64,000 bases of DNA, taken from Longimicrobiales bacterium (GTDB lineage Bacteria > Gemmatimonadota > Gemmatimonadetes > Longimicrobiales > Gaopeijiaceae). The stretch covers positions 1,312,001 to 1,376,000 of the forward strand of contig CBDFMQ010000002.1 of NCBI GenBank assembly GCA_965249725.1, read 5' to 3'. The notes beneath the pieces are model-generated. The model worked only from the letters and a program-made list of their open reading frames with translations, was not told the origin of the DNA and did not search any database. Below, one piece after another: positions 1 through 64,000 of this stretch. The translations under genes and the position numbers were made by a program. How positions within the stretch are numbered: position 1 is the first letter of the stretch; each line of letters starts with the position of its first letter.

Positions 1-1115
1 GTGGCCCGCTTCTGGTCGATACGCGCGTCCTTCGAGAAACCGCTGAAGAGCGGCCAGGTGACCCGCACGCCTGCTTGTCGCGCGTAGGCCCGCTGCATGG
101 AAGACTCCCCGAAGAAATCGGGGCTGCCGTTCTCCTGCGCCGTGATGGCGTAGGTCCCGAAAAGGACGATCTCCGGCAGGTACTGGACCTGTTCGAGCCT
201 CATCTCCGTTTGTCGGAGCTGCTCCATGAGGTCCAGGCCGCGAAGATCCGAACGTTGGCTCTGGGCCATGGTCAGCAGGCGCTCCGGACCGGCGCCCTCC
301 TCGTCCACCCACGCCGAGTAGTCGAGAATCTGACGATTGGCTGCCGAATTCGCGGCACGATCGTCCAGGTCGATATCCGCCAACGAACCGGCCACCCTCA
401 AACTCTCGTCCCCGTCCTGGCCGAGCTCGATACCCAGTTCTCTCGTGGACTGGGATACCGCGTTCTGCGCCCGACGCAGGTTGGGCTCGAGGTTGGCGAG
501 CTCTACCTCCAAGCGTAGAACATCATAGTCGGCGGCCAATCCAGCGTCGTTGAGCGCCCGCGTCTCCGTGAGTGACTGACGGACACGCGCGACCGAGTTC
601 TCCACCAGGCGAGCCTGTTCCTGCGCCAGAAGAAGGCTGTAGTACACGATCCGGACCCTCGTGACCACCGCCTGTGTGCGGCCCCGGACATTCTCGCGCT
701 CGAAGTTTTGGAACCGGCTCGCCGCGCCCACTCCCACGAACACGCCTGGCTTGAACAGCGGCTGCTCAACGTTGATGCTGGTCGTCCAGATGTTGTCCGA
801 GCCGAATCGCACCGGAATCAACTCCGAAGGATCGGCGTCGGGATCGAAGATCACCGCCGGAAGGAAATTCGAAGCGACACTGATATTCCGCGTGTACCCG
901 GCGGACGCATCGATCGTAGGGTACAGAAGCGACCACGCCTCCGAGACCTGCTCCTCGGCGACCTCGAGCCCCATCCGCGCATCGCGGAGGTCCAGGCTCT
1001 CCACCAGGGCCGTATTCACAGCCTCCTCCAGGGTGAGCACCCGTTCCTGGCCCGCCAACCCCTCCACCATCGCCAACCCGATCAGGGCCAAAGCCCCCAC
1101 GATCTGCATCTTCAT
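1..1115 (-). CDS. TolC-family outer membrane efflux protein (3' end runs off window)
   Basis: Not in ORF track because it is open at the edge. Translation from ATG 1115 gives MKMQIVGALALIGLAMVEGLAGQERVLTLEEAVNTALVESLDLRDARM...YPTIDASAGYTRN...SINVEQPLF: signal peptide plus OEP-type motifs. RBS GGAG upstream. Confidence 0.85.
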   Translation of the reverse strand, partial: MKMQIVGALALIGLAMVEGLAGQERVLTLEEAVNTALVESLDLRDARMGLEVAEEQVSEAWSLLYPTIDASAGYTRNISVASNFLPAVIFDPDADPSELIPVRFGSDNIWTTSINVEQPLFKPGVFVGVGAASRFQNFERENVRGRTQAVVTRVRIVYYSLLLAQEQARLVENSVARVRQSLTETRALNDAGLAADYDVLRLEVELANLEPNLRRAQNAVSQSTRELGIELGQDGDESLRVAGSLADIDLDDRAANSAANRQILDYSAWVDEEGAGPERLLTMAQSQRSDLRGLDLMEQLRQTEMRLEQVQYLPEIVLFGTYAITAQENGSPDFFGESSMQRAYARQAGVRVTWPLFSGFSKDARIDQKRA

Positions 1116-1117
1116 AT

Positions 1118-1774
1118 CTAGGTAGTCTCCTGGACCCTGGATCCCTCAGCCTCGAGAGATGCCCGCACGTCTTCACCCATGGCCGCCGCGAACTGCGGCT
1201 CGGCCAATCCCTCCATGAGCCGCCAGCTCGATTCCAGGAAGAGCCGACGGAAAGCGTCCTCGTCGATCCTGAGCAGTCCACGGTGGTAGATGGAAACGAG
1301 TCCATGCGCATGGGCCCATATGGTCCGTGCTACGGTTTCAGGGGAGCCAGTCTTCAGCATCCCCGACTCCATGCCCTCACGCACTCGGTCCACCATGAAC
1401 TGCCCCGCGGCACACGCATGATCCGTGGCCTCGTGAGGCAGTTCTCCGTGGCCCATCAGCTCGTGAGCCGTGTGCAGGAGCTCGTAGTACCGAGGGTGCT
1501 CCAGAGCAAAGGCCAGGTACGATCGCCCGGTCATGCTGAAGCGCTCAACGGGCGTACGCCCGTCCAGAGCCCTGGAGAGGTATTGGGCGAACACCTTGAA
1601 GGCCTCTCCCACCACATCTACCAGCACCATCTCTTTACTCTCGTAGTGCCGGTAGAGAGCGGGGGCAGTGACTCCTACCTGCTTGGCGAGCTTTCGCATG
1701 GACAGGCCTTCGAGCCCTCCAGCCATCAGCAGGTCACACGCCTCCGACAGAATCTCATCTCTTTGTGTAGACAT
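1118..1774 (-). CDS. TetR/AcrR family transcriptional regulator
   Basis: HTH GLEGLSMRKLAKQVGVTAPALYRHY. Start placed at ATG 1774 (MSTQRDEIL), just downstream of a promoter. Confidence 0.92.
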   Translation of the reverse strand: MSTQRDEILSEACDLLMAGGLEGLSMRKLAKQVGVTAPALYRHYESKEMVLVDVVGEAFKVFAQYLSRALDGRTPVERFSMTGRSYLAFALEHPRYYELLHTAHELMGHGELPHEATDHACAAGQFMVDRVREGMESGMLKTGSPETVARTIWAHAHGLVSIYHRGLLRIDEDAFRRLFLESSWRLMEGLAEPQFAAAMGEDVRASLEAEGSRVQETT

Positions 1775-1810
1775 AGTTAACAGTGTAAACAAGATGAAAT
1801 ATCAAGTCAA
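1775..1810 (-). promoter_or_regulatory. Sigma70-type promoter of tetR-tolC with overlapping palindromic operator; leaderless transcript
   Basis: Minus strand reads TTGACT-N17-TACACT-GTTAACT-ATG. Imperfect palindrome GTTAACA-G-TGTAAAC at 1776-1790 overlaps the -10. Confidence 0.75.
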
Positions 1811-1910
1811 CGGCTTATTGTACACAAAGGTGCATTAGGCAATGTGAATGCTGTTCAGAACGAATGAGCCGTGGTTCCCGGGGCAGCCAGGTGGCTCAGG
1901 AGGGGAACAA

Positions 1911-2056
1911 CCGGAGGCGATTTCCGGGGTCGGAGGGCTCCGCTACTGAATACCCTTCACGGTGACCCGGAACACCAACAGGGAAATCGCCGGAGGCGAT
2001 TTCCGGGGTCGGAGGGCTCCGCTACTGAATACCCTTCACGGTGACCCGGAACACCA
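1911..2056. repeat. Exact 67-bp direct repeat (1911-1977 and 1990-2056) duplicating the 3' end of the FKBP gene
   Basis: ccggaggcgatttccggggtcggagggctccgctactgaatacccttcacggtgacccggaacacca occurs twice with a 12-bp spacer. Confidence 0.95.
1982..2004 (-). terminator. Hairpin downstream of FKBP gene, possible terminator
   Basis: GGAAATCGCC-GGA-GGCGATTTCC is a perfect 10-bp stem; only a weak U-tract follows. Confidence 0.45.
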
Positions 2057-2480
2057 GCGTGGAGTTGGCCGGAATGCCACCTACGACCTGATCCCCGTAT
2101 CCGAGAGCCGGGGGAATGACGAGGCTGCGCGTGCCTCCCACTCGCATCCCGATGACACCTTCGTCGAAACCGTCGATCAGGTTGCCCGTCCCGACGGGAA
2201 ATTCGACGTCGGTCCCTGCATCGAACATCGCTCCGTTGGGCAGCCAACCTGCGTAGTCTACCAAGGCGATCGCCCCGGCCTCTACCACCGGCCCGTCACC
2301 GACGGTGAGATCCTGCACGTACAAGCCGCTCGCCGTACGTGTCATGGCGGATAGATCGATCTCGAGCTCGTCCACGAACTCGATGTCCTCGGGGGCCACG
2401 ACCGAGTCAGACCCACAGGCGGCAAGTGATAGCGCCACCATGATGGGCAGGAAGGTCCGGCTCAAGCGTCGATCGGTCAT
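2022..2480 (-). CDS. FKBP-type peptidyl-prolyl cis-trans isomerase, lipoprotein
   Basis: Lipobox LAAC; GFDEGVIGMRVGGTRSLVIPPALGYG...IPANSTLVFRV. Confidence 0.95.
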   Translation of the reverse strand: MTDRRLSRTFLPIMVALSLAACGSDSVVAPEDIEFVDELEIDLSAMTRTASGLYVQDLTVGDGPVVEAGAIALVDYAGWLPNGAMFDAGTDVEFPVGTGNLIDGFDEGVIGMRVGGTRSLVIPPALGYGDQVVGGIPANSTLVFRVTVKGIQ

Positions 2481-2662
2481 TCACCATCTCCAGTATAGTC
2501 AGCAATTCCGGGCGGTCTGTGTGCGGCCGGCTCGGGAGGCCTCACGTAGAAACGCCCGCGGCGAGTGTCCCTCGCCAACATGGAACCCGCATCAGACACT
2601 CTGGGATCCCAAAGAAGTAGTACGACGGAGTCCCTCGACCATGTCGTGGGCCGCTTCCCCGA

Positions 2663-4435
2663 CTACGTCGCGGGCCGCTCGAAGACGATCGTGCCGTTCA
2701 CCATGGTGATCAAGACGCGCAGGTCTCTCAATCGAGTCCCCTCCACCTCCAGAGGGTTCTCCTCGAGCACTGCCAGATCGGCCAAGTATCCCACCTTGAT
2801 CTGGCCCTTGTAGTCCTCCTCGCCGGCTACCCAGGCGTTGTTCACCGTGTAGGCCTTCAGCGCCGACTCGGCGCTGATTCGCTCTTCCGGGAACCAACCA
2901 CCCTCTGGCTGTCCATCCATGGTCTGCCGTGTGACGGCCGCATACATGCCCTGCAGCGGGTTGGAGGTGTACCACGCGGCGTTGGTGCCGGGCCAGTCAC
3001 TCCCGAACGACAAGAGGACCCCAGCATCCTCCAGCGTCTTGAACGCGTAAGCCCACCTGCCCCTCTCCCCGATCCGTTCCTCCATCCAGCGCATGTCGTC
3101 GATCGTGTGGTAGGGCTGCATCTCGGCGATGATGCCCATCTCGGCCTCACGCCGAGCGGTCTCCGGGCCCGAAATCACCTGGTTGTGGATGATGGCGAAG
3201 CGGCGCCCCTCGCGGGGTCCGTTCACGTCGATGACCTTCTGGAAAATGTCGAGGATCGAGTCGATGGCCACGTCGCCGATGGCGTGTACCCGCGGATTGT
3301 AGCCGGCCGAGTCCGCCCCGAAGACGAGCTTCTCCATGTTGCCCGCCGGATCGAATCCGGATCCGTTGTCGGTCACATATCCGGTGTTGTTGATGTTCCG
3401 CCACGAGCCGCGCACTCCCGTGGTCAGGTAGGGCTCGGCGAATCGCGCCGAGGAGCCGCCCATGATTCCGTCGACGAACCCCTTCAGGCCCTGGTAGCGA
3501 ATCCACTCGTCACCGAACCCCTCGACGATGCCTGCGTCGCGCATTTCGTCCCACGTATCCAGGACCAAGCGCATGTTCACTCGTGCAGTCAGCTCCCCAT
3601 TCTGTCGCAGGTGGTGGTAGACCTCCACCTGGCCCGGGGGAGTGATGTCGAAGAAGGTTGTGACTCCATGCTCTGCCAGGCGTGCCAAGGCCACCCGGGC
3701 CTCGGCCATCCGCTGCTCCATGGTCTTGGCTGGGATGGAACGCCTTACGCGTCCAGCCGTCTCGGCGTCGAGTCGACCGGTCGGGACACCGTTCTCGCAC
3801 TCGATGCCTTCCCATGTGCAATCCGCACCCACGGCTTCCAGTGCGGCACCGTTGGCCACGTACTGCGCACGGTCCCAATTCCAGAGCAACGCGGGGTTGC
3901 GTGGGGAGACCGGGTCGATCACGGTGCGGTCCGGTCGAAAGAGCGTCTCCGGCTTGTCGAGATCCTCTCCTCGGCCCGTCGAACTCGACGCCCACTGTTC
4001 ATACGCGCCCCAGCTTCCCCCGGTCATCCAAGCGCCGTCCGGAAGCCGAGTCGAAGCCTCGCGTACCTCGGCGACCAGCCCCTCCTCGTCGGACACCTCG
4101 AGAAGGTTGACGCCGAGCAGCAACTCCCCGGCCCGGCTGAAGTGAGTGTGGTTGTCGATGAATCCGGGCGACAAGAAACGACCATCCAGGTCGATGACCC
4201 GAGTGTCGCTGCCCCGGTACGACGCGACGTCGTCATCCGAACCCACCGCCACGATGCGGTTCCCGACGACCGCAACGGCTTCAGCCCAGGGGCTGTCCGA
4301 ATCGCCTGTCCAGATGCGCCCGCCACTGAAGATGACGTCCGCTTCCTGCGCTCCCAGGTGAATGGGGAGTGACAGGCACAAGGTTAACAAGAATATCAAC
4401 GAAAGCCGGGGCGATCCGCCCGAACCGTGCTTCAT
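2663..4435 (-). CDS. Amidohydrolase family 3 (YtcJ-like) with signal peptide
   Basis: PGFIDNHTH, HAIGD and FGSDWP motifs. Start at ATG 4435 after RBS GGAGG. Confidence 0.9.
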   Translation of the reverse strand: MKHGSGGSPRLSLIFLLTLCLSLPIHLGAQEADVIFSGGRIWTGDSDSPWAEAVAVVGNRIVAVGSDDDVASYRGSDTRVIDLDGRFLSPGFIDNHTHFSRAGELLLGVNLLEVSDEEGLVAEVREASTRLPDGAWMTGGSWGAYEQWASSSTGRGEDLDKPETLFRPDRTVIDPVSPRNPALLWNWDRAQYVANGAALEAVGADCTWEGIECENGVPTGRLDAETAGRVRRSIPAKTMEQRMAEARVALARLAEHGVTTFFDITPPGQVEVYHHLRQNGELTARVNMRLVLDTWDEMRDAGIVEGFGDEWIRYQGLKGFVDGIMGGSSARFAEPYLTTGVRGSWRNINNTGYVTDNGSGFDPAGNMEKLVFGADSAGYNPRVHAIGDVAIDSILDIFQKVIDVNGPREGRRFAIIHNQVISGPETARREAEMGIIAEMQPYHTIDDMRWMEERIGERGRWAYAFKTLEDAGVLLSFGSDWPGTNAAWYTSNPLQGMYAAVTRQTMDGQPEGGWFPEERISAESALKAYTVNNAWVAGEEDYKGQIKVGYLADLAVLEENPLEVEGTRLRDLRVLITMVNGTIVFERPAT

Positions 4436-4594
4436 GGCCGCCTCCAAGTGAGAATCCAGATGTGTCTCTGACTCTACGGGGACCGAATAGGGGGAGCAAG
4501 CTGGAGGATGTGGTGTTTTAACTCCTCTACAGTCGAGCCCGGAGGCGTACGGTGAGGTCGCTCGGGCACTTCCGACGTGCATGCGAGAAGGGGT

Positions 4595-5410
4595 ATGAGA
4601 ATGATCGCTCGGCGAGGGCCATCGAATCGCTTTTTCGTCATCATCGCTTTTGTTGCTGCTCTGGTCCTTCCCCCGGAGTCTCGCGCACAAACGTCGCCCC
4701 AGAGTGACGCTCGTGCAGTCGAGCTCATCGATGCTTGGATCGACGCTCTGGGAGGAATGGCCCACCTCCAGGAGATGGTGACAGCACGCTTCACGCTCAC
4801 CACCGAGCTATACGAGGCCGGTTCGGGGAGACTGCGCAGGACCCGCCCGAGGTACGTCACTATCGCCCGACAACCGGGCGTGTTGGCGGCGCGGATCGAG
4901 CGCTGGGAAGGCGACGACTTCATCGTCCAGACGTGGGATGGTGGCACTGCCCGGGCCTTTCTGAACGGGACGCCCCTCACCTCTGATGACAAGGACCAAC
5001 AAGAGGTCGAGTACGTCGCCGGAGAAGTGAACTACTGGATCCGGCTGCCGCAGAAACTCAAGGACCCGGGTGCCTACCTGCACTACGACGGTGCGGACGC
5101 GTCGGGGCGCCACACGGTCCGCGTGACCTTTGGCGACGGGGTGGGGGACCACCAGGATTCGTACTTCTACTATTTCGTCGATGGGCGGGTCTGGCCGGTG
5201 CAGGTCGACTACCGTGAGGAGGGCAGCGACCATGTCGAACACACGCGATGGGAGGACATCCGTGGTGTGGACGGCTACCACTACGTGGGGGCGCGCATCC
5301 ACTTCGACGACCAGGGACGGGTGTTCAAGATCATTCGCGCGGACGTGGCCGAGGTGAATCCTCAACTGCCGCCCGAGATCTTCTCCGAGTTGGGCGCCCC
5401 CGGCGGCTGA
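4595..5410 (+). CDS. Exported hypothetical protein (beta-rich, DUF6503/LolA-like by resemblance)
   Basis: Signal peptide ending SRA-Q; A(V)ELIDAWIDALGG start and LPQKLKDPG motif. Start uncertain (4595 or 4601). Confidence 0.65.
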   Translation: MRMIARRGPSNRFFVIIAFVAALVLPPESRAQTSPQSDARAVELIDAWIDALGGMAHLQEMVTARFTLTTELYEAGSGRLRRTRPRYVTIARQPGVLAARIERWEGDDFIVQTWDGGTARAFLNGTPLTSDDKDQQEVEYVAGEVNYWIRLPQKLKDPGAYLHYDGADASGRHTVRVTFGDGVGDHQDSYFYYFVDGRVWPVQVDYREEGSDHVEHTRWEDIRGVDGYHYVGARIHFDDQGRVFKIIRADVAEVNPQLPPEIFSELGAPGG

Positions 5411-5469
5411 ACCACCCCCGAGGGTGCGTGCCACTGGGCTGGTAGCGCCCCAAGCACGCCCCGGCGCGA

Positions 5470-6225
5470 TCAATCCGCGGTCGGACTCCGGAGCGACGCT
5501 ACGATGAGGTCGCGGTTGAGCCGGGCGATGTACTTCACGCTGATCCCCTTCGGACAGGCAACCTCGCATGCACCGTGGTTCGTGCAGTTGCCGAACCCTT
5601 CCGCGTCATGGACGCCCACCATGCTCAGAGCGCGGGAGTCGCGCTCCGGCTGCCCCTGAGGCAGGAGGCCGAGGTGTGAGATCTTGGCTGCCGTAAAGAG
5701 CATCGCCGACGCGTTGGGACAGGCCGCCACGCACGCACCGCAGCCGATACAGGTGGCGGCGTCCATGGCGTCGTCCGCCTTGTCCTTCTCGATGGGGAGA
5801 GCGTTTGCATCGGGGGCGCTGCCGGCCCGCACCGATACGAACCCACCCGACTCGATGATACGGTCCAGAGGGGACCGGTCCACGACCAGGTCCCTGAGGA
5901 TCGGGAAGGCGGTGGCACGCCAGGGCTCGATCCAGATGTCGTCGCCATCGCGGAACTCGCGCATGTGCAGCTGGCACGCGGTGATCATGGTCTTGGGGCC
6001 GTGCGGTACCCCGTTGATCATCATGCCACACGCCCCACAGATGCCCTCACGGCAATCGTGCTCGAAGGCGATGGGCTCGGCGCCACCCCGCACGAGAGCT
6101 TCGTTTACCTCGTCCAGCATCTCCAAGAACGACATGTCGGGACTGACGTCCTTCGCCTGGTGCGTCTCGAACGCACCGGTGTGATCAGGCCCGGCCTGCC
6201 GCCATACGTGGAGCGAGAGGTTCAT
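5470..6225 (-). CDS. sdhB: Succinate dehydrogenase/fumarate reductase iron-sulfur subunit
   Basis: [21 protein letters not shown] and [12 protein letters not shown] clusters. Confidence 0.96.
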
Positions 6226-8138
6226 CACTTGTAGCTCCTCTGCGACAGCGGCACATACTCGAACTCCAAAGCCTCTCTGTGCCGGAGGGGCTCGTTCCCT
6301 TCGCCCCGATACTCCCAGACGGCGACGTGGGTGAAGTTCTCGTCGTCTCTCCGTGCCTCACCCCCGTCGGTGGTGTGTTCCGAGCGGTAGTGGGCCCCGC
6401 ACGACTCGTCCCTGGTGATGGCGTCGTGACACATGGTCTCCGCAAACTCGAGAAAGTCGGCCACTCGTCCCGCCTTCTCCAGCGATTGGTTCAGCGTCTC
6501 CGCGCTCCCGGGCACACAGACATCTTTCCAGAAGCGTTCTCGGATCTCGGGAATCCGGTCGAGCGCTTCCCGCAGCCCTTCGGCGTTCCGCTCCATCCCG
6601 CAGCGGTTCCACATGAGGTGACCCACTTCCTGATGGAAGTCGTCCACGGTCCGTGAGCCTCCGGTCTCCAACAACCGCCGCGTCTTCTCGTGTACTGCGT
6701 TCTCGACGCTGCGGAACTCGACCGCATCAGGTGTAAGCTCGTCGTGCTTCGTGCGCGCCAGATGATTCCCGATGGTCATCGGAAGGATGAAGTACCCGTC
6801 TGCGAGACCCTGCATCAGCGCGCTGGCCCCGAGTCGGTTGGCACCGTGGTCGGAGAAATTGGCCTCGCCGATCACGAAGAGACCCGGCACCGTACTCTGG
6901 AGATCATAGTCGACCCACAGCCCACCCATCGTGTAGTGAGGCGCCGGATAGATTCGCATGGGTACGCGATACGGGTCCTCCCCCGTGATGTTCTCGTACA
7001 TCTCGAAGAGGTTGCCGTACCGCTCGCTGATGGTATCGCGCCCAAGACGCTCGATGGAGTGTGAGAAGTCGAGGAACACACCGTTCCGGAGGGATCCCGC
7101 ACCGTGCCCGGTGTCCACCATCTCCTTGGACCGCCGCGATGCCACGTCCCGAGGCACCAGGTTGCCGAAGCTGGGATACATGCGCTCCAGGTAGTAGTCG
7201 CGCTCGTCCTCCGGGATGTCGCGGGGTGCCCGCTCGTCACGTTCGCTCCCCGACACCCAGATGCGTCCGTCGTTTCGGAGCGACTCGCTCATGAGGGTGA
7301 GCTTGGACTGATACTCCCCGGGCGGCGGAATACACGTCGGATGAATTTGCGTGAAGCAGGGGTTCGCGAAGCCCGCTCCACGCTTGTGAGCTCTCCACGT
7401 CGCCGTGACGTTACACGCCTTGGCGTTGGTGGATAGGTAGAAGACGTTGGAATACCCTCCGGTCGCCAGGACCACCGCATCACCGGTGTGGGATTCCACC
7501 TTCCCGCTCACCAGATCGCGGGTGACGATGCCTCGGGCCTCGCCCTCCACCAGCACGACGTCGAGCATTTCGTGACGCGTGTGCATCTGCACCATGCCGC
7601 TCTGGACTGCCCGCTGCAGCGCCTGGTAGGCTCCGAGGAGCAACTGCTGCCCCGTCTGCCCGCGGGCGTAGAACGTCCGAGATACCTGTGCACCCCCGAA
7701 GGACCGGTTCGCCAGCAGGCCCCCGTACTCCCGGGCAAAGGGCACACCCTGGGCCACCGCCTGGTCGATGATGTTCTCGCTCACTTCGGCGAGCCGGTAG
7801 ACGTTGGCCTCCCGGGAACGGAAATCTCCGCCCTTCACCGTGTCGTAGAACAGCCGATAGACGCTGTCTCCGTCGTTCTGGTAGTTCTTGGACGCGTTGA
7901 TGCCGCCCTGCGCGGCGATGGAGTGAGCCCGCCTGGCAGAGTCGTGATAGGTGAACACCTTCACGTGGTATCCGAGCTCGGCCATGGTCGCCGCGGCCGC
8001 CGCGCCGGCCAAACCGGTCCCCACCACAATGACCTCGTATTTTCGCTTGTTGGCCGGGTTCACCAGCTTCATGTCGAACTTGTGCTTGTTCCACTTCTGT
8101 TCGATGGGGCCGGCCGGGATTCCTGGATTCAGTTCCAT
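6225..8138 (-). CDS. sdhA: Succinate dehydrogenase/fumarate reductase flavoprotein
   Basis: [18 protein letters not shown] (FAD-His) and HGANRLG motifs. Confidence 0.97.
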
Positions 8139-8145
8139 GGTGCCC

Positions 8146-8838
8146 CTATCGGAGAATTCCGATCAGTGCCGCCCAGGGCACTGACAGGAATCCGCCAACC
8201 ATGACGAAAGTGAGTACGGACGCGAGTGGACGACGGATATCGTCGTACCTGGGATGGCTGACACCCAGGGTCTGGAAGATGCTCCAGAGCCCGTGGTACA
8301 GGTGCAGCCCGAGGGCCAGCGTCGCCACGGTATAGGCACCGACGACGACGGGGTTCTGGAAGCCGATGACGAGGTTGCGATACACGGCGCCGTGCTCGAA
8401 GTCCGGATGGGCCGAACCGACCGTCATGTGCAGAAGATGGTAGATGATGTAGAGCAGGATGATCACCCCACCCCATCGCATCGTCCTCGACGCATATGTG
8501 AAGGAGATCGACTCCTCCCTGGTGTACTGCGTCGTACGGGCCGCTCGGCTCTTCAGATAGAGCTGTGTCGCGGACACGATGTGCATGCCGATCAACGCCA
8601 ACATGACCAGCCGGATCCCCCAGAGGGTCACCCCCTCGGGGAGTATCGGCTCGCCCATCGTGCGGAGGAACTCCGCATACTCGTCGATGTGGTGGATGCC
8701 GGCTTCGTTGGCACCCAGGAAGGCCTTCAGGTTGCCGACCATGTGGCCGAAGAGCCAACCGACGATGAGCAGGCCGGATACGGCCATGGTGGTCTTCTTC
8801 CCCACCGATGACCCGTACAGTGTGAATACTCGACGCAT
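8146..8838 (-). CDS. sdhC: Succinate dehydrogenase cytochrome b subunit (single anchor type)
   Basis: Five TM segments with conserved His (GHMVGNL, MHI, YHLLH, LHLYHG); directly upstream of sdhA. Confidence 0.92.
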
Positions 8839-8918
8839 GGTGTCTCCCACCGGTCAGCGCCGGCCGTGCTCCGAGCCGCTGAAGAGACGGAGCCTGGGCT
8901 CCGAGCGGCCCCGGGGCG

Positions 8919-9971
<1,053 letters not shown>

Positions 9972-10952
9972 TCAGCCGCCGGTCTCGGAGAGGGCCACGA
10001 GACCCCCAGAGCCTTCGTCACTCCCCTGGATCAGGTAGTGTCGCTCAGGCTTTGTGCGCAGCGTCTCTTCAATGAGCGGAACCAGGTCGGATCCCTCCCG
10101 AAGAGGGTCTCGGAGGTTGGTCTGTTGAGCCCCGAATAGGCACGGGCGAAGCTGGCCGTCGGCTGTGAGACGCATGCGGTTGCAGCGGTCGCAGTAGTTG
10201 TGGCTCATCGGCGTTATGACTCCAACCGTGCCACGCCCGTCAGGGAAGCGGAAGTACGTCGCGGGGCCGTTCCCGGCGGGACCCTCGGCGGGCTCGAGGT
10301 CTCCTAGCCTGCGGATCCTCTTCAAGGCGTCCTGGCAAGAGACGAAGTTCTGCGCGCTCAGTTCCAGGTTCGAACCCGTCGGCATGAGCTCGATGAAACG
10401 CACGTGCCAGGGTCTGTGTCTCGTGATCAGGGCGAAGGCCTCGATCTCGTCGTCGTTCTGTCCGCCGATGAGCACGACGTTGATCTTGATGGGCTCGAAC
10501 CCGAGGTTCTCGGCGGCTTCGAGGCCGTCCATGATGCGCGAGAACGAGTTGGGGCGTCGTGCGATCGCGTCCACGCGGTCGGCCCGCAGCGAATCCAGTG
10601 AGATGTTGACGCGATTCACTCCCGCGTCCCTCAGCATCTCGCCCTGATCGGCCAGGAGAACGGCATTGGTAGAGAGCGAGATGTCCTCGATCTCGGGAAT
10701 GGCCGACAGCATGCGGACCAGTGAGGGCAGGTCCTTTCTCACCAGAGGCTCCCCACCGGTGATGCGCACCCTCTTGAGGCCCATCCCGGCCATGACCTGG
10801 ACGATGCGTGCGATCTCCTCGTAGCTGAGCAGGCTCTCCCGCTTGAGCCAGTCGAGGCCTTCTAGGGGCATGCAGTAGACGCACCGGAGATTGCATTTGT
10901 CGGTCACCGAGATGCGCAGATACTCCACGCTGCGGCCGAATTGATCGATCAT
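9972..10952 (-). CDS. moaA: GTP 3',8-cyclase (radical SAM)
   Basis: YLRISVTDKCNLRCVYCMP, CDRCNRMRLTADG and C-terminal GG. Confidence 0.96.
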   Translation of the reverse strand: MIDQFGRSVEYLRISVTDKCNLRCVYCMPLEGLDWLKRESLLSYEEIARIVQVMAGMGLKRVRITGGEPLVRKDLPSLVRMLSAIPEIEDISLSTNAVLLADQGEMLRDAGVNRVNISLDSLRADRVDAIARRPNSFSRIMDGLEAAENLGFEPIKINVVLIGGQNDDEIEAFALITRHRPWHVRFIELMPTGSNLELSAQNFVSCQDALKRIRRLGDLEPAEGPAGNGPATYFRFPDGRGTVGVITPMSHNYCDRCNRMRLTADGQLRPCLFGAQQTNLRDPLREGSDLVPLIEETLRTKPERHYLIQGSDEGSGGLVALSETGG

Positions 10953-10954
10953 GG

Positions 10955-11410
10955 CTATTCGGCCTCCCGGGAAGGGACGACCGGCGTGGCCCCAGCCACC
11001 CATTCTTCCACCCCGTCGCTGTAGCGCTCCTTCTTCCAGACCGGGAGTCTCTTCTTGATCTCTTCGATGATGAACCGAGAACCCTCGTAGGCCTGGGCCC
11101 GGTGTGGACTCGAAACCGCAATGGCCACGCTGACCTCGCCCACCGCCAAGTCACCTACACGGTGCACCACGGCGATGCGGTCGGTGCCCACCACGCTGGA
11201 GGCTTCACCCACAATCTCTGCGAGGACAGCGACGGCCATCTCCTCGTAAGCGTCGTAGCGCACACCGCCCACAGAGCGACCCTCATTGTGATCCCGGACC
11301 ACCCCAACGAACAGGAGGCCGGCTCCATCTTCGTCGGCTCCCACCCGAGCCAGAACCTCGGCCGGATCGATGGGGTCCCGAACCACCGTAGCGAAGCCCA
11401 CGTCAGCCAC
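10955..11410 (-). CDS. moaE: Molybdopterin synthase catalytic subunit
   Basis: HRVG...SSPHR...KKRLPVWKKE. Confidence 0.95.
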   Translation of the reverse strand: MADVGFATVVRDPIDPAEVLARVGADEDGAGLLFVGVVRDHNEGRSVGGVRYDAYEEMAVAVLAEIVGEASSVVGTDRIAVVHRVGDLAVGEVSVAIAVSSPHRAQAYEGSRFIIEEIKKRLPVWKKERYSDGVEEWVAGATPVVPSREAE

Positions 11411-11648
11411 CCGCTACCGGAGGAATGAGCGCCACTTCGTCGCCGTCGGTGAGAGGCACAGCCGAATCCGCATAGCTGTGGTTCACGGCCACGGCAGGAT
11501 CCGGAGGAAGTACGGTGAACGCACCCCCACGAGATCGAAGCGTCGATACGAGGTCAGACACGGTCGCCCCTTCGGGGAGATCGAGGCTGAGCTCTTTGGT
11601 ACCGAGGAGCTCTCTATACGAGGCGAAGAAAAGGGTTCGGATTTCCAC
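11403..11648 (-). CDS. moaD: Molybdopterin synthase sulfur carrier subunit
   Basis: Ubiquitin-like; ends DGDEVALIPPVAGG. Confidence 0.95.
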   Translation of the reverse strand: MEIRTLFFASYRELLGTKELSLDLPEGATVSDLVSTLRSRGGAFTVLPPDPAVAVNHSYADSAVPLTDGDEVALIPPVAGG

Positions 11649-11716
11649 GGATTGGGGGCGCCCGGAACAGGGATGGTCTCAGGAGAGCGGGAATGTCTCC
11701 GGAAACAGGAATCGTC

Positions 11717-12307
11717 TCAGGAGAGTAGAGGAACCCCCCCTTTCGGGTCAACGTTCCAGGCGGAAGGCTCGGGGAAGTCGAGACCGGCGCCCGGTCGGCG
11801 ACCCGCAGGTGGACCCATACCGCGGCCCCCACCACCCCGAATGCTCTGAATTCTCTGATTCAGCTGCTCACGCATGACGACGAACCGTAGGAGCTGCCGG
11901 GGGGTGAGGACTCCGACGAGCGCCTCCTGTTCCTCTCTGAAGAGGCGCACCTCGTCTTCGCGCAGTTCGAGCATATCCTGCAAGGCCTCACTGGCTTGCT
12001 CATCGGTGATCTCACCCTCGGCGCCCAGGGTCATCAACTGGCGCCTGGTGGACTGCTCAAGCTGCATGAAATCCCGTCGCTGAGCGCGGTAGCCGTCCAA
12101 GACGTCTTGAAGCCTCTGGCTCTCCTCGTCACCGAGTCCGAGCTGTTGCCTCACCATAGCGTCGAAACGGCCGCGAATCATCTGCTCCATCCGGGCCCGC
12201 CGGCCTTCGCCGGGCGGCTGTCCGTCCCGTGGGCGCTGTTGTGCTTCCAGACCTTGCGAGCCAAACGTGACGAGAACTGCCACCAGAACACCGATCGGTC
12301 TCTTCAT
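11717..12307 (-). CDS. Exported Spy/CpxP-like helical protein
   Basis: Signal peptide MKRPIGVLVAVLV...; helical hairpin with VLTPRQ (LTxxQ) motif; ATGA-coupled to the anti-sigma gene. Confidence 0.7.
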   Translation of the reverse strand: MKRPIGVLVAVLVTFGSQGLEAQQRPRDGQPPGEGRRARMEQMIRGRFDAMVRQQLGLGDEESQRLQDVLDGYRAQRRDFMQLEQSTRRQLMTLGAEGEITDEQASEALQDMLELREDEVRLFREEQEALVGVLTPRQLLRFVVMREQLNQRIQSIRGGGGRGMGPPAGRRPGAGLDFPEPSAWNVDPKGGVPLLS

Positions 12308-12756
12308 CCTCCGAGCTCCTCCAGCAGGGCCGCCAACTCGTCTTCGGTCAGGTCTTCGAGCATGGGAGCGTCCGCGACAAGGGCATCGTCGTCCGCCCAC
12401 ACCATGACAAAGGCCTCTTGGGCGAACTGGCTGGATTCGGGTAGGGTCTCCGCCCGCTGCCAAATGAGGGCGGTTCCCAATGCCAGGACGATCGCAGCAG
12501 CAGCCGGGAGCCGCCATCCGACCGAACGCCGGGAGTGCGCCCGGTCACGTGCCACCGCTTCCTTGATTTCGGCGGCCAGGCCTACCGGCGGCACGGGTGT
12601 CGTCGCGCTCAGCACGCGAAGGAGGGCGACTTCCTCACCGCAACTCCCACACTCCGAGACGTGCGCCTCTATTCGGACACACAACTCGGAGGAGAGGTCT
12701 CCCCGCACGAAGTCCGGTAGCAGGTCCTTTACATTTGCGCACGTCTGGTCCGTCAT
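12304..12756 (-). CDS. Zinc-finger (zf-HC2) anti-sigma factor
   Basis: HVSECGSC (HxxxCxxC) followed by one TM segment; coupled to the ECF sigma gene. Confidence 0.85.
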   Translation of the reverse strand: MTDQTCANVKDLLPDFVRGDLSSELCVRIEAHVSECGSCGEEVALLRVLSATTPVPPVGLAAEIKEAVARDRAHSRRSVGWRLPAAAAIVLALGTALIWQRAETLPESSQFAQEAFVMVWADDDALVADAPMLEDLTEDELAALLEELGG

Positions 12757-13313
12757 GGCTCCAATAACTCCCTCAGGCGGCGGATGCCGTGATGGTAGTT
12801 CACTCGAGCGGAACCTTCAGAGGATCCGATGATCTCACCGATCTCCCGAAAGCTCAAGTCGTCGTCGATTCTAAGTGTCACTGACAGCCTCTGCTTATCC
12901 GGGAGCCGGTGCACGGCCTCCCTGATACGGGCCGCCTCGGACCGGAGGGTGACCTCTCGAGATGGATCGTCTCCCGGTGCCGCAATGGCTGATACGTCCT
13001 CGAGCGGGCGCTCCTTGCGCCGACCGGCCTTGCGTAGATACCCGCGGGCCTCGTTGCCCGCGATGGCCAACAGCCAGGTCCGGAAAGCGGCGTCCCCACG
13101 AAACCTGCCGATGGCCTTGAACGCCTTGATGAAGCAGTCCTGGCTGGCATCCGCTGCAAGATCCTCTTCTCCCAGGATGGCCACGCAGGTCCGAAAGACC
13201 GCGCCGTGATGCCGGTCTACGAGCAAGTCCATCGCGCGGCTGTCTCCAGCCTTTGCACGCTGAACCAACTCCTCGTCGGATGGTGGCTCGGTGCGTAAGT
13301 CCTCGGCCATCAT
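12753..13313 (-). CDS. ECF sigma-70 family RNA polymerase sigma factor
   Basis: DASQDCFIKAF..FRTWLLAIAGN (region 2) and LSFREIGEIIGSSEGSARV (region 4). Confidence 0.92.
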   Translation of the reverse strand: MMAEDLRTEPPSDEELVQRAKAGDSRAMDLLVDRHHGAVFRTCVAILGEEDLAADASQDCFIKAFKAIGRFRGDAAFRTWLLAIAGNEARGYLRKAGRRKERPLEDVSAIAAPGDDPSREVTLRSEAARIREAVHRLPDKQRLSVTLRIDDDLSFREIGEIIGSSEGSARVNYHHGIRRLRELLEP

Positions 13314-13418
13314 GAACTCAGATGCTCGTCGTCCCCGAAGCGTTAAGTCCGTCGAGCGACAAAGCGGAGGGGGTTCGGACAACGCTGGCGTCGAAAGTCG
13401 TGACGCACCATGCACCCT

Positions 13419-13721
13419 CTATTCTACGGGCTGTCCGTCGAGCTGGCTCACACGCGTCCGAAGGTGCTTGGAAGGCTTGAACACAGGAACGCTCCGGGAA
13501 GGGACTTCCACACCCTCGCCTGTCCTGGGGTTGCGAGCCATGCGACTCTTCCGCTTGCGAACCTTGAAGGTTCCGAACCCACGGATCTCGATGTTCTCCC
13601 CGTTGGCGAGCGCCCTCTTCACGGCGTTGAGAAACCCATCGACGACCAAGGCACAGTCCTTCTTGGTGATCCCGGGACCGATGGCTTCCGCCACCTGTTC
13701 GACGAGGTCCGCCTTGGTCAT
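13419..13721 (-). CDS. HU/IHF family DNA-binding protein
   Basis: MTKADLV...IEIRGFGTF...ARNPRTGE. Confidence 0.95.
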   Translation of the reverse strand: MTKADLVEQVAEAIGPGITKKDCALVVDGFLNAVKRALANGENIEIRGFGTFKVRKRKSRMARNPRTGEGVEVPSRSVPVFKPSKHLRTRVSQLDGQPVE

Positions 13722-13812
13722 TCATTCCTCCGCGATACGATATGTGTCCGAGCTATGAGCAGGGGAGCCACGGTAACGATCTCGAACCTGGAACGTCAAG
13801 TGCCCCTTGGAC

Positions 13813-14937
13813 CTACGGCCGCCGTGACTCCATCAGCGCGATGAACTGATCGAAGAGGTACCGGCTGTCGTGGGGCCCCGGCGCCGCCTCTGGATGGTAC
13901 TGGACGGCGAAGACCGGCCGCTCCCGATGGGCCACGCCCTCTACGGTGCCGTCGTAAAGATTGACGTGTGTGAGTCGCAGATCCGGCGCCCCGGGAATCT
14001 CGTCGCCGTCGCCGAGGGCCACGGCAAATCCATGGTTCTGAGAGGTGATCTCCACGGTATCGGTGTCGAGATTGCGTACCGGGTGGTTCCCCCCGTGATG
14101 TCCGAAGGGGAGCTTGTAGGTCTTGGCACCGAACGCCTGAGAGATGAGCTGGTGGCCGAGGCAGATCCCGAACACGGGGACATCGTTCCCGGACAGCTCG
14201 AGGATCGCGGCCTCTGCCCGCTCGACGGCAGCGGGGTCACCGGGTCCGTTGGATACGAACATCCCGTCGGGACGTTCGGCCAGAATGTCCTCCAACGAGG
14301 TCTCGGCGGGAATCACCGTGACGCGGCAACCTCCCTCAGACAGAATCTTCGGCGAGTTTGCCTTGACGCCGAAGTCGTAGGCCAACACATGGAAGCGTTC
14401 CTCCCCGACCGCCTCCACCACATAGGGCTCGTCCGTGGAGACACCACAGGCGAGGTCGAGACCCTCCATACGGGGGTGCGCGAGCACGCTTTCGAGCAGC
14501 GTCGCCTCGTCCGTCTCGGCGGGCGCGATGGCTCCTCGCATGGCTCCCTCCGACCGGATGTGTCGGGTGAGCGCACGGGTGTCTATCTCCGCGATCCCCA
14601 CCACGTCGTTGGCCGTGAGGTAGTCCTCCAGCGCCCCCGTCGCCCGCCAGGACGAGTGTTGCGGTGGCAACTCACGCACCACGAAGCCGGTGACCTTCGG
14701 ACCTTCTGACTCCCGGTCCTCGTCGTTCACCCCGTAGTTGCCGATCAACGGATACGTCATGACGACGTGCTGACCGGAATAAGACGGATCCGTGAGGATC
14801 TCCTGATATCCGGTCATCGAGGTGTTGAAGACCACCTCCCCCAGAGAGGGTCCTGAAGCGCCGAAGCCGAGGCCGTCGAAACGCCGTCCATCTTCGAGTA
14901 GAAGGTACGCGGGTTCGCGTGGACCGGTGCTCGCCAC
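13813..14937 (-). CDS. carA: Carbamoyl-phosphate synthase small subunit
   Basis: GEVVFNTSMTGYQE, SNGPGDP, GICLGHQ and QYHPEA motifs. Confidence 0.97.
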   Translation of the reverse strand: MASTGPREPAYLLLEDGRRFDGLGFGASGPSLGEVVFNTSMTGYQEILTDPSYSGQHVVMTYPLIGNYGVNDEDRESEGPKVTGFVVRELPPQHSSWRATGALEDYLTANDVVGIAEIDTRALTRHIRSEGAMRGAIAPAETDEATLLESVLAHPRMEGLDLACGVSTDEPYVVEAVGEERFHVLAYDFGVKANSPKILSEGGCRVTVIPAETSLEDILAERPDGMFVSNGPGDPAAVERAEAAILELSGNDVPVFGICLGHQLISQAFGAKTYKLPFGHHGGNHPVRNLDTDTVEITSQNHGFAVALGDGDEIPGAPDLRLTHVNLYDGTVEGVAHRERPVFAVQYHPEAAPGPHDSRYLFDQFIALMESRRP

Positions 14938-14991
14938 CAGGCAGATTCCTAGTCTTGGGTGGTGCCGCCAGAAGCCTCCGACGGCCGGCGG

Positions 14992-15019
14992 AATCTAGAG
15001 CGGGACGGAGGCGAGTCAA
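14992..15019 (-). promoter_or_regulatory. Putative sigma70 promoter of carA
   Basis: Minus strand TTGACT-N16-TAGATT, 55 bp upstream of carA. Confidence 0.5.
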
Positions 15020-15125
15020 GCACTGGTGTCACCCGTTCCGCCCCTCCTCTCCTCACCCTACCTTTCTCCCGACCCGCCGGGGTTCCCGTAAGCGAAGTTC
15101 CTACAAGAGAAGAAGACGAGTTGAA

Positions 15126-15695
15126 ATGACCGACGCGCCCGAGATCTCCATTTACGCCGACGAGTCGTGCCTCGGCAACCAGTTCCAGCACCGTGCCAAT
15201 CCGGGAGGTGCCGGGGGGCTGGTAGAGTACTGGTCGGGAGGCGAGTGGGTGCGTCGCGACTACTGGGTCTCCGAAGCGGACACGACGAACAACCGCATGG
15301 CCCTCAGGAGCGCCATCGAGGCCCTGACCTTGATGCGAAAGCGCCCGTGCAACGTCCGTTTCATATCCGACAGCCAGTATCTGGTCAAAGGAATGACGGA
15401 GTGGCTCAGGGGGTGGAAGGCCCGGGGTTGGAAGCGAAAGGGGGGCGAGATCGGCAACTTGGAACTCTGGCAGGAGCTCGATCGCATCGCCTCGAAGCAC
15501 GACGTGACCTGGAGTTGGGTCCGCGGACACGACGGTCATGTCCAGAACGAATACGCCAACCACCTCGCCACCCGAGCGGCCGCGGAGCGGACGGCCTCCG
15601 GAGGATTGGTGGAGAGCGAGTACCAGGTCTGGCTGGAGGGGCAGCGCGACAAGGGCCGCTATCTCGACTACTTCGAGCACGCCCCGCCCGACTGA
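15126..15695 (+). CDS. rnhA: Ribonuclease HI
   Basis: IYADESCLGN, TTNNRMAL, ISDSQY and WVRGHDGHVQNE motifs; start at ATG 15126. Confidence 0.9.
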   Translation: MTDAPEISIYADESCLGNQFQHRANPGGAGGLVEYWSGGEWVRRDYWVSEADTTNNRMALRSAIEALTLMRKRPCNVRFISDSQYLVKGMTEWLRGWKARGWKRKGGEIGNLELWQELDRIASKHDVTWSWVRGHDGHVQNEYANHLATRAAAERTASGGLVESEYQVWLEGQRDKGRYLDYFEHAPPD

Positions 15696-15726
15696 TCGCT
15701 CCCACGCTCAGACAAACATCTGGGGC

Positions 15727-15770
15727 AAAAAAAAGAAGCCCTCGGTGCGGCAAGCCGCCCCGAGGGCCTC
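15727..15770 (-). terminator. Intrinsic terminator closing the candidate ncRNA
   Basis: Minus strand GAGGCCCTCGG-GGCGGCTTGCCGCA-CCGAGGGCTTC followed by T8. Confidence 0.88.
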
Positions 15771-16073
15771 TAATTCGTTGGTAGAAGCTTCGTCTCGTTT
15801 GGAGACCCGCCCATCTTCCAGATCGCCTTGCGGCTCACTTTCAGTCGGGCAGCTAACTCAGCTTCCCTTCTCCCGTCGTCGCGCGGTCAGCAACTTCGGG
15901 TCCTCCGAGCTCCGGAGGGTTCAGCAGAGACCAACGACTCCTCTGCCGGCTCACCGAGGTCCAACCCCCAGTTCGCTTCCACCGCTACGGCGTCCCGTCC
16001 GATGAAACACGTTTCTCGATCCGCATGAAGGGATGACCAACGCCATCGATTCAGCGTACCACATCGGAAACGC
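15727..16073 (-). ncRNA. Candidate large structured non-coding RNA (~345 nt), family not recognised
   Basis: Lies between the convergent genes rnhA and lipB. Bounded by a promoter and a terminator, densely base-paired, and has no credible ORF. Confidence 0.65.
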
Positions 16074-16079
16074 ACGACC

Positions 16080-16108
16080 AGTATGGGCGGGCCGAGCCCA
16101 CGCGTCAA
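16080..16108 (-). promoter_or_regulatory. Sigma70-type promoter of the candidate ncRNA
   Basis: Minus strand TTGACG-N17-CATACT; predicted +1 near G16073. Confidence 0.7.
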
Positions 16109-16316
16109 GCTTCTCGGCCCATCTCATTCCAGAAACTTGCATTATCCCCTAACTCATTGTCATATCAAGGTTTAAGGAACGTCTAGAGACGTCGGTATTC
16201 TCTCCCGAATCGAACGTAAACAGATTGATCTTCTCGGCATGTGTGAGGAACCACGGGCCAGATCGGTTGGCTGAATTCGAAAAAATGGCGGAGCCTGCCT
16301 AGGACTTCCAAGACCT

Positions 16317-17036
16317 TCAAAGAGCCTCGATGGAGGGCTCATTTGTTGGCCCGCCAACACGAATTCGCCGCCCAAAGGCGCTTGCGAAGACATCGCGAAC
16401 GACAGCGGCGACTTCGCCAACCCGAATCGGACGGCCGGCCTCTTGCGAAAGCGAGGTGACCGAACGGTCGGCGATGCCGCACGGCACGATGGTCTCGTAG
16501 TAGGAGAGGTCGCTGTCGACGTTGAGTGCGAAGCCGTGAGAGGTGATCCACCCGGAGGACACGCGGACGCCGATGGCGGCAACCTTGCGGTCCTCGACCC
16601 AAACGCCCGTCAGCCCGGGCACGGTCTCTCCCTGAACTCCGAAGCGAGCCATGGCGGTGATGAGCATGGTCTCCAGATCTCGCAGGTAGCGGAGCAGGTC
16701 TCGGCGGTCGGGCTTGAGATCGAGGATCGGGTAGCCCACGAGCTGGCCCGGCCCATGGTACGTGACGTCCCCTCCCCTTCCCGCCTCGTAGAGCTCGAGG
16801 TCGAGCTCCTCCCTACGAGTGGCGTCGGCCAAAACGTGTTCGGGATGGGATCCTGTTCCCAGGGTGATCACGTGGGGGTGCTCCAGAAGGAGCAGTTGGT
16901 CGGGCACCTCGCCGGCGCGGCGGCGGGCCACCAAATCGGTTTGGAGTGCCAGGGCCTCTCCGTACGGGACGAGCCCGAGATCCCGTACCTCGAGTACCTC
17001 AAGTTCCTTGAGCTCTGGCGCGTCACCCGGGGACAC
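16317..17036 (-). CDS. lipB: Lipoyl(octanoyl) transferase
   Basis: LLLEHPHV, RGGDVTYHGPGQLVGYP, SHGFALNV and IVPCG motifs. Confidence 0.96.
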   Translation of the reverse strand: MSPGDAPELKELEVLEVRDLGLVPYGEALALQTDLVARRRAGEVPDQLLLLEHPHVITLGTGSHPEHVLADATRREELDLELYEAGRGGDVTYHGPGQLVGYPILDLKPDRRDLLRYLRDLETMLITAMARFGVQGETVPGLTGVWVEDRKVAAIGVRVSSGWITSHGFALNVDSDLSYYETIVPCGIADRSVTSLSQEAGRPIRVGEVAAVVRDVFASAFGRRIRVGGPTNEPSIEAL

Positions 17037-18472
17037 TAGGCGTCCTCTGGGAAGTCCTCCAGCAGGGCCTTCAGTTCAGAGAGGAACCTCGCTGCGTCTG
17101 CGCCATCCACAATTCGGTGATCGTACCCCAGAGAGAAGAGCGATCGCTTCCGGATGGCGATGACGTCCGTGCCGGTGACCGGATCCTCCACCACCACGGT
17201 TCGCTTCTCGATCGCACCGGTGCCGAGGATCGCTGCGGTCCCCTTGGGAATAACGGGCATCCCCACCAGCGTACCGAGTACCCCGGGGTTCGTGATGGAG
17301 AATGTGGCTCCCTGAATCTCGGACGGGTTGAGCTGCCGACCCCGAGCCCGCTCTGCCAGGTCGATGATCTTCTTGCCGATTCCGACCAGGCTCAGATCAT
17401 CCGTGTCGTGGATGACCGGAACGATGAGGCCGGGATCGAGATCCACGGCCATCCCGATGTTCACGCTTCCACGTTGGATGATGTTGTTCCCGGACACGGT
17501 GCCGTTCACATAAGGGAAGCTCCGCAACAGACGCGAGCACGCCCAGGCCACGAAGGCCGTGTAGCTGACCCGAGCGCCCTGCTCCGCCCACTTCGCCTTG
17601 TTCGCGGCACGAATGCGGTCCACTCGTGAAAAGTCGATCTCGATGAACGAGTGCACGTGCGGAGCCACCCGCTTGGCCATGACCATGTGCTCCGCCGTGA
17701 GCCGACGGATCTTGTCCATGGGCTCGACCTGGTCGCCTTCGCGGACCGGGAACTCGGGGTGCTGTACCTCGCCGTAGAAGGCGGTCCAAAGATCGGACGG
17801 GGCCACCGAGGCGGCCGGATGCACGGGGGCAGCCGGCTTTGCCGGAGCGGCTGCCGGCGCCGCCACCGGGGCGGGAGCCGCAGGCTGTGCCGGCGATCCC
17901 CCACCTTCGATGTAGTCGAGGATGTCCTGCTTCGTGACCCTACCGGCGTGGCCGGTGCCCGCCACGTCGCCGATGGCGATTCCGTGCTCCTCGGCGATTC
18001 GCCGAACCACCGGAGTGGACTTCGTCCGCAGGCGCTCCTCGGCCGACTGCTCGCCCGCATCCTCGGCCCCACCGTGGGCCGGTGTGGTCGCGGCGGGCGC
18101 AGCAGCGGGTGCGCCGGTCGGAGCGGCCGGCTCTGCCGGGGTCTCGACGACTGGGGGCGCCTCCGGACCCGAATCGGCGACCTCGACCGGTGTGGACGCG
18201 GCGGACACGGTGGGCACGGTGGGTGCACCGCCCTCGGTGTCGATGAACGCCACGACCGTGCCCACCTCAACGGTCTCGCCCTCCTGGACCTTGACCTCCA
18301 CGAGGGTTCCCGACTGGGGTGAGGGAATCTCGGCGTCCACCTTGTCGGTCGAAATCTCCAGGATCGGCTCGTCTCGCTCGACCGTGTCGCCGACACTCTT
18401 CAGCCACTTCGATACCGTGCCTTCGGCGATGGACTCGCCCATCTGCGGCATGGGAACCTCGATGCGGGCCAC
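17036..18472 (-). CDS. 2-oxoacid dehydrogenase E2 (dihydrolipoamide acyltransferase)
   Basis: Lipoyl domain ISTDKVDAE, E3-binding GTGHAGRVTKQD and catalytic DHRIVDG. Confidence 0.95.
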   Translation of the reverse strand: MARIEVPMPQMGESIAEGTVSKWLKSVGDTVERDEPILEISTDKVDAEIPSPQSGTLVEVKVQEGETVEVGTVVAFIDTEGGAPTVPTVSAASTPVEVADSGPEAPPVVETPAEPAAPTGAPAAAPAATTPAHGGAEDAGEQSAEERLRTKSTPVVRRIAEEHGIAIGDVAGTGHAGRVTKQDILDYIEGGGSPAQPAAPAPVAAPAAAPAKPAAPVHPAASVAPSDLWTAFYGEVQHPEFPVREGDQVEPMDKIRRLTAEHMVMAKRVAPHVHSFIEIDFSRVDRIRAANKAKWAEQGARVSYTAFVAWACSRLLRSFPYVNGTVSGNNIIQRGSVNIGMAVDLDPGLIVPVIHDTDDLSLVGIGKKIIDLAERARGRQLNPSEIQGATFSITNPGVLGTLVGMPVIPKGTAAILGTGAIEKRTVVVEDPVTGTDVIAIRKRSLFSLGYDHRIVDGADAARFLSELKALLEDFPEDA

Positions 18473-18565
18473 TCTATCTCTCCAGATCTATTGTTGCTGA
18501 AATCAGAATCGGCGACCCCAAAGTACCCGGGGGATCGATGGGCGGTCCCACCGCCACCGAAAGAA

Positions 18566-19621
18566 CTAGTAGTTCACCAGATATCGTGCTGCCGTCACGA
18601 TGTCTTCGACCTGCGGCAGGAAGTAATCCTCCAATACGCCGGAGTACGGCACGGGTGAATCGATGGAAGTCACCCGGAGCATCGGCGCGTCCAACCACTC
18701 GAAAGCACTCTCGCTCACACGCATGGCGATCTCACCGGCAATGCCCCCGGTCCGGGTGTCTTCGTGCACCACCAGCAGCCGTCCGGTCTTCTTCACGCTC
18801 TCGATGATGGCCTCGTCATCCAACGGGAGGAGCGTACGAAGGTCCAAGATCTCGACTCCCATTCCGCTCTCACGTTGGAGTTCCTCTGCCGCCTCCGTAC
18901 TCCGGTGCACCATCATCCCATAGGTGACGATGGTGAGATCCGCCCCTTCGCGCACACAACGCGCTTTCCCGAGAGGTACGATGTAGTCCTCCTTGGGCAG
19001 TACGTCGCGCAGAGTCGGCGCTCGGTAGAGACCCTTGTGCTCCTCGAAGATGACCGGATTGCCGTCACGGATCGCTGCCTTGATCAGCCCCTTCGCGTCG
19101 TAGGCCGTGCTCGGATAGACGATCTTCAAGCCGGGGGTATGGAAGAACGCCATCTCGACGTTCTGCGAGTGGAACGGTCCGCCACGATTGCCCCCTCCTA
19201 CGGGGCCTCGAATGACCAGCGGCAGAGGTCCGCTCCCCCGATAGAGTGAGGTGGCGATGTAGTTCGTAATCACGTCGTAGGCCGGCGAGATGAAGTCCAT
19301 GAACTGCATCTCGACCACCGGCCGAAGTCCCATATGGGCCGCCCCGGCCGCCGCCCCGGTGAAACCGCCCTCCGCGATCGGGGCGTCGATGACGCGCTTG
19401 CCCCCGAAGTACTCTAGGAAGCCGCGCGTGACCTTGAAAGCTCCGCCGTAGACTCCGATGTCCTCACCCATCAAAAACACCCGATCGTCGACGACCATCT
19501 CCTCGAAGAGACCCTCGCTGAGGGCCTCCAAAAAGGTCACGGCCTCGCCGCGCTCCGTCTTCGACAGGTGTTCGGGCTTCACCGTCGTCACGACAGTATC
19601 CGGTGATTCCTTCAGGGTCAT
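18566..19621 (-). CDS. 2-oxoacid dehydrogenase E1 beta subunit
   Basis: GEDIGVYGGAF, DAPIAE and GPFHSQ motifs. Confidence 0.94.
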   Translation of the reverse strand: MTLKESPDTVVTTVKPEHLSKTERGEAVTFLEALSEGLFEEMVVDDRVFLMGEDIGVYGGAFKVTRGFLEYFGGKRVIDAPIAEGGFTGAAAGAAHMGLRPVVEMQFMDFISPAYDVITNYIATSLYRGSGPLPLVIRGPVGGGNRGGPFHSQNVEMAFFHTPGLKIVYPSTAYDAKGLIKAAIRDGNPVIFEEHKGLYRAPTLRDVLPKEDYIVPLGKARCVREGADLTIVTYGMMVHRSTEAAEELQRESGMGVEILDLRTLLPLDDEAIIESVKKTGRLLVVHEDTRTGGIAGEIAMRVSESAFEWLDAPMLRVTSIDSPVPYSGVLEDYFLPQVEDIVTAARYLVNY

Positions 19622-20703
19622 GTCCTCACCCCGCTCCGTGCGGGTCGTGGCCGAGGCGAGGCCGAACGAGTCCAGGGGTGAGGCGTTTGCACATCGGAGT
19701 AGACTCCGTCCAAAGCCCGCGAACCATCCGGCAAGGGTTCGTGCACAGCCTGCTCCGCAGCGTCGTCGGCCGTCGCCCGCGCCTCTGCCTCCAGGCCCGC
19801 CAGTTCGTCCTCAGAGGCCCAGCCCTCATCGAGCAGCCGGCGGCGGTAGAGGGCGACCGGGTCCTTCTCTTCCCAGGCCCGAATCTCCTCCGGATCAACG
19901 TACGCCTGATCGTCATGCTGCGCGTGTCCTACGCGGCGATAGTACTGCAGCTCGACCATCCCCACGCCCTCGCCGGACCTGGCTCTGTGCACCGCGTCTC
20001 GGGTCGCCTCGATTACGGCGAGGACGTCCGTGGCGTCCGTGGATGTGGCGTGAAGTCCGTAGCCGGCAGCTTTCTCCGTGAAGGACTCGAGCCGCGTCGT
20101 CTTGCTCAACGGCGTCGAGAACGACCACTGGTTCACCTCGACCATGAGCACCATCGGACATCGCTGGGCGGCAGCGAATGCGAGCCCTTCGTGCCAGGCA
20201 CCCGTCGACGTGGCCCCGTCCCCGCAGAAGGCGAGCCCGACACGGTCCTGGCCCCGGACCGCGAATGACAGAGTGATTCCCGCCATGACCTGAACCATGA
20301 CTCCCAGGGGCGCGATCGGGCCGACGAATCCTAGGTCGAAATCCCCCCAGTGCAGGCTGCCGTCGTGTCCCGCGGTCGGGCTGGTGGCTCTCCCCAGATA
20401 CTGCCTGAACAGATCGACGGGTTGCCCGCCCATGGCGAACACGGCTCCCAGGCCACGGTGTGTGTGTGCCAAGAGGTCGCCCGTCCCGTCATCGTTGCGT
20501 CGAAGGGCATATGCGGCTCCCACGGCTCCGGCCTCTTGGCCCAGGGAACGGTAGATCCCACCCGCTACGTGCCCTTCCTTGGCGAGGATATCGAGACGCT
20601 CTTCGGCGCAACGGGTCAGTACGAGTGCCCGGAATACGTCGTGGAGCTCGGAACGGCCAAGGCCGGCCGCCAAGCCGTTGTCTGAGGGCTCAGATGAGGA
20701 CAT
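19618..20703 (-). CDS. 2-oxoacid dehydrogenase E1 alpha subunit (TPP-dependent)
   Basis: GDGATSTGAWHEG...NQW and YRRVGHAQHDD motifs; start placed at ATG 20703. Confidence 0.92.
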   Translation of the reverse strand: MSSSEPSDNGLAAGLGRSELHDVFRALVLTRCAEERLDILAKEGHVAGGIYRSLGQEAGAVGAAYALRRNDDGTGDLLAHTHRGLGAVFAMGGQPVDLFRQYLGRATSPTAGHDGSLHWGDFDLGFVGPIAPLGVMVQVMAGITLSFAVRGQDRVGLAFCGDGATSTGAWHEGLAFAAAQRCPMVLMVEVNQWSFSTPLSKTTRLESFTEKAAGYGLHATSTDATDVLAVIEATRDAVHRARSGEGVGMVELQYYRRVGHAQHDDQAYVDPEEIRAWEEKDPVALYRRRLLDEGWASEDELAGLEAEARATADDAAEQAVHEPLPDGSRALDGVYSDVQTPHPWTRSASPRPRPARSGVRT

Positions 20704-20763
20704 TCGATATGCGAGTCGTTGGACCCGCCGGCCTGCCTGAGTCGGTCGCAAGACCGGGCTGGG

Positions 20764-21141
20764 TCAGTTGCTGCTTCCGTCGTCGCCGGGTGGGTCGGCG
20801 GCCTCGCCGGGCGCGGCTTCCCCACTCTGATCGAGCGTCGGCAGAATCGGCTGTGCCGCCGGAGCCGTCGGCTGCGCGTCCTGGCGTAGAATGGACTCCG
20901 GCTGCTGCGCCCGAGAGGACATGATGGACAGGACCAGTGCCAACAGCATGAAGACGGATCCCGTGGTCCAGGTGGCTCGGGTCAAGACGGTCGTGGCCTG
21001 TCGGCCGCCGAGGACTCCATCGGTCGCTGCGGCTCCTCCACCCATAGCCGCAAGACCGCCGCCCTTCCCCGATTGGAGTAGGACTACGACGCTGAGAAGA
21101 ATCCCGTCGAGTATCAGAAGCGCGAGCAATAAACCGAACAT
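20764..21141 (-). CDS. secG: Preprotein translocase subunit SecG
   Basis: VLLQSGKGGGLA..GG, two TM segments, follows tpiA. Confidence 0.93.
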   Translation of the reverse strand: MFGLLLALLILDGILLSVVVLLQSGKGGGLAAMGGGAAATDGVLGGRQATTVLTRATWTTGSVFMLLALVLSIMSSRAQQPESILRQDAQPTAPAAQPILPTLDQSGEAAPGEAADPPGDDGSSN

Positions 21142-21222
21142 ATTCGCATAGCCGAGAGGGTGTAGAATAGCGGATAAACGTCGCCGTGCAGCTCGCGGGT
21201 GTCAACCCGAAAACCCTTGCAG

Positions 21223-21972
21223 TCAGCCAGCTTCCGCGATCGCGGCGAACGATGCCGCGTCCAGGCTGGCACCGCCCACCAAAACTCCATCCACATCCGA
21301 CGCAGCCAACAGTTCCGCGACGTTGGAAGGCTTCACGCTGCCGCCGTACAGAACAGGGACTTCCGCTGCTCCATCCGATCCGACAACCTCGCTCAAACGG
21401 CCTCGGAGGGTCCCATGAGCCGCGGCGGCGTCGGCCGAGGTCGCAGTCTCACCCGTTCCGATGGCCCAGACCGGCTCATAGGCCAAAAGGAACGTCGCCC
21501 CTCCGTCGGGTAGCGCCGAAAGAGCAGCGTCCAGCTGACGGACGATGACCTCGTCGACCCGGCCCGCCTGGCGCTCCTCAAGGGTCTCTCCGACGCACAC
21601 CACCGGGATGAGCCCCTCACCGAGCGCCGCCGACACCTTCCTGCCCACCTCCTCATCCGTCTCACCGAACACGTGTCGCCGCTCCGAGTGACCCACCAGC
21701 GCATAACGCGCCCCGGCCACCAGAGCCATTCCGGCCGAGTGCTCGCCCGTATAGGCCCCCTTGGGCTCCCAGTGAATGTTCTGGATCCCCAACGCCACCT
21801 CGGGTCGGCCCTTCCGGGACTCCGCCGCTGCCGAGAGGGATATCGCGGGTGGGAAAATCAGAATGGTCGGCTGTGGCTCCCCGAGCTCCGGCGCAAACTC
21901 GTGGAAGAACTCCCGAGTCGCCGAGGGACCATGGTGCATCTTCCAATTCCCTGCAATCACCTTTGGTCTCAC
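21223..21972 (-). CDS. tpiA: Triosephosphate isomerase
   Basis: AGNWKM, GHSERR, AYEPVWAIGTG and VGGASL; GTG start 21972. Confidence 0.97.
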   Translation of the reverse strand: MRPKVIAGNWKMHHGPSATREFFHEFAPELGEPQPTILIFPPAISLSAAAESRKGRPEVALGIQNIHWEPKGAYTGEHSAGMALVAGARYALVGHSERRHVFGETDEEVGRKVSAALGEGLIPVVCVGETLEERQAGRVDEVIVRQLDAALSALPDGGATFLLAYEPVWAIGTGETATSADAAAAHGTLRGRLSEVVGSDGAAEVPVLYGGSVKPSNVAELLAASDVDGVLVGGASLDAASFAAIAEAG

Positions 21973-21994
21973 TGGTCTTTCCCTGGAATGCGGT

Positions 21995-23206
21995 TCAAGT
22001 GCGGTCGGACAGTGCCTCGACGCCCGGTAGTTCCGAGCCGGACAGAAACTCGAGAGCGGCACCACCACCCGTAGAAACGTGCGTCATGCGGGAGGCGACC
22101 CCGGCCGCCTCGGCAGCCGCCGCCGAATCGCCCCCGCCCAGTACGACGACGGTTCCCGCGTCGGCGGCTCCGGCGGCCACGTGAGCCAGCTGGACCGTGC
22201 CAGCCTCGAACTCGGTCAGCTCGAACATCCCCATGGGGCCGTTCCACACCACCGTCCCCGCGCCGGTGACCTGGTCGGCAAACAGTCGAATCGATGCCGG
22301 TCCGATGTCCCCGATGCGATCCGCGGGATCGACGTCGGCACGAGGGACGACCCGAGTCGCGGTCCCTGCCGTCAACTGTGGTGCAGTCACGACATCGACG
22401 GGCAGCATGATCTTGTCACCGGCTCGAGTCATCAGGTCGCTTGCGACCTCAACCCGGTCCGGCTCTACGAGGGACTCGCCCACCTCGAGGCCGAGCGCCA
22501 AGAAGAACGTGTTGGCCATCGCCCCACCGATGAGCAATTGATCCACCGTCGGGAGCAGAGCCTCGATGACATCGATCTTCCCAGAGATCTTGGCTCCCCC
22601 GATCACTGCTACAAAGGGACGTGCCGGCTCGTCGAGGGCGTCACCGAGGAAGCGGAGCTCGGCCTCCATCAGGTAGCCGGCGACGGCGTCGCCGCCGGCA
22701 TCTCGCACGGCGTGTGCAACGCCCGTGGTCGACGCGTGGGCCCTGTGGGCACTGCCGAAGGCATCGTTGACGAACAACGTGGCTCCGAGCCGGAGTTCCT
22801 CGGCCCATGCACGGTCGTTTGCCGTGTCTTCTTCGTAGAAGCGGGTGTTCTCGAGTAGTAGAACGCCCCCGTCCCTGAGAGCCTCCACAGCCCCCCGGGC
22901 TTCGGGGCCGGTGGTCTCGGGACAGAACCCAACCGGACTCCCGAGTAGACTCTGGAGTTCACTCGCGACTCCTCGGAGTGAAAGCGTCGGAACAGACCGC
23001 CCCTTCGGACGCCCCAGGTGCGAGAGCAGCACCACCCTCGCCCCGTTCTCCAGGAGGTGACGAAGCGTCGGAAGCGTCCGTTCGAGACGCGTCTGGTCGG
23101 TGACCCCGCCTTCATCGTCCAGCGGCACATTGTAGTCGACACGCACGACCACAAGTCGGCCCGCAAGCGATTCAGGAGGAAGGTTTTGGAGGGTTTTCTT
23201 GGCCAT
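21995..23206 (-). CDS. pgk: Phosphoglycerate kinase
   Basis: RVDYNVP, SHLGRP, NDAFGSAHRAH and HVSTGGGA motifs. Confidence 0.97.
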   Translation of the reverse strand: MAKKTLQNLPPESLAGRLVVVRVDYNVPLDDEGGVTDQTRLERTLPTLRHLLENGARVVLLSHLGRPKGRSVPTLSLRGVASELQSLLGSPVGFCPETTGPEARGAVEALRDGGVLLLENTRFYEEDTANDRAWAEELRLGATLFVNDAFGSAHRAHASTTGVAHAVRDAGGDAVAGYLMEAELRFLGDALDEPARPFVAVIGGAKISGKIDVIEALLPTVDQLLIGGAMANTFFLALGLEVGESLVEPDRVEVASDLMTRAGDKIMLPVDVVTAPQLTAGTATRVVPRADVDPADRIGDIGPASIRLFADQVTGAGTVVWNGPMGMFELTEFEAGTVQLAHVAAGAADAGTVVVLGGGDSAAAAEAAGVASRMTHVSTGGGAALEFLSGSELPGVEALSDRT

Positions 23207-23252
23207 CAGGTCCGGAAAATACAGAAGCTCCCCCGAGATGGCCACCGAGGAA

Positions 23253-26063
23253 CTACCGGACGGTCAGACTCCTTCTCGACCGCACCGGTTCCAACGAGCG
23301 CGGCAGGGTGGCCACGATCTCGAGCGCATAGTCACCGGGCTCTAGGTCGGTCAGGTCCACCGTCACGTACTCAGTGACACCAACCGTCGCGTCGCTCCTC
23401 CGCCTCCACGTGGTTCGGAACTCACGGGCTCCGGCAGGAGAGACGTAGAGCGGAACTCGAGACCCGTCCTCAGACACCAGATTGGCCTGCACGCTGTAGC
23501 TGGATTCGTCGGCGGGAAGGTCATACAACTCGAACATGACTCCGACGGTCGCGTCGTCACTGATCGGCTGGCCAAGCGGCGATACCCACGGCGCTGTACG
23601 CCGCACCTCCGAGGGCTCGGGGCTCCCAGCTTCGACAAGGAGCAGCTCCGAAATCCGAGGATCCCCTCCCGCCAAGGTCGCGAGGCCTACAGGCTCCCGA
23701 AGAGCCGCCAAGAAGCCGAGCCGGTCGTCGTAGATCTCGACGACGACCTGTCTGGCGTCGGATCCCGCCCACGTCCTGAGTCCGAGATGTCCCTGAGCCG
23801 CCGCTACGAGCTGTCTCGACGAGCTCACAACCTGCTCATTCTCACCGAGCAGGAAGATCGACACATGTAAGGAGTCGCTCGGCCCTCCGAACATCTTCGC
23901 CGGGACCGCAGAGTGAACTTCGACCTCCAGCCCTCCCCTGGGCATGCGGAACTGACTCACCAAGCCGGGAAGATCACGGACCTCTCTGTGGGCCACACTT
24001 CCGTACCGGTCCGGCAGGATGTCCTTCAGGCTCCGGAGATACGCCGCACTCTCGGGCGTCAGGTCCATGTGCCTGGAGGTAGCCGGGCGTCGGAACGTCA
24101 CGTTCGAGCCCGTCCCATAATCCCAAAAGACAGTTCTGAGGTCCGCCCCCTGCCCCATCGTACGGACGACGGTCGGAGACCCGTACCGCAGCAGCACCTC
24201 GGCAGCCTCGGAATCGAGATCTCCGAGGCGGAGAATGGCGTAAGCGGCTCTCGCGAAGTGCTCCGCCTCACGCTCATTCACTTCAGTCGTCAGGATGGGA
24301 TCGCGAGTGCCCCAGAATGCGTTCTCCGTCTCCAGGCGCCGGGCATCGCTCATAGCCGCATAGGCGCTCACTCGGCTCAACGGCAGCAGCGCCCCGATAT
24401 CCCTGAGACGTTGCGCCTCGACCGCAGGGAGCGCGTCGAGTGCTACTCGGAAGCGCTCCATCGCCTCTTCGGGATAACCGAGACGTTGGAGTGCGAGCCC
24501 GGAAAGCAACATCCCGTGTGGGTTGCCCCGAGACTTCCATATGAACCGCTGGGACTCCTTGAGGAGATCTCCCCAGCGGCCACGATCGGCGTAGTCCAGT
24601 AGGAGCTCGATATTCGCGCCGGGATGGCTCGGCACGGCCTCCACAGCAGCGGAGAGGGAGCGAAGCACGTCGTCCCGACTCTCTCCTGCGGCCGGTCGCG
24701 TCTCCTCGAAGCCCTGGGTCATGACCTCACGGAATTCAGTCGGACACAGGTTGTTCAGTCCCATGAGCGGCTCTGCCGATGCGTAGCGGGTGTCGGCATA
24801 TCCGGAAGCGACCCGGCAGTCGATGCTCTTCAGGTCCGATGTGGCGATGCGCCCGAGATGCTCCCAGGCCAGCCATTGCTCCTGAACGATCGTCCCATGC
24901 TCGTAGTGGAGTTCGGCCCGGAAGGCAGGCGAAACGTCATGGCTATTGGCTTCCGCACGCAGGATTCCGTCCGCGTAGAGCCGCCTCGACTCGTCACGAA
25001 GTCCCTGCTTCCTTCGGATCCGGGCCAAGGCAAGCGCCGGGGCCGGGTTCCAGGGTGACGAGCGCATGGCAGCTTCCAATGCCTCTGCCACGTCGCTTCG
25101 CCACTGCGTGAGGCCGAACCCCAGCGGAGGCTCACCCTCCAGGACCGCCCCCAGGTTCTCCAGCGGGCCGCCCGTCTCGATCGCACCGTCCAACGCCTCG
25201 CGAAGAAGTTCCCGTCCCTCGAACAAGGTCGGTGGCGGTGTCAGGTATTCGCCGGGGAACAGCTCTTCCGAGAACTCAAACCCCATGCTCTCCGGCGGAG
25301 CCGGCGTGGCAATCGGCGACGGAGGCGAAGGAGCAGGGCTGTCCTCCGAAGGCTCGAAAGCCAGGTCGAAGTTGACCCAAGTCCCCACCGGCACTCCGAA
25401 ACGCCTGGCCGGGTCGAACCGGAGGTTCGGAGCCATATCGAGAGCGACTCGATCGAACGCCGATACGCCGGATCCCCTCTCGATCTGCGCCTGCTCCACC
25501 GTCCCGTCCGACGCTACCCACAGGCGCAGCGTCACCAGGCCTCCGATGCCCGCTTCCTGTAGCACGATAGGATACTGACTCCGAATCGTCCTCTCCGCCC
25601 TATCCCTGTCGAGCAGCTCCGGATAGGTGTTGTCCGGAAAATCGAACGAGACTTCCGTCCCAAAGTCCGGCACACTCGGAACGGCCGCCCCTTCCGCCGA
25701 GTCATCGCTAGACACCGTGACGGGTCCCGGCTCCGGAAGGATCACATCCGGCAGGGTCACCGGTTCTTCGACCGGCTCAGGCTCGGCGGGCTGACTCCAC
25801 GGAAGGAGCCTTGCGAGACCGGCTCGGGCCTGAGGTGCAGCAACACTGACGAGCAGCAGGGCTCCGATGGCAGCCGCCATCGCATGGCGGATACGGAAGC
25901 CGGCCCTCGGCGCGGGGCTGATCCACGCGTTCTCCAATTCCGCCTGCAGCTCGGGGGCGAACGAGGGCCGCTCTTCGATCAAGATCGAGGAGAGCTCCGC
26001 GTCCAGCTCCGCCAGCTCAGGCGGAAGCGGGAGTCCGGATAGATCGTTGGGGCGGTCAGTCAT
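23253..26063 (-). CDS. Multidomain putative anti-sigma factor: short cytoplasmic N-term, TM, TonB C-terminal domain, TPR-like region, degenerate GWxTD-like domain, C-terminal Ig-like region
   Basis: YPIVLQEAGIGGLVTLRLWVASDGTV...SGVSAFDRVAL...FDPA (TonB_C); FWGTRDPILTTEVNEREAEHFARAAYA...RYGSP (GWxTD-like); directly downstream of the ECF sigma gene. Confidence 0.7.
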   Translation of the reverse strand: MTDRPNDLSGLPLPPELAELDAELSSILIEERPSFAPELQAELENAWISPAPRAGFRIRHAMAAAIGALLLVSVAAPQARAGLARLLPWSQPAEPEPVEEPVTLPDVILPEPGPVTVSSDDSAEGAAVPSVPDFGTEVSFDFPDNTYPELLDRDRAERTIRSQYPIVLQEAGIGGLVTLRLWVASDGTVEQAQIERGSGVSAFDRVALDMAPNLRFDPARRFGVPVGTWVNFDLAFEPSEDSPAPSPPSPIATPAPPESMGFEFSEELFPGEYLTPPPTLFEGRELLREALDGAIETGGPLENLGAVLEGEPPLGFGLTQWRSDVAEALEAAMRSSPWNPAPALALARIRRKQGLRDESRRLYADGILRAEANSHDVSPAFRAELHYEHGTIVQEQWLAWEHLGRIATSDLKSIDCRVASGYADTRYASAEPLMGLNNLCPTEFREVMTQGFEETRPAAGESRDDVLRSLSAAVEAVPSHPGANIELLLDYADRGRWGDLLKESQRFIWKSRGNPHGMLLSGLALQRLGYPEEAMERFRVALDALPAVEAQRLRDIGALLPLSRVSAYAAMSDARRLETENAFWGTRDPILTTEVNEREAEHFARAAYAILRLGDLDSEAAEVLLRYGSPTVVRTMGQGADLRTVFWDYGTGSNVTFRRPATSRHMDLTPESAAYLRSLKDILPDRYGSVAHREVRDLPGLVSQFRMPRGGLEVEVHSAVPAKMFGGPSDSLHVSIFLLGENEQVVSSSRQLVAAAQGHLGLRTWAGSDARQVVVEIYDDRLGFLAALREPVGLATLAGGDPRISELLLVEAGSPEPSEVRRTAPWVSPLGQPISDDATVGVMFELYDLPADESSYSVQANLVSEDGSRVPLYVSPAGAREFRTTWRRRSDATVGVTEYVTVDLTDLEPGDYALEIVATLPRSLEPVRSRRSLTVR

Positions 26064-26083
26064 CTATGTAGAATCCTTCTCGT

Positions 26084-26692
26084 TTACTCGCGTTCGTCGG
26101 CGACGGCTTCCTTGAGGCGCTTCAGCGCCCTGTGGAGCCGAACGGCCACAGCGTTGGGACTTATGTCGAGCGAGGACGCGATTTCGCTATTGTCCAAGCC
26201 CGCTCCGTATCGGAGCGATAGAATCTCCTGGTCCGCTGCACGCAGGGTCTGGGTTCCGTTCAGTAGGGCTTGAATCCGCTCCTGCTTCAGCACCCGCTCC
26301 TCTTGCGACGGGATCTGAGCCACCAGGTCGGGAACCCGATCCAAGGAGACGTGCAGAGAGCCGCGACGCTTGAGAGACCGGAGATGATCGGTCACCGCGT
26401 TCCGAGCGATCCTGAGCAGCCACGTGCGTGGAGCCGCCCTTGTCGGGTCGTACCGGTGGATCGACCGGAGCGCCTTCATGAAGACCTGTGACGTCACGTC
26501 TTCCGCGGTCTCGCGGGTCGCAACGCGGAAGCGGACGTACCGATAGACCGTCGGCCTATGATCGGTATACCACCCCCCGAAATCCGGCGGGAGCTGGGAT
26601 GGCTTTGCCCCAGGCGCTGCAGGCGCCATAGGCGCCTCCGGCATGACCGGTGACGCCTCGACCAGATCTTCAAGCTGTTGCCGTGTTTTCAT
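26084..26692 (-). CDS. ECF sigma-70 family sigma factor
   Basis: AEDVTSQVFMKAL..RTWLLRIARN and EIASSLDISPNAVAVRLHRAL. Confidence 0.93.
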   Translation of the reverse strand: MKTRQQLEDLVEASPVMPEAPMAPAAPGAKPSQLPPDFGGWYTDHRPTVYRYVRFRVATRETAEDVTSQVFMKALRSIHRYDPTRAAPRTWLLRIARNAVTDHLRSLKRRGSLHVSLDRVPDLVAQIPSQEERVLKQERIQALLNGTQTLRAADQEILSLRYGAGLDNSEIASSLDISPNAVAVRLHRALKRLKEAVADERE

Positions 26693-26701
26693 CGCTTACA
26701 G

Positions 26702-26728
26702 ATACGGACCCTTCCCCCCGCCATTACA
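26702..26728 (-). promoter_or_regulatory. Putative ECF-type autoregulatory promoter
   Basis: Minus strand TGTAAT-N16-CGTAT, 9 nt before the ATG of the ECF gene; resembles the typical ECF -35 (G)TAA(C) and -10 CGT elements. Confidence 0.5.
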
Positions 26729-26820
26729 CCCCGGCGGCGATAGTTAAGCCACTGCCCCAAAAGACTTTGTTCCCCCTCGAGCCTCAGTGGTTCCCCATCG
26801 TAGTCCCCAATCGTCGGTCC

Positions 26821-27069
26821 CTAGTGGGCTTCCCCCGTACCCTCGTCTACCACGACCCGCACCGCAGCCTTCTCCTGAGTGGCACTGCCGGCGCTCAGTT
26901 CGAGGACGGTCTCGCAGTGTCCGCAATTCACCCGTCGGGCCGTGCCTAGATCCAGGGAAGTACCATCGCTGTGCCCGCACACCGGACACGCATATGAAAA
27001 CCACTGTTCGGAAGTGTCAGGCTTGCCGCCCTGTCGGTCCGGTGACCCGGGCAGAGATGCGGAGCCCAT
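26821..27069 (-). CDS. Small zinc-ribbon protein (CPVC...CGHC), 82 aa
   Basis: ATG 27069 lies 2 nt after the gap stop with a GAGGG RBS; contains two CxxC pairs. Confidence 0.6.
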   Translation of the reverse strand: MGSASLPGSPDRQGGKPDTSEQWFSYACPVCGHSDGTSLDLGTARRVNCGHCETVLELSAGSATQEKAAVRVVVDEGTGEAH

Positions 27070-27071
27070 CG

Positions 27072-28100
27072 TTATCCCTCTACCGAAGCCGGAAGGCGCT
27101 CCCCCACATACCGCACGAGGTCCACCACCCTCTCCGAGTAGCCCCACTCGTTGTCGTACCAGGAAAGGACCTTGACCATACGTCCCTCGATGACGCTGGT
27201 GCTGAGTCCATCCACGATGGAGCTGTGAGGATTGCCAGTGAAGTCGATCGAAACCAACGGCTCGTCACTGACGGCCAGAATGCCGGCCAACGGCCCGTCG
27301 GCAGCGGCACGAAACGCCTGGTTGATGTCCTCGGCCGTCGCATCCGTGCCGAGTGTGGCCACGAGGTCGACGATCGACACGTCGGGGGTCGGCACCCGTA
27401 TGGCCATCCCGTCGATCTTGCCTTCCACCTCGGGGATCACCAGAGAGGTCGCCTTGGCGGCTCCCGTCGTCGTGGGAATCATCGATAGAGCCGCGGCCCG
27501 CGCCCGCCGCTTGTCCGAGTGGGGCACATCGAGAAGAGCCTGATCGTTAGTGTAGGCGTGGATCGTCGTCATCAGGCCCCGTTCGAAGCCGAACGAATCC
27601 ATGAGGACCTTAACCACCGGGGCCAGACAATTCGTCGTACAACTCGCGTTCGAGATGACGTCGTGGTTCTCGGGATCGTAGGCCTCATGGTTCACACCGA
27701 GCACCACCGTGATGTCCTCGTTCTTGCCCGGTGCGCTGATGATGACCTTCTTGGCGCCGGCCTCCAGATGCTTCGCCGCCTGATCGCGGCTCCGGAAGAA
27801 GCCCGTGGATTCCACGACGATGTCGATGCCGAGTTCACGCCAAGGGAGGTTCGCCGGATCGCGCTGCGAAAAGACCTTGAGGTCATCGCCGTCGACCGTA
27901 AGTCCATCGGGGCTGACGGCGACATCGCCCGGGTAGGCACCGTGGACCGAATCGTACTTGAGGAGGTGGGCAAGCATGTCGTTGTCCGTGAGATCATTCA
28001 CGGCAACGAATTCGATGTCCGAGGCTCCCGACTTCTTCGCCGACCGGAGGACGTTGCGACCGATTCGACCAAATCCATTGATGGCTACGCGGATGGACAT
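27072..28100 (-). CDS. gap: Glyceraldehyde-3-phosphate dehydrogenase type I
   Basis: [21 protein letters not shown] and WYDNEWGY motifs. Confidence 0.98.
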
Positions 28101-28130
28101 CCACTCGCCTCCCATTGATATCTGTTTGTG

Positions 28131-28871
28131 TTAAACAAAAGGACAGGCCCGGGCAAAGGTCGACAGAAAGACCTCGGTGGCGCCTGCCTGAACGAGCGCC
28201 CGGGCAGCCGCCTCCGCAGTGGCGCCGGTGGTCAGAACGTCATCCACGAGCAACACTCGAACGCCGGACAGCCCCGCTACGGCTTCCTCCCTTGCTACAA
28301 AGGCGTTCCTGACGTTAGCCCGGCGCTGAGCCGGGTGCAACCCGACCTGGGTGGGGCCTCCGCGACGACGTTCGAGGGCCTCGCGAACGGGTTGGTCGAC
28401 CCCGTCAGACACCGTCCGGGCGAGTAACTCAGCCTGGTTGTAGCCTCTCGATCGGAGGCGCCGTTTGGTGGTGGGGACCGGTACGATCACGTAGGGGCCG
28501 ACGGTGAGGTCGGGAGGTATGGCGGTACGGACCATGCGGCGCCCCATGAGTTCCGCCAGACCGGTCCATCCACCGTACTTGAGCCCGTGGACCAACTCGT
28601 CCGCGGGCGGTCGAAGTACCACCGCCGAACGGGCGCCCATCAACTCGGCCCCCCAGTCTGCACACTCGAAGCACCTCGGGCCAGGCTCCGAACCCGACCC
28701 TATGGCGAATCCGCAGCGATGGCACCGCGGCCAGGCGGGCTCTTTGAGCCGGGTGCGGCAGCCGGCGCACACCAGCGAGGCGCCGCCCAGAGAGAGGTGA
28801 TCACCGCATCCCAGGCACGCGGCCGGCAAGAAGAAGTCCAACAGCTCACGGGCTAGGCTACCGTCGATCAT
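28131..28871 (-). CDS. comF: ComF family protein (double zinc ribbon + PRTase)
   Basis: CxxC repeats, RGYNQAELL and LLVDDVLTTGAT. Confidence 0.9.
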   Translation of the reverse strand: MIDGSLARELLDFFLPAACLGCGDHLSLGGASLVCAGCRTRLKEPAWPRCHRCGFAIGSGSEPGPRCFECADWGAELMGARSAVVLRPPADELVHGLKYGGWTGLAELMGRRMVRTAIPPDLTVGPYVIVPVPTTKRRLRSRGYNQAELLARTVSDGVDQPVREALERRRGGPTQVGLHPAQRRANVRNAFVAREEAVAGLSGVRVLLVDDVLTTGATAEAAARALVQAGATEVFLSTFARACPFV

Positions 28872-28902
28872 CCCGAGATCCAGGCCCGCCGGGAAGCTTG
28901 AC

Positions 28903-29754
28903 TCACTCCGGCGTGCGACGCGTCCGGGCTGCCGCCAGTGCGCTTCTCATGGCGTCGACGGGACCGGGGTCGCCCCACCATTTCTCGAAGGCCACGGCTC
29001 CCTGCTGCACGAGCATCTCTCCGCCATCCACTGCCCGGATCCCCAAGCGTTCGGCCGACTCGACGAACGGGGTGGTGGCCGGGCCATAGACCAGGTCCAT
29101 GACCGCACCGGCCCTCGCCAGGCGACCCAGGTCTACCGGGAGCTTGTCCCGTGGAGAGAGGCCGAGTCGCGTCGCGTTCACCACCAGATCGAAGACGCCG
29201 TCGTCAACGGCCTGACGAGCCTCGGCTACGCGCACACGTTCTCCACCGATACGGCGAGCGACGGCCCGGGCACGCTCGGTGGAGCGATTCAGAAGGAGTA
29301 CGTCCTCGACCCCGTCGTCGAGAAGCGCGACGAGGGTGGCGCGCGCCGCACCTCCCGCCCCTAGAACCAGCACCCGGAATCCCTCCGGCGGTCTCTCGAG
29401 AAAGTGCCTCAGCGCTCGTCGAAAACCCTCGACGTCCGTGTTGTCGCCACAGACCCGTCCGTTCTCACCCCAGAACGTGTTGCATGCCCCGGTGCGCCTT
29501 ACCGCCTCGGACTGTTCATCTAGGAACGAGGCCGCTTTCTCCTTGTGTGGGAGGGTGATGTTCCCCCCCGCCCCCGCGCGCCCCAGACCGTGCATGAAAC
29601 CCACGAGGTCCGACGCGTCGCACCGGAGGGCGACATAGACACCATCCACGCCGGCCTCACGAAACGCCGCATTCTGGATCACCGGAGACAGCGAGTGATC
29701 CACCGGATCGCCCAGGAGTGCCAGTACTCGCGTGCTCGAGGTGAGCGATGTCAT
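28903..29754 (-). CDS. aroE: Shikimate dehydrogenase
   Basis: HSLSP, NITLPHK, GDNTD and LGAGGAAR motifs. Confidence 0.95.
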   Translation of the reverse strand: MTSLTSSTRVLALLGDPVDHSLSPVIQNAAFREAGVDGVYVALRCDASDLVGFMHGLGRAGAGGNITLPHKEKAASFLDEQSEAVRRTGACNTFWGENGRVCGDNTDVEGFRRALRHFLERPPEGFRVLVLGAGGAARATLVALLDDGVEDVLLLNRSTERARAVARRIGGERVRVAEARQAVDDGVFDLVVNATRLGLSPRDKLPVDLGRLARAGAVMDLVYGPATTPFVESAERLGIRAVDGGEMLVQQGAVAFEKWWGDPGPVDAMRSALAAARTRRTPE

Positions 29755-30254
29755 GAGTCGTTTCCCTGATTCGTGTCAGAGTCCTGATCGAGCCTCGCCA
29801 CGGCCGCCTCCACAAGCTCTTCCAGGACGCGGAAGCTGTCCCGATAGATATCGATATCGCCCGCGAAGGGATCGGGCACCCCCCACCCTTCTTCACCCTC
29901 CCGACCTTCGGCAAAGGCCGACAGCATCGCGGCCTTACCCGCGCCTCCGTGTTCCTCGACCGCCGCAAGATGATGGGCGCCCATCGTGAGCACGAGGTCA
30001 GCCCATTCGACCAACTCCTCGCTCAAGGTACTACTCTGATGCCCCGCCAGGTCGAGCCCCTGTTCCGCGGCGGCCCGGATCGCCCCTTCGCTCGCGGGAG
30101 AGCCTGAGAAGGCAGAGACACCTGCCGATCGAGTCTCGGCCGTGTCCCACCCTCTCCGCTCGAGTGTGCGCTCGGCAATGGCACCCGCCATCGGACTCCG
30201 ACACGTGTTGCCCGTACACACGAACAGGAGACGGAGGCGCGGCCGGTCACCCAT
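29751..30254 (-). CDS. Low molecular weight protein phosphatase, YwlE/PtpB-like (arginine phosphatase signature)
   Basis: P-loop VCTGNTCRSPMA and VPDPF; start at ATG 30254. Confidence 0.88.
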   Translation of the reverse strand: MGDRPRLRLLFVCTGNTCRSPMAGAIAERTLERRGWDTAETRSAGVSAFSGSPASEGAIRAAAEQGLDLAGHQSSTLSEELVEWADLVLTMGAHHLAAVEEHGGAGKAAMLSAFAEGREGEEGWGVPDPFAGDIDIYRDSFRVLEELVEAAVARLDQDSDTNQGNDS

Positions 30255-30915
30255 CGGGTGCCAATTCGATCTCGGGGAGGACGCATCGCACCCGACCGAC
30301 CGGCACGGTCCCCTGGCGCACGACCACGGGCGACCCCGCCGCACAGTCGATGATCGTGGACGGGGCAGATGCAGGGCGTGCTCCCCCGTCGAGCACCAAG
30401 AGCTCCTCTCCTAGTCCCAGGGACTGCCCCACCTCAACGGCGTGCTGAGCGTCGAGCGCCGGCGGTTCGCCCGGTGCGTTGGCACTGGTCGAGATCAAGG
30501 GGCCATCCAACCCCTCGACCAGAGCCTTGACCAACGGATGGGGGCTCACGCGGACCGCCACGGCCCCCGAGGCTCCACGGACTCCCGGTGGAAACCGGCC
30601 CTCCGGATCCGAGAGGATCAACGTGACGGACCCGGGCCAGAAGATCTCCGCCAACTGAGCGGCCTCATCGGTCCAGACCAGATCGTCTACCGTCTCCCGT
30701 CTCGGTATCAGCATGAGCATCGGCTTCTCGGATGTCCGGGCCTTGAGGGCCGAGAGCCTCTCCACCACATCGCGACTCGGGATGCCTCCCAACCCATATA
30801 CGGTCTCGGTCGGATAGGCCAGCAGACCGCCTCCACGCAGGTGGGCGAGGATGGGCGCAACGTCCAGATCGTCCCCGGGGATCGATCGAACGTCCAGTAG
30901 GCGTGGCCCGCTCAT
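30247..30915 (-). CDS. tsaC: L-threonylcarbamoyladenylate synthase (YrdC domain)
   Basis: YPTETVYGLG, K.R...KP, FWPG and STSAN motifs. Confidence 0.92.
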   Translation of the reverse strand: MSGPRLLDVRSIPGDDLDVAPILAHLRGGGLLAYPTETVYGLGGIPSRDVVERLSALKARTSEKPMLMLIPRRETVDDLVWTDEAAQLAEIFWPGSVTLILSDPEGRFPPGVRGASGAVAVRVSPHPLVKALVEGLDGPLISTSANAPGEPPALDAQHAVEVGQSLGLGEELLVLDGGARPASAPSTIIDCAAGSPVVVRQGTVPVGRVRCVLPEIELAPDG

Positions 30916-31634
30916 GGTCCACCGCGAGCCAGAACCGACTCCGCCAAGGCCAGATCTTCTGGGCGAGTGATCTTCAAGTTCGTAGGCGATGATTCCACCA
31001 TCACGACCTCGCCACCGCACCGCTCGACCAAGGCCGCATCATCGGTGGCCACCCACTCCTCCGCTATCGCGCACTCGTAGGCCTCTAGGATTTGAGCCCT
31101 CGGAAAGGCTTGGGGCGTCTGCGCATGCCATAGGGTCGAGCGCTCGGGGGTCTCCTTTATGGCTCCGGCCTCATCGACTCGCTTCATCGTGTCCACGGCC
31201 GGGCAGCCCGCCACGGCCGCAACGCCCGCCGCAGCCGAGTCGATACACCGGGCGATCACGTCGGGTGAGACCAGGGGCCGAGCCCCGTCGTGCACGACGA
31301 CGACGTCGAGGTCCGAAGGCAACGCCTGAAGCGCGGCCCAAACGGAATCACGGCGGGTGTCTCCACCCTCGACGATCCGGAGGCGGTCGTCCTGATCGAC
31401 CAACCACGACGGAGCCGGCTCCACCTGGTCGGCCGGGAGCGCAACCACCACGGCCCGGACGCCTGAATGCGAGAGGAACGGTCGAACGGCTCGAAGGAGG
31501 ACGGGCTCACCTGCCAGGCTCAGGAACTGCTTGCGCTCCCCACCCATGCGCCGGGACATCCCGGCGGCGGGCAGCACCACGCCGACGCGGGGACCAGCGA
31601 CCGCCTCTACGCGATCAGTCGTGGGTCCGCTCAC
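30912..31634 (-). CDS. ispD: 2-C-methyl-D-erythritol 4-phosphate cytidylyltransferase
   Basis: PAAGMSRRMG..KQF, VHDGARP, AQTPQAF and NLKITRPED motifs. Confidence 0.95.
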   Translation of the reverse strand: MSGPTTDRVEAVAGPRVGVVLPAAGMSRRMGGERKQFLSLAGEPVLLRAVRPFLSHSGVRAVVVALPADQVEPAPSWLVDQDDRLRIVEGGDTRRDSVWAALQALPSDLDVVVVHDGARPLVSPDVIARCIDSAAAGVAAVAGCPAVDTMKRVDEAGAIKETPERSTLWHAQTPQAFPRAQILEAYECAIAEEWVATDDAALVERCGGEVVMVESSPTNLKITRPEDLALAESVLARGGP

Positions 31635-33046
31635 GGACCGTCGTACCCACCTGCCCCCGGGGCACCCTCGCCCCGCTGCTCGCTGGTCACGGAGTCGAAG
31701 CGCGTGTAGGCCTTATGGAAGTAGAGATTCACCAATCCGGTGGGACCGTTGCGCTGCTTCGCAACAATCAGCTCCGTCTTGCCCTCGATCGAGTTTCCGT
31801 CACTGTCCACGGGGCCAAAGTAGTATTCGGGTCGGTACAGAAACATAACTAGATCGGCATCCTGCTCGATGGATCCGGAGTCCCGCAGATCGGAGAGCTG
31901 GGGCCGTCGATCGTTCCGCTGTTCCGGGGCACGGCTGAGCTGGCTGAGCGCGATGACCGGCACGTCGAGCTCACGCGCGAGCGCCTTGAGCCCGCGCGAG
32001 ATCTCGCTTACCTCCTGGACGCGGCTCTCCGTCCGCTTATTGCCCGACATCAACTGCATGTAGTCGATCACCAAGAGGCCGAGGTCGGTCTCGGATTTGA
32101 GGCGGCGCGCTTTGGCCCGCATGTCCAGGACCGTGCTTCCGGGGGAATCGTCGATCCACAGAGGAGCCGTGTTCAGATGGCCGGCCGCGGCCGCAAGACG
32201 CTGGTACTCGTCGGGGCTCATTTTACCGCGGCGCAGCCGCTGGGCATCCACGCGGCCCTCGGCACAGAGGAAGCGCTGAACGAGCTGTTCCTTAGACATC
32301 TCCAGAGAGAACATCGCCACCGTCGTGTTATGCTCGATGGCCGCAGTCTGGGCCACGTTGAGCACCCAGGACGTCTTCCCCATGGACGGACGTGCGGCGA
32401 CGATGATGAGGTCGCCCTTCTGCAAGCCCGTGGTCATGCGGTCCAGGTCCTTGAATCCGGTAGGCACTCCGGTGATGCCCCCTGCCGACTCCTGCAGCTT
32501 CTCGATGTGCTCGAAGGTCGGCCACAGGATCTCCTTGATCCAAACGAACCCTTCTCGGTCGTGACTCTCGGCCACCCGGAAGACCCGCTGCTCCGCATGG
32601 TCCAGGACCTCTTCCACGTCCCGCTCACCTTGATCGTAGACGTCACGGATGATGTCCGAGGCCGCGTCGATCAGTCTCCTGAGGAGTGCCTTTTCCCGGA
32701 CGATGCGTGCGTGATACTCGATGTTGGCGGCGGTGGGTACGGCATCGAGCAACTCTGCCAGATAGGCGGTACCGCCTGACGACTCGAGCTCGTTGGTCTT
32801 CTTGAGCTCTTCGTTCAGCGTGATGACGTCGACCACGCCTCCCCGTTCGAAAAGGCGGGCCATGGAGCGGAACAGGCGCCTGTTGGCCTCCCGATAGAAC
32901 ATCGAGTCATCGATGATCTCGATGGCTCGAGCGACGGCATCGCTGTCGATGAGCATCCCACCCAGAACCGAGATCTCTGCCTCGAGAGAGTACGGTGGCT
33001 GGCGGTCGTACTCGGCCGCGGCAGCAGGGATCGATGCAGTCTCCAT
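31631..33046 (-). CDS. dnaB: Replicative DNA helicase
   Basis: AARPSMGKT, IDYMQLM and LSDLRDSGSIEQDAD; no intein. Confidence 0.97.
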   Translation of the reverse strand: METASIPAAAAEYDRQPPYSLEAEISVLGGMLIDSDAVARAIEIIDDSMFYREANRRLFRSMARLFERGGVVDVITLNEELKKTNELESSGGTAYLAELLDAVPTAANIEYHARIVREKALLRRLIDAASDIIRDVYDQGERDVEEVLDHAEQRVFRVAESHDREGFVWIKEILWPTFEHIEKLQESAGGITGVPTGFKDLDRMTTGLQKGDLIIVAARPSMGKTSWVLNVAQTAAIEHNTTVAMFSLEMSKEQLVQRFLCAEGRVDAQRLRRGKMSPDEYQRLAAAAGHLNTAPLWIDDSPGSTVLDMRAKARRLKSETDLGLLVIDYMQLMSGNKRTESRVQEVSEISRGLKALARELDVPVIALSQLSRAPEQRNDRRPQLSDLRDSGSIEQDADLVMFLYRPEYYFGPVDSDGNSIEGKTELIVAKQRNGPTGLVNLYFHKAYTRFDSVTSEQRGEGAPGAGGYDGP

Positions 33047-33849
33047 CAGCTCTCGTCCATCACCTGTCGAAGCAGCTGGAGGTCGTCCCACGTCGACCGA
33101 GTCCAGCCTGAGTTTCGCAGAAGTGCCGCCGGGTGGTAGGTGACCACCAGAGGAACCCCTTCGTAGCTATACACGGAGCCTCGCAACTTCCCGAGCGGTC
33201 GATTGATGGTTGTGAGGAGCTGAGCGGCGAAGGTGCCCACGACCAGAATAACCTCCGGCGCCACGAGCGCAATCTGCCGCTTCAGATACGGGGCGCAGAG
33301 TTCGATTTCATCGGCCATGGGATCGCGATTCCCCGGCGGGCGACACTTGAGCACGTTGCAGATGTAGACCGATTCCTGCCGGGACAGATCGACCGAAGCC
33401 AAAAGGAGGTCGAGGAGCTTCCCCGCCGGTCCGACGAACGGAAGGCCGGTCTTGTCCTCATTGGCCCCTGGGGCTTCTCCCACGACCATCAAGCGCGCGT
33501 CAGGGTTTCCGTCCGAGAACACGACGTTCGTTCGGGTGCGAGCCAACCGGCAGAGCTCACACGCCTCGGCGGCGGCCTTGAGTCCTCCGTAGTCGGAGTC
33601 CGTCAGGTCGGGAGTCTGCGCAACGACTTCATCCCGGCCATCCGGAGTTGCCCTGGCTTCCCGGACTCGTCTCGATGCGGGAGGCCCACCCTCGGCCGCC
33701 GTCGATCCGGCCATAGCACGCGCCTTCGCGGTCGCAGCCAGAGCTTCCGCCCGGGATAACTCGTCGAGGAAGAGCTCTTGCACGCCGAGCTCTTTTGCCT
33801 GCCCCAGAAAGCGCGCTATTCGTTCGATTTCCCGGGGGGTCCGAGTCAC
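33046..33849 (-). CDS. Uracil-DNA glycosylase family 4
   Basis: CELCRL, VGEAPG, FVGPAG, NVLKCRPPGNRDP and TYHPAALLR motifs. Confidence 0.93.
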   Translation of the reverse strand: MTRTPREIERIARFLGQAKELGVQELFLDELSRAEALAATAKARAMAGSTAAEGGPPASRRVREARATPDGRDEVVAQTPDLTDSDYGGLKAAAEACELCRLARTRTNVVFSDGNPDARLMVVGEAPGANEDKTGLPFVGPAGKLLDLLLASVDLSRQESVYICNVLKCRPPGNRDPMADEIELCAPYLKRQIALVAPEVILVVGTFAAQLLTTINRPLGKLRGSVYSYEGVPLVVTYHPAALLRNSGWTRSTWDDLQLLRQVMDES

Positions 33850-35087
33850 TGGCGACTCTCCATGAGTTCCGTGACCTCGTCCAGAATGATCTCGGCCACC
33901 TCGCTCTTGCTGCTCAAAGGGAACTCCTGGCTCGGCTCCCCTCTCCTGAGTAGCGTCACCCGATTCGTCTCCACCTCGAACCCGGCACCTTCTTCCGTGG
34001 CGTCGTTGGCGACGAGAAGGTCGAAGCCCTTCGACTCGAGTTTCTTGTGCGCGTTCTCCACCAAGTCTCCGGTCTCCAGAGCGAAACCGACCGCGATCGA
34101 GCCTGCCTTGCGCAACCCGCGGGTACCTCCGGCCACATCAGGGTTCTCGATGAGGTTCAGCAGGAGCTCGGGTCCGACGTCGGCCTTCTTGAGCTTGTCC
34201 TCCGCGGCGTCGACGGGGCGGTAGTCGGAGACGGCCGACGCAAACACCGACACGTCGATCTCGGGAAGGAGTCTCGACACTTCGTCGAACATCTCCCGGG
34301 CCGTCTCGACGCGGACGACCTCTACCCCGTGCGGCGCGTCGAGGGCTACGGGCCCGGAAACCAATGTGACCTCGGCGCCTCGCCTCCAGGCGGCCGCCGC
34401 CAGCGCGGTGCCCATACGGCCCGAGGATCGATTCCCCACGTACCGCACGGGATCGATCGCCTCTCGGGTCGGACCCGCGGTGACCAGCACGCGCCTTCCT
34501 TCGAGCGGACCACCCGCGGCGAGTGCACGTCCCACCTCCTCGAGAATCTGCGTGGGTTCGAGCATTCTCCCGGGACCCTCACCCTCGCCGTAGGCCAGCG
34601 GGCCCACAGCCGGTCCGGCAATACGATAGGAGAGCGCGTCCTTGAGATGCTCGACGTTCGCCTGGGTCTGCGGATGTGCGAACATGCGGTCGTTCATGGC
34701 GGGACAGAGCACGACCGGCGCTCGAGTGGCCAGGAGGGTCGTCGTGAGCAGATCGTTCGCCCGGCCTTGGGCAGCTCTTGCCAGGAAGTCGGCCGTGGCC
34801 GGGGCCACACAAACCACGTCGGCTTCTTGTCCGAGCCGGATGTGTAGCGCCGCTCCCTCGGTGGAGAACAGCTCCGTAAGGGCCGGGCGGCCGGTTACGC
34901 CCTCGAAGGATAGGGGTTGAACGAACTGCCGAGCACCGCGGGTGAGGACCACATCGACGGTCGCCCCGAGTCGGGTCAGGTCACGTGCGAGCTGCACGGC
35001 CTTGTAGGCGGCGATCCCGCCTGTGACTCCCAGGACGACACGGCGTCCATCCCAGGGACGCCGCGGACCCAATACGCTTCCGGGCAA
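33846..35087 (-). CDS. coaBC: Bifunctional phosphopantothenoylcysteine decarboxylase/ligase
   Basis: GVTGGIAAYK, PAMN, TAGPTRE.IDPVRY.GNRSSG and GFALET motifs. Confidence 0.96.
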   Translation of the reverse strand: MPGSVLGPRRPWDGRRVVLGVTGGIAAYKAVQLARDLTRLGATVDVVLTRGARQFVQPLSFEGVTGRPALTELFSTEGAALHIRLGQEADVVCVAPATADFLARAAQGRANDLLTTTLLATRAPVVLCPAMNDRMFAHPQTQANVEHLKDALSYRIAGPAVGPLAYGEGEGPGRMLEPTQILEEVGRALAAGGPLEGRRVLVTAGPTREAIDPVRYVGNRSSGRMGTALAAAAWRRGAEVTLVSGPVALDAPHGVEVVRVETAREMFDEVSRLLPEIDVSVFASAVSDYRPVDAAEDKLKKADVGPELLLNLIENPDVAGGTRGLRKAGSIAVGFALETGDLVENAHKKLESKGFDLLVANDATEEGAGFEVETNRVTLLRRGEPSQEFPLSSKSEVAEIILDEVTELMESRQ

Positions 35088-35136
35088 GGCCCCTCGCTCT
35101 CTTTCGCCGCGCTGACCCGGCTACCGCCGGTGGAGG

Positions 35137-35352
35137 TTAATCCTCTCGCTTCCGACGCCCAACCAGGCGGAACTCGATCTGTCCGGAGGTGAGGGCCTCC
35201 AGCGACTTGGTGGTGAGCTTCTTTTCCTCACCGAGAGGAAGCGTTTCCCTCGGCAACGCGTTGAGCTCCCGAGCATATTTCGCCGCGACGAGCACGCCGA
35301 GATACTTGCTCTGGGTGTGCTTGGCAGACTCGTCGGGTGTGAATACGCGCAT
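35137..35352 (-). CDS. rpoZ: RNA polymerase omega subunit
   Basis: SKYLGVLVAAKYAREL...K.T..SLE; gmk-rpoZ-coaBC synteny. Confidence 0.85.
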   Translation of the reverse strand: MRVFTPDESAKHTQSKYLGVLVAAKYARELNALPRETLPLGEEKKLTTKSLEALTSGQIEFRLVGRRKRED

Positions 35353-35411
35353 GAACTATGCTCCTGGGCAACGCCCTCTTATGTACAATTCTGGCAAGGA
35401 CTTAACGTGTT

Positions 35412-36080
35412 TCAGCTCGAGGCGGAAGTGAAGCCCGCCGCGAGAATCTCGTCGATTCGCCCTTGAAGTTGGCGAATCGTGTCGGATAAGTCGATGGCCG
35501 ATGAGCCCTGAGCCTCCTGGCCGGCTACGATGGCCCGGACCTGAGCGACCGCTCGGTCCAGATCTTCGTTGACCACGACGGCGTCGAAGTCCAGTGCCCG
35601 CTCCAGCTCTCCCCGGGCGTTTCTCAACCGGCGCGCCACGATCTCGTCCCCCTCCGTCCCCCTCCCCCTCAGACGCTCGACGAGGATCTCGGCGGACGGG
35701 GGCAGCACGAACACCAGGACCGCGTCCGGTACGCTGGCGCGGATCTGCATGGCCCCTTGGACGTCGATGTCCAAGATGAGGTGTTGTCCACGCCGGCTGG
35801 CATCATCGAGGTCGTTCTTCAGGGTCCCGTACATGTGGCCGTGCACCTCGGCCCACTCCAGCATTCGCCCGGTGTCGACAAGGTCCTGAAACTCGGACTC
35901 GCTGACGAAGTGATAGTGCACGCCCTCGGTCTCGTGCTTCCGGGCCGGCCGCGTAGTCGCCGAGACCGAGAAGACACAATCGTCCCATCCCCGGACGAGG
36001 GCCTTTGCGATGGACGTCTTGCCCGCGCCGCTCGGTGCGGACAATACAAGAGCCGCGGCACCTGCAGCGTCCAAGCTCAC
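35412..36080 (-). CDS. gmk: Guanylate kinase
   Basis: SAPSGAGKTS, SVSATTR and LDIDVQGA motifs. Confidence 0.96.
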   Translation of the reverse strand: MSLDAAGAAALVLSAPSGAGKTSIAKALVRGWDDCVFSVSATTRPARKHETEGVHYHFVSESEFQDLVDTGRMLEWAEVHGHMYGTLKNDLDDASRRGQHLILDIDVQGAMQIRASVPDAVLVFVLPPSAEILVERLRGRGTEGDEIVARRLRNARGELERALDFDAVVVNEDLDRAVAQVRAIVAGQEAQGSSAIDLSDTIRQLQGRIDEILAAGFTSASS

Positions 36081-36970
36081 TCCACGTTTTCCAATTGCTC
36101 GCGAAGCCGCTCGACTTCCTCCTTCAACGACACGGCGGCATGGCTGATCTCCCCATCGTTGGCCTTGGCACCGATGGTGTTGGCCTCGCGGTTCATCTCC
36201 TGGATGACAAATCCGAGACGCTTGCCCACGGGCTCGGCGGGATCGATGGCCAGAGTCTCACCGAAGAGCTCCACATGGGATCGGAAACGCACGAGTTCTT
36301 CGTTGATGTCCCATTTCTCGGCGAGGTAGGCGATTTCGCGGGCCAGCCGGTCCTCGTCGGCGGCGTGCCCCTCCATGAGTTCGGCCACCGCCTCGCGAAG
36401 TCGGTTCCGTTCTTCGACCAGGCGCTCGGGAGCGCGTTGCTCGATCAGGCTCAGGTGGCTCTCGATGGCCGCCAGCCGCTCCTCGAGATCGGCCTGGAGT
36501 CGGGCGCCTTCGGTCTCCCGCATGCCGACAACGGCGGACGCTGCCGCCTCCGTGAGCCTCTTGATCACGGCCGTATCCACATCGGCGGAGGGGTTCGCCG
36601 GAGGCGGGGCCCTGAAGATCTCGCCGAACCGGGCGACATGCGACAACTCTACACCCCCCTCGAGGTCCAATTCGCTGCGCAGCGTCTCTAGCAGGTCTTT
36701 GTACCGGGCGGCCTTGTCGAGATCGAGCTCCGGAAGAGTCTCGTCGCCGGTGGTTAGGCCCCGGTCGACTGAGAGGCTGTAGGTCACGTGGCCTCGGCCG
36801 ATGAAGGAACGCAGCGCGGACTGAATCTCGGCCTCCAGCCGGTCGAACCCGGGAGGGGTCCGCAGACTCGCGTTGAAGAACCGATGGTTGACCGTCTTCA
36901 TCTCGACGCGCACCAAACCGGCGTCGGTCGCCTCTTCGGCCTCGCCGAAACCGGTCATGCTTCGAATCAT
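36077..36970 (-). CDS. yicC: YicC/YloC family endoribonuclease
   Basis: MIRSMTGFG, EELVRFRSH and QEMNREANTIGAK motifs. Confidence 0.94.
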   Translation of the reverse strand: MIRSMTGFGEAEEATDAGLVRVEMKTVNHRFFNASLRTPPGFDRLEAEIQSALRSFIGRGHVTYSLSVDRGLTTGDETLPELDLDKAARYKDLLETLRSELDLEGGVELSHVARFGEIFRAPPPANPSADVDTAVIKRLTEAAASAVVGMRETEGARLQADLEERLAAIESHLSLIEQRAPERLVEERNRLREAVAELMEGHAADEDRLAREIAYLAEKWDINEELVRFRSHVELFGETLAIDPAEPVGKRLGFVIQEMNREANTIGAKANDGEISHAAVSLKEEVERLREQLENVE

Positions 36971-37000
36971 GTCAGCGCGCCTCTCTCGAATCGGGATCCA

Positions 37001-37048
37001 TCTCAGGGGCCTTCTCAGGGGCTTTCTCAGGGGCCTGCCCTGGGGCCT
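37001..37048. repeat. Four tandem copies of a 12-bp unit (TCTCAGGGGCCT, last copy degenerate)
   Basis: tctcaggggcct tctcaggggctt tctcaggggcct gccctggggcct. Confidence 0.9.
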
Positions 37049-37049
37049 T

Positions 37050-39121
37050 TTAGTTGTTCAGGGTCCAACGCACTCCGTACATCGTGCGGAAGCGGGCCTG
37101 CTCGCGACCGGGAAAGTCGAAATTGTCTTCCTTCGCCGCAATGTTCTCCCACCGGATGAAGATCTTGACCGTAACGATACGGACCTGGATCTGGCCGAAC
37201 AGATCACGGTAGACCGGCATGCGCAGGAGCGGTGGGCCGGGAGGTTCCGCCTCTGGATCGGGCTCGCCCTCCCGCGGCTCCTCGGGCGGATCGACCGGAT
37301 CCTCCACGGGTGGATCGGGATCGATGATGGGCAGGAGCATCCCCTCGTGCCCGGTCACACCGATCGTCCCCCAGAGTTCGAGGTTCCTCGACTCCTTGAA
37401 GACGCGGTGGTAGGTGACCGCTCCGTCCCAGGTTTGCCTGGGCAGGTACGGCAGCTCATCCTTCCACGACTGGAGGGCCCCCTCCAACCGGAATCCGGTG
37501 ATCGGGAGCGGTAGGCTGGCGGAGACCTCGTAGCCCGTGCGCTTGCCCCCCTCGAGCGCGATTCCATCCCGATCGAGGAGGGTCCCGAGAGGACGCAGGG
37601 AATCGGCCTCCATCGAGAGCCAAGCCGCGGACAAACTCAGATTCCGCCAGGCATACGTGGCTCCGGCCCGAATCCCGGTGCGCTCCGTGAACAAAGCCAG
37701 AGGCTTGTCGAGCGGTTGGACGGTGTCTTGGGGCTCCGCCGCCAGCGTGTCAGCGGCCAGCGTATCCACGGGTGGCGGCTCCAAGGATCGGAGGTACTCC
37801 TCGTACCGCGGCACGAATGGGACGCCGCTCTTGCCGTCTTCGTAGGATGCGAAAAGGGAGAGGCCGCGTAAGGGCGCCGTGACGGCACGGGCCCGCCAAG
37901 ACGAAGCGCTCTCCTCGGACCAGCGCTCCAAACGCATCGACACATCGAGCGAGAGCGTGCGTGGATCCGACCCGCCCACTGCGAGTTCGTAGGACTCGGA
38001 GGGCACCCCGTCTCCCTCCAGCAGCCGAGCGGTGGCGTCGCCCCAGATGCCTCCCTTCTCGTAGCCGGCCCTCAGGGCCAATTGGGATCGTCGGACGTCC
38101 ACATGCCCAAACACCGGGTCGTCGGGATCACCTCTGAGCGACGACGCTCCCCAGACCGCCTCGCCTGTGAGATCGTCCGTGAAGCTCCACCTTCCGCGCA
38201 CATTCCAGTCGTTGCGGATGACGTTGGACGGGAGGTCCTCCACATCGGTCTTCGTCGCAAAGCGCCTCGCTTCGGCCGACAGTCCCCCACGATTCCCACG
38301 GGAGAGGGCGTACCTCAGCGCGAACCCACTCAGAGATCCAGAAGCGTCGAGGCCCGGACCCCGCGTCTCCAGCCGGTCCATCGTGAACGTCAGGGCTCCA
38401 CCCAGGGTGTTCGGATGAGCGAGGATGCCCCGCAGGACGTTCGTGCTCAGGTCACCCGTGCCCACGTCCACCGTCGTCACCGGCTCCGGGTCGAGGGGCT
38501 CGATAGAACGAATCTCGATCAGGAGCTCGCCTGGATGTCTCTCGACTCGCACTTCTTCGAGGCCTCCCAGCCCGATACGGGACAGGTCGGCCACCCCGCC
38601 GTCCAGCGGAAGCCACTCGAACCCATCCCAAACGACTCGCACCCGGCCTCCCCCGCCGCCGAAGGCGACGGCGGCTCTCGGAGTCCCGTAGTCGCCGCCC
38701 TTCAAGGGGATGACTCCGGGTACCTGACTGACCAACTCGGCTAGGGTAAGCGCGCGATTGCCCTCCATCGCCGTGCGATCCCAACGCCACACCCCTGCTT
38801 CGAACGAAGGCTCCACGCCCGAGGGAAACCGCGGGAACGTATCCACGACCAGGCCGGACAGGGAGTCGACCACCGCCCCGAGGGAGTCCAACACCTGCTG
38901 GAGTGAGTCGGAGACGACCGGCGGAAGCGAGTCGGCAGGCACAACCAGGCTATCGGGGACCTGTGCGCTGTCCGCAGCCGGGATGGTGTCCGGTACCACC
39001 TGCCCCCGGGCGGCCTCAGGTGTGAGAGTGCCTACGAGCACGAACCCGAGCGCGAGACTCCCAACGCGCAACGCCCCGGCCATCGGGGCCCGGGGCGCGT
39101 AAGAGCGTCGGAAGGCCAGTG

Positions 39122-39125
<4 letters not shown>
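37050..39125 (-). CDS. Plug-domain-containing outer membrane beta-barrel protein (TonB-dependent receptor-like)
   Basis: Signal peptide, LAELVSQVPGV plug-like motif, alternating beta strands, C-terminal YGVRWTLNN; GTG start overlaps the pepA stop. Confidence 0.7.
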
Positions 39126-40615
<1,490 letters not shown>

Positions 40616-40628
40616 GGGGTCTTTCGCA

Positions 40629-41864
<1,236 letters not shown>

Positions 41865-42079
41865 GGAACGCTCCGCTGCATTGTCGTAAAGGGTCGAATC
41901 ATGCAGGCCCAGCCTCGACGAAAGGGCCCTTGTAGAGCGCGAAAGATACCCAGGGGATGGGGTGGGCGCCATCGACCGGAGTACCGTCAGAGAAGTCCCC
42001 CTCTGGTGCCTGTTGTCGTCCCGAACAAGCTTATCGGACGGCGCCCCAAAGGCCGACACGGACACCCCACGGAGATATC

Positions 42080-42838
42080 ATGAGCGAGGACAACGAGGGA
42101 GGCCGCCGCTACTCCGATGAGGAGTTCGCGCTGATCCTCCGGAAGGCCTCGGAGATCAGCGAGGTGGGCGAGAGCCATCCGGGCGGACTGTCCTTGTCCG
42201 AGATCCAGCAGATCGCCGCCGAGGCGGGGATCGATTCGTCCGCGATTGCACGAGCCGCCGCAGGCCTCCCCGAGCAGAGTCACGACAAACTGGTCTCGAT
42301 GATCGGTGGGCCGCTCATGTATCGTCACGAACGGACACTGCCTGGGAAGGTCTCGGAAGAAGGGCTCAGCAGAGTCCTTCAGTCCGTCCGCCAAACGGCC
42401 GCCCGTCAGGGAAAGTCCGAGCACGTCCTCGGTTCTCTGGAATGGCAGACTGTGGACGAGGCTAGTCAGATCTTCGTAAACGTCAGCGCCCGGGACGTGG
42501 ATACCGCCATCGAAGTGGTGGGCGATCGGAGAACGGCGGGGGCGCTAACGGTCCTCCTACCGACCGTCGCTAGTTTCCTGGGCTCGTTGATCCTGGTCAA
42601 CAAGGTTATCGAGCCTACCACCGCGCTCGGTGTCGCCGGAATTTTCGGAAGCGTGTTCGGAAGCGCAGCCATCGTGTCTCGGGCGATGTGGAGCCGCACG
42701 AGCGCGTCGTTTCAGCGGAGGCTGGGGGCGGTTATGGAGGAAGCGTCCCGGACCGCGGAGATGGCTTTGGAGGAGGATGACTCCGAGCCGACGGCACTCG
42801 GTACCGGCGAAGGCGAAGGCGGTTCGGCCAGCGAATAA
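42080..42838 (+). CDS. Hypothetical membrane protein (N-term YSDEEFALILRKASE, two C-terminal TM helices)
   Basis: GGAG RBS before ATG 42080; helical N-terminal domain plus a hydrophobic hairpin. Confidence 0.75.
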   Translation: MSEDNEGGRRYSDEEFALILRKASEISEVGESHPGGLSLSEIQQIAAEAGIDSSAIARAAAGLPEQSHDKLVSMIGGPLMYRHERTLPGKVSEEGLSRVLQSVRQTAARQGKSEHVLGSLEWQTVDEASQIFVNVSARDVDTAIEVVGDRRTAGALTVLLPTVASFLGSLILVNKVIEPTTALGVAGIFGSVFGSAAIVSRAMWSRTSASFQRRLGAVMEEASRTAEMALEEDDSEPTALGTGEGEGGSASE

Positions 42839-42881
42839 CGCGGAATCCTTCCGGAATTCCATCAACACAATCCAGGCTTGC

Positions 42882-42931
42882 TTGCTCTTCTTTTCTTTTC
42901 GAAGTACTTTGGATTTTCGGGTTTTCTTCGG
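42882..42931 (+). promoter_or_regulatory. Promoter of imuB with TTCGG-N6-TTCGG direct repeat
   Basis: TTGCTC(42882)-N17-TACTTT(42905); TTCGG at 42916 and 42927. Confidence 0.65.
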
Positions 42932-42955
42932 TATCCATTCCAGTCCGTTTTGTCC

Positions 42956-44305
42956 ATGTCAGAGCCCCGTCCTCGTGTGTATAGTGGTCCCACCCACCCG
43001 GCCGTTCGCGGGTGGGAGACCAGGGGCGCAACCACCACCCATCTCCGAGGAAGCCGCCAAGCCCTCTGTGCCTGGCTGCCCACCTTCGAGCTCCGGCTGG
43101 AGCTGGTTCGAAGCCCGGAGTTGGATACCACATCCGTGGCCCTCCTCTCCCCCGGCGAGAACACTCGGCGCACGGTCTGGCAGGTCTCCGAGCGAGCTTC
43201 CATCGCCGGCGTACGTCCCGGACAACTCATCTCCCAAGCCATCGCCCTCTGCCCTTCCCTCACTCTCCTGGAACCCGATCCGGCCCACTACGACACGGCT
43301 CAAGAGGAGCTTCTCGAGACGCTTTCGAACCTGAGTCCCATCGTGGAGCCGGCCGGTCGCGGAAGGGTCTTCGTAGGAATGGACGGCCTGGGACGGCTCT
43401 ACGGATCCCCGCCGCGCCAGGTGGACCGAGTCCTCGGAGCGCTCCTCACCATCTTCCCCCGCCCACTGGTGGCCGCCATGAGAATGGGATGGGCCCCGGG
43501 AAAGTTCGGGGCCTGGGTGGCCGCAGCCGGAGCGGGGCCCGGACAGCCCGTGATCGTGAGAGACGAGGAGCTCCTTTCCTTTCTTGGTCCCTGCCCCGTC
43601 TCCGTCCTCCCGGTGGATACGGTGATCGTCGAGCGACTCGAACGACTCGGGGTCGAGACACTGGACGACCTGATCCGTCTCCCGACGCCGGCTCTTGTCG
43701 GCCAATTCGGGTCGGACGGTCGAAAGGCCCGGGAATGGGCCACCGGCAAACGCATCGATTCCGTGCAGCCGAATCATCGACCTCGACCGATCCGCTCTTC
43801 CCTGGACTTCCACACTCCTGTGGGGCAGGTGCAGACGCTCCACGGTGCTCTAGACCGCCTCCTCGAGCGGGCGCTGGCCCGCCCGGAGCGTCAGGGTCGG
43901 AGCATACAGGGTGTCGGCTTGGCCGCTCGACTCGAGGGTGGGAGCTCGTGGTCCATGGAAACGGTTCTTCGAGAGTCCACGGCACATCGTGAACGCATCG
44001 CGTTCGTCCTGAGGGCGCGGATGGCGCTGTCCCCTCCTCCCCGCGCCGTAGAGGCCCTCACCGTGGAGTTCTTCCAGTTCGGGCCGGCCACGTCCCAGAA
44101 CGACCTCTTCGATCGAGGGGAATCCAGCGGCAGAGAAGAGAGCGGACGGGAGCTGTCCGGGGGCATCATCCCCTCCGCCCTCCGAGAGGCCGTGCAGGAG
44201 CTCAAGCTGAAGCTCGGCTACTCCCCCCTCTACCGCGTCGTGGAAGTGGACCCCTGGTCACGGATTCCCGAGCGGAGGCATGCGCTGCTGAACTTCGAAC
44301 CGTGA
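42956..44305 (+). CDS. imuB: ImuB-like catalytically inactive Y-family polymerase (lacks C-terminal domain)
   Basis: AGVRPGQLISQAIALCP, SPIVE, LERLGVETLDDL and clamp motif QNDLF. The acidic catalytic motifs are absent. Ends DPWSRIPERR. Confidence 0.85.
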   Translation: MSEPRPRVYSGPTHPAVRGWETRGATTTHLRGSRQALCAWLPTFELRLELVRSPELDTTSVALLSPGENTRRTVWQVSERASIAGVRPGQLISQAIALCPSLTLLEPDPAHYDTAQEELLETLSNLSPIVEPAGRGRVFVGMDGLGRLYGSPPRQVDRVLGALLTIFPRPLVAAMRMGWAPGKFGAWVAAAGAGPGQPVIVRDEELLSFLGPCPVSVLPVDTVIVERLERLGVETLDDLIRLPTPALVGQFGSDGRKAREWATGKRIDSVQPNHRPRPIRSSLDFHTPVGQVQTLHGALDRLLERALARPERQGRSIQGVGLAARLEGGSSWSMETVLRESTAHRERIAFVLRARMALSPPPRAVEALTVEFFQFGPATSQNDLFDRGESSGREESGRELSGGIIPSALREAVQELKLKLGYSPLYRVVEVDPWSRIPERRHALLNFEP

Positions 44306-44322
44306 TGGATCTCCGGGGTCGG

Positions 44323-44478
44323 CTAGTTGACCGTCGCCGGATCCACCCTCGACGGCGTCGCCGCGCCAGAGATCATGGTCTCTGCACCCATCGCGATGGC
44401 CTTGATGGCATTAGTCATGTGATCGAGGTCCAAGGTCTCAACGTGATCGGACACCTGATGATAGTCCTGGTCGACGTC
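44323..44478 (-). pseudogene. C-terminal fragment of an M28-family peptidase
   Basis: Reads DVDQDYHQVSDHVETLDLDHMTNAIKAIAMGAETMISGAATPSRVDPATVN*, with YHxxxD matching the M28 C-terminal metal-ligand motif. The frame is closed upstream by TGA at 44518-44520. Confidence 0.7.
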
Positions 44479-44693
44479 GCGGGGCAAAGCAACGAGCCGG
44501 TGCCGTGCGGAGCGAGGTCATGGTTCTCCCCTGATCGAAATGGGCATCTAAGGTTCCGCGGTCCCGCGAGCCATCGAGCCGGAGTCCCACGGCGGATCTG
44601 GACCTAGACGAGGCACGCCTATCCGGCGTCACATCGACTTTGTTGTCCTTCCGCCGCATGGAACTGTTCGGCACGTGAGACGATAGAGATCCC

Positions 44694-45659
44694 ATGACAT
44701 CCCTCAAGGCTCTCACCCTGCTTGTGGCCACGACAGTCGGCTGCTCGGCCGGCGACACTAGCCCGGGGATCGCGGAGCCGGTCACTCCACTTGGCTCCCT
44801 GAACGGACGTATCATCACGTCCGAGCTCCTCAGTGGATCCTGCGAGACTACGTCCCGGATCATCAGCTACGCCCCGGACGGAACCGATCCGCTGGTCCTG
44901 GTGGCCTCGGGTTCGAACGTCATGCCGGCCGCCGCTCCGGACGGTTCGACGATCCTCTACAGCTCATGCGTCGGAGCCGCCAGGGAGATCTTCGCCATGG
45001 ACAGCGACGGTGCGAATCGGCGCCAGCTCAGCTTCGACAGCGAGGGGGGTGGCAACTTCACACCCATCTACTCACCCGATCAGCAGCGAATCGCGTTCAC
45101 CGCCGCGCGGGGCGGTGCCAGCCCGGAGGTGTGGGTCATGAATGCCGACGGCACCGGGGCCATGAGACTGACCGAAACACCGGCGGCGCTCCCGGGCCAG
45201 CAATTCGTCTGGAGCCTGCATCCCACGTGGTCGGCCGACGGCCTGAGGATCGCCTACGCCTCGACCGCCAGCGGCAGCACACAGATCTGGATGATGAACA
45301 GCGACGGCACGGACCAGCGACAACTCACCTCCGGGCTGGGACCGGACTATCCCGATGCGAACGTCCCCCACTGGTCCCTGGACGGATCGAGGATCGCCTT
45401 CTGGTCGGGATTCGAAGGTCAGTACGGAGACGTTTGGACCATGGACCCGGATGGCTCGAACCCGATTCGCATCACGGACTCACCGGACCAAATCAACAAC
45501 GACGATCCTCACTGGTCGCCGGACGGCACCAAGGTCGTCTTCGGCCGCGGAGGACCTGGTCGGCCGCGGTCCATGTGGGTTATCGACGTCGAGACGGGAG
45601 AGGAGTCGGAGATCATCACCGGGGTGCAGTGGGCCGATTGGCAACCGGCACACGAATGA
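44694..45659 (+). CDS. TolB-like PD40-repeat beta-propeller lipoprotein
   Basis: Lipobox-like TVGC; repeated P.WSPDG..I.F and MxxDG...R.LT motifs. Confidence 0.88.
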   Translation: MTSLKALTLLVATTVGCSAGDTSPGIAEPVTPLGSLNGRIITSELLSGSCETTSRIISYAPDGTDPLVLVASGSNVMPAAAPDGSTILYSSCVGAAREIFAMDSDGANRRQLSFDSEGGGNFTPIYSPDQQRIAFTAARGGASPEVWVMNADGTGAMRLTETPAALPGQQFVWSLHPTWSADGLRIAYASTASGSTQIWMMNSDGTDQRQLTSGLGPDYPDANVPHWSLDGSRIAFWSGFEGQYGDVWTMDPDGSNPIRITDSPDQINNDDPHWSPDGTKVVFGRGGPGRPRSMWVIDVETGEESEIITGVQWADWQPAHE

Positions 45660-45823
45660 CCCCCCGCGGGTCTTCTCGACTGGCCCCCCCCGCCATACCG
45701 CTATCGCGTGAACACCTGGGTTGTAGCAGGCCGGGTCTCTATCATCGCGACAAGCTCACCTCACACCTAAATTGAGTAGTAGCAGCTACATGACAGACGG
45801 CCACGACATGGGGAGGCCGAAAA

Positions 45824-46396
45824 ATGACGGTTGCCGATCCGATCGCGGTCGACTTCGAGTTCACACCCGAGGACTGGGCCAGAGCCAATGCCACGCACTC
45901 GTGGAACTCCGAGTTGACCAAGAAGGCGCTCACGCAGATGCAGGTGTTGTTCGGTGTGATCGTGTCGCTCATGGCCGTGTTGCTCCTGCTGGGCGGCACG
46001 GCCGTAGGTGCCGTTGCCATGTTGATCGCCGGCACTCTCTTGGTCGGTGTACTCAAGCCTCTGGTCCGTCACTCTCAGAAGCGCCAGATCAAGAAAGTCG
46101 CCGATGTCGGGCTCATCAACGGCATCTTCGGACCTCATCATGTCGAGCTGCGCGAAGAGGGCATCCTGGATTCGACGACCGGATACGACTGGCTCGTGAA
46201 GTGGAGTGCCATCGAGGACATCAAGGAGTCGGACGGGTCCTTCCTCATCTACTCGGGCGCCAACTCGTTCTTGACGATCCCCTCCTCGGCGTTCCCTGAC
46301 ACCGAGACGCTGCGAGCCTTCGGTGACCGCTTCTTCCAACGCCTCGGGCAGGTCGAGACCGCGCTACCGCCGGGCGACGAGGGATTCGAAGAGTAG
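45824..46396 (+). CDS. YcxB-family membrane protein
   Basis: Two TM helices followed by KWSAIEDIKE...FLIY...LTIPSSAF; GGAGG RBS. Confidence 0.8.
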   Translation: MTVADPIAVDFEFTPEDWARANATHSWNSELTKKALTQMQVLFGVIVSLMAVLLLLGGTAVGAVAMLIAGTLLVGVLKPLVRHSQKRQIKKVADVGLINGIFGPHHVELREEGILDSTTGYDWLVKWSAIEDIKESDGSFLIYSGANSFLTIPSSAFPDTETLRAFGDRFFQRLGQVETALPPGDEGFEE

Positions 46397-46457
46397 CGAA
46401 CAGCTCTTTCCTCGATCTGCGAGACCCAGGGTACGCCCCATTTATCCCATATTTGAA

Positions 46458-46489
46458 TTGCATCGCCCGTACTTTCGGTTTATATTCGG
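46458..46489 (+). promoter_or_regulatory. Promoter of ImuB-C/recX with TTCGG-N6-TTCGG direct repeat
   Basis: TTGCAT(46458)-N17-TATATT(46481); TTCGG at 46474 and 46485. Confidence 0.75.
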
Positions 46490-46516
46490 TTTCCGTACAT
46501 ACCGTAACACCGAGAC

Positions 46517-46828
46517 GTGATGAACCCTCCTATTCCATCGTCCAGCGGTGCCAATAACGGGCGACCGAGCAGACTTCGACGGCAGAAGCTGCGTCCGTTG
46601 AGGTCTCCCTCTCCCATCCAGGTCCGGATTGACGATGATGGGCTTCCCGCCGAGTTGCACCGACGCGGCAGGCGATTCCGAGTTGTGGCAGTGCGAGAGC
46701 GTTGGAGGATCGACGACGAGTGGTGGCGCACCCCCATCTCCAGGGAATACTTCGCTCTCGTTCTGGAAGACGGACGGCCTATCATCCTCTTCCGAGACCT
46801 CGTGGCCGGGGGATGGTACGGACAGTGA
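46517..46828 (+). CDS. Stand-alone ImuB C-terminal-like domain (DUF6504-like)
   Basis: LRPLRSPSPIQV..DGLP...ERWRIDDEWWR...REYF...LFRDL..GWY resembles the ImuB C-terminal region. Confidence 0.75.
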   Translation: MMNPPIPSSSGANNGRPSRLRRQKLRPLRSPSPIQVRIDDDGLPAELHRRGRRFRVVAVRERWRIDDEWWRTPISREYFALVLEDGRPIILFRDLVAGGWYGQ

Positions 46829-46838
46829 CGATTCTACA

Positions 46839-47537
46839 GTGAAGATCCTCCGAATCCACCTCGCCCCGAAGAAGAGAGATCGGGTTCTGGTGCACATCGA
46901 GGGGCGGGAGCCACTCGAGATCGCCCTGGACGTCATGGATCGATCGGGAATTCATGTGGGCACCGAACTGGAGCCCGCGGATCTCGCTCGACTGCAGGAG
47001 GACGACGCCAAATGGCGCGTTCGCCAGGCCGCGCTTCATCTCCTCTCGTATCAGCCACGCGCCGAGCAGGAGCTTCGCACGCGGCTCCGAGCCAAGGACC
47101 ATCCCCCTGCCCTGGTCGAGTGGTGTATCCACCTCTTGCGAGAGCAGGGGTTCCTGGACGATGCGGCCTTTGCGGCCGCCTTCGCCCGCAGCCGCATCCG
47201 ACTTCGTCCGCGGGGACGCTTCCGTCTGATGCAGGAGCTCAGACAAAAGGGAGTCCCGGGCGAGGTTGCCGACAAGGCCATCGAAAACGCGTTCTGCGAC
47301 GAAGAGACTTCGGAGCAGAGGCTCGCCTCAGAGGCGGCACAGAAGTGGATCGAGCGTCAGAGTCGAACGGTGGCCGAGGCGCTCGCGGCGAACGATCGCT
47401 CCCCGGAGCGGGAACGTGGACGACGCCGTCTACACGCCTTCTTGAGTCGGCGCGGCTTCGCATCCGACGCCATCAACTCGGCTCTGACGGCAGCCTTTGA
47501 GCGAGCCGCCGATCTGTGCGTTCCCGAGGCGAGCTAG
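46839..47537 (+). CDS. recX: Regulatory protein RecX
   Basis: ALHLLSYQPRAEQELRTRL, GFLDDAAFA, ELRQKGV and FLSRRGF; in-frame GTG at 46839. Confidence 0.9.
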   Translation: MKILRIHLAPKKRDRVLVHIEGREPLEIALDVMDRSGIHVGTELEPADLARLQEDDAKWRVRQAALHLLSYQPRAEQELRTRLRAKDHPPALVEWCIHLLREQGFLDDAAFAAAFARSRIRLRPRGRFRLMQELRQKGVPGEVADKAIENAFCDEETSEQRLASEAAQKWIERQSRTVAEALAANDRSPERERGRRRLHAFLSRRGFASDAINSALTAAFERAADLCVPEAS

Positions 47538-47563
47538 CCCGGCCCGCCTCCGAAAGAGGCGGA

Positions 47564-50500
47564 CTAGCCCGCCCGAGCCTCGGAGTCTTCGTCCCGCATC
47601 TCCTGGAGCGCGTCTCGGATGCCCTGCGTCAGATCCCTCTCCTGGCGCAACTGGACCAGTAGCCGCTCGGCCTCCTTGGCCTCGTATGTGAGCTGCCCGG
47701 ACGTCGAAATGACCTGGTCCACGACGGCCTTCTGACTGCGCAGCGACTCGAGCCCCGCCCGAATGTCCATGAGCAGACCGTCGGCGCGAGCCAGACGCCC
47801 CTCGGCAGCCTCGACCTGCTCTTGGCGCCGATCGATCGTATCCAGCACTTCGGTCATCTCTTCGGCCTTGGCACGGAGCACTACGAGGTTCTCGCTGGCG
47901 GTCTGTACCTCGTCGGTGGCCGCCGAGATGGCCCGCACGTCCTTCAGCGTGTTCTCGGCACGGGCGAAGAGGTCCTGAACCTCGTCGCGCACCTGATCGA
48001 TGCTCCCCTGTCTCGCGATCAGCGTCTCGACCGAACGGCCGAGCTCCGCGAGCTTCTCTTCGAACTGCGTGATGCGCTTCTCAGCGAACTGCAGGCTTCC
48101 GGCGCGCGCTTCAAGGAGTTCAGCGCGGTTTCCTACCTTGGCGGACTGCTCCTCCGCCTGCGCCAGGTGTTCGCTGACCGAGCGCAGCTGGTCCTCGAGT
48201 GATTGAACGACGTCGCCCGCCTCCTGCCGCAAGCTGGCTACCCGATCGAGGTGCTCCATCGCCTTGTCGAGAGCCTGCTGACGCTGTCCAATATCGGCCG
48301 CCACGCGGTCGACCCGTTCGGACAGCGACTTGATGTACTCGGCTCGCTCCACCGACGCATCGACGCCCTCTCCCAACTCCTCCATACGGTTCTCCGCCTT
48401 CCGAACGGAGGCCGTGACCTCTTCGATCACACTTCGCACCTCGTCCGCCGCGTTGGCCTGCACCGCCACCGCCTCGAAACGGCGGTCGGCGTCGGACAGG
48501 CTCGCGAGCAGGTTGCTCGTCCGCTCGTCGAGTTGGGCGCCGATCTCCCTCAACTCCGACATGCGATTGTCGAGCTCGGTCAGCGTCGGTTCGCGTTGCT
48601 CCAACTGATAGGCGGCCGCGATGACGCGATCGGCGTTCTTCCGCATGTGGTCGACGTTTGCCGTGAGGTCGTCCAGCTGTGCCATCCTCTGGCGGAGTTC
48701 GCCGATGGACTCCTGCGCCGTGGCCAGCCACGCACCGGTTTCCATCTGACCCGCCTGCATGCGCTCGATCTCGGCTCGGGTGGCACGGAGACGCTCGAGG
48801 GCGTTCACGACCTCCTCGTGAGAGCCTCGGAGAGTCGTGAGATCCCGGACGGCATCCTGCACTTCGGCTTCACGCGCTTCGATGCGCTCGAGCCGGCTGG
48901 CCACCTCGATCGCCGACGCTTCCGCTCTCGTCATCCCTTCCCTCATACCGGCGACCAACTCGACCTGTTCGCTGAGTTGATCGAGGTGAGAAGACAGCGA
49001 CGTCAGGCGTCCGGCCAGGTGATCGCCCCTACGCGTGGCCTCACTGACACGCTGGCTCGCTTCATCGAGCGCACGGAAGCGACCCTCGAATTCGGTCACG
49101 CCGCCACGCAGATCGGTGATCCGGTGGTCGATGGCCGCGAGGTTGGCCTGTCCGAGCTCGTAGCTCTGCGTGCTGGTACGCACCTCCTCCTGCAGGCTGA
49201 CCAACGACGCTCGGAGCTCCTTGTCCTCCGCTCGAATCCTGGTCTGTCCGGCCCGAAGCTCCTCCGACTGTTCGGCCACCTTCGAGTGCAGCTTCCGCAG
49301 TGATGCAACGCTGGCGTTGACCTTCTTCACCTCTTTGACCTGCCCCTTCGCCTCCTTGAGCTTCGACTCCAGCTCCCAGTGGAGGTCGGTGAGGGCGCGA
49401 GCCTGTGCCTCCGTCCGATCGATGGCCTCACGCTGGCGTTCCAAGGCGGCGGTCTTCTGGCTCACGTGGTCCGAGAGACCCCGCAGCGCATTGAGTTGGC
49501 GCTCCGTGCGACTCGCCAACTCCTCCGCTTTGGTGAGGTCCTGCATGGTGTTCTCGACACTGGCCACCCGGTTGCTGGCGTGTTCCACACCCTTGTCCAG
49601 AGCATCCATCTTGGACTGGAGCTCGGCGTACCGAGACAGGAGAGCCTCTTGGGTACTGCGCGCGTCGGACTGGTCTTCCTTGATGCGGGCGACGTCTTCG
49701 CTGTAGTCCAGAGACTTGGCCCTCGCCTCCTCGACTTGTGCGCGGAGCTTGGAGAGGGCACCCGATGGCCCGGCGATATCGGCGATCTCCTGGCGGGCCA
49801 CCGCCACCGACTCGACACCCTTGTTGAGGTCGGCCACCCGCGCATCCAGATCTTTGACCTCTCCCGAGGCCGACTGTATCGCGTTCAGCGCGGTCTGCTG
49901 ATTGGCGGCGACGGAGTCGGTCTTCCTGCTGATCTCCTCCACCCGCCCTTCGAGCTGACCGAGATCGAGCGTACGACCCTCGATGCGGGCGAGCTCCTCT
50001 TTCAGTTTTCCGAACTCCTTCTGCACGATGGAGAGGCCCCCATTCGGCCCCAGGAGTTCCGACATGACCGCGCGGGCATCGGACACCTTCTCCACCTCCA
50101 CCTGCAATTCGGTTACCTGACCCTCGAGCCGATTGGCCGAATTCGTGCCTCTCGTCACGGTGTCGGCGAGCTCCTTCTGAGAAGCTCCGATCTCCGCGAT
50201 CTGGCCCTCTACCAGATCCAACTGCGCGGAGGTCTCCTTTAGAGCAGATCCACGATCCTGCATCTGCTGCAGCTCCTCGCGGAGCACGTTCACCCGCTTG
50301 AGCAGTGTGGCGACGGTGCCGTACGGCCCGGCCATCTCCGTGAGGTCGTCGCGCGCCGTGACGATCTCGTCCACCATGGAGCGGATGTCTCGGACCTGCA
50401 TCTTCAGATCGCTGACCCTCTTCGAGGCATCGTCCAAGGTGGTCGCCGACTTGCTCTGGGACTCGATAAGCTCCTTGGCCCGTCTCTCGACGGAGTCGAC

Positions 50501-50773
50501 CTGCTCCGACACGTCCGTGAACGAGTCGACACGCGCCTGGAGTTCCTTCACCCGCTGGGACATGGATTCCGCGCTCGCCTGGACAGCCGCCAACGGCCCG
50601 GACACGTCTTGGAGCGCCTGCTGTGCCTTCTCCGAACGCCTGAGCAGGTCCCTCAGCGCTTTCCGGTCTCTCTTGGCCTGCGCGAATATCTTCTGGAGAT
50701 CTTCGGGAAGCTCGGTGAGTTGGTTGACCTCTTCGCTTCCGCCGAAGAGCGACTTGATCCAGGACGCCATCAT
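47564..50773 (-). CDS. Large coiled-coil protein (1069 aa), no ATPase motif
   Basis: Heptad-rich E/Q/L/A/R sequence throughout; no Walker A motif and no TM segment. Confidence 0.85.
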   Translation of the reverse strand: MMASWIKSLFGGSEEVNQLTELPEDLQKIFAQAKRDRKALRDLLRRSEKAQQALQDVSGPLAAVQASAESMSQRVKELQARVDSFTDVSEQVDSVERRAKELIESQSKSATTLDDASKRVSDLKMQVRDIRSMVDEIVTARDDLTEMAGPYGTVATLLKRVNVLREELQQMQDRGSALKETSAQLDLVEGQIAEIGASQKELADTVTRGTNSANRLEGQVTELQVEVEKVSDARAVMSELLGPNGGLSIVQKEFGKLKEELARIEGRTLDLGQLEGRVEEISRKTDSVAANQQTALNAIQSASGEVKDLDARVADLNKGVESVAVARQEIADIAGPSGALSKLRAQVEEARAKSLDYSEDVARIKEDQSDARSTQEALLSRYAELQSKMDALDKGVEHASNRVASVENTMQDLTKAEELASRTERQLNALRGLSDHVSQKTAALERQREAIDRTEAQARALTDLHWELESKLKEAKGQVKEVKKVNASVASLRKLHSKVAEQSEELRAGQTRIRAEDKELRASLVSLQEEVRTSTQSYELGQANLAAIDHRITDLRGGVTEFEGRFRALDEASQRVSEATRRGDHLAGRLTSLSSHLDQLSEQVELVAGMREGMTRAEASAIEVASRLERIEAREAEVQDAVRDLTTLRGSHEEVVNALERLRATRAEIERMQAGQMETGAWLATAQESIGELRQRMAQLDDLTANVDHMRKNADRVIAAAYQLEQREPTLTELDNRMSELREIGAQLDERTSNLLASLSDADRRFEAVAVQANAADEVRSVIEEVTASVRKAENRMEELGEGVDASVERAEYIKSLSERVDRVAADIGQRQQALDKAMEHLDRVASLRQEAGDVVQSLEDQLRSVSEHLAQAEEQSAKVGNRAELLEARAGSLQFAEKRITQFEEKLAELGRSVETLIARQGSIDQVRDEVQDLFARAENTLKDVRAISAATDEVQTASENLVVLRAKAEEMTEVLDTIDRRQEQVEAAEGRLARADGLLMDIRAGLESLRSQKAVVDQVISTSGQLTYEAKEAERLLVQLRQERDLTQGIRDALQEMRDEDSEARAG

Positions 50774-50915
50774 TCCTCTCGATCGGGGTTCGTCGGGCTT
50801 CAGCGGGAATGTGTCACGGCTACTCGGAAAATACCATGCACCCTCCCCAATCGGCCAACCCGCCGCGGAAGGACGCGGTTGCGAGAGGCATCAGGCGCGG
50901 GCCACTCTTGACGCC

Positions 50916-51263
50916 ATGTCTCAAGCACTCACGGTGGAACAGGTCGAGGACCTACGTCAGGACCTCGAGCGAGAACTGCGCCGACTCCAGCGAAGCATCG
51001 GAGCGAGCGATCGCGCCAGCGAGGTCGTCGAGCTGGATCAGACGGCGGTAGGAAGGCTCTCGCGCATGGACTCCCTGCAGAACCAGAGCATGGCCAAGAG
51101 CCTGCGAGAACGGGAGGACGTGAAGCTCGCTTTGATCCTCGAGGCCCTGCAGCGAGTAGAGCAAGGCCGGTATGGACTCTGCACCGTGTGTGGGAATCCG
51201 ATCGAGATCGGGCGGCTCACCGTCTTTCCCGAGTCGCGGGAGTGCGCGGGATGCGGGGGGTGA
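50916..51263 (+). CDS. TraR/DksA family C4 zinc-finger protein
   Basis: VGRLSRMDSLQ and YGLCTVCGNPIEIGRL..FPE...CAGC; ATG 50916. Confidence 0.88.
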   Translation: MSQALTVEQVEDLRQDLERELRRLQRSIGASDRASEVVELDQTAVGRLSRMDSLQNQSMAKSLREREDVKLALILEALQRVEQGRYGLCTVCGNPIEIGRLTVFPESRECAGCGG

Positions 51264-51363
51264 TCGTCAAGGAACGCACCCTTTTCGGGTCAGGTCGGTA
51301 GTAGGGCTGGGCATTCCTCTGACGACACGGGCGTGAGGCTGGCGGGGACTAGGAGGGGAGACA

Positions 51364-51960
51364 GTGGAAGCACTCGTATACGACTTCGGCACCTGGCTCG
51401 AATCGATCGGCGCATGGGCGTACATCCTGGCTCCCCTCGCGATGGCCTGCGTCGCGATCCTACCCATCCCCGCCGAGTTCCCAGCGGTCCTCAACGGCAT
51501 GATGTTCGGGCCCGTGCTCGGGACCATCTTCACCTGGGGTGGGGCCCTGGCCGGCGCCCAGATCAGCTTCGAGTTGGCCCGCAGGCTCGGGCGCCCGCTC
51601 GCTGAACGCTTCGTTCCGGAGCGGTCCCTGGAGAAGGCGGATCGAATCGTCCTCAAGGCGGATTGGTGGGGTCTTCTCGTTCCCCGTTTCATACCGGTGA
51701 TCGCCTTTACCGCCCTCAACTGGGGCGCGGGCCTCACTCCGGTACCCCGCCGCCGGTTCTTCTGGACGACGGCGGTCGGCATCTTCCCCGGCGCACTCGT
51801 GTTCACGGCGTCGGGTGCCGGCCTCCCATTCCTCCTCGAGCGCTTTCCCGGCGCGACCTGGGTGGTCGCGGGGTTGCTCACGGCCTACGGGGGTCTGTGT
51901 CTCTATCGGAGTAAGGCGCCTGACCAAGCGACGCCAGAGGTCGGGCCGACGGCCGCATAG
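51364..51960 (+). CDS. TVP38/TMEM64 (DedA/VTT) family membrane protein
   Basis: GMMFGPVLG..FTWGGA..GA, RFIPVIAF..LNWGAGL and TAVGIFP motifs. Confidence 0.88.
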   Translation: MEALVYDFGTWLESIGAWAYILAPLAMACVAILPIPAEFPAVLNGMMFGPVLGTIFTWGGALAGAQISFELARRLGRPLAERFVPERSLEKADRIVLKADWWGLLVPRFIPVIAFTALNWGAGLTPVPRRRFFWTTAVGIFPGALVFTASGAGLPFLLERFPGATWVVAGLLTAYGGLCLYRSKAPDQATPEVGPTAA

Positions 51961-52001
51961 TCGACGGGGGACGGAGGGGGATCAGGCGACCCAGGGACCC
52001 C

Positions 52002-52829
52002 CTAGGTGTCTCCGATGACCGAAGACCACCCCCTCGCGTAGAGATCCGCCGGGCGCGTCAGATACCCGGGGTACTCCGCGACCGCTGCCACCGCCCGGCG
52101 TGACTCCAGCTCTACGACAGCCACCGGATCGGTCCCCTCGTACAGCACGTCACCGTCGGGAGCGACCGCCAGTGACGGGCCTCCGATGTCGACATCGAAC
52201 TCGGGGCGCGGTCGGTTCACGGAAAGCAGATAGGCATCCGCCATCACCGCGTTGGCCCGTAGCACCAGCCGCCATCGCCTGTACGTCGCGCTGGGTGTGG
52301 CGCGGGGTACCAGGATTACCTCGGCCCCCTGGCTGCGGAGCAGTTGCGCTCCCTGGGGTCGATTGATATCGGAGCAAATCTGTACGCCTACAGTGATGCC
52401 CGGCCCCGTCATCACCTGCGGCGGCTCTCCACCGGGCACGTAGTGCGACGTCTCCCAGTAGCCTTCCTCCTCGGGCAGATGGACCTTCCTGTATCTGCCC
52501 GACTCCTGACCACGGGCATCGTACAGCACGGCCGTGTTGTGCCTAAGGCCGGTGTCCGGGTCCTTCACGATGACGCCGCCCAAGAGGGAGATGCCCGCTT
52601 CGGCCGCGGACTCGGCGAGTGCGCGCTGGCGGGCTCCGTCCGGCGCTTCGGCATCTTCGTCCTTGGACTCTCGCGTGGCAGGCGACCACGGATTCAGAGG
52701 GAGTTCGGGGAGGATGGCCAGCGTGGCATCGAGTGCCCGCGCCTCGCCCAGAAGGCCCGTCAGCCGCGACGCGTCCGGGTCCTCATGGAACACCTCGGTA
52801 ATGAGCGCCACGCGCACACGATCGTCCAT
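52002..52829 (-). CDS. Carbon-nitrogen hydrolase (nitrilase superfamily)
   Basis: Catalytic triad motifs LPEL, YRKVHLP and QICSD. Confidence 0.92.
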   Translation of the reverse strand: MDDRVRVALITEVFHEDPDASRLTGLLGEARALDATLAILPELPLNPWSPATRESKDEDAEAPDGARQRALAESAAEAGISLLGGVIVKDPDTGLRHNTAVLYDARGQESGRYRKVHLPEEEGYWETSHYVPGGEPPQVMTGPGITVGVQICSDINRPQGAQLLRSQGAEVILVPRATPSATYRRWRLVLRANAVMADAYLLSVNRPRPEFDVDIGGPSLAVAPDGDVLYEGTDPVAVVELESRRAVAAVAEYPGYLTRPADLYARGWSSVIGDT

Positions 52830-52884
52830 CGATTCCCCGCTGAGTTTCAGGCCCGCGCCCTGCCAGCATCAGAACCTGTGGGCA

Positions 52885-54129
52885 TCAGAAGAAGTGGGTC
52901 AACGAAAGGTAGAGTATGGTCGGAGTCAGGCCGAACTCGGACCCGATCATGGCCGGGGCCAGGGCGTCTTCTCCGAAGCCTAGGAACACACCCCCTCGCA
53001 GGCTCGAGTTGGAGCTGAACGCATAAGTCCCACCGCCCGAGAGAAGCACGCTGCCGTCCGAGAGGCTGGTCAGCGCCAAAAGATCCGCGCCCCACAGCGG
53101 ATGGATCCGGTAGGAAGCCTGAGTGGCGAAAGCATCACCCGACAGGAGCTGGAGTTCGCCCCTCAGGAACGCCGGGGAGAGGGCGGCCTGAAACAGCTCA
53201 TCCGCATCCGAGGCGCCATAACCGTCGTGCCGATACTCGACGATCCAGTAGAGATCCCGGTCGATCACGGAGAACAGACGATCGACCCCCACCGTGCCCC
53301 TCAGCACGGCGTCCCCTGAGTCGTCCCGCATGGAGACCTCGGTGCGCACGGCCCAGCTGCGTAACGCACCCACCGCGCTCACGGCCCCCGCGGCCTCGTC
53401 GAACAGGACACCTCCCCACGCGGCGACATCCCATCCGCGCCAGTTCGTCTTGCCACGCACGAGCGCCGTGACCTGATCTCCCGCAGCGGACGAGGTGGGC
53501 CGAACGACGATCTCCACCTCGCTGAAGGCTCCCGGATAGGTGCGCACCCGGACGGCGTCGATGCCGGCCCGGTACTCTCGAAACGGATCGGCCGGATCGA
53601 ACGGGGTGAACGGGTCGGCGGGCGTGAGAATGAGCGTGCTCGCCCACGATACCACCTGCCGTCCAACGGAGATCTCCGTCGACTCCCCGAGGGGCGAAGT
53701 CAGCGCCAGCCGATCCAGACGATGCCGCCAGGAGACGTGGTCACTCTCCTCGGCGGTCCAGTCGAGTTCCAGCCAGTTGACCTCGGCGGCCGGCACCAGG
53801 GCCACCACCCCCGTGCCCATCAGCACCTCGGAGCTGACCTGAAGCGTGTGCTCGTACGCCACGTCCACGGCCAATGGCCCGAGCGAGGGTTGCCACATGA
53901 GACGAAGACGCTGGAAGTCGGCCACTCCTGACTCGCTAACGGGGCTCTGCCCCGAGTGGCTGCCGAGGTTGAGATAGTACGCGGACAGATCGCCGACCTG
54001 CGCCCCAACGTCGCTCGATGCGGCCGTGAGAGAGGCGACCGATACGATGAATGCCCTGGCGACGCGTGTTCTGACGACGCGTGCCCTCCGGCTGCCGACG
54101 CCTTTCACGCGACCCCCATCGTGCTGCAC
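52885..54129 (-). CDS. Putative outer membrane beta-barrel protein of the ABC cassette
   Basis: Signal peptide, RLDRL...VGRQVVSW...D.F.PF and GIDAVR motifs, C-terminal LTHFF; start uncertain. Confidence 0.7.
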   Translation of the reverse strand: MQHDGGRVKGVGSRRARVVRTRVARAFIVSVASLTAASSDVGAQVGDLSAYYLNLGSHSGQSPVSESGVADFQRLRLMWQPSLGPLAVDVAYEHTLQVSSEVLMGTGVVALVPAAEVNWLELDWTAEESDHVSWRHRLDRLALTSPLGESTEISVGRQVVSWASTLILTPADPFTPFDPADPFREYRAGIDAVRVRTYPGAFSEVEIVVRPTSSAAGDQVTALVRGKTNWRGWDVAAWGGVLFDEAAGAVSAVGALRSWAVRTEVSMRDDSGDAVLRGTVGVDRLFSVIDRDLYWIVEYRHDGYGASDADELFQAALSPAFLRGELQLLSGDAFATQASYRIHPLWGADLLALTSLSDGSVLLSGGGTYAFSSNSSLRGGVFLGFGEDALAPAMIGSEFGLTPTILYLSLTHFF

Positions 54130-54135
54130 AGGCCG

Positions 54136-54849
54136 CTAGACGCTCTCGTCCGTCGCGATCTGCCCGTCCACCAGACTCACGCGGCGGCGGGCACGCTCCA
54201 CCACACGGGGGTCGTGCGTCGAGAACAAGAAGGTGGTGCCGTGCTCCCGGTTCAGTTCCTCCATCACGTCGAGTAGCGCGTCACTGGTGTGTGAGTCGAG
54301 GTTGGCCGTCGGCTCGTCCGCGAGGACCAGCGTGGGCTGCCCGATCACGGCCCGAGCGACCGCGACGCGTTGCTGTTGCCCCCCCGACAGCCTTCCCGGC
54401 CGGCGATCCTCCAGCCCCTCGAGCCCGATCTCCTCGAAGAGCTCACGCACACGCCGGTGTCGTTCCTCAGCGGGCACACCTCGAAGCACGAGCGAGAACT
54501 CTGCGTTCTCGAGAGCCGACAGCACGGGAAGCAGATTGAACGCCTGGAAGACGAACCCGATGCTCTCCAGCCGGAGCCGTGCGAGCTCCTTGTTGGAGAG
54601 GTCCGTGATCTCGTCGTCGCGGATCCAGATGCGCCCGCTCGTCGGTCGGGTCAGTCCTCCCAACATGTTGAGCAGGGTCGTCTTCCCGGATCCGGAGGGA
54701 CCCGCCATGGTCATGAAGTCGCCCCCCCGTATCTCGAGAGAGACGCCGCGCACGGCTTCGACCGGCTCCGGCTCCTGGGGATAGATCTTCCAGACGTCTT
54801 CGGTACGCACGGCGATATCGGTCGCTACCATCGGGCTCTCGGTCGTCAT
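54136..54849 (-). CDS. ABC transporter ATP-binding protein (LolD/MacB-like)
   Basis: GPSGSGKTT, LSGGQQQRV and LADEPTANLD motifs. Confidence 0.95.
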   Translation of the reverse strand: MTTESPMVATDIAVRTEDVWKIYPQEPEPVEAVRGVSLEIRGGDFMTMAGPSGSGKTTLLNMLGGLTRPTSGRIWIRDDEITDLSNKELARLRLESIGFVFQAFNLLPVLSALENAEFSLVLRGVPAEERHRRVRELFEEIGLEGLEDRRPGRLSGGQQQRVAVARAVIGQPTLVLADEPTANLDSHTSDALLDVMEELNREHGTTFLFSTHDPRVVERARRRVSLVDGQIATDESV

Positions 54850-56105
54850 TCGAATTTCAGTGCCTCTCCAACGTCGATCTTGGTGGCCTGCCAAGCGGGA
54901 TAGATGGATGCAGTGATGCCCACGACAGCGATGGAGAAGGCGCTCTGCAGGATATGCACGATCCTGAATTCCGGGACGATGACGGGATCCATGACGATGC
55001 CCGAAAAAGTGAAGTCCTCGTCCATGAAGCCGGAGAAATCCAACCCGTCCCGGAAGAACACCCAGGTCACGGCCGCTCCCAGAATGATGCCGACCATGCC
55101 GGCCAGCGCCGTGAGTAGCAGCCCCTCCGTGAATACGACGAGTCCGGTCTCCCCGGGGGTGAGGCCCAGCGCTTGGAGCACACCGAACTCACGCTTCCGG
55201 TACAGCACCGACATGAGCACCGTATTGAGCACCGCCAGCGCTACGATTCCGAAGAGAATGCCGTGGAAGATGTAGTCGCCGTAGTCGTCGATGCGCACCG
55301 CCGCGTCGAGCTCCGGATACGCCTCTCGCCAACTCAGGACGCGTACCCCGTCTTCATCGAGCGTGGATCTGAGCTGGCCCACGACGTCCGGCACGATCCG
55401 GCTGCCGGGCAGAATCGCGCCGACCGTGGTCACGGCTCCTTCCGCACCCAGCCAGGACCGGGCGGTGGAGATCGGGATGTGCACCAGGGCCTCGTCCACC
55501 TCTGGCAGGCCGGTTCGGAACATGCCGACCACCCGAACGAGCTGCCCTTCGATCTCCCCGGTCGTCGATTGGGCGGTCAAGACGAAGCGTGAGCCCAGCG
55601 ACAGTCCGAGACGCTCGGCCATGGCGGCACCCACGTATGCGGCCAGCCGGTCGTCGGCCTCGAGGTAGCGGCCCTCCGTGAGCTTCTCCACCGCATGGGA
55701 AAAACCGGCCTCGATGGTCGGATCAACCCCCTGGATCACCGCGGGCACAGCCGAGGAGGCGGAGCTGGCGAGGCCGTTCGTGGAGAGGCGCAGTGTGGTG
55801 GCGAGAGGCTCCAGGAGCCCATCGAGCGCCTCCAGAGCGGCTAGGGACGTCTCCGCCTGCTTCTCCGAGAGGCGGTCGTCTAGACTTCCGCTCTCCCGAT
55901 GGCCCGGCGCCTGGATGAGCACGTGACCCGCCCCCATCCTGACACCCGCGTTGATCCAGTCTTCGTGACCGCCGTCTGCCAATGACCGGGAGAACATCAG
56001 GAGGGCCAATCCGAGCGCCATCGCCGAGGCCGTCAGCACGCTCCGCCTCGCCTCACGGAGGACGCCGCGAGTGGCCAGTCGGAGTAGGGTCGGCGTCCGC
56101 TTCAT
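54846..56105 (-). CDS. ABC permease, FtsX/LolE-like
   Basis: NTVLMSVLYRKREFGVLQALG and C-terminal YPAWQATKIDVGEALK. Confidence 0.92.
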   Translation of the reverse strand: MKRTPTLLRLATRGVLREARRSVLTASAMALGLALLMFSRSLADGGHEDWINAGVRMGAGHVLIQAPGHRESGSLDDRLSEKQAETSLAALEALDGLLEPLATTLRLSTNGLASSASSAVPAVIQGVDPTIEAGFSHAVEKLTEGRYLEADDRLAAYVGAAMAERLGLSLGSRFVLTAQSTTGEIEGQLVRVVGMFRTGLPEVDEALVHIPISTARSWLGAEGAVTTVGAILPGSRIVPDVVGQLRSTLDEDGVRVLSWREAYPELDAAVRIDDYGDYIFHGILFGIVALAVLNTVLMSVLYRKREFGVLQALGLTPGETGLVVFTEGLLLTALAGMVGIILGAAVTWVFFRDGLDFSGFMDEDFTFSGIVMDPVIVPEFRIVHILQSAFSIAVVGITASIYPAWQATKIDVGEALKFE

Positions 56106-57363
56106 GTGCCGGACAGCGCGTCGGCCGGTGGTATCCGTACGGCTCGGATCGCCGGTAGAACGCCGCGAGTATGGAGGTGATCAACAGCCCAGCCGCACTC
56201 CACAGCGAGCCATCGAGCGAGTAGTCGGCCCGCAGGACCGGTCGCACGACGGCGCCGGCCATCGTGAAGTCGCCCCAGAGGTTGGAGAGATCAGGCGGGT
56301 AGTTGTGGAGCCAATAGAGGATCGGCACGGACAGGAGCGCCCCTGCTGCCAACGCGATGATGCCCAGGATCAGACCCTCATAGACCACCGTCAGAGCTAC
56401 CCGCGAGGGCCTCGCACCCAGTGCCCGCACCACCGCGAACTCGCGGCGACGCTCGAAGGTCCCCAACAGCATCGTGTTGGCGACCCCGAAAATGGCCATG
56501 ACGAAGACTATGCCGACGATGACGCCGTTCACGGCTTCGGCGAGGCTGGCATACTCCGCGAGCTCCGCCCGAAAGACCGTCCACGGCCTCGGCGCCACCG
56601 GATATCCGAGGCCACCCGCGACCGATGCCAGCGAATCGCTGACCGCGGGGGCACTCCATGGATCGACGAGAGACGCGGCCACCTCGTGCACCCGACCCTC
56701 CGGCATGGCCATAAGCTCCTGGAGTGATCGGATCGGAAGGACCACAAGGGATCCGTCGAGGCCGGCCATGCCGGTGTGGAAGATCCCGCTCACATAGTAC
56801 AGGTCGTTTCCCAGCGAGCCGTCGGAAGCCGGTGCGACGAGAACCACCTCGGCCCCGGGCTCGACCTTGAGCAAGTCGGCCATATCCCGCCCGATGTAGA
56901 TCTCGCGCGCTCGCGGAAGGGGGGCCCGACCCTCCTCGGCCAACGACAAGAGGCGAGTGACCTCGGCTTCCCGTACCGGATCCACCCCGACCAGGATACC
57001 CGCGACGGTCTCGTCTCCGGAACTCACCAGACCTCCGCCGTATACCCGGGGAGACGCCCCCACGACTCCGGGAACACCTCGAGCGATGCCGACCAGCTCA
57101 TCCACGTCGATGCCCTCTCGGCCACCCAGCGTCTCATACATACTACGCTCGGGATAGTAGTCCGGTGCGTGAATCTGCAGCTGTCCCGAGACCAGGTTGG
57201 TTCCCGTCTCGATCATCTCGGCCACCATGCCGTGCCAGATCCCGATCATGGTGACCGACGCCAGGTAGCCGAAGGTGAGAGCGGAGGCCGTGATGAACGT
57301 ACGCCGTCGGTTTCTCCACAGGTTCCGCCAGGCCAGCCTCCACCACACCCATCGATCCCCCAT
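56053..57363 (-). CDS. ABC permease, FtsX/LolE-like, with apparent 1-nt frameshift near the C-terminus
   Basis: LAWRNLWRNRRRT and NTMLLGTFERRREFAV motifs. Restoring one C near 56154 gives YPAIRAVRIPPADALSGT* ending at 56102. Confidence 0.88.
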   Translation of the reverse strand: MGDRWVWWRLAWRNLWRNRRRTFITASALTFGYLASVTMIGIWHGMVAEMIETGTNLVSGQLQIHAPDYYPERSMYETLGGREGIDVDELVGIARGVPGVVGASPRVYGGGLVSSGDETVAGILVGVDPVREAEVTRLLSLAEEGRAPLPRAREIYIGRDMADLLKVEPGAEVVLVAPASDGSLGNDLYYVSGIFHTGMAGLDGSLVVLPIRSLQELMAMPEGRVHEVAASLVDPWSAPAVSDSLASVAGGLGYPVAPRPWTVFRAELAEYASLAEAVNGVIVGIVFVMAIFGVANTMLLGTFERRREFAVVRALGARPSRVALTVVYEGLILGIIALAAGALLSVPILYWLHNYPPDLSNLWGDFTMAGAVVRPVLRADYSLDGSLWSAAGLLITSILAAFYRRSEPYGYHRPTRCPAHEADADPTPTGHSRRPP

Positions 57364-57367
57364 CGAC

Positions 57368-58138
57368 CTACCTCTCGCGTCTGAGGTTCCGGAGGGAGAA
57401 GAAGTCCTCGTCCACTCCGATGTCGAACTCCAGCTCGTGGTAGCGGATCAGCGTAACCTCGCCCGGGTCGTCCGTCGGTTCAATGGTCATGACGGCGGGT
57501 ACCAACCTTCCGTCCATGACCTGGTACTCCGTGAACGTCATGGTCCGGACGAGTTCATCCGACTCATCGAAATAGCGCGCCCAGGTGGGCATCAGGTCGT
57601 CCTGACGGACCTGATAGGTGATCTTCCCCCAAACCACGGGCGCCTCCGGCCGCGGAAGTAAGAGGAACTCCCAGACCTTAACTCCCTCCCTCGTCCCCTC
57701 GAACTCGATTTCGATGGTGTAGTCATCGACGAGCGTGCTCTCTTTCACCAGATCATCGTTGGTGAAGTGGGACCCCATCCAGGACCCCATCATCATGGAC
57801 GACGGGAGCTTGATCGTGCGATCGACCCTCGGCAGGTAGTTCCAGACCTCCTGCCCAGCCCTCAGGGTGGCGGTGCCAGCCTCCTTGGCCGGGGTCTCGA
57901 CCCGAAGCAGCGCGTGGTCGGTGCCGAGCGACCACGCGCGCAGTGTGAGCGAGCGCTCCCAATGCTCCGTCCGGATGTCCATGGTAAACCGCGCTTCGCT
58001 CGATTCACCACGAAGGAGGCGGTCCACCTGATCGATGATGTCGCGGGCCGTCTGAGTCCGGGCCGGGACGGGTAGCGGCGCGCAAAGAGAGGCCGCCACG
58101 AATGCCGGAAGTAGGAGCCGGTGGGAGATAGGATTCAT
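57368..58138 (-). CDS. Outer membrane lipoprotein-sorting protein (LolA-like)
   Basis: PAKEAGTATL..W.YLP, SWMGSHFTNDDL and FFSLRNLRR motifs; signal peptide. Confidence 0.88.
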   Translation of the reverse strand: MNPISHRLLLPAFVAASLCAPLPVPARTQTARDIIDQVDRLLRGESSEARFTMDIRTEHWERSLTLRAWSLGTDHALLRVETPAKEAGTATLRAGQEVWNYLPRVDRTIKLPSSMMMGSWMGSHFTNDDLVKESTLVDDYTIEIEFEGTREGVKVWEFLLLPRPEAPVVWGKITYQVRQDDLMPTWARYFDESDELVRTMTFTEYQVMDGRLVPAVMTIEPTDDPGEVTLIRYHELEFDIGVDEDFFSLRNLRRER

Positions 58139-58308
58139 AGCCGGTCGAGTAGAAGTTAGTCCGATCTTCGAAAGCTAGTCGAGGGTACCGTTCAACGGCT
58201 ACGGGAAGCCTACCTAGTTATTTCTACTCCGCCCCTCTCACCTGAGAGCCCGTCCCCCGACGCTACTCCCCCCTTGAACTCGACCCCGAATCGCAGGATC
58301 CTGAAGGC

Positions 58309-58872
58309 ATGAGCGAAGAAGCCGAGAGCCGACGCCGGGCCCCAGAGTGGCTCACGTGGAAGCGCGCGGAGCTGGTCCTGACCGTCGCGATCCTGGCGTT
58401 CGCCGGCTACCGGCTCTGGCCGCAGGTGTCGGCCGTTGTGGGGGTCGGCGGCCCTATCGGTACCGCACCCGAGGTGGTCTTCCAGAGCCCGGACGGCGAA
58501 CCCGTCGTGCTCGCGGACCTGGAAGGACAGGTGGTCCTGGTCAACTTCTGGGCGACCTGGTGCGGTCCATGCAAGCTGGAGATGCCGGGTTTTCAGAAGC
58601 TGTACGACGACAAGCGGGACCAGGGGTTCACGATCCTCGGTGTGTCGACCGATCGGGGTAGTTGGGGGGATGTCAGCACGTTCTTGCGAGAGCGGGAGAT
58701 CGACTATCCGGTCGTGCAGACTTCCGCCGCCGCGGATCGTGCCTTCGGCGGGATCAGGGCGATCCCGACCTCGTTTCTCATCGACCGTCAGGGCGTCATC
58801 CGTCACAGGATCTTCGGCTATATGCCGCCCCCTGCCCTTCGGATCGCGGTGAATCGGCTGCTCGCGGAGTAG
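58309..58872 (+). CDS. TlpA/ResA-family disulfide reductase
   Basis: VNFWATWCGPCKLEMP and IPTSFLIDRQG; N-terminal TM anchor. Confidence 0.93.
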   Translation: MSEEAESRRRAPEWLTWKRAELVLTVAILAFAGYRLWPQVSAVVGVGGPIGTAPEVVFQSPDGEPVVLADLEGQVVLVNFWATWCGPCKLEMPGFQKLYDDKRDQGFTILGVSTDRGSWGDVSTFLREREIDYPVVQTSAAADRAFGGIRAIPTSFLIDRQGVIRHRIFGYMPPPALRIAVNRLLAE

Positions 58873-58939
58873 GGCCCGGCTCTGAGAATGAGGGCCCGGA
58901 GCGGCCTCCTGCGGTCGTCCAGCGGTTGGCGACGACTTC

Positions 58940-59983
58940 CTAGAATCCGGCCGCACTCAACTCCCGCTTCACCACCGGTGCCACCTCGGTACCCAGCAAC
59001 TCGATGGCCCGCATGACCTTGTCGTGAGGGGTCGGCCCCACAGTGAGCTGGATCAAGCAGCGCTGGTGTCCGAAGATTTCGTGTTGGAACAGGATCTTAT
59101 CGATGATCTGCTGAGGACTTCCCAGGAACAACGCCCCGCTCAACTCGGCCTCCGCGTCGAACTGCGTGCGGCTGGCGGGAGGCCATCCTCGTTCCCGTCC
59201 GATGCGTGTCATAGTCTCTGCAAAGGGCGGAAACGCGATCTCGGCCGCATCGGCCGCGTCATCGGCGAGGAAGCCGTGGGAGTTGATGCTCAGCGGGAGT
59301 GTCTCCGGGTCGTGCCCGGCCCGTGATGCCGTGTCCCGGTACAGGTCCACGACCGGCTTGAAGCGCTCGGGTGCACCTCCGATGATCGCCAGCGCCATCG
59401 GTAGGCCCAGGGTGGCGGCCCGGACAACGGACTGAGGCGTCCCTCCAACGGCGAGCCAGACCGGGATCGGATCCTGCACCGGCCGAGGGTAGACGGCACG
59501 ATCGTCGATGGTCGGTCGGTGCTCTCCCGCCCACGTGATCCGTTCCTCCTCCCGCAACTTGAGCAGCAACTCCAGCTTCTCCGAGAACAACGCGTCGTAG
59601 TCCGAGAGGTCCTGCCCAAACAGCGGAAAAGACTCCGTGAACGATCCACGCCCCGCCATGATCTCCGCACGTCCACCGGAGATGAGGTCCACGGTGGCGA
59701 AATCCTGAAACACGCGCACAGGGTCGTCGGAGCTCAGCACCGAAACCGCGCTTGTGAGCCGGATTCTACTGGTCCGCGCCGCCGCCGCCGCGAGAACGAC
59801 CGCGGGGGCTGAGACGGCGTAGTCCGCCCGATGGTGCTCCCCGATACCGAAGACGTCCAGACCCACCTGGTCGGCCAGCTCGATCTCCTCGAGGACATGT
59901 GCGATCCGTTCCTCGACACCGAGCTGCCGGCCTGTCGCGGGGTCGAACGCCGTCTCGACGAACGAGTAGATGCCGATTTCCAT
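58940..59983 (-). CDS. LLM-class flavin-dependent oxidoreductase
   Basis: [23 protein letters not shown] and [13 protein letters not shown] motifs. Confidence 0.93.
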
Positions 59984-60072
59984 GGGAAGGAACGTACTTG
60001 GAGTTCGTCACGACGGAAGGATGGTCGAGGTTGCGAGCGCCGCCGTGAACATGGCGCCCTGCACCGACAGCG

Positions 60073-62088
60073 TCAGCGCTCGATCAGCTCCTGGAAGCCA
60101 GGATGGTTACGGAGAGAAGCGAAGACGGGATGGGCAGCTAACTCCGCAGTCGTCGCGCCGGTGTTGCGGTCGAGGAGCAGCTGGAGGAGCTCCACCGCCC
60201 GTTCCGGTTCACCCGCTAGGGCGAAAATCTCAGCCGCCTGGTAATGGACACCGATCGCCGCGACTGCGTCGCGCGTGAAGGGCATCGCCGCCATCGCCGC
60301 CTCGGCCTGCTGAGCGGCGTCCTCGGCTCGACCGAGCGCCGTGTAGGCACGGCCCAGCGTGAGTCTCGCCCCGACTCGATTTGGCTCCTCCTCGACCAAG
60401 CTTGCCAGGCCAGTCGCCATCGAATCCCAAACCACCCGGGCCTCATCTAGGCGGCCGGACAACTCGAGGGTCACCGCGCGTCGATATGTGTTCCGCTGTG
60501 TATAGGGTCGGGCCAGAGCGACGTCGAAGTCCCCATCGACCAGGTCTGCCCACCACAGTCCCCCTTGCACAGTCCCGACAGAGGTATCCGGGTATTCCAG
60601 CACGGCGTTTCTCGCCCGCCTCGTATCGTTCCCATCGACGCTCATATAGAGGTCGCCGAGATATCCGTAGGCGGTGCGCTCGTTCGGCGCCAAGGCGATC
60701 GATCTTCGAAGAACGTCCTCGGCCTCTTGGAAGCGGCGCGCGTATATCGAGGTATGACCGAGGTCCTCGAGGAAGTGCCCGGAAAGCGGATCGAGGCGAG
60801 CTGCCTCCGCGAAGCTCTCGATCGAGCCCTCGAAATCATCCATCCGGCGCTTCACCGCTCCCAGCAGGTGATGCACCTCGGCGTCCCCTAAACCGTCCTC
60901 TTCCGCCCGCAATCCATAGTCGAGCGCCTTCTCGAAGTCACGCTCGACGGCGTAGTGGTAGTACCCCATCGCCACCATCGCCTGGGGCAGATCGGGCGCT
61001 AGCGATAGGCCCTTGGAAGCCGCTTCGAGGATGGCGGTCCGGTTCTCTGGACGGAAGCACGTGCTCCGGTTCTGGCAGTGTTCGCTCCGGGCCAGCGCGA
61101 GCCGCACATAGGCTTCCGTGAAGTCCGGATCGAGCTCGATCGCCTGCTCATACATCTGGAACGCCACCGTGAAGTCGTCGGATCGCGGGCCCGCGGCGAA
61201 GTAGCTGTTCCCTCGTAGAAAGAAGTTGTAGGCGTCCATGTCCTCGGTCGGGACGCCTGCCAACTCGGTCTTCTCGTCGGGAAGCAGTGTCGCGCTCAGG
61301 GCATCGGCAATGCGTTCCGCGATCTCCCTCTGCAGGTCGAAGATGTTCTTGAGCGTGTATGCCATCTGGTAGTTGTCGGCCCACAGGTGCTCGTCCGTCG
61401 ATGCGTCGATCAGCTGAGCGTTCACCCTCACCTGGTCGCCCGCGGCGACCACGCTTCCTTCGAGGATCGCGGCCGCACCCAGCTCCTGTCCGATGGCCCG
61501 GATGTCCTTCGTGGTCTCCTGATACTGCATCATGGAGGTTCGGGAGATCACACGGAGCGCTTTGATCTTGGACAGCCGGGTGAGCAGGTCGTCGTGCAGC
61601 CCCAGGCTGAGCGTCTTCGAATCCTCCTCGGCGCCACCGCTGGTGAAGGGGAGAACCGCGATGACGGGTCGATCCGCCTCCCCTTCCGCCATCGAGCCGC
61701 TCGTACCGGGTCCAGCGAGGAGCAGAAACGTGGCGACTACTCCCCATAGCGCGAACGCCGCTACCCCACCGGCCATCGCGTTCCGCCAGGTGAAGAGCTT
61801 CCCGGTCGTGGTGGGGCCGACCTCCATCGGCTCACTCTCGACCGCCTTATCCCGGTGCCCGTGGTCGTGTCCGAGGCCTTCCTGGATGAAGGCGGTGGCC
61901 ATGACGATCGGGAACCCGATCACCAGAAGCGCGACCGCCATGGCGGGAACCCAATTCGGCAACCCCGCACTGTCCGCCAGGGTCTGAACGACTTGAACGG
62001 CGATCCACGAGCCCGTCAGATAGATCGACAGCACCTGCCAAAGGGAGCGACGGTGGATCTCGCGGATCAGGCGTTTTGCTCGGGACAT
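60073..62088 (-). CDS. Membrane-anchored TolB-N-like/TPR protein
   Basis: Three N-terminal TM helices, IAVLPF...LRVISRTS...VRVNAQLIDA..DEHLWA, then TPR repeats. Confidence 0.85.
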   Translation of the reverse strand: MSRAKRLIREIHRRSLWQVLSIYLTGSWIAVQVVQTLADSAGLPNWVPAMAVALLVIGFPIVMATAFIQEGLGHDHGHRDKAVESEPMEVGPTTTGKLFTWRNAMAGGVAAFALWGVVATFLLLAGPGTSGSMAEGEADRPVIAVLPFTSGGAEEDSKTLSLGLHDDLLTRLSKIKALRVISRTSMMQYQETTKDIRAIGQELGAAAILEGSVVAAGDQVRVNAQLIDASTDEHLWADNYQMAYTLKNIFDLQREIAERIADALSATLLPDEKTELAGVPTEDMDAYNFFLRGNSYFAAGPRSDDFTVAFQMYEQAIELDPDFTEAYVRLALARSEHCQNRSTCFRPENRTAILEAASKGLSLAPDLPQAMVAMGYYHYAVERDFEKALDYGLRAEEDGLGDAEVHHLLGAVKRRMDDFEGSIESFAEAARLDPLSGHFLEDLGHTSIYARRFQEAEDVLRRSIALAPNERTAYGYLGDLYMSVDGNDTRRARNAVLEYPDTSVGTVQGGLWWADLVDGDFDVALARPYTQRNTYRRAVTLELSGRLDEARVVWDSMATGLASLVEEEPNRVGARLTLGRAYTALGRAEDAAQQAEAAMAAMPFTRDAVAAIGVHYQAAEIFALAGEPERAVELLQLLLDRNTGATTAELAAHPVFASLRNHPGFQELIER

Positions 62089-62187
62089 GGAGTCCTGGTC
62101 GGAATCGTGCAGCCGGGGGGTCGGATGCTCCGCCGAAGATGCACCGGCACGGGCCTAAGTAGCAAGGAATCATCGTCCGGATCGTCG

Positions 62188-62219
62188 TTGCACTTCGATT
62201 ATATTCGGTTTATGTTCGG
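62188..62219 (+). promoter_or_regulatory. Promoter of dnaE2 with TTCGG-N6-TTCGG direct repeat
   Basis: TTGCAC(62188)-N17-TATGTT(62211); TTCGG at 62204 and 62215. Confidence 0.75.
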
Positions 62220-62246
62220 TTCCTTCCCCAAACAAACACCGAAACC

Positions 62247-64000
62247 GTGTCCACACCTCCCTACGTCGAGCTCCACTGCCACTCCGGCTTCTCCTTTCTG
62301 GACGGGGCCTCCCATCCCGAGGAGTTGGTATACAGGGCTCTGGAACTGGGTTATCCGGCTCTGGCCCTCACGGATCACAACGGCCTGTACGGCTCGATGG
62401 AGTTCGCCCAATCCGCCCGGACGGAGGGGCTTCAGCCCATCACGGGGGCCGAAGTCACCATAGCTCTGGACATTCCGGGAGTGCCCCAGGGCCTGGACGG
62501 ACTCGACGAGGCCGATCCGGACGGTGATCCGCTCGTCCGTGGCTGCCACATGACCCTCCTGGCTGAAACCCCGGCCGGGTATGCCAACCTCTGCCGGCTC
62601 CTGAGTGAGGCGCATCTGGAGAGTGACCGCGGCCGCCCCACCCTTCCTCTCTCCTCCCTCTTCGCCCGCACAGAGGGCCTCATCGCCCTCACCGGGTGCC
62701 GGCAAGGCCCTCTCCTGGTCGCCCTCGAAGACAGCGTGGCGACCGCGGAGCTCCTGGCTCGACGTCTTCAGGGCGCTTTCGGATACGGAAAGCTCTTCGT
62801 CGAACTCCAGGACAATCAGGAGAAGGGGGACGGCTACCGGAACCGGAGCCTGGGCCGCCTGGCCGACCGCCTCGGCATCCCCGTGGTGGCTACCGGCAAC
62901 GTCCACTACCACCGCCCCGAGCGGCACCGGCTTCAGGACGTCTTCGTGTCGATCCGGAACCGCACCACGCTGAACGGATCTCACGCACAGAGGCGCGCCA
63001 ACGCGCGCTTCTACCTGGCGTGTCCTCGAGAGATGGCCAACCGCTTCCAGAGCCGCCCCGACGCCCTGGCCCACACGCTCGACATCGCGGAGCGGTGTGC
63101 CGCCTTCGACCTCACGAAGGACCTGGGCTACACCTTCCCCGACTTCGAGGGGAGTGACCGCGGAGGAGCACTCGAGACCCTGGCCGCGGTCTGCCTGACC
63201 AAGCTGGAGGAGCGCTACGGCGGCTCGAAGCTTGAAGACGAAGCTCGCGATCGGCTCCACCAGGAGCTCGCGCTCGTGGACCTCCACGGTCTGGGCGGCT
63301 TCTTCCTCGTCTACCGCGACATCATGGAGTTGGCGAGAGAGGTCGCGGCCGATATTCGGGGCACCGCCCCTCGGGCCAACGCAGGCCTACCTCCGGGGCG
63401 GGGCCGAGGATCGTCGGTCTCGTCCATCATCTGCTACCTCATCGGGCTCTCCCATGTCGACCCGGTCAAGACGGAGCTCTTCTTGGGACGCTTCCTGAAT
63501 GAAGCCATGCGGAGCGTTCCGGATATCGACCTCGACTTTCCGCGCGACATCCGAGAAGAGTTGATCCTGCGGGTCTACAAACGATACGGGAACGAGCACG
63601 CCGGCCTGGTATGCACCTTCCCCACGTATCGGATCCGCTCCACGCTGCGGGAGATCGGCAAGGCTTTGGACCTTCCGATGGGAGATCTGGAGAAGCTCTC
63701 GAAGCTGGCGGAGCGGCGCTCGGGCGGAGGACTCATGGAGGAGCTTCGCCGGCTGCCGGAGTTCCGCGAGAAGGCGGAATCACCCTCGTGGCAAGCGCTC
63801 TGTGAGTTGGCCGACGACATCAAGGGCCTTCCCCGCCACATCTCCCAGCATGTGGGGGGTATGATCATCTCCAGCCGACCGCTCGTGGAAATCGTCCCTC
63901 TGGAGCCGGCAGCGTGGGAGGGACGCGTTCTCTGCCAGTGGGACAAGGACTCCTGCGACGACGCGGGGTTCATCAAGATCGACTTCCTGGCCCTGGGCAT
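62247..64000 (+). CDS. dnaE2: Error-prone DNA polymerase DnaE2 (3' end runs off window)
   Basis: Not in ORF track. From GTG 62247: STPPYVELHCHSGFSFLDGASHPEEL, GRGSSVSSIICYLIG, PDIDLDF, RHISQHVGGMII and LCQWDKDSCDDAGFIKIDFLALG. Confidence 0.93.
   Translation, partial: MSTPPYVELHCHSGFSFLDGASHPEELVYRALELGYPALALTDHNGLYGSMEFAQSARTEGLQPITGAEVTIALDIPGVPQGLDGLDEADPDGDPLVRGCHMTLLAETPAGYANLCRLLSEAHLESDRGRPTLPLSSLFARTEGLIALTGCRQGPLLVALEDSVATAELLARRLQGAFGYGKLFVELQDNQEKGDGYRNRSLGRLADRLGIPVVATGNVHYHRPERHRLQDVFVSIRNRTTLNGSHAQRRANARFYLACPREMANRFQSRPDALAHTLDIAERCAAFDLTKDLGYTFPDFEGSDRGGALETLAAVCLTKLEERYGGSKLEDEARDRLHQELALVDLHGLGGFFLVYRDIMELAREVAADIRGTAPRANAGLPPGRGRGSSVSSIICYLIGLSHVDPVKTELFLGRFLNEAMRSVPDIDLDFPRDIREELILRVYKRYGNEHAGLVCTFPTYRIRSTLREIGKALDLPMGDLEKLSKLAERRSGGGLMEELRRLPEFREKAESPSWQALCELADDIKGLPRHISQHVGGMIISSRPLVEIVPLEPAAWEGRVLCQWDKDSCDDAGFIKIDFLALG

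Follow-up and report, generated by a model that had tools for sequence, protein, structure and literature searches.

The window, the whole 64,000-nucleotide stretch of DNA analysed here, carries a gene for a structured RNA on its minus strand, in an interval bounded on one side by lipB and on the other by a convergent RNase H gene (Table 1). An initial annotation of the letters alone had proposed a trans-acting large RNA of an unfamiliar family, with its own promoter, terminator and pseudoknot. We found that the RNA gene and these three elements stood up to analysis, whereas about half of the helices that had been drawn by hand had to be re-assigned. The gene is independently transcribed, non-coding and single-copy, and specifies a structured RNA of approximately 270–345 nt; its family has no description in Rfam 15 or in the literature searched, and was detected in Gemmatimonadota alone. 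That this is a real, new, structured RNA gene we hold with high confidence. Its newness is that of an RNA family without a detectable relative, as orphan structured RNAs in general are already known.

Table 1 Features of the RNA locus. RNA position n corresponds to window position 16074 − n.
Feature	Window position	Strand	RNA position	Remarks
lipB	16317–17036	−		Pfam LplA-B_cat
−35 box TTGACG	16103–16108	−		Promoter scan; conserved TTG[AC] upstream of homologues
−10 box CATACT	16080–16085	−		6 nt ahead of predicted start
Whole RNA gene	15727–16073	−		347 nt, predicted +1 to end of U-tract
5′ domain (P1, P1a, P2)	16009–16073	−		
P1	16073–16063 with 16020–16009	−	1–11 with 54–65	84% of cells paired; double changes in 11 of 11 pairs
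Second long-range helix, 5′ strand GUGGU	16058–16062	−	12–16	Pairs with P7 loop
P1a	16056–16050 with 16029–16022	−	18–24 with 45–52	Outside R1; strand-swap test
P2 hairpin	16047–16042 with 16037–16032	−	27–32 with 37–42	99.6% of cells paired
P3 hairpin, conserved GGGACGCC tip	15978–16006	−	68–74 with 90–96, plus 76–79 with 84–87	93–98% of cells paired; double changes in 10 of 10 pairs
P4 hairpin, loop GUUGGA	15953–15972	−	102–108 with 115–121	About 90% of cells paired; double changes in 6 of 6 pairs
P5 hairpin	15922–15948	−	126–133 with 145–152	Stem 93% paired; loop 15940–15930 holds 5′ strand of pseudoknot (15937–15930)
P6 hairpin CCUCCG/CGGAGG	15902–15918	−	156–161 with 167–172	94% of cells paired; double changes in 5 of 5 pairs
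P7	15872–15900	−		Outer and inner stem, loop UGACCGC
P7 outer stem	15900–15897 with 15875–15872	−	174–177 with 199–202	Three of its pairs kept in 76–83 of 90 sequences
P7 inner stem	15894–15890 with 15882–15878	−	180–184 with 192–196	95% paired
Second long-range helix, 3′ strand ACCGC	15887–15883	−	187–191	In P7 loop
Pseudoknot UCGUUGGU/ACCAACGA	15937–15930 with 15782–15775	−	137–144 with 292–299	MAFFT covariation
Pseudoknot 3′ strand ACCAACGA	15775–15782	−		Just ahead of terminator
3′ domain	15784–15865	−		Judged on MAFFT columns, independent of R1
P8, helix closing 3′ domain	15865–15860 with 15789–15784	−		13 close relatives
GCCC/GGGC inside 3′ domain	15850–15847 with 15812–15809	−		13 close relatives
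GCC-GCAA-GGC hairpin inside 3′ domain	15834–15825	−		13 close relatives
Intrinsic terminator	15727–15770	−		Bulged hairpin 15770–15735 and U8 15734–15727
RNase H gene (rnhA)	14919–15695	+		

The transcription signals that had been proposed for the gene were confirmed and are conserved. TTGACG and CATACT, 17 nt apart, form one of two promoter-like sites that a promoter scan found in 15000–17000, where 0.1 were expected. Of 78 homologues of the type found in the window's family (f1), 76 have a TTG[AC] box that begins 32–40 nt ahead of the model start, the distance being exactly 35 nt in 57. A strict promoter test was passed by 52 of 90 homologues, and in 38 of these 52 the end of the −10 box lies 6 nt ahead of the model start. 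With its hexamers in the 16–18-nt spacing range and just upstream of the RNA start, which is itself predicted, the site is a putative sigma-70-type promoter. At the other end, the hairpin and U8 tract are plain in the sequence. A simple scan overlooked this terminator because its stem is bulged, but a strict script detected a terminator-like hairpin and U-tract 3′ of the RNA in 59 of 89 homologues; in most of the 30 that failed, a strong G+C hairpin is followed by a U-tract that is weaker. A G+C-rich hairpin followed directly by a U-tract is what is expected of a Rho-independent terminator, and we assign it as such by prediction. Strong folding had also been claimed, and the minimum free energy of −157.5 kcal/mol against −135.1 ± 6.0 for shuffled sequences (z = −3.71; 1 of 100 shuffles as stable) bears this out.

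Comparison with known RNA families returned no relative. Rfam 15 (4,227 families, judged by each family's gathering threshold) gave no match in the 64-kb window, with raiA, OLE, GOLLD, ROOL, HEARO, IMES and the riboswitches among the families searched. At E values up to 10, just three hits fell in 15500–16400, all below the Rfam threshold: ctRNA_p42d (22.7 bits against 50) and suhB (15.8 against 41), both over the terminator, and a snoRNA of 13 bits. When 20 homologous loci were searched against Rfam 15 with E values up to 1 allowed, four hits appeared, all below threshold, and the body of the RNA drew no recurring family; sodF_sRNA (36.7 and 33.9 bits against 46) lay on the 3′ hairpin of two of these loci. 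As had been claimed, the RNA is not a tmRNA, RNase P RNA, SRP RNA or 6S RNA. ARAGORN returned nothing in the window, tmRNA included, RF00023 had no match at the RNA locus, and the paired tRNA-like ends and tag frame of tmRNA are absent from it; the tmRNA of this genome lies elsewhere (C3:1085584-1085941, 177.2 bits). RNase P RNA (RF00010) likewise had no match at the RNA locus and is found at C3:2533181-2533564 (261.6 bits), and SRP RNA (RF00169) showed no domain IV match there, its best hit in the genome being at C3:612447-612545 (39.7 bits against a cut-off of 40). 6S RNA (RF00013) matched neither the RNA locus nor any other part of the genome. Full-text literature searches, judged on the search listings, returned no description of such an RNA. 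The passages searched in a 2026 preprint on non-coding clusters (bioRxiv 10.64898/2026.10.21.760802) do not mention Gemmatimonadota; its supplements could list matching clusters.

We examined the distribution of the RNA among genomes. By blastn, the stretch has a counterpart in 15 of 41 related genomes. For wider searches we used a covariance model, R1, which comprises the 5′ 202 positions and 51 pairs set by hand. In the window's family, 87 of 151 genomes had an R1 match; the corresponding figures are 61 of 110 for high-quality genomes and 59 of 81 for genera. Carriers nearly always have a single copy. Across the phylum it matched 16 of 151 genomes, with three certain families: 5 of 16 genomes in f1, 1 of 1 in f3 and 8 of 31 in f5. 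In f4, the largest family of the class, 1 of 71 genomes matched (L161), at a doubtful 32.5 bits, and we treated this match as unconfirmed because P3 and P5 are missing in the alignment. There were no R1 matches in the phylum sample in f2 (0 of 2, a count that includes one genome flagged as unpublished, G025) or in seven other families (0 of 29).

Absences within the window's family are frequent. R1 had no match in 64 of the 151 genomes (42%), including complete single-contig ones, although these absences, like those in the phylum sample, are soft because just 16 candidates per genome were scored. At the rnhA locus of five such genomes (four of them complete and in a single contig), where tblastn verified RNase H genes at 56–59% identity, even a search without filters did not reveal the RNA. 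The best match from that search, L232 at 18 bits, was rejected, as it looks like the reverse complement of coding sequence. Given these absences, the RNA is either not essential or diverged beyond the model. A motif-pattern scan of named genomes returned at least 120 stretches, almost all of them chance matches; nhmmer confirmed five among those listed, labelled Gemmatimonadota, Gemmatimonadales or Longimicrobiales. A motif pattern also matched 25 viral contigs, as would be expected if the RNA belonged to a phage or other mobile element in the manner of GOLLD, ROOL and HEARO. The model confirmed 0 of the 25, a number close to chance by our own estimate, and the lipB, E2 and carA genes of the window had no tblastn match in these contigs; moreover, the RNA is single-copy and syntenic.

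A reading as the gene for a small protein meets similar difficulty. Open reading frames of 63–73 codons overlap the region in the window, but no reading frame is conserved: of 89 homologues, with lengths of 217–307 nt, only 12–20 remain free of stops over ±120 nt in any given frame. The earlier call of a non-coding RNA thus agrees with the homologues, and we consider that a mobile element or a small-protein gene is the least probable of all the explanations weighed here, to the point of being negligible.

The genomic context, analysed with Pfam on the flanks of 25 loci, bears on whether the RNA acts in cis. In f1 and its sister family f3, E2 acyltransferase and lipB are usually followed by the RNA, convergent rnhA and carA, in that order. 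Thus, the RNA lies 3′ of lipB on the same strand in most genomes of the family, and in one locus (L009) rnhA is absent and carA directly follows the RNA on the same strand, as a lipB 3′ untranslated region or a carA leader or riboswitch might require. A conserved promoter separates lipB from the RNA, however, a terminator follows the RNA, and a convergent gene lies between the RNA and carA in most genomes. Two loci have an upstream gene other than lipB (L148 and L150; RelA/SpoT and signal peptidase), one locus has an additional methyltransferase, and in f5 the neighbours are unrelated in 10 of 10 loci. A cis element is largely refuted by these observations and is highly improbable. Because the flanking genes are wholly different in the second carrier family, the RNA is not an mRNA leader, in agreement with what the initial annotation had said; more generally, it appears to be neither an mRNA leader nor an antisense regulator nor a coding sequence. 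Nothing in the neighbourhoods of the 25 loci pointed to a partner protein.

Contigs from RNA libraries match the predicted RNA. A word index returned 14 DNA-type holders and six metatranscriptome runs, the latter with approximately 0.15 of the sampled words. Four metatranscriptome runs from as many studies were compared, and in all of them the contigs matching at 85% or better fell on 15774–16075, inside the predicted RNA. One sediment run held 705 such contigs, 61 of them at 99% identity or more, with a summed word depth of up to approximately 9.3 × 10^5; the other three held 5, 20 and 7. The high-depth contigs come from sediment, salt-marsh and marine metatranscriptomes and resemble Gemmatimonadota. 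Assembled contigs of this kind report presence in RNA libraries rather than strand, ends or level, and DNA can occur in such libraries. In the four RNA runs, with RNA libraries alone being compared, there was no contig over the flanks (15650–15754 and 16091–16250) or the terminator hairpin. The contigs of the four studies stop near 15774–15784, although contig ends are not molecule ends. Two adapter-like loose ends lie at 15775 and 16055.

To describe the fold we aligned the 92 R1 hits to R1, an alignment that is fitted to the model and leans towards it. In these 92 sequences, 92.2% of 4,567 cells were paired, compared with 74.8% for shuffled sequences, a type of control that overstates significance for related sequences, and 38–47% for slid partners. 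Double (compensatory) changes occurred in 50 of the 51 modelled pairs. The 5′ domain is followed by a row of hairpins, P3 to P7. The closure that had been drawn for a first domain (RNA 1–12 with 70–84) was paired in 69% of cells without compensation, and P1 takes its place. P1a lies outside R1, and here native strands gave a mean of −6.3 kcal/mol against −3.6 for swapped strands and beat the median swap in 74 of 80 sequences. The proposed stems GCAGAG/CUCUGC (P5) and CCUCCG/CGGAGG (P6) were supported by covariation, whereas the CGG-UGAG-CCG hairpin, paired in 70% of cells, is incompatible with P4 and P5. The closure proposed for the second domain, GCGGU/ACCGC (GCGGU at RNA 89–93), was paired in 74% of cells without compensation. 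The P4 loop reads UUGGA or UUCGA in relatives, and the outer stem of P7 changes, for example, to CCUCCG/CGGAGG and CCCUCG/CGAGGG.

The 3′ domain contains an insertion in the window's own clade, and its helices were counted in 13 close relatives. The closure GAAGCU/AGCUUC (P8) was paired in 70 of 78 cells, and the GCCC/GGGC stem (51 of 52) and GCC-GCAA-GGC hairpin (38 of 39) are supported within the insertion, all three as first drawn. By contrast, the mini-hairpins ACUGAAAGU (19 of 39 cells paired) and AUCUGGAAGAU (30 of 52) and the GUCUC/GAGAC pairing (35 of 64) were not conserved even among these close relatives. Shorter forms of the RNA have an equivalent hairpin, P9, that is paired in 70–88 of 90 sequences. 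The domain also includes a conserved unpaired CCAAA, which is CCAAG or CGAAC in relatives. A smaller form of the RNA, found in f5 and in f3 representatives, is without P1a and P2 and measures approximately 220–265 nt up to the 3′ tail. Several unpaired nucleotides are nearly invariant: GGGACG at the P3 tip (GCGACG in about half of the relatives), UUGGA/UUCGA in the P4 loop, AAGGG after P7 and CCAAG in the 3′ domain.

Two long-range helices join these elements. For both, pairs were counted in 91 full-length sequences aligned with MAFFT, an alignment that was not fitted to the pseudoknot; one sequence, L167, was left out because its 3′ domain could not be aligned. The pseudoknot that had been proposed between the P5 loop and the 3′ tail proved real. 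Its six core pairs are kept in 88, 90, 91, 91, 91 and 84 of the 91 sequences, compared with 24–64% of cells paired in slid controls, and five of the six show double changes, in 8, 1, 14, 3 and 4 sequences (C-G to U-A in 8 and 14 sequences, U-A to C-G in 3, G-C to A-U in 1 and G-C to U-G in 4). Single sequences combine two or three compensations at once, such as GUGUCGG with CCGACA. The initial annotation had also raised the possibility of a switch through a second CGUUGGUC copy, and this did not find support: in 35 of 80 sequences that copy is mismatched with the 3′ tail at a position that covaries perfectly with the P5 loop. The copy is the loop and 3′ arm of the local hairpin P2, which is gone in the smaller forms.

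The second long-range helix is a new contact that had gone unnoticed. It also explains the earlier GCGGU/ACCGC pairing, as ACCGC pairs instead with GUGGU (16062–16058). This 5′ strand lies in the P1 internal loop here and, in the small forms, in the P1 apical loop. The helix has four core pairs, retained in 81, 83, 85 and 85 of 87 sequences, with double changes in 10, 10, 5 and 4 sequences and 22–54% of cells paired in slid controls; its variants include GCGG/CCGC, GUGG/CCAC, ACGG/CCGU, GCAG/CUGC, GCGAC/GUCGC, ACGAG/CUCGU and AAGC/GCUU. RNAalifold proposed three pairs between 16060–16058 and 15783–15781; these compete with the pseudoknot, and the P7-loop pairing explains the strand better. On the comparison of sequences, we regard the two predicted tertiary helices as independent of each other and as proven by their compensatory changes.

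How might such an RNA work? On balance, we lean slightly towards a stable, abundant trans-acting RNA that functions through its three-dimensional fold, most likely by binding a protein and regulating or scaffolding it, a claim that we make jointly with that of the RNA gene itself; the trans-acting reading of the initial annotation is supported. The row of hairpins from P1 to P9 would be pulled into a compact body by the two long-range helices, the P5 loop pairing with the 3′ tail just before the terminator and a 4–5-nt strand of the P1 internal loop pairing with the P7 loop. This folding could bring the near-invariant unpaired nucleotides together as a surface or pocket, and the compact RNA would then most likely bind, regulate or scaffold a protein in trans. 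The narrower proposal that the RNA acts by binding protein, as a ribonucleoprotein or a sequestering RNA, is tentative and falls somewhat short of an even chance. A function without counterpart among known bacterial RNAs, either as a new natural ribozyme or as the RNA core of a novel ribonucleoprotein, is possible but rather doubtful.

A ribozyme, processing itself or acting on another substrate, would draw its active site from the invariant unpaired nucleotides. The size of the RNA, the number of its helices, its two tertiary helices and its invariant joining regions are compatible with this idea; large ribozymes are of comparable complexity. The adapter-like loose ends in the contigs could mark ends of the molecule inside the gene, but contig ends are no evidence of cleavage. 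No Rfam ribozyme family resembles the RNA, the sole hit being a 22.9-bit CPEB3 match elsewhere in one locus, and no conserved substrate gene or mobile element adjoins it in the 25 loci. We therefore regard catalysis as unlikely.

Conserved single-stranded motifs such as the GGA-containing loops, AAGGG and CCAAG, rather than the fold, could be the working part, with the fold as a scaffold, in a base-pairing small RNA or a CsrB-type protein sponge. Like small RNAs, this one is equipped with a promoter and a terminator of its own, and GGA occurs here in several loops (GGGACG in P3, UUGGAC in P4 and AAGGGA). GGA is not kept, however: P3 has GCGACG in about half of the relatives, P4 has UUCGA in the smaller forms, and the many conserved GGA hairpin-loop motifs that define CsrB/RsmZ are not found, GGA being replaced in many homologues. 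Furthermore, sponges and seed-type small RNAs rarely show such covariation plus two tertiary helices, and this explanation is quite improbable.

We also considered whether the RNA stands in for 6S RNA in this lineage, as an abundant, RNA polymerase-binding RNA like the mycobacterial Ms1. RF00013 finds 6S RNA in 0 of 119 genomes of f1, f3, f4 and f5, the four families of the class. Elsewhere in the phylum it does so in 10 of 19 genomes, drawn from three families, in which the order at the 6S site is pheT, zapA/zapB, 6S, rny. The zapA–rny spacer here is just approximately 120 nt and therefore too short for 6S RNA, and the metatranscriptome contigs suggest that the new RNA is abundant. Nevertheless, the minimum-free-energy fold and the structure supported by covariation are both a row of hairpins with two tertiary helices, not a rod of approximately 185 nt with a closing stem, a central bubble and a terminal loop. 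One f5 genome combines the new RNA (79.5 bits) with a rod-like RNA of 197 nt that occupies the zapA–rny site (−104.6 kcal/mol, z = −6.71, no Rfam match); the new RNA and a rod-like 6S candidate therefore coexist there. Three f4 genomes have neither the new RNA nor a 6S-sized space at zapA–rny, and the RNA is missing from 42% of the family genomes searched. We judge a 6S substitute to be very unlikely, and return to a protein-binding or scaffolding RNA that depends on its fold as the preferred reading.

Among known systems, raiA motif RNA is similarly orphan, abundant and independently transcribed, with a few hundred nucleotides and a multi-helix architecture with pseudoknots. raiA motif RNA is named after a neighbouring gene that it does not regulate, and its hosts are Firmicutes and Actinobacteria. 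There was no cmscan match between the two, and both hosts and helix layout differ. OLE, GOLLD, ROOL and HEARO share with the new RNA an ornate, covarying fold and restriction to particular lineages. They are larger, and several reside in prophages, transposons or membrane-protein operons; the new RNA, by contrast, is single-copy and chromosomal, has no fixed partner gene and has no Rfam match to them. 6S and Ms1 resemble it as abundant, housekeeping-type RNAs with a sigma-70-like promoter, and canonical 6S RNA is undetected in the lineage. Unlike 6S RNA, the new RNA has no rod-and-bubble fold, coexists with a rod-like candidate in one genome and is missing from part of the family. Similar in length are RNase P RNA and tmRNA, whose folds are likewise organised by pseudoknots and long-range helices, but the new RNA lacks a tRNA-like domain and a tag frame as well as motifs of the P4 type.

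Large, intricately folded bacterial RNAs without an assigned function are rare, and OLE, GOLLD, ROOL and raiA each started a new line of work. The comparative support for the present family is unusually clean, with covariation in 50 of 51 pairs and two independent tertiary helices besides, and its apparent expression in environmental RNA, as indicated by contig depth, is very high. Its compact size and its natural minimal variant of approximately 220–265 nt make it well suited to structure determination. The family is ready for RNA annotation now, and it offers a concrete target for pull-down, deletion and cryo-EM in Gemmatimonadota, a phylum that is common in soils and sediments and has received little molecular study.

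In other families of the phylum, the spacer between zapA and rny harbours canonical 6S RNA. At this position, genome G075 of family f5, a family in the same class as that of the window, carries a rod-like RNA of 197 nt with a folding energy of -104.6 kcal/mol (z = -6.71). This RNA, probably a 6S RNA that has diverged, had no match in Rfam, even when E values up to 0.1 were admitted. In the window's own genome, the ancestral 6S site spans only about 120 nt, in which a small hairpin and a stretch resembling a promoter are present, and a search with RF00013 found no 6S RNA anywhere in that genome.

Upstream of the structured RNA between lipB and rnhA, we observed a second promoter-like site (TTGATA-16 nt-GATAAT, 10/12 matches), which is stronger than the site that fits the RNA start and lies approximately 60 nt upstream of it. 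The TTGAC -35 box is absent from the f5 copies of the RNA (loci L152-L162). Approximately 35-55 nt before the RNA begins, these copies have in common a palindrome of the form TTCAGGGAAT(N)CCC, and they also share an AGATT-like element near -10. This arrangement may represent a regulator site or a different type of promoter.

Within the RNA, the loop of hairpin P4 has the sequence UUGGA in the family; in the small forms, the shorter f5 and f3 versions that do not have P1a and P2, it is GUUCGAA or GUUCGAC. This loop resembles the T-loop of tRNA, a motif that is frequently used in tertiary docking.

Features and their locations (window positions unless a locus is named)
Feature	Location	Strand
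Rod-like RNA in the zapA-rny spacer of G075	L291:3243-3439	minus
zapA-rny spacer of the window's own genome	L240:2826-2949	
Second promoter-like site	16141-16168	minus
P4 hairpin	15953-15972	minus
Copy of the RNA in G258	L167:1501-2030	

The copy in genome G258 is intact over its 5' 207 nt (196.9 bits). Downstream of GAAGGG, about 130 nt of unrelated sequence stand in place of the 3' domain, the pseudoknot 3' strand and the terminator, and rnhA comes next. Either the copy is truncated or decaying, or the assembly is faulty at this locus. Six genomes (G009, G232, G237, G239, G245 and G114) each gave two matches to the covariance model of the 5' 202 positions, some of them partial and covering model positions 96-196 only. 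The extra matches could stem from second copies, from fragments or from the ends of contigs.

The 3' end also varies. In one sub-clade (L011, L012, L013, L014, L050 and relatives), an additional hairpin of some 40 nt separates the 3' strand of the pseudoknot from the terminator, and its loop is often of the GCGUGA type. A GYGUG loop is likewise present in many terminator hairpins, so the 3' hairpins may do more than terminate. At L009 (genome G005), carA directly follows the RNA on the same strand with no intervening rnhA, and the 3' hairpin lacks a U-tract.
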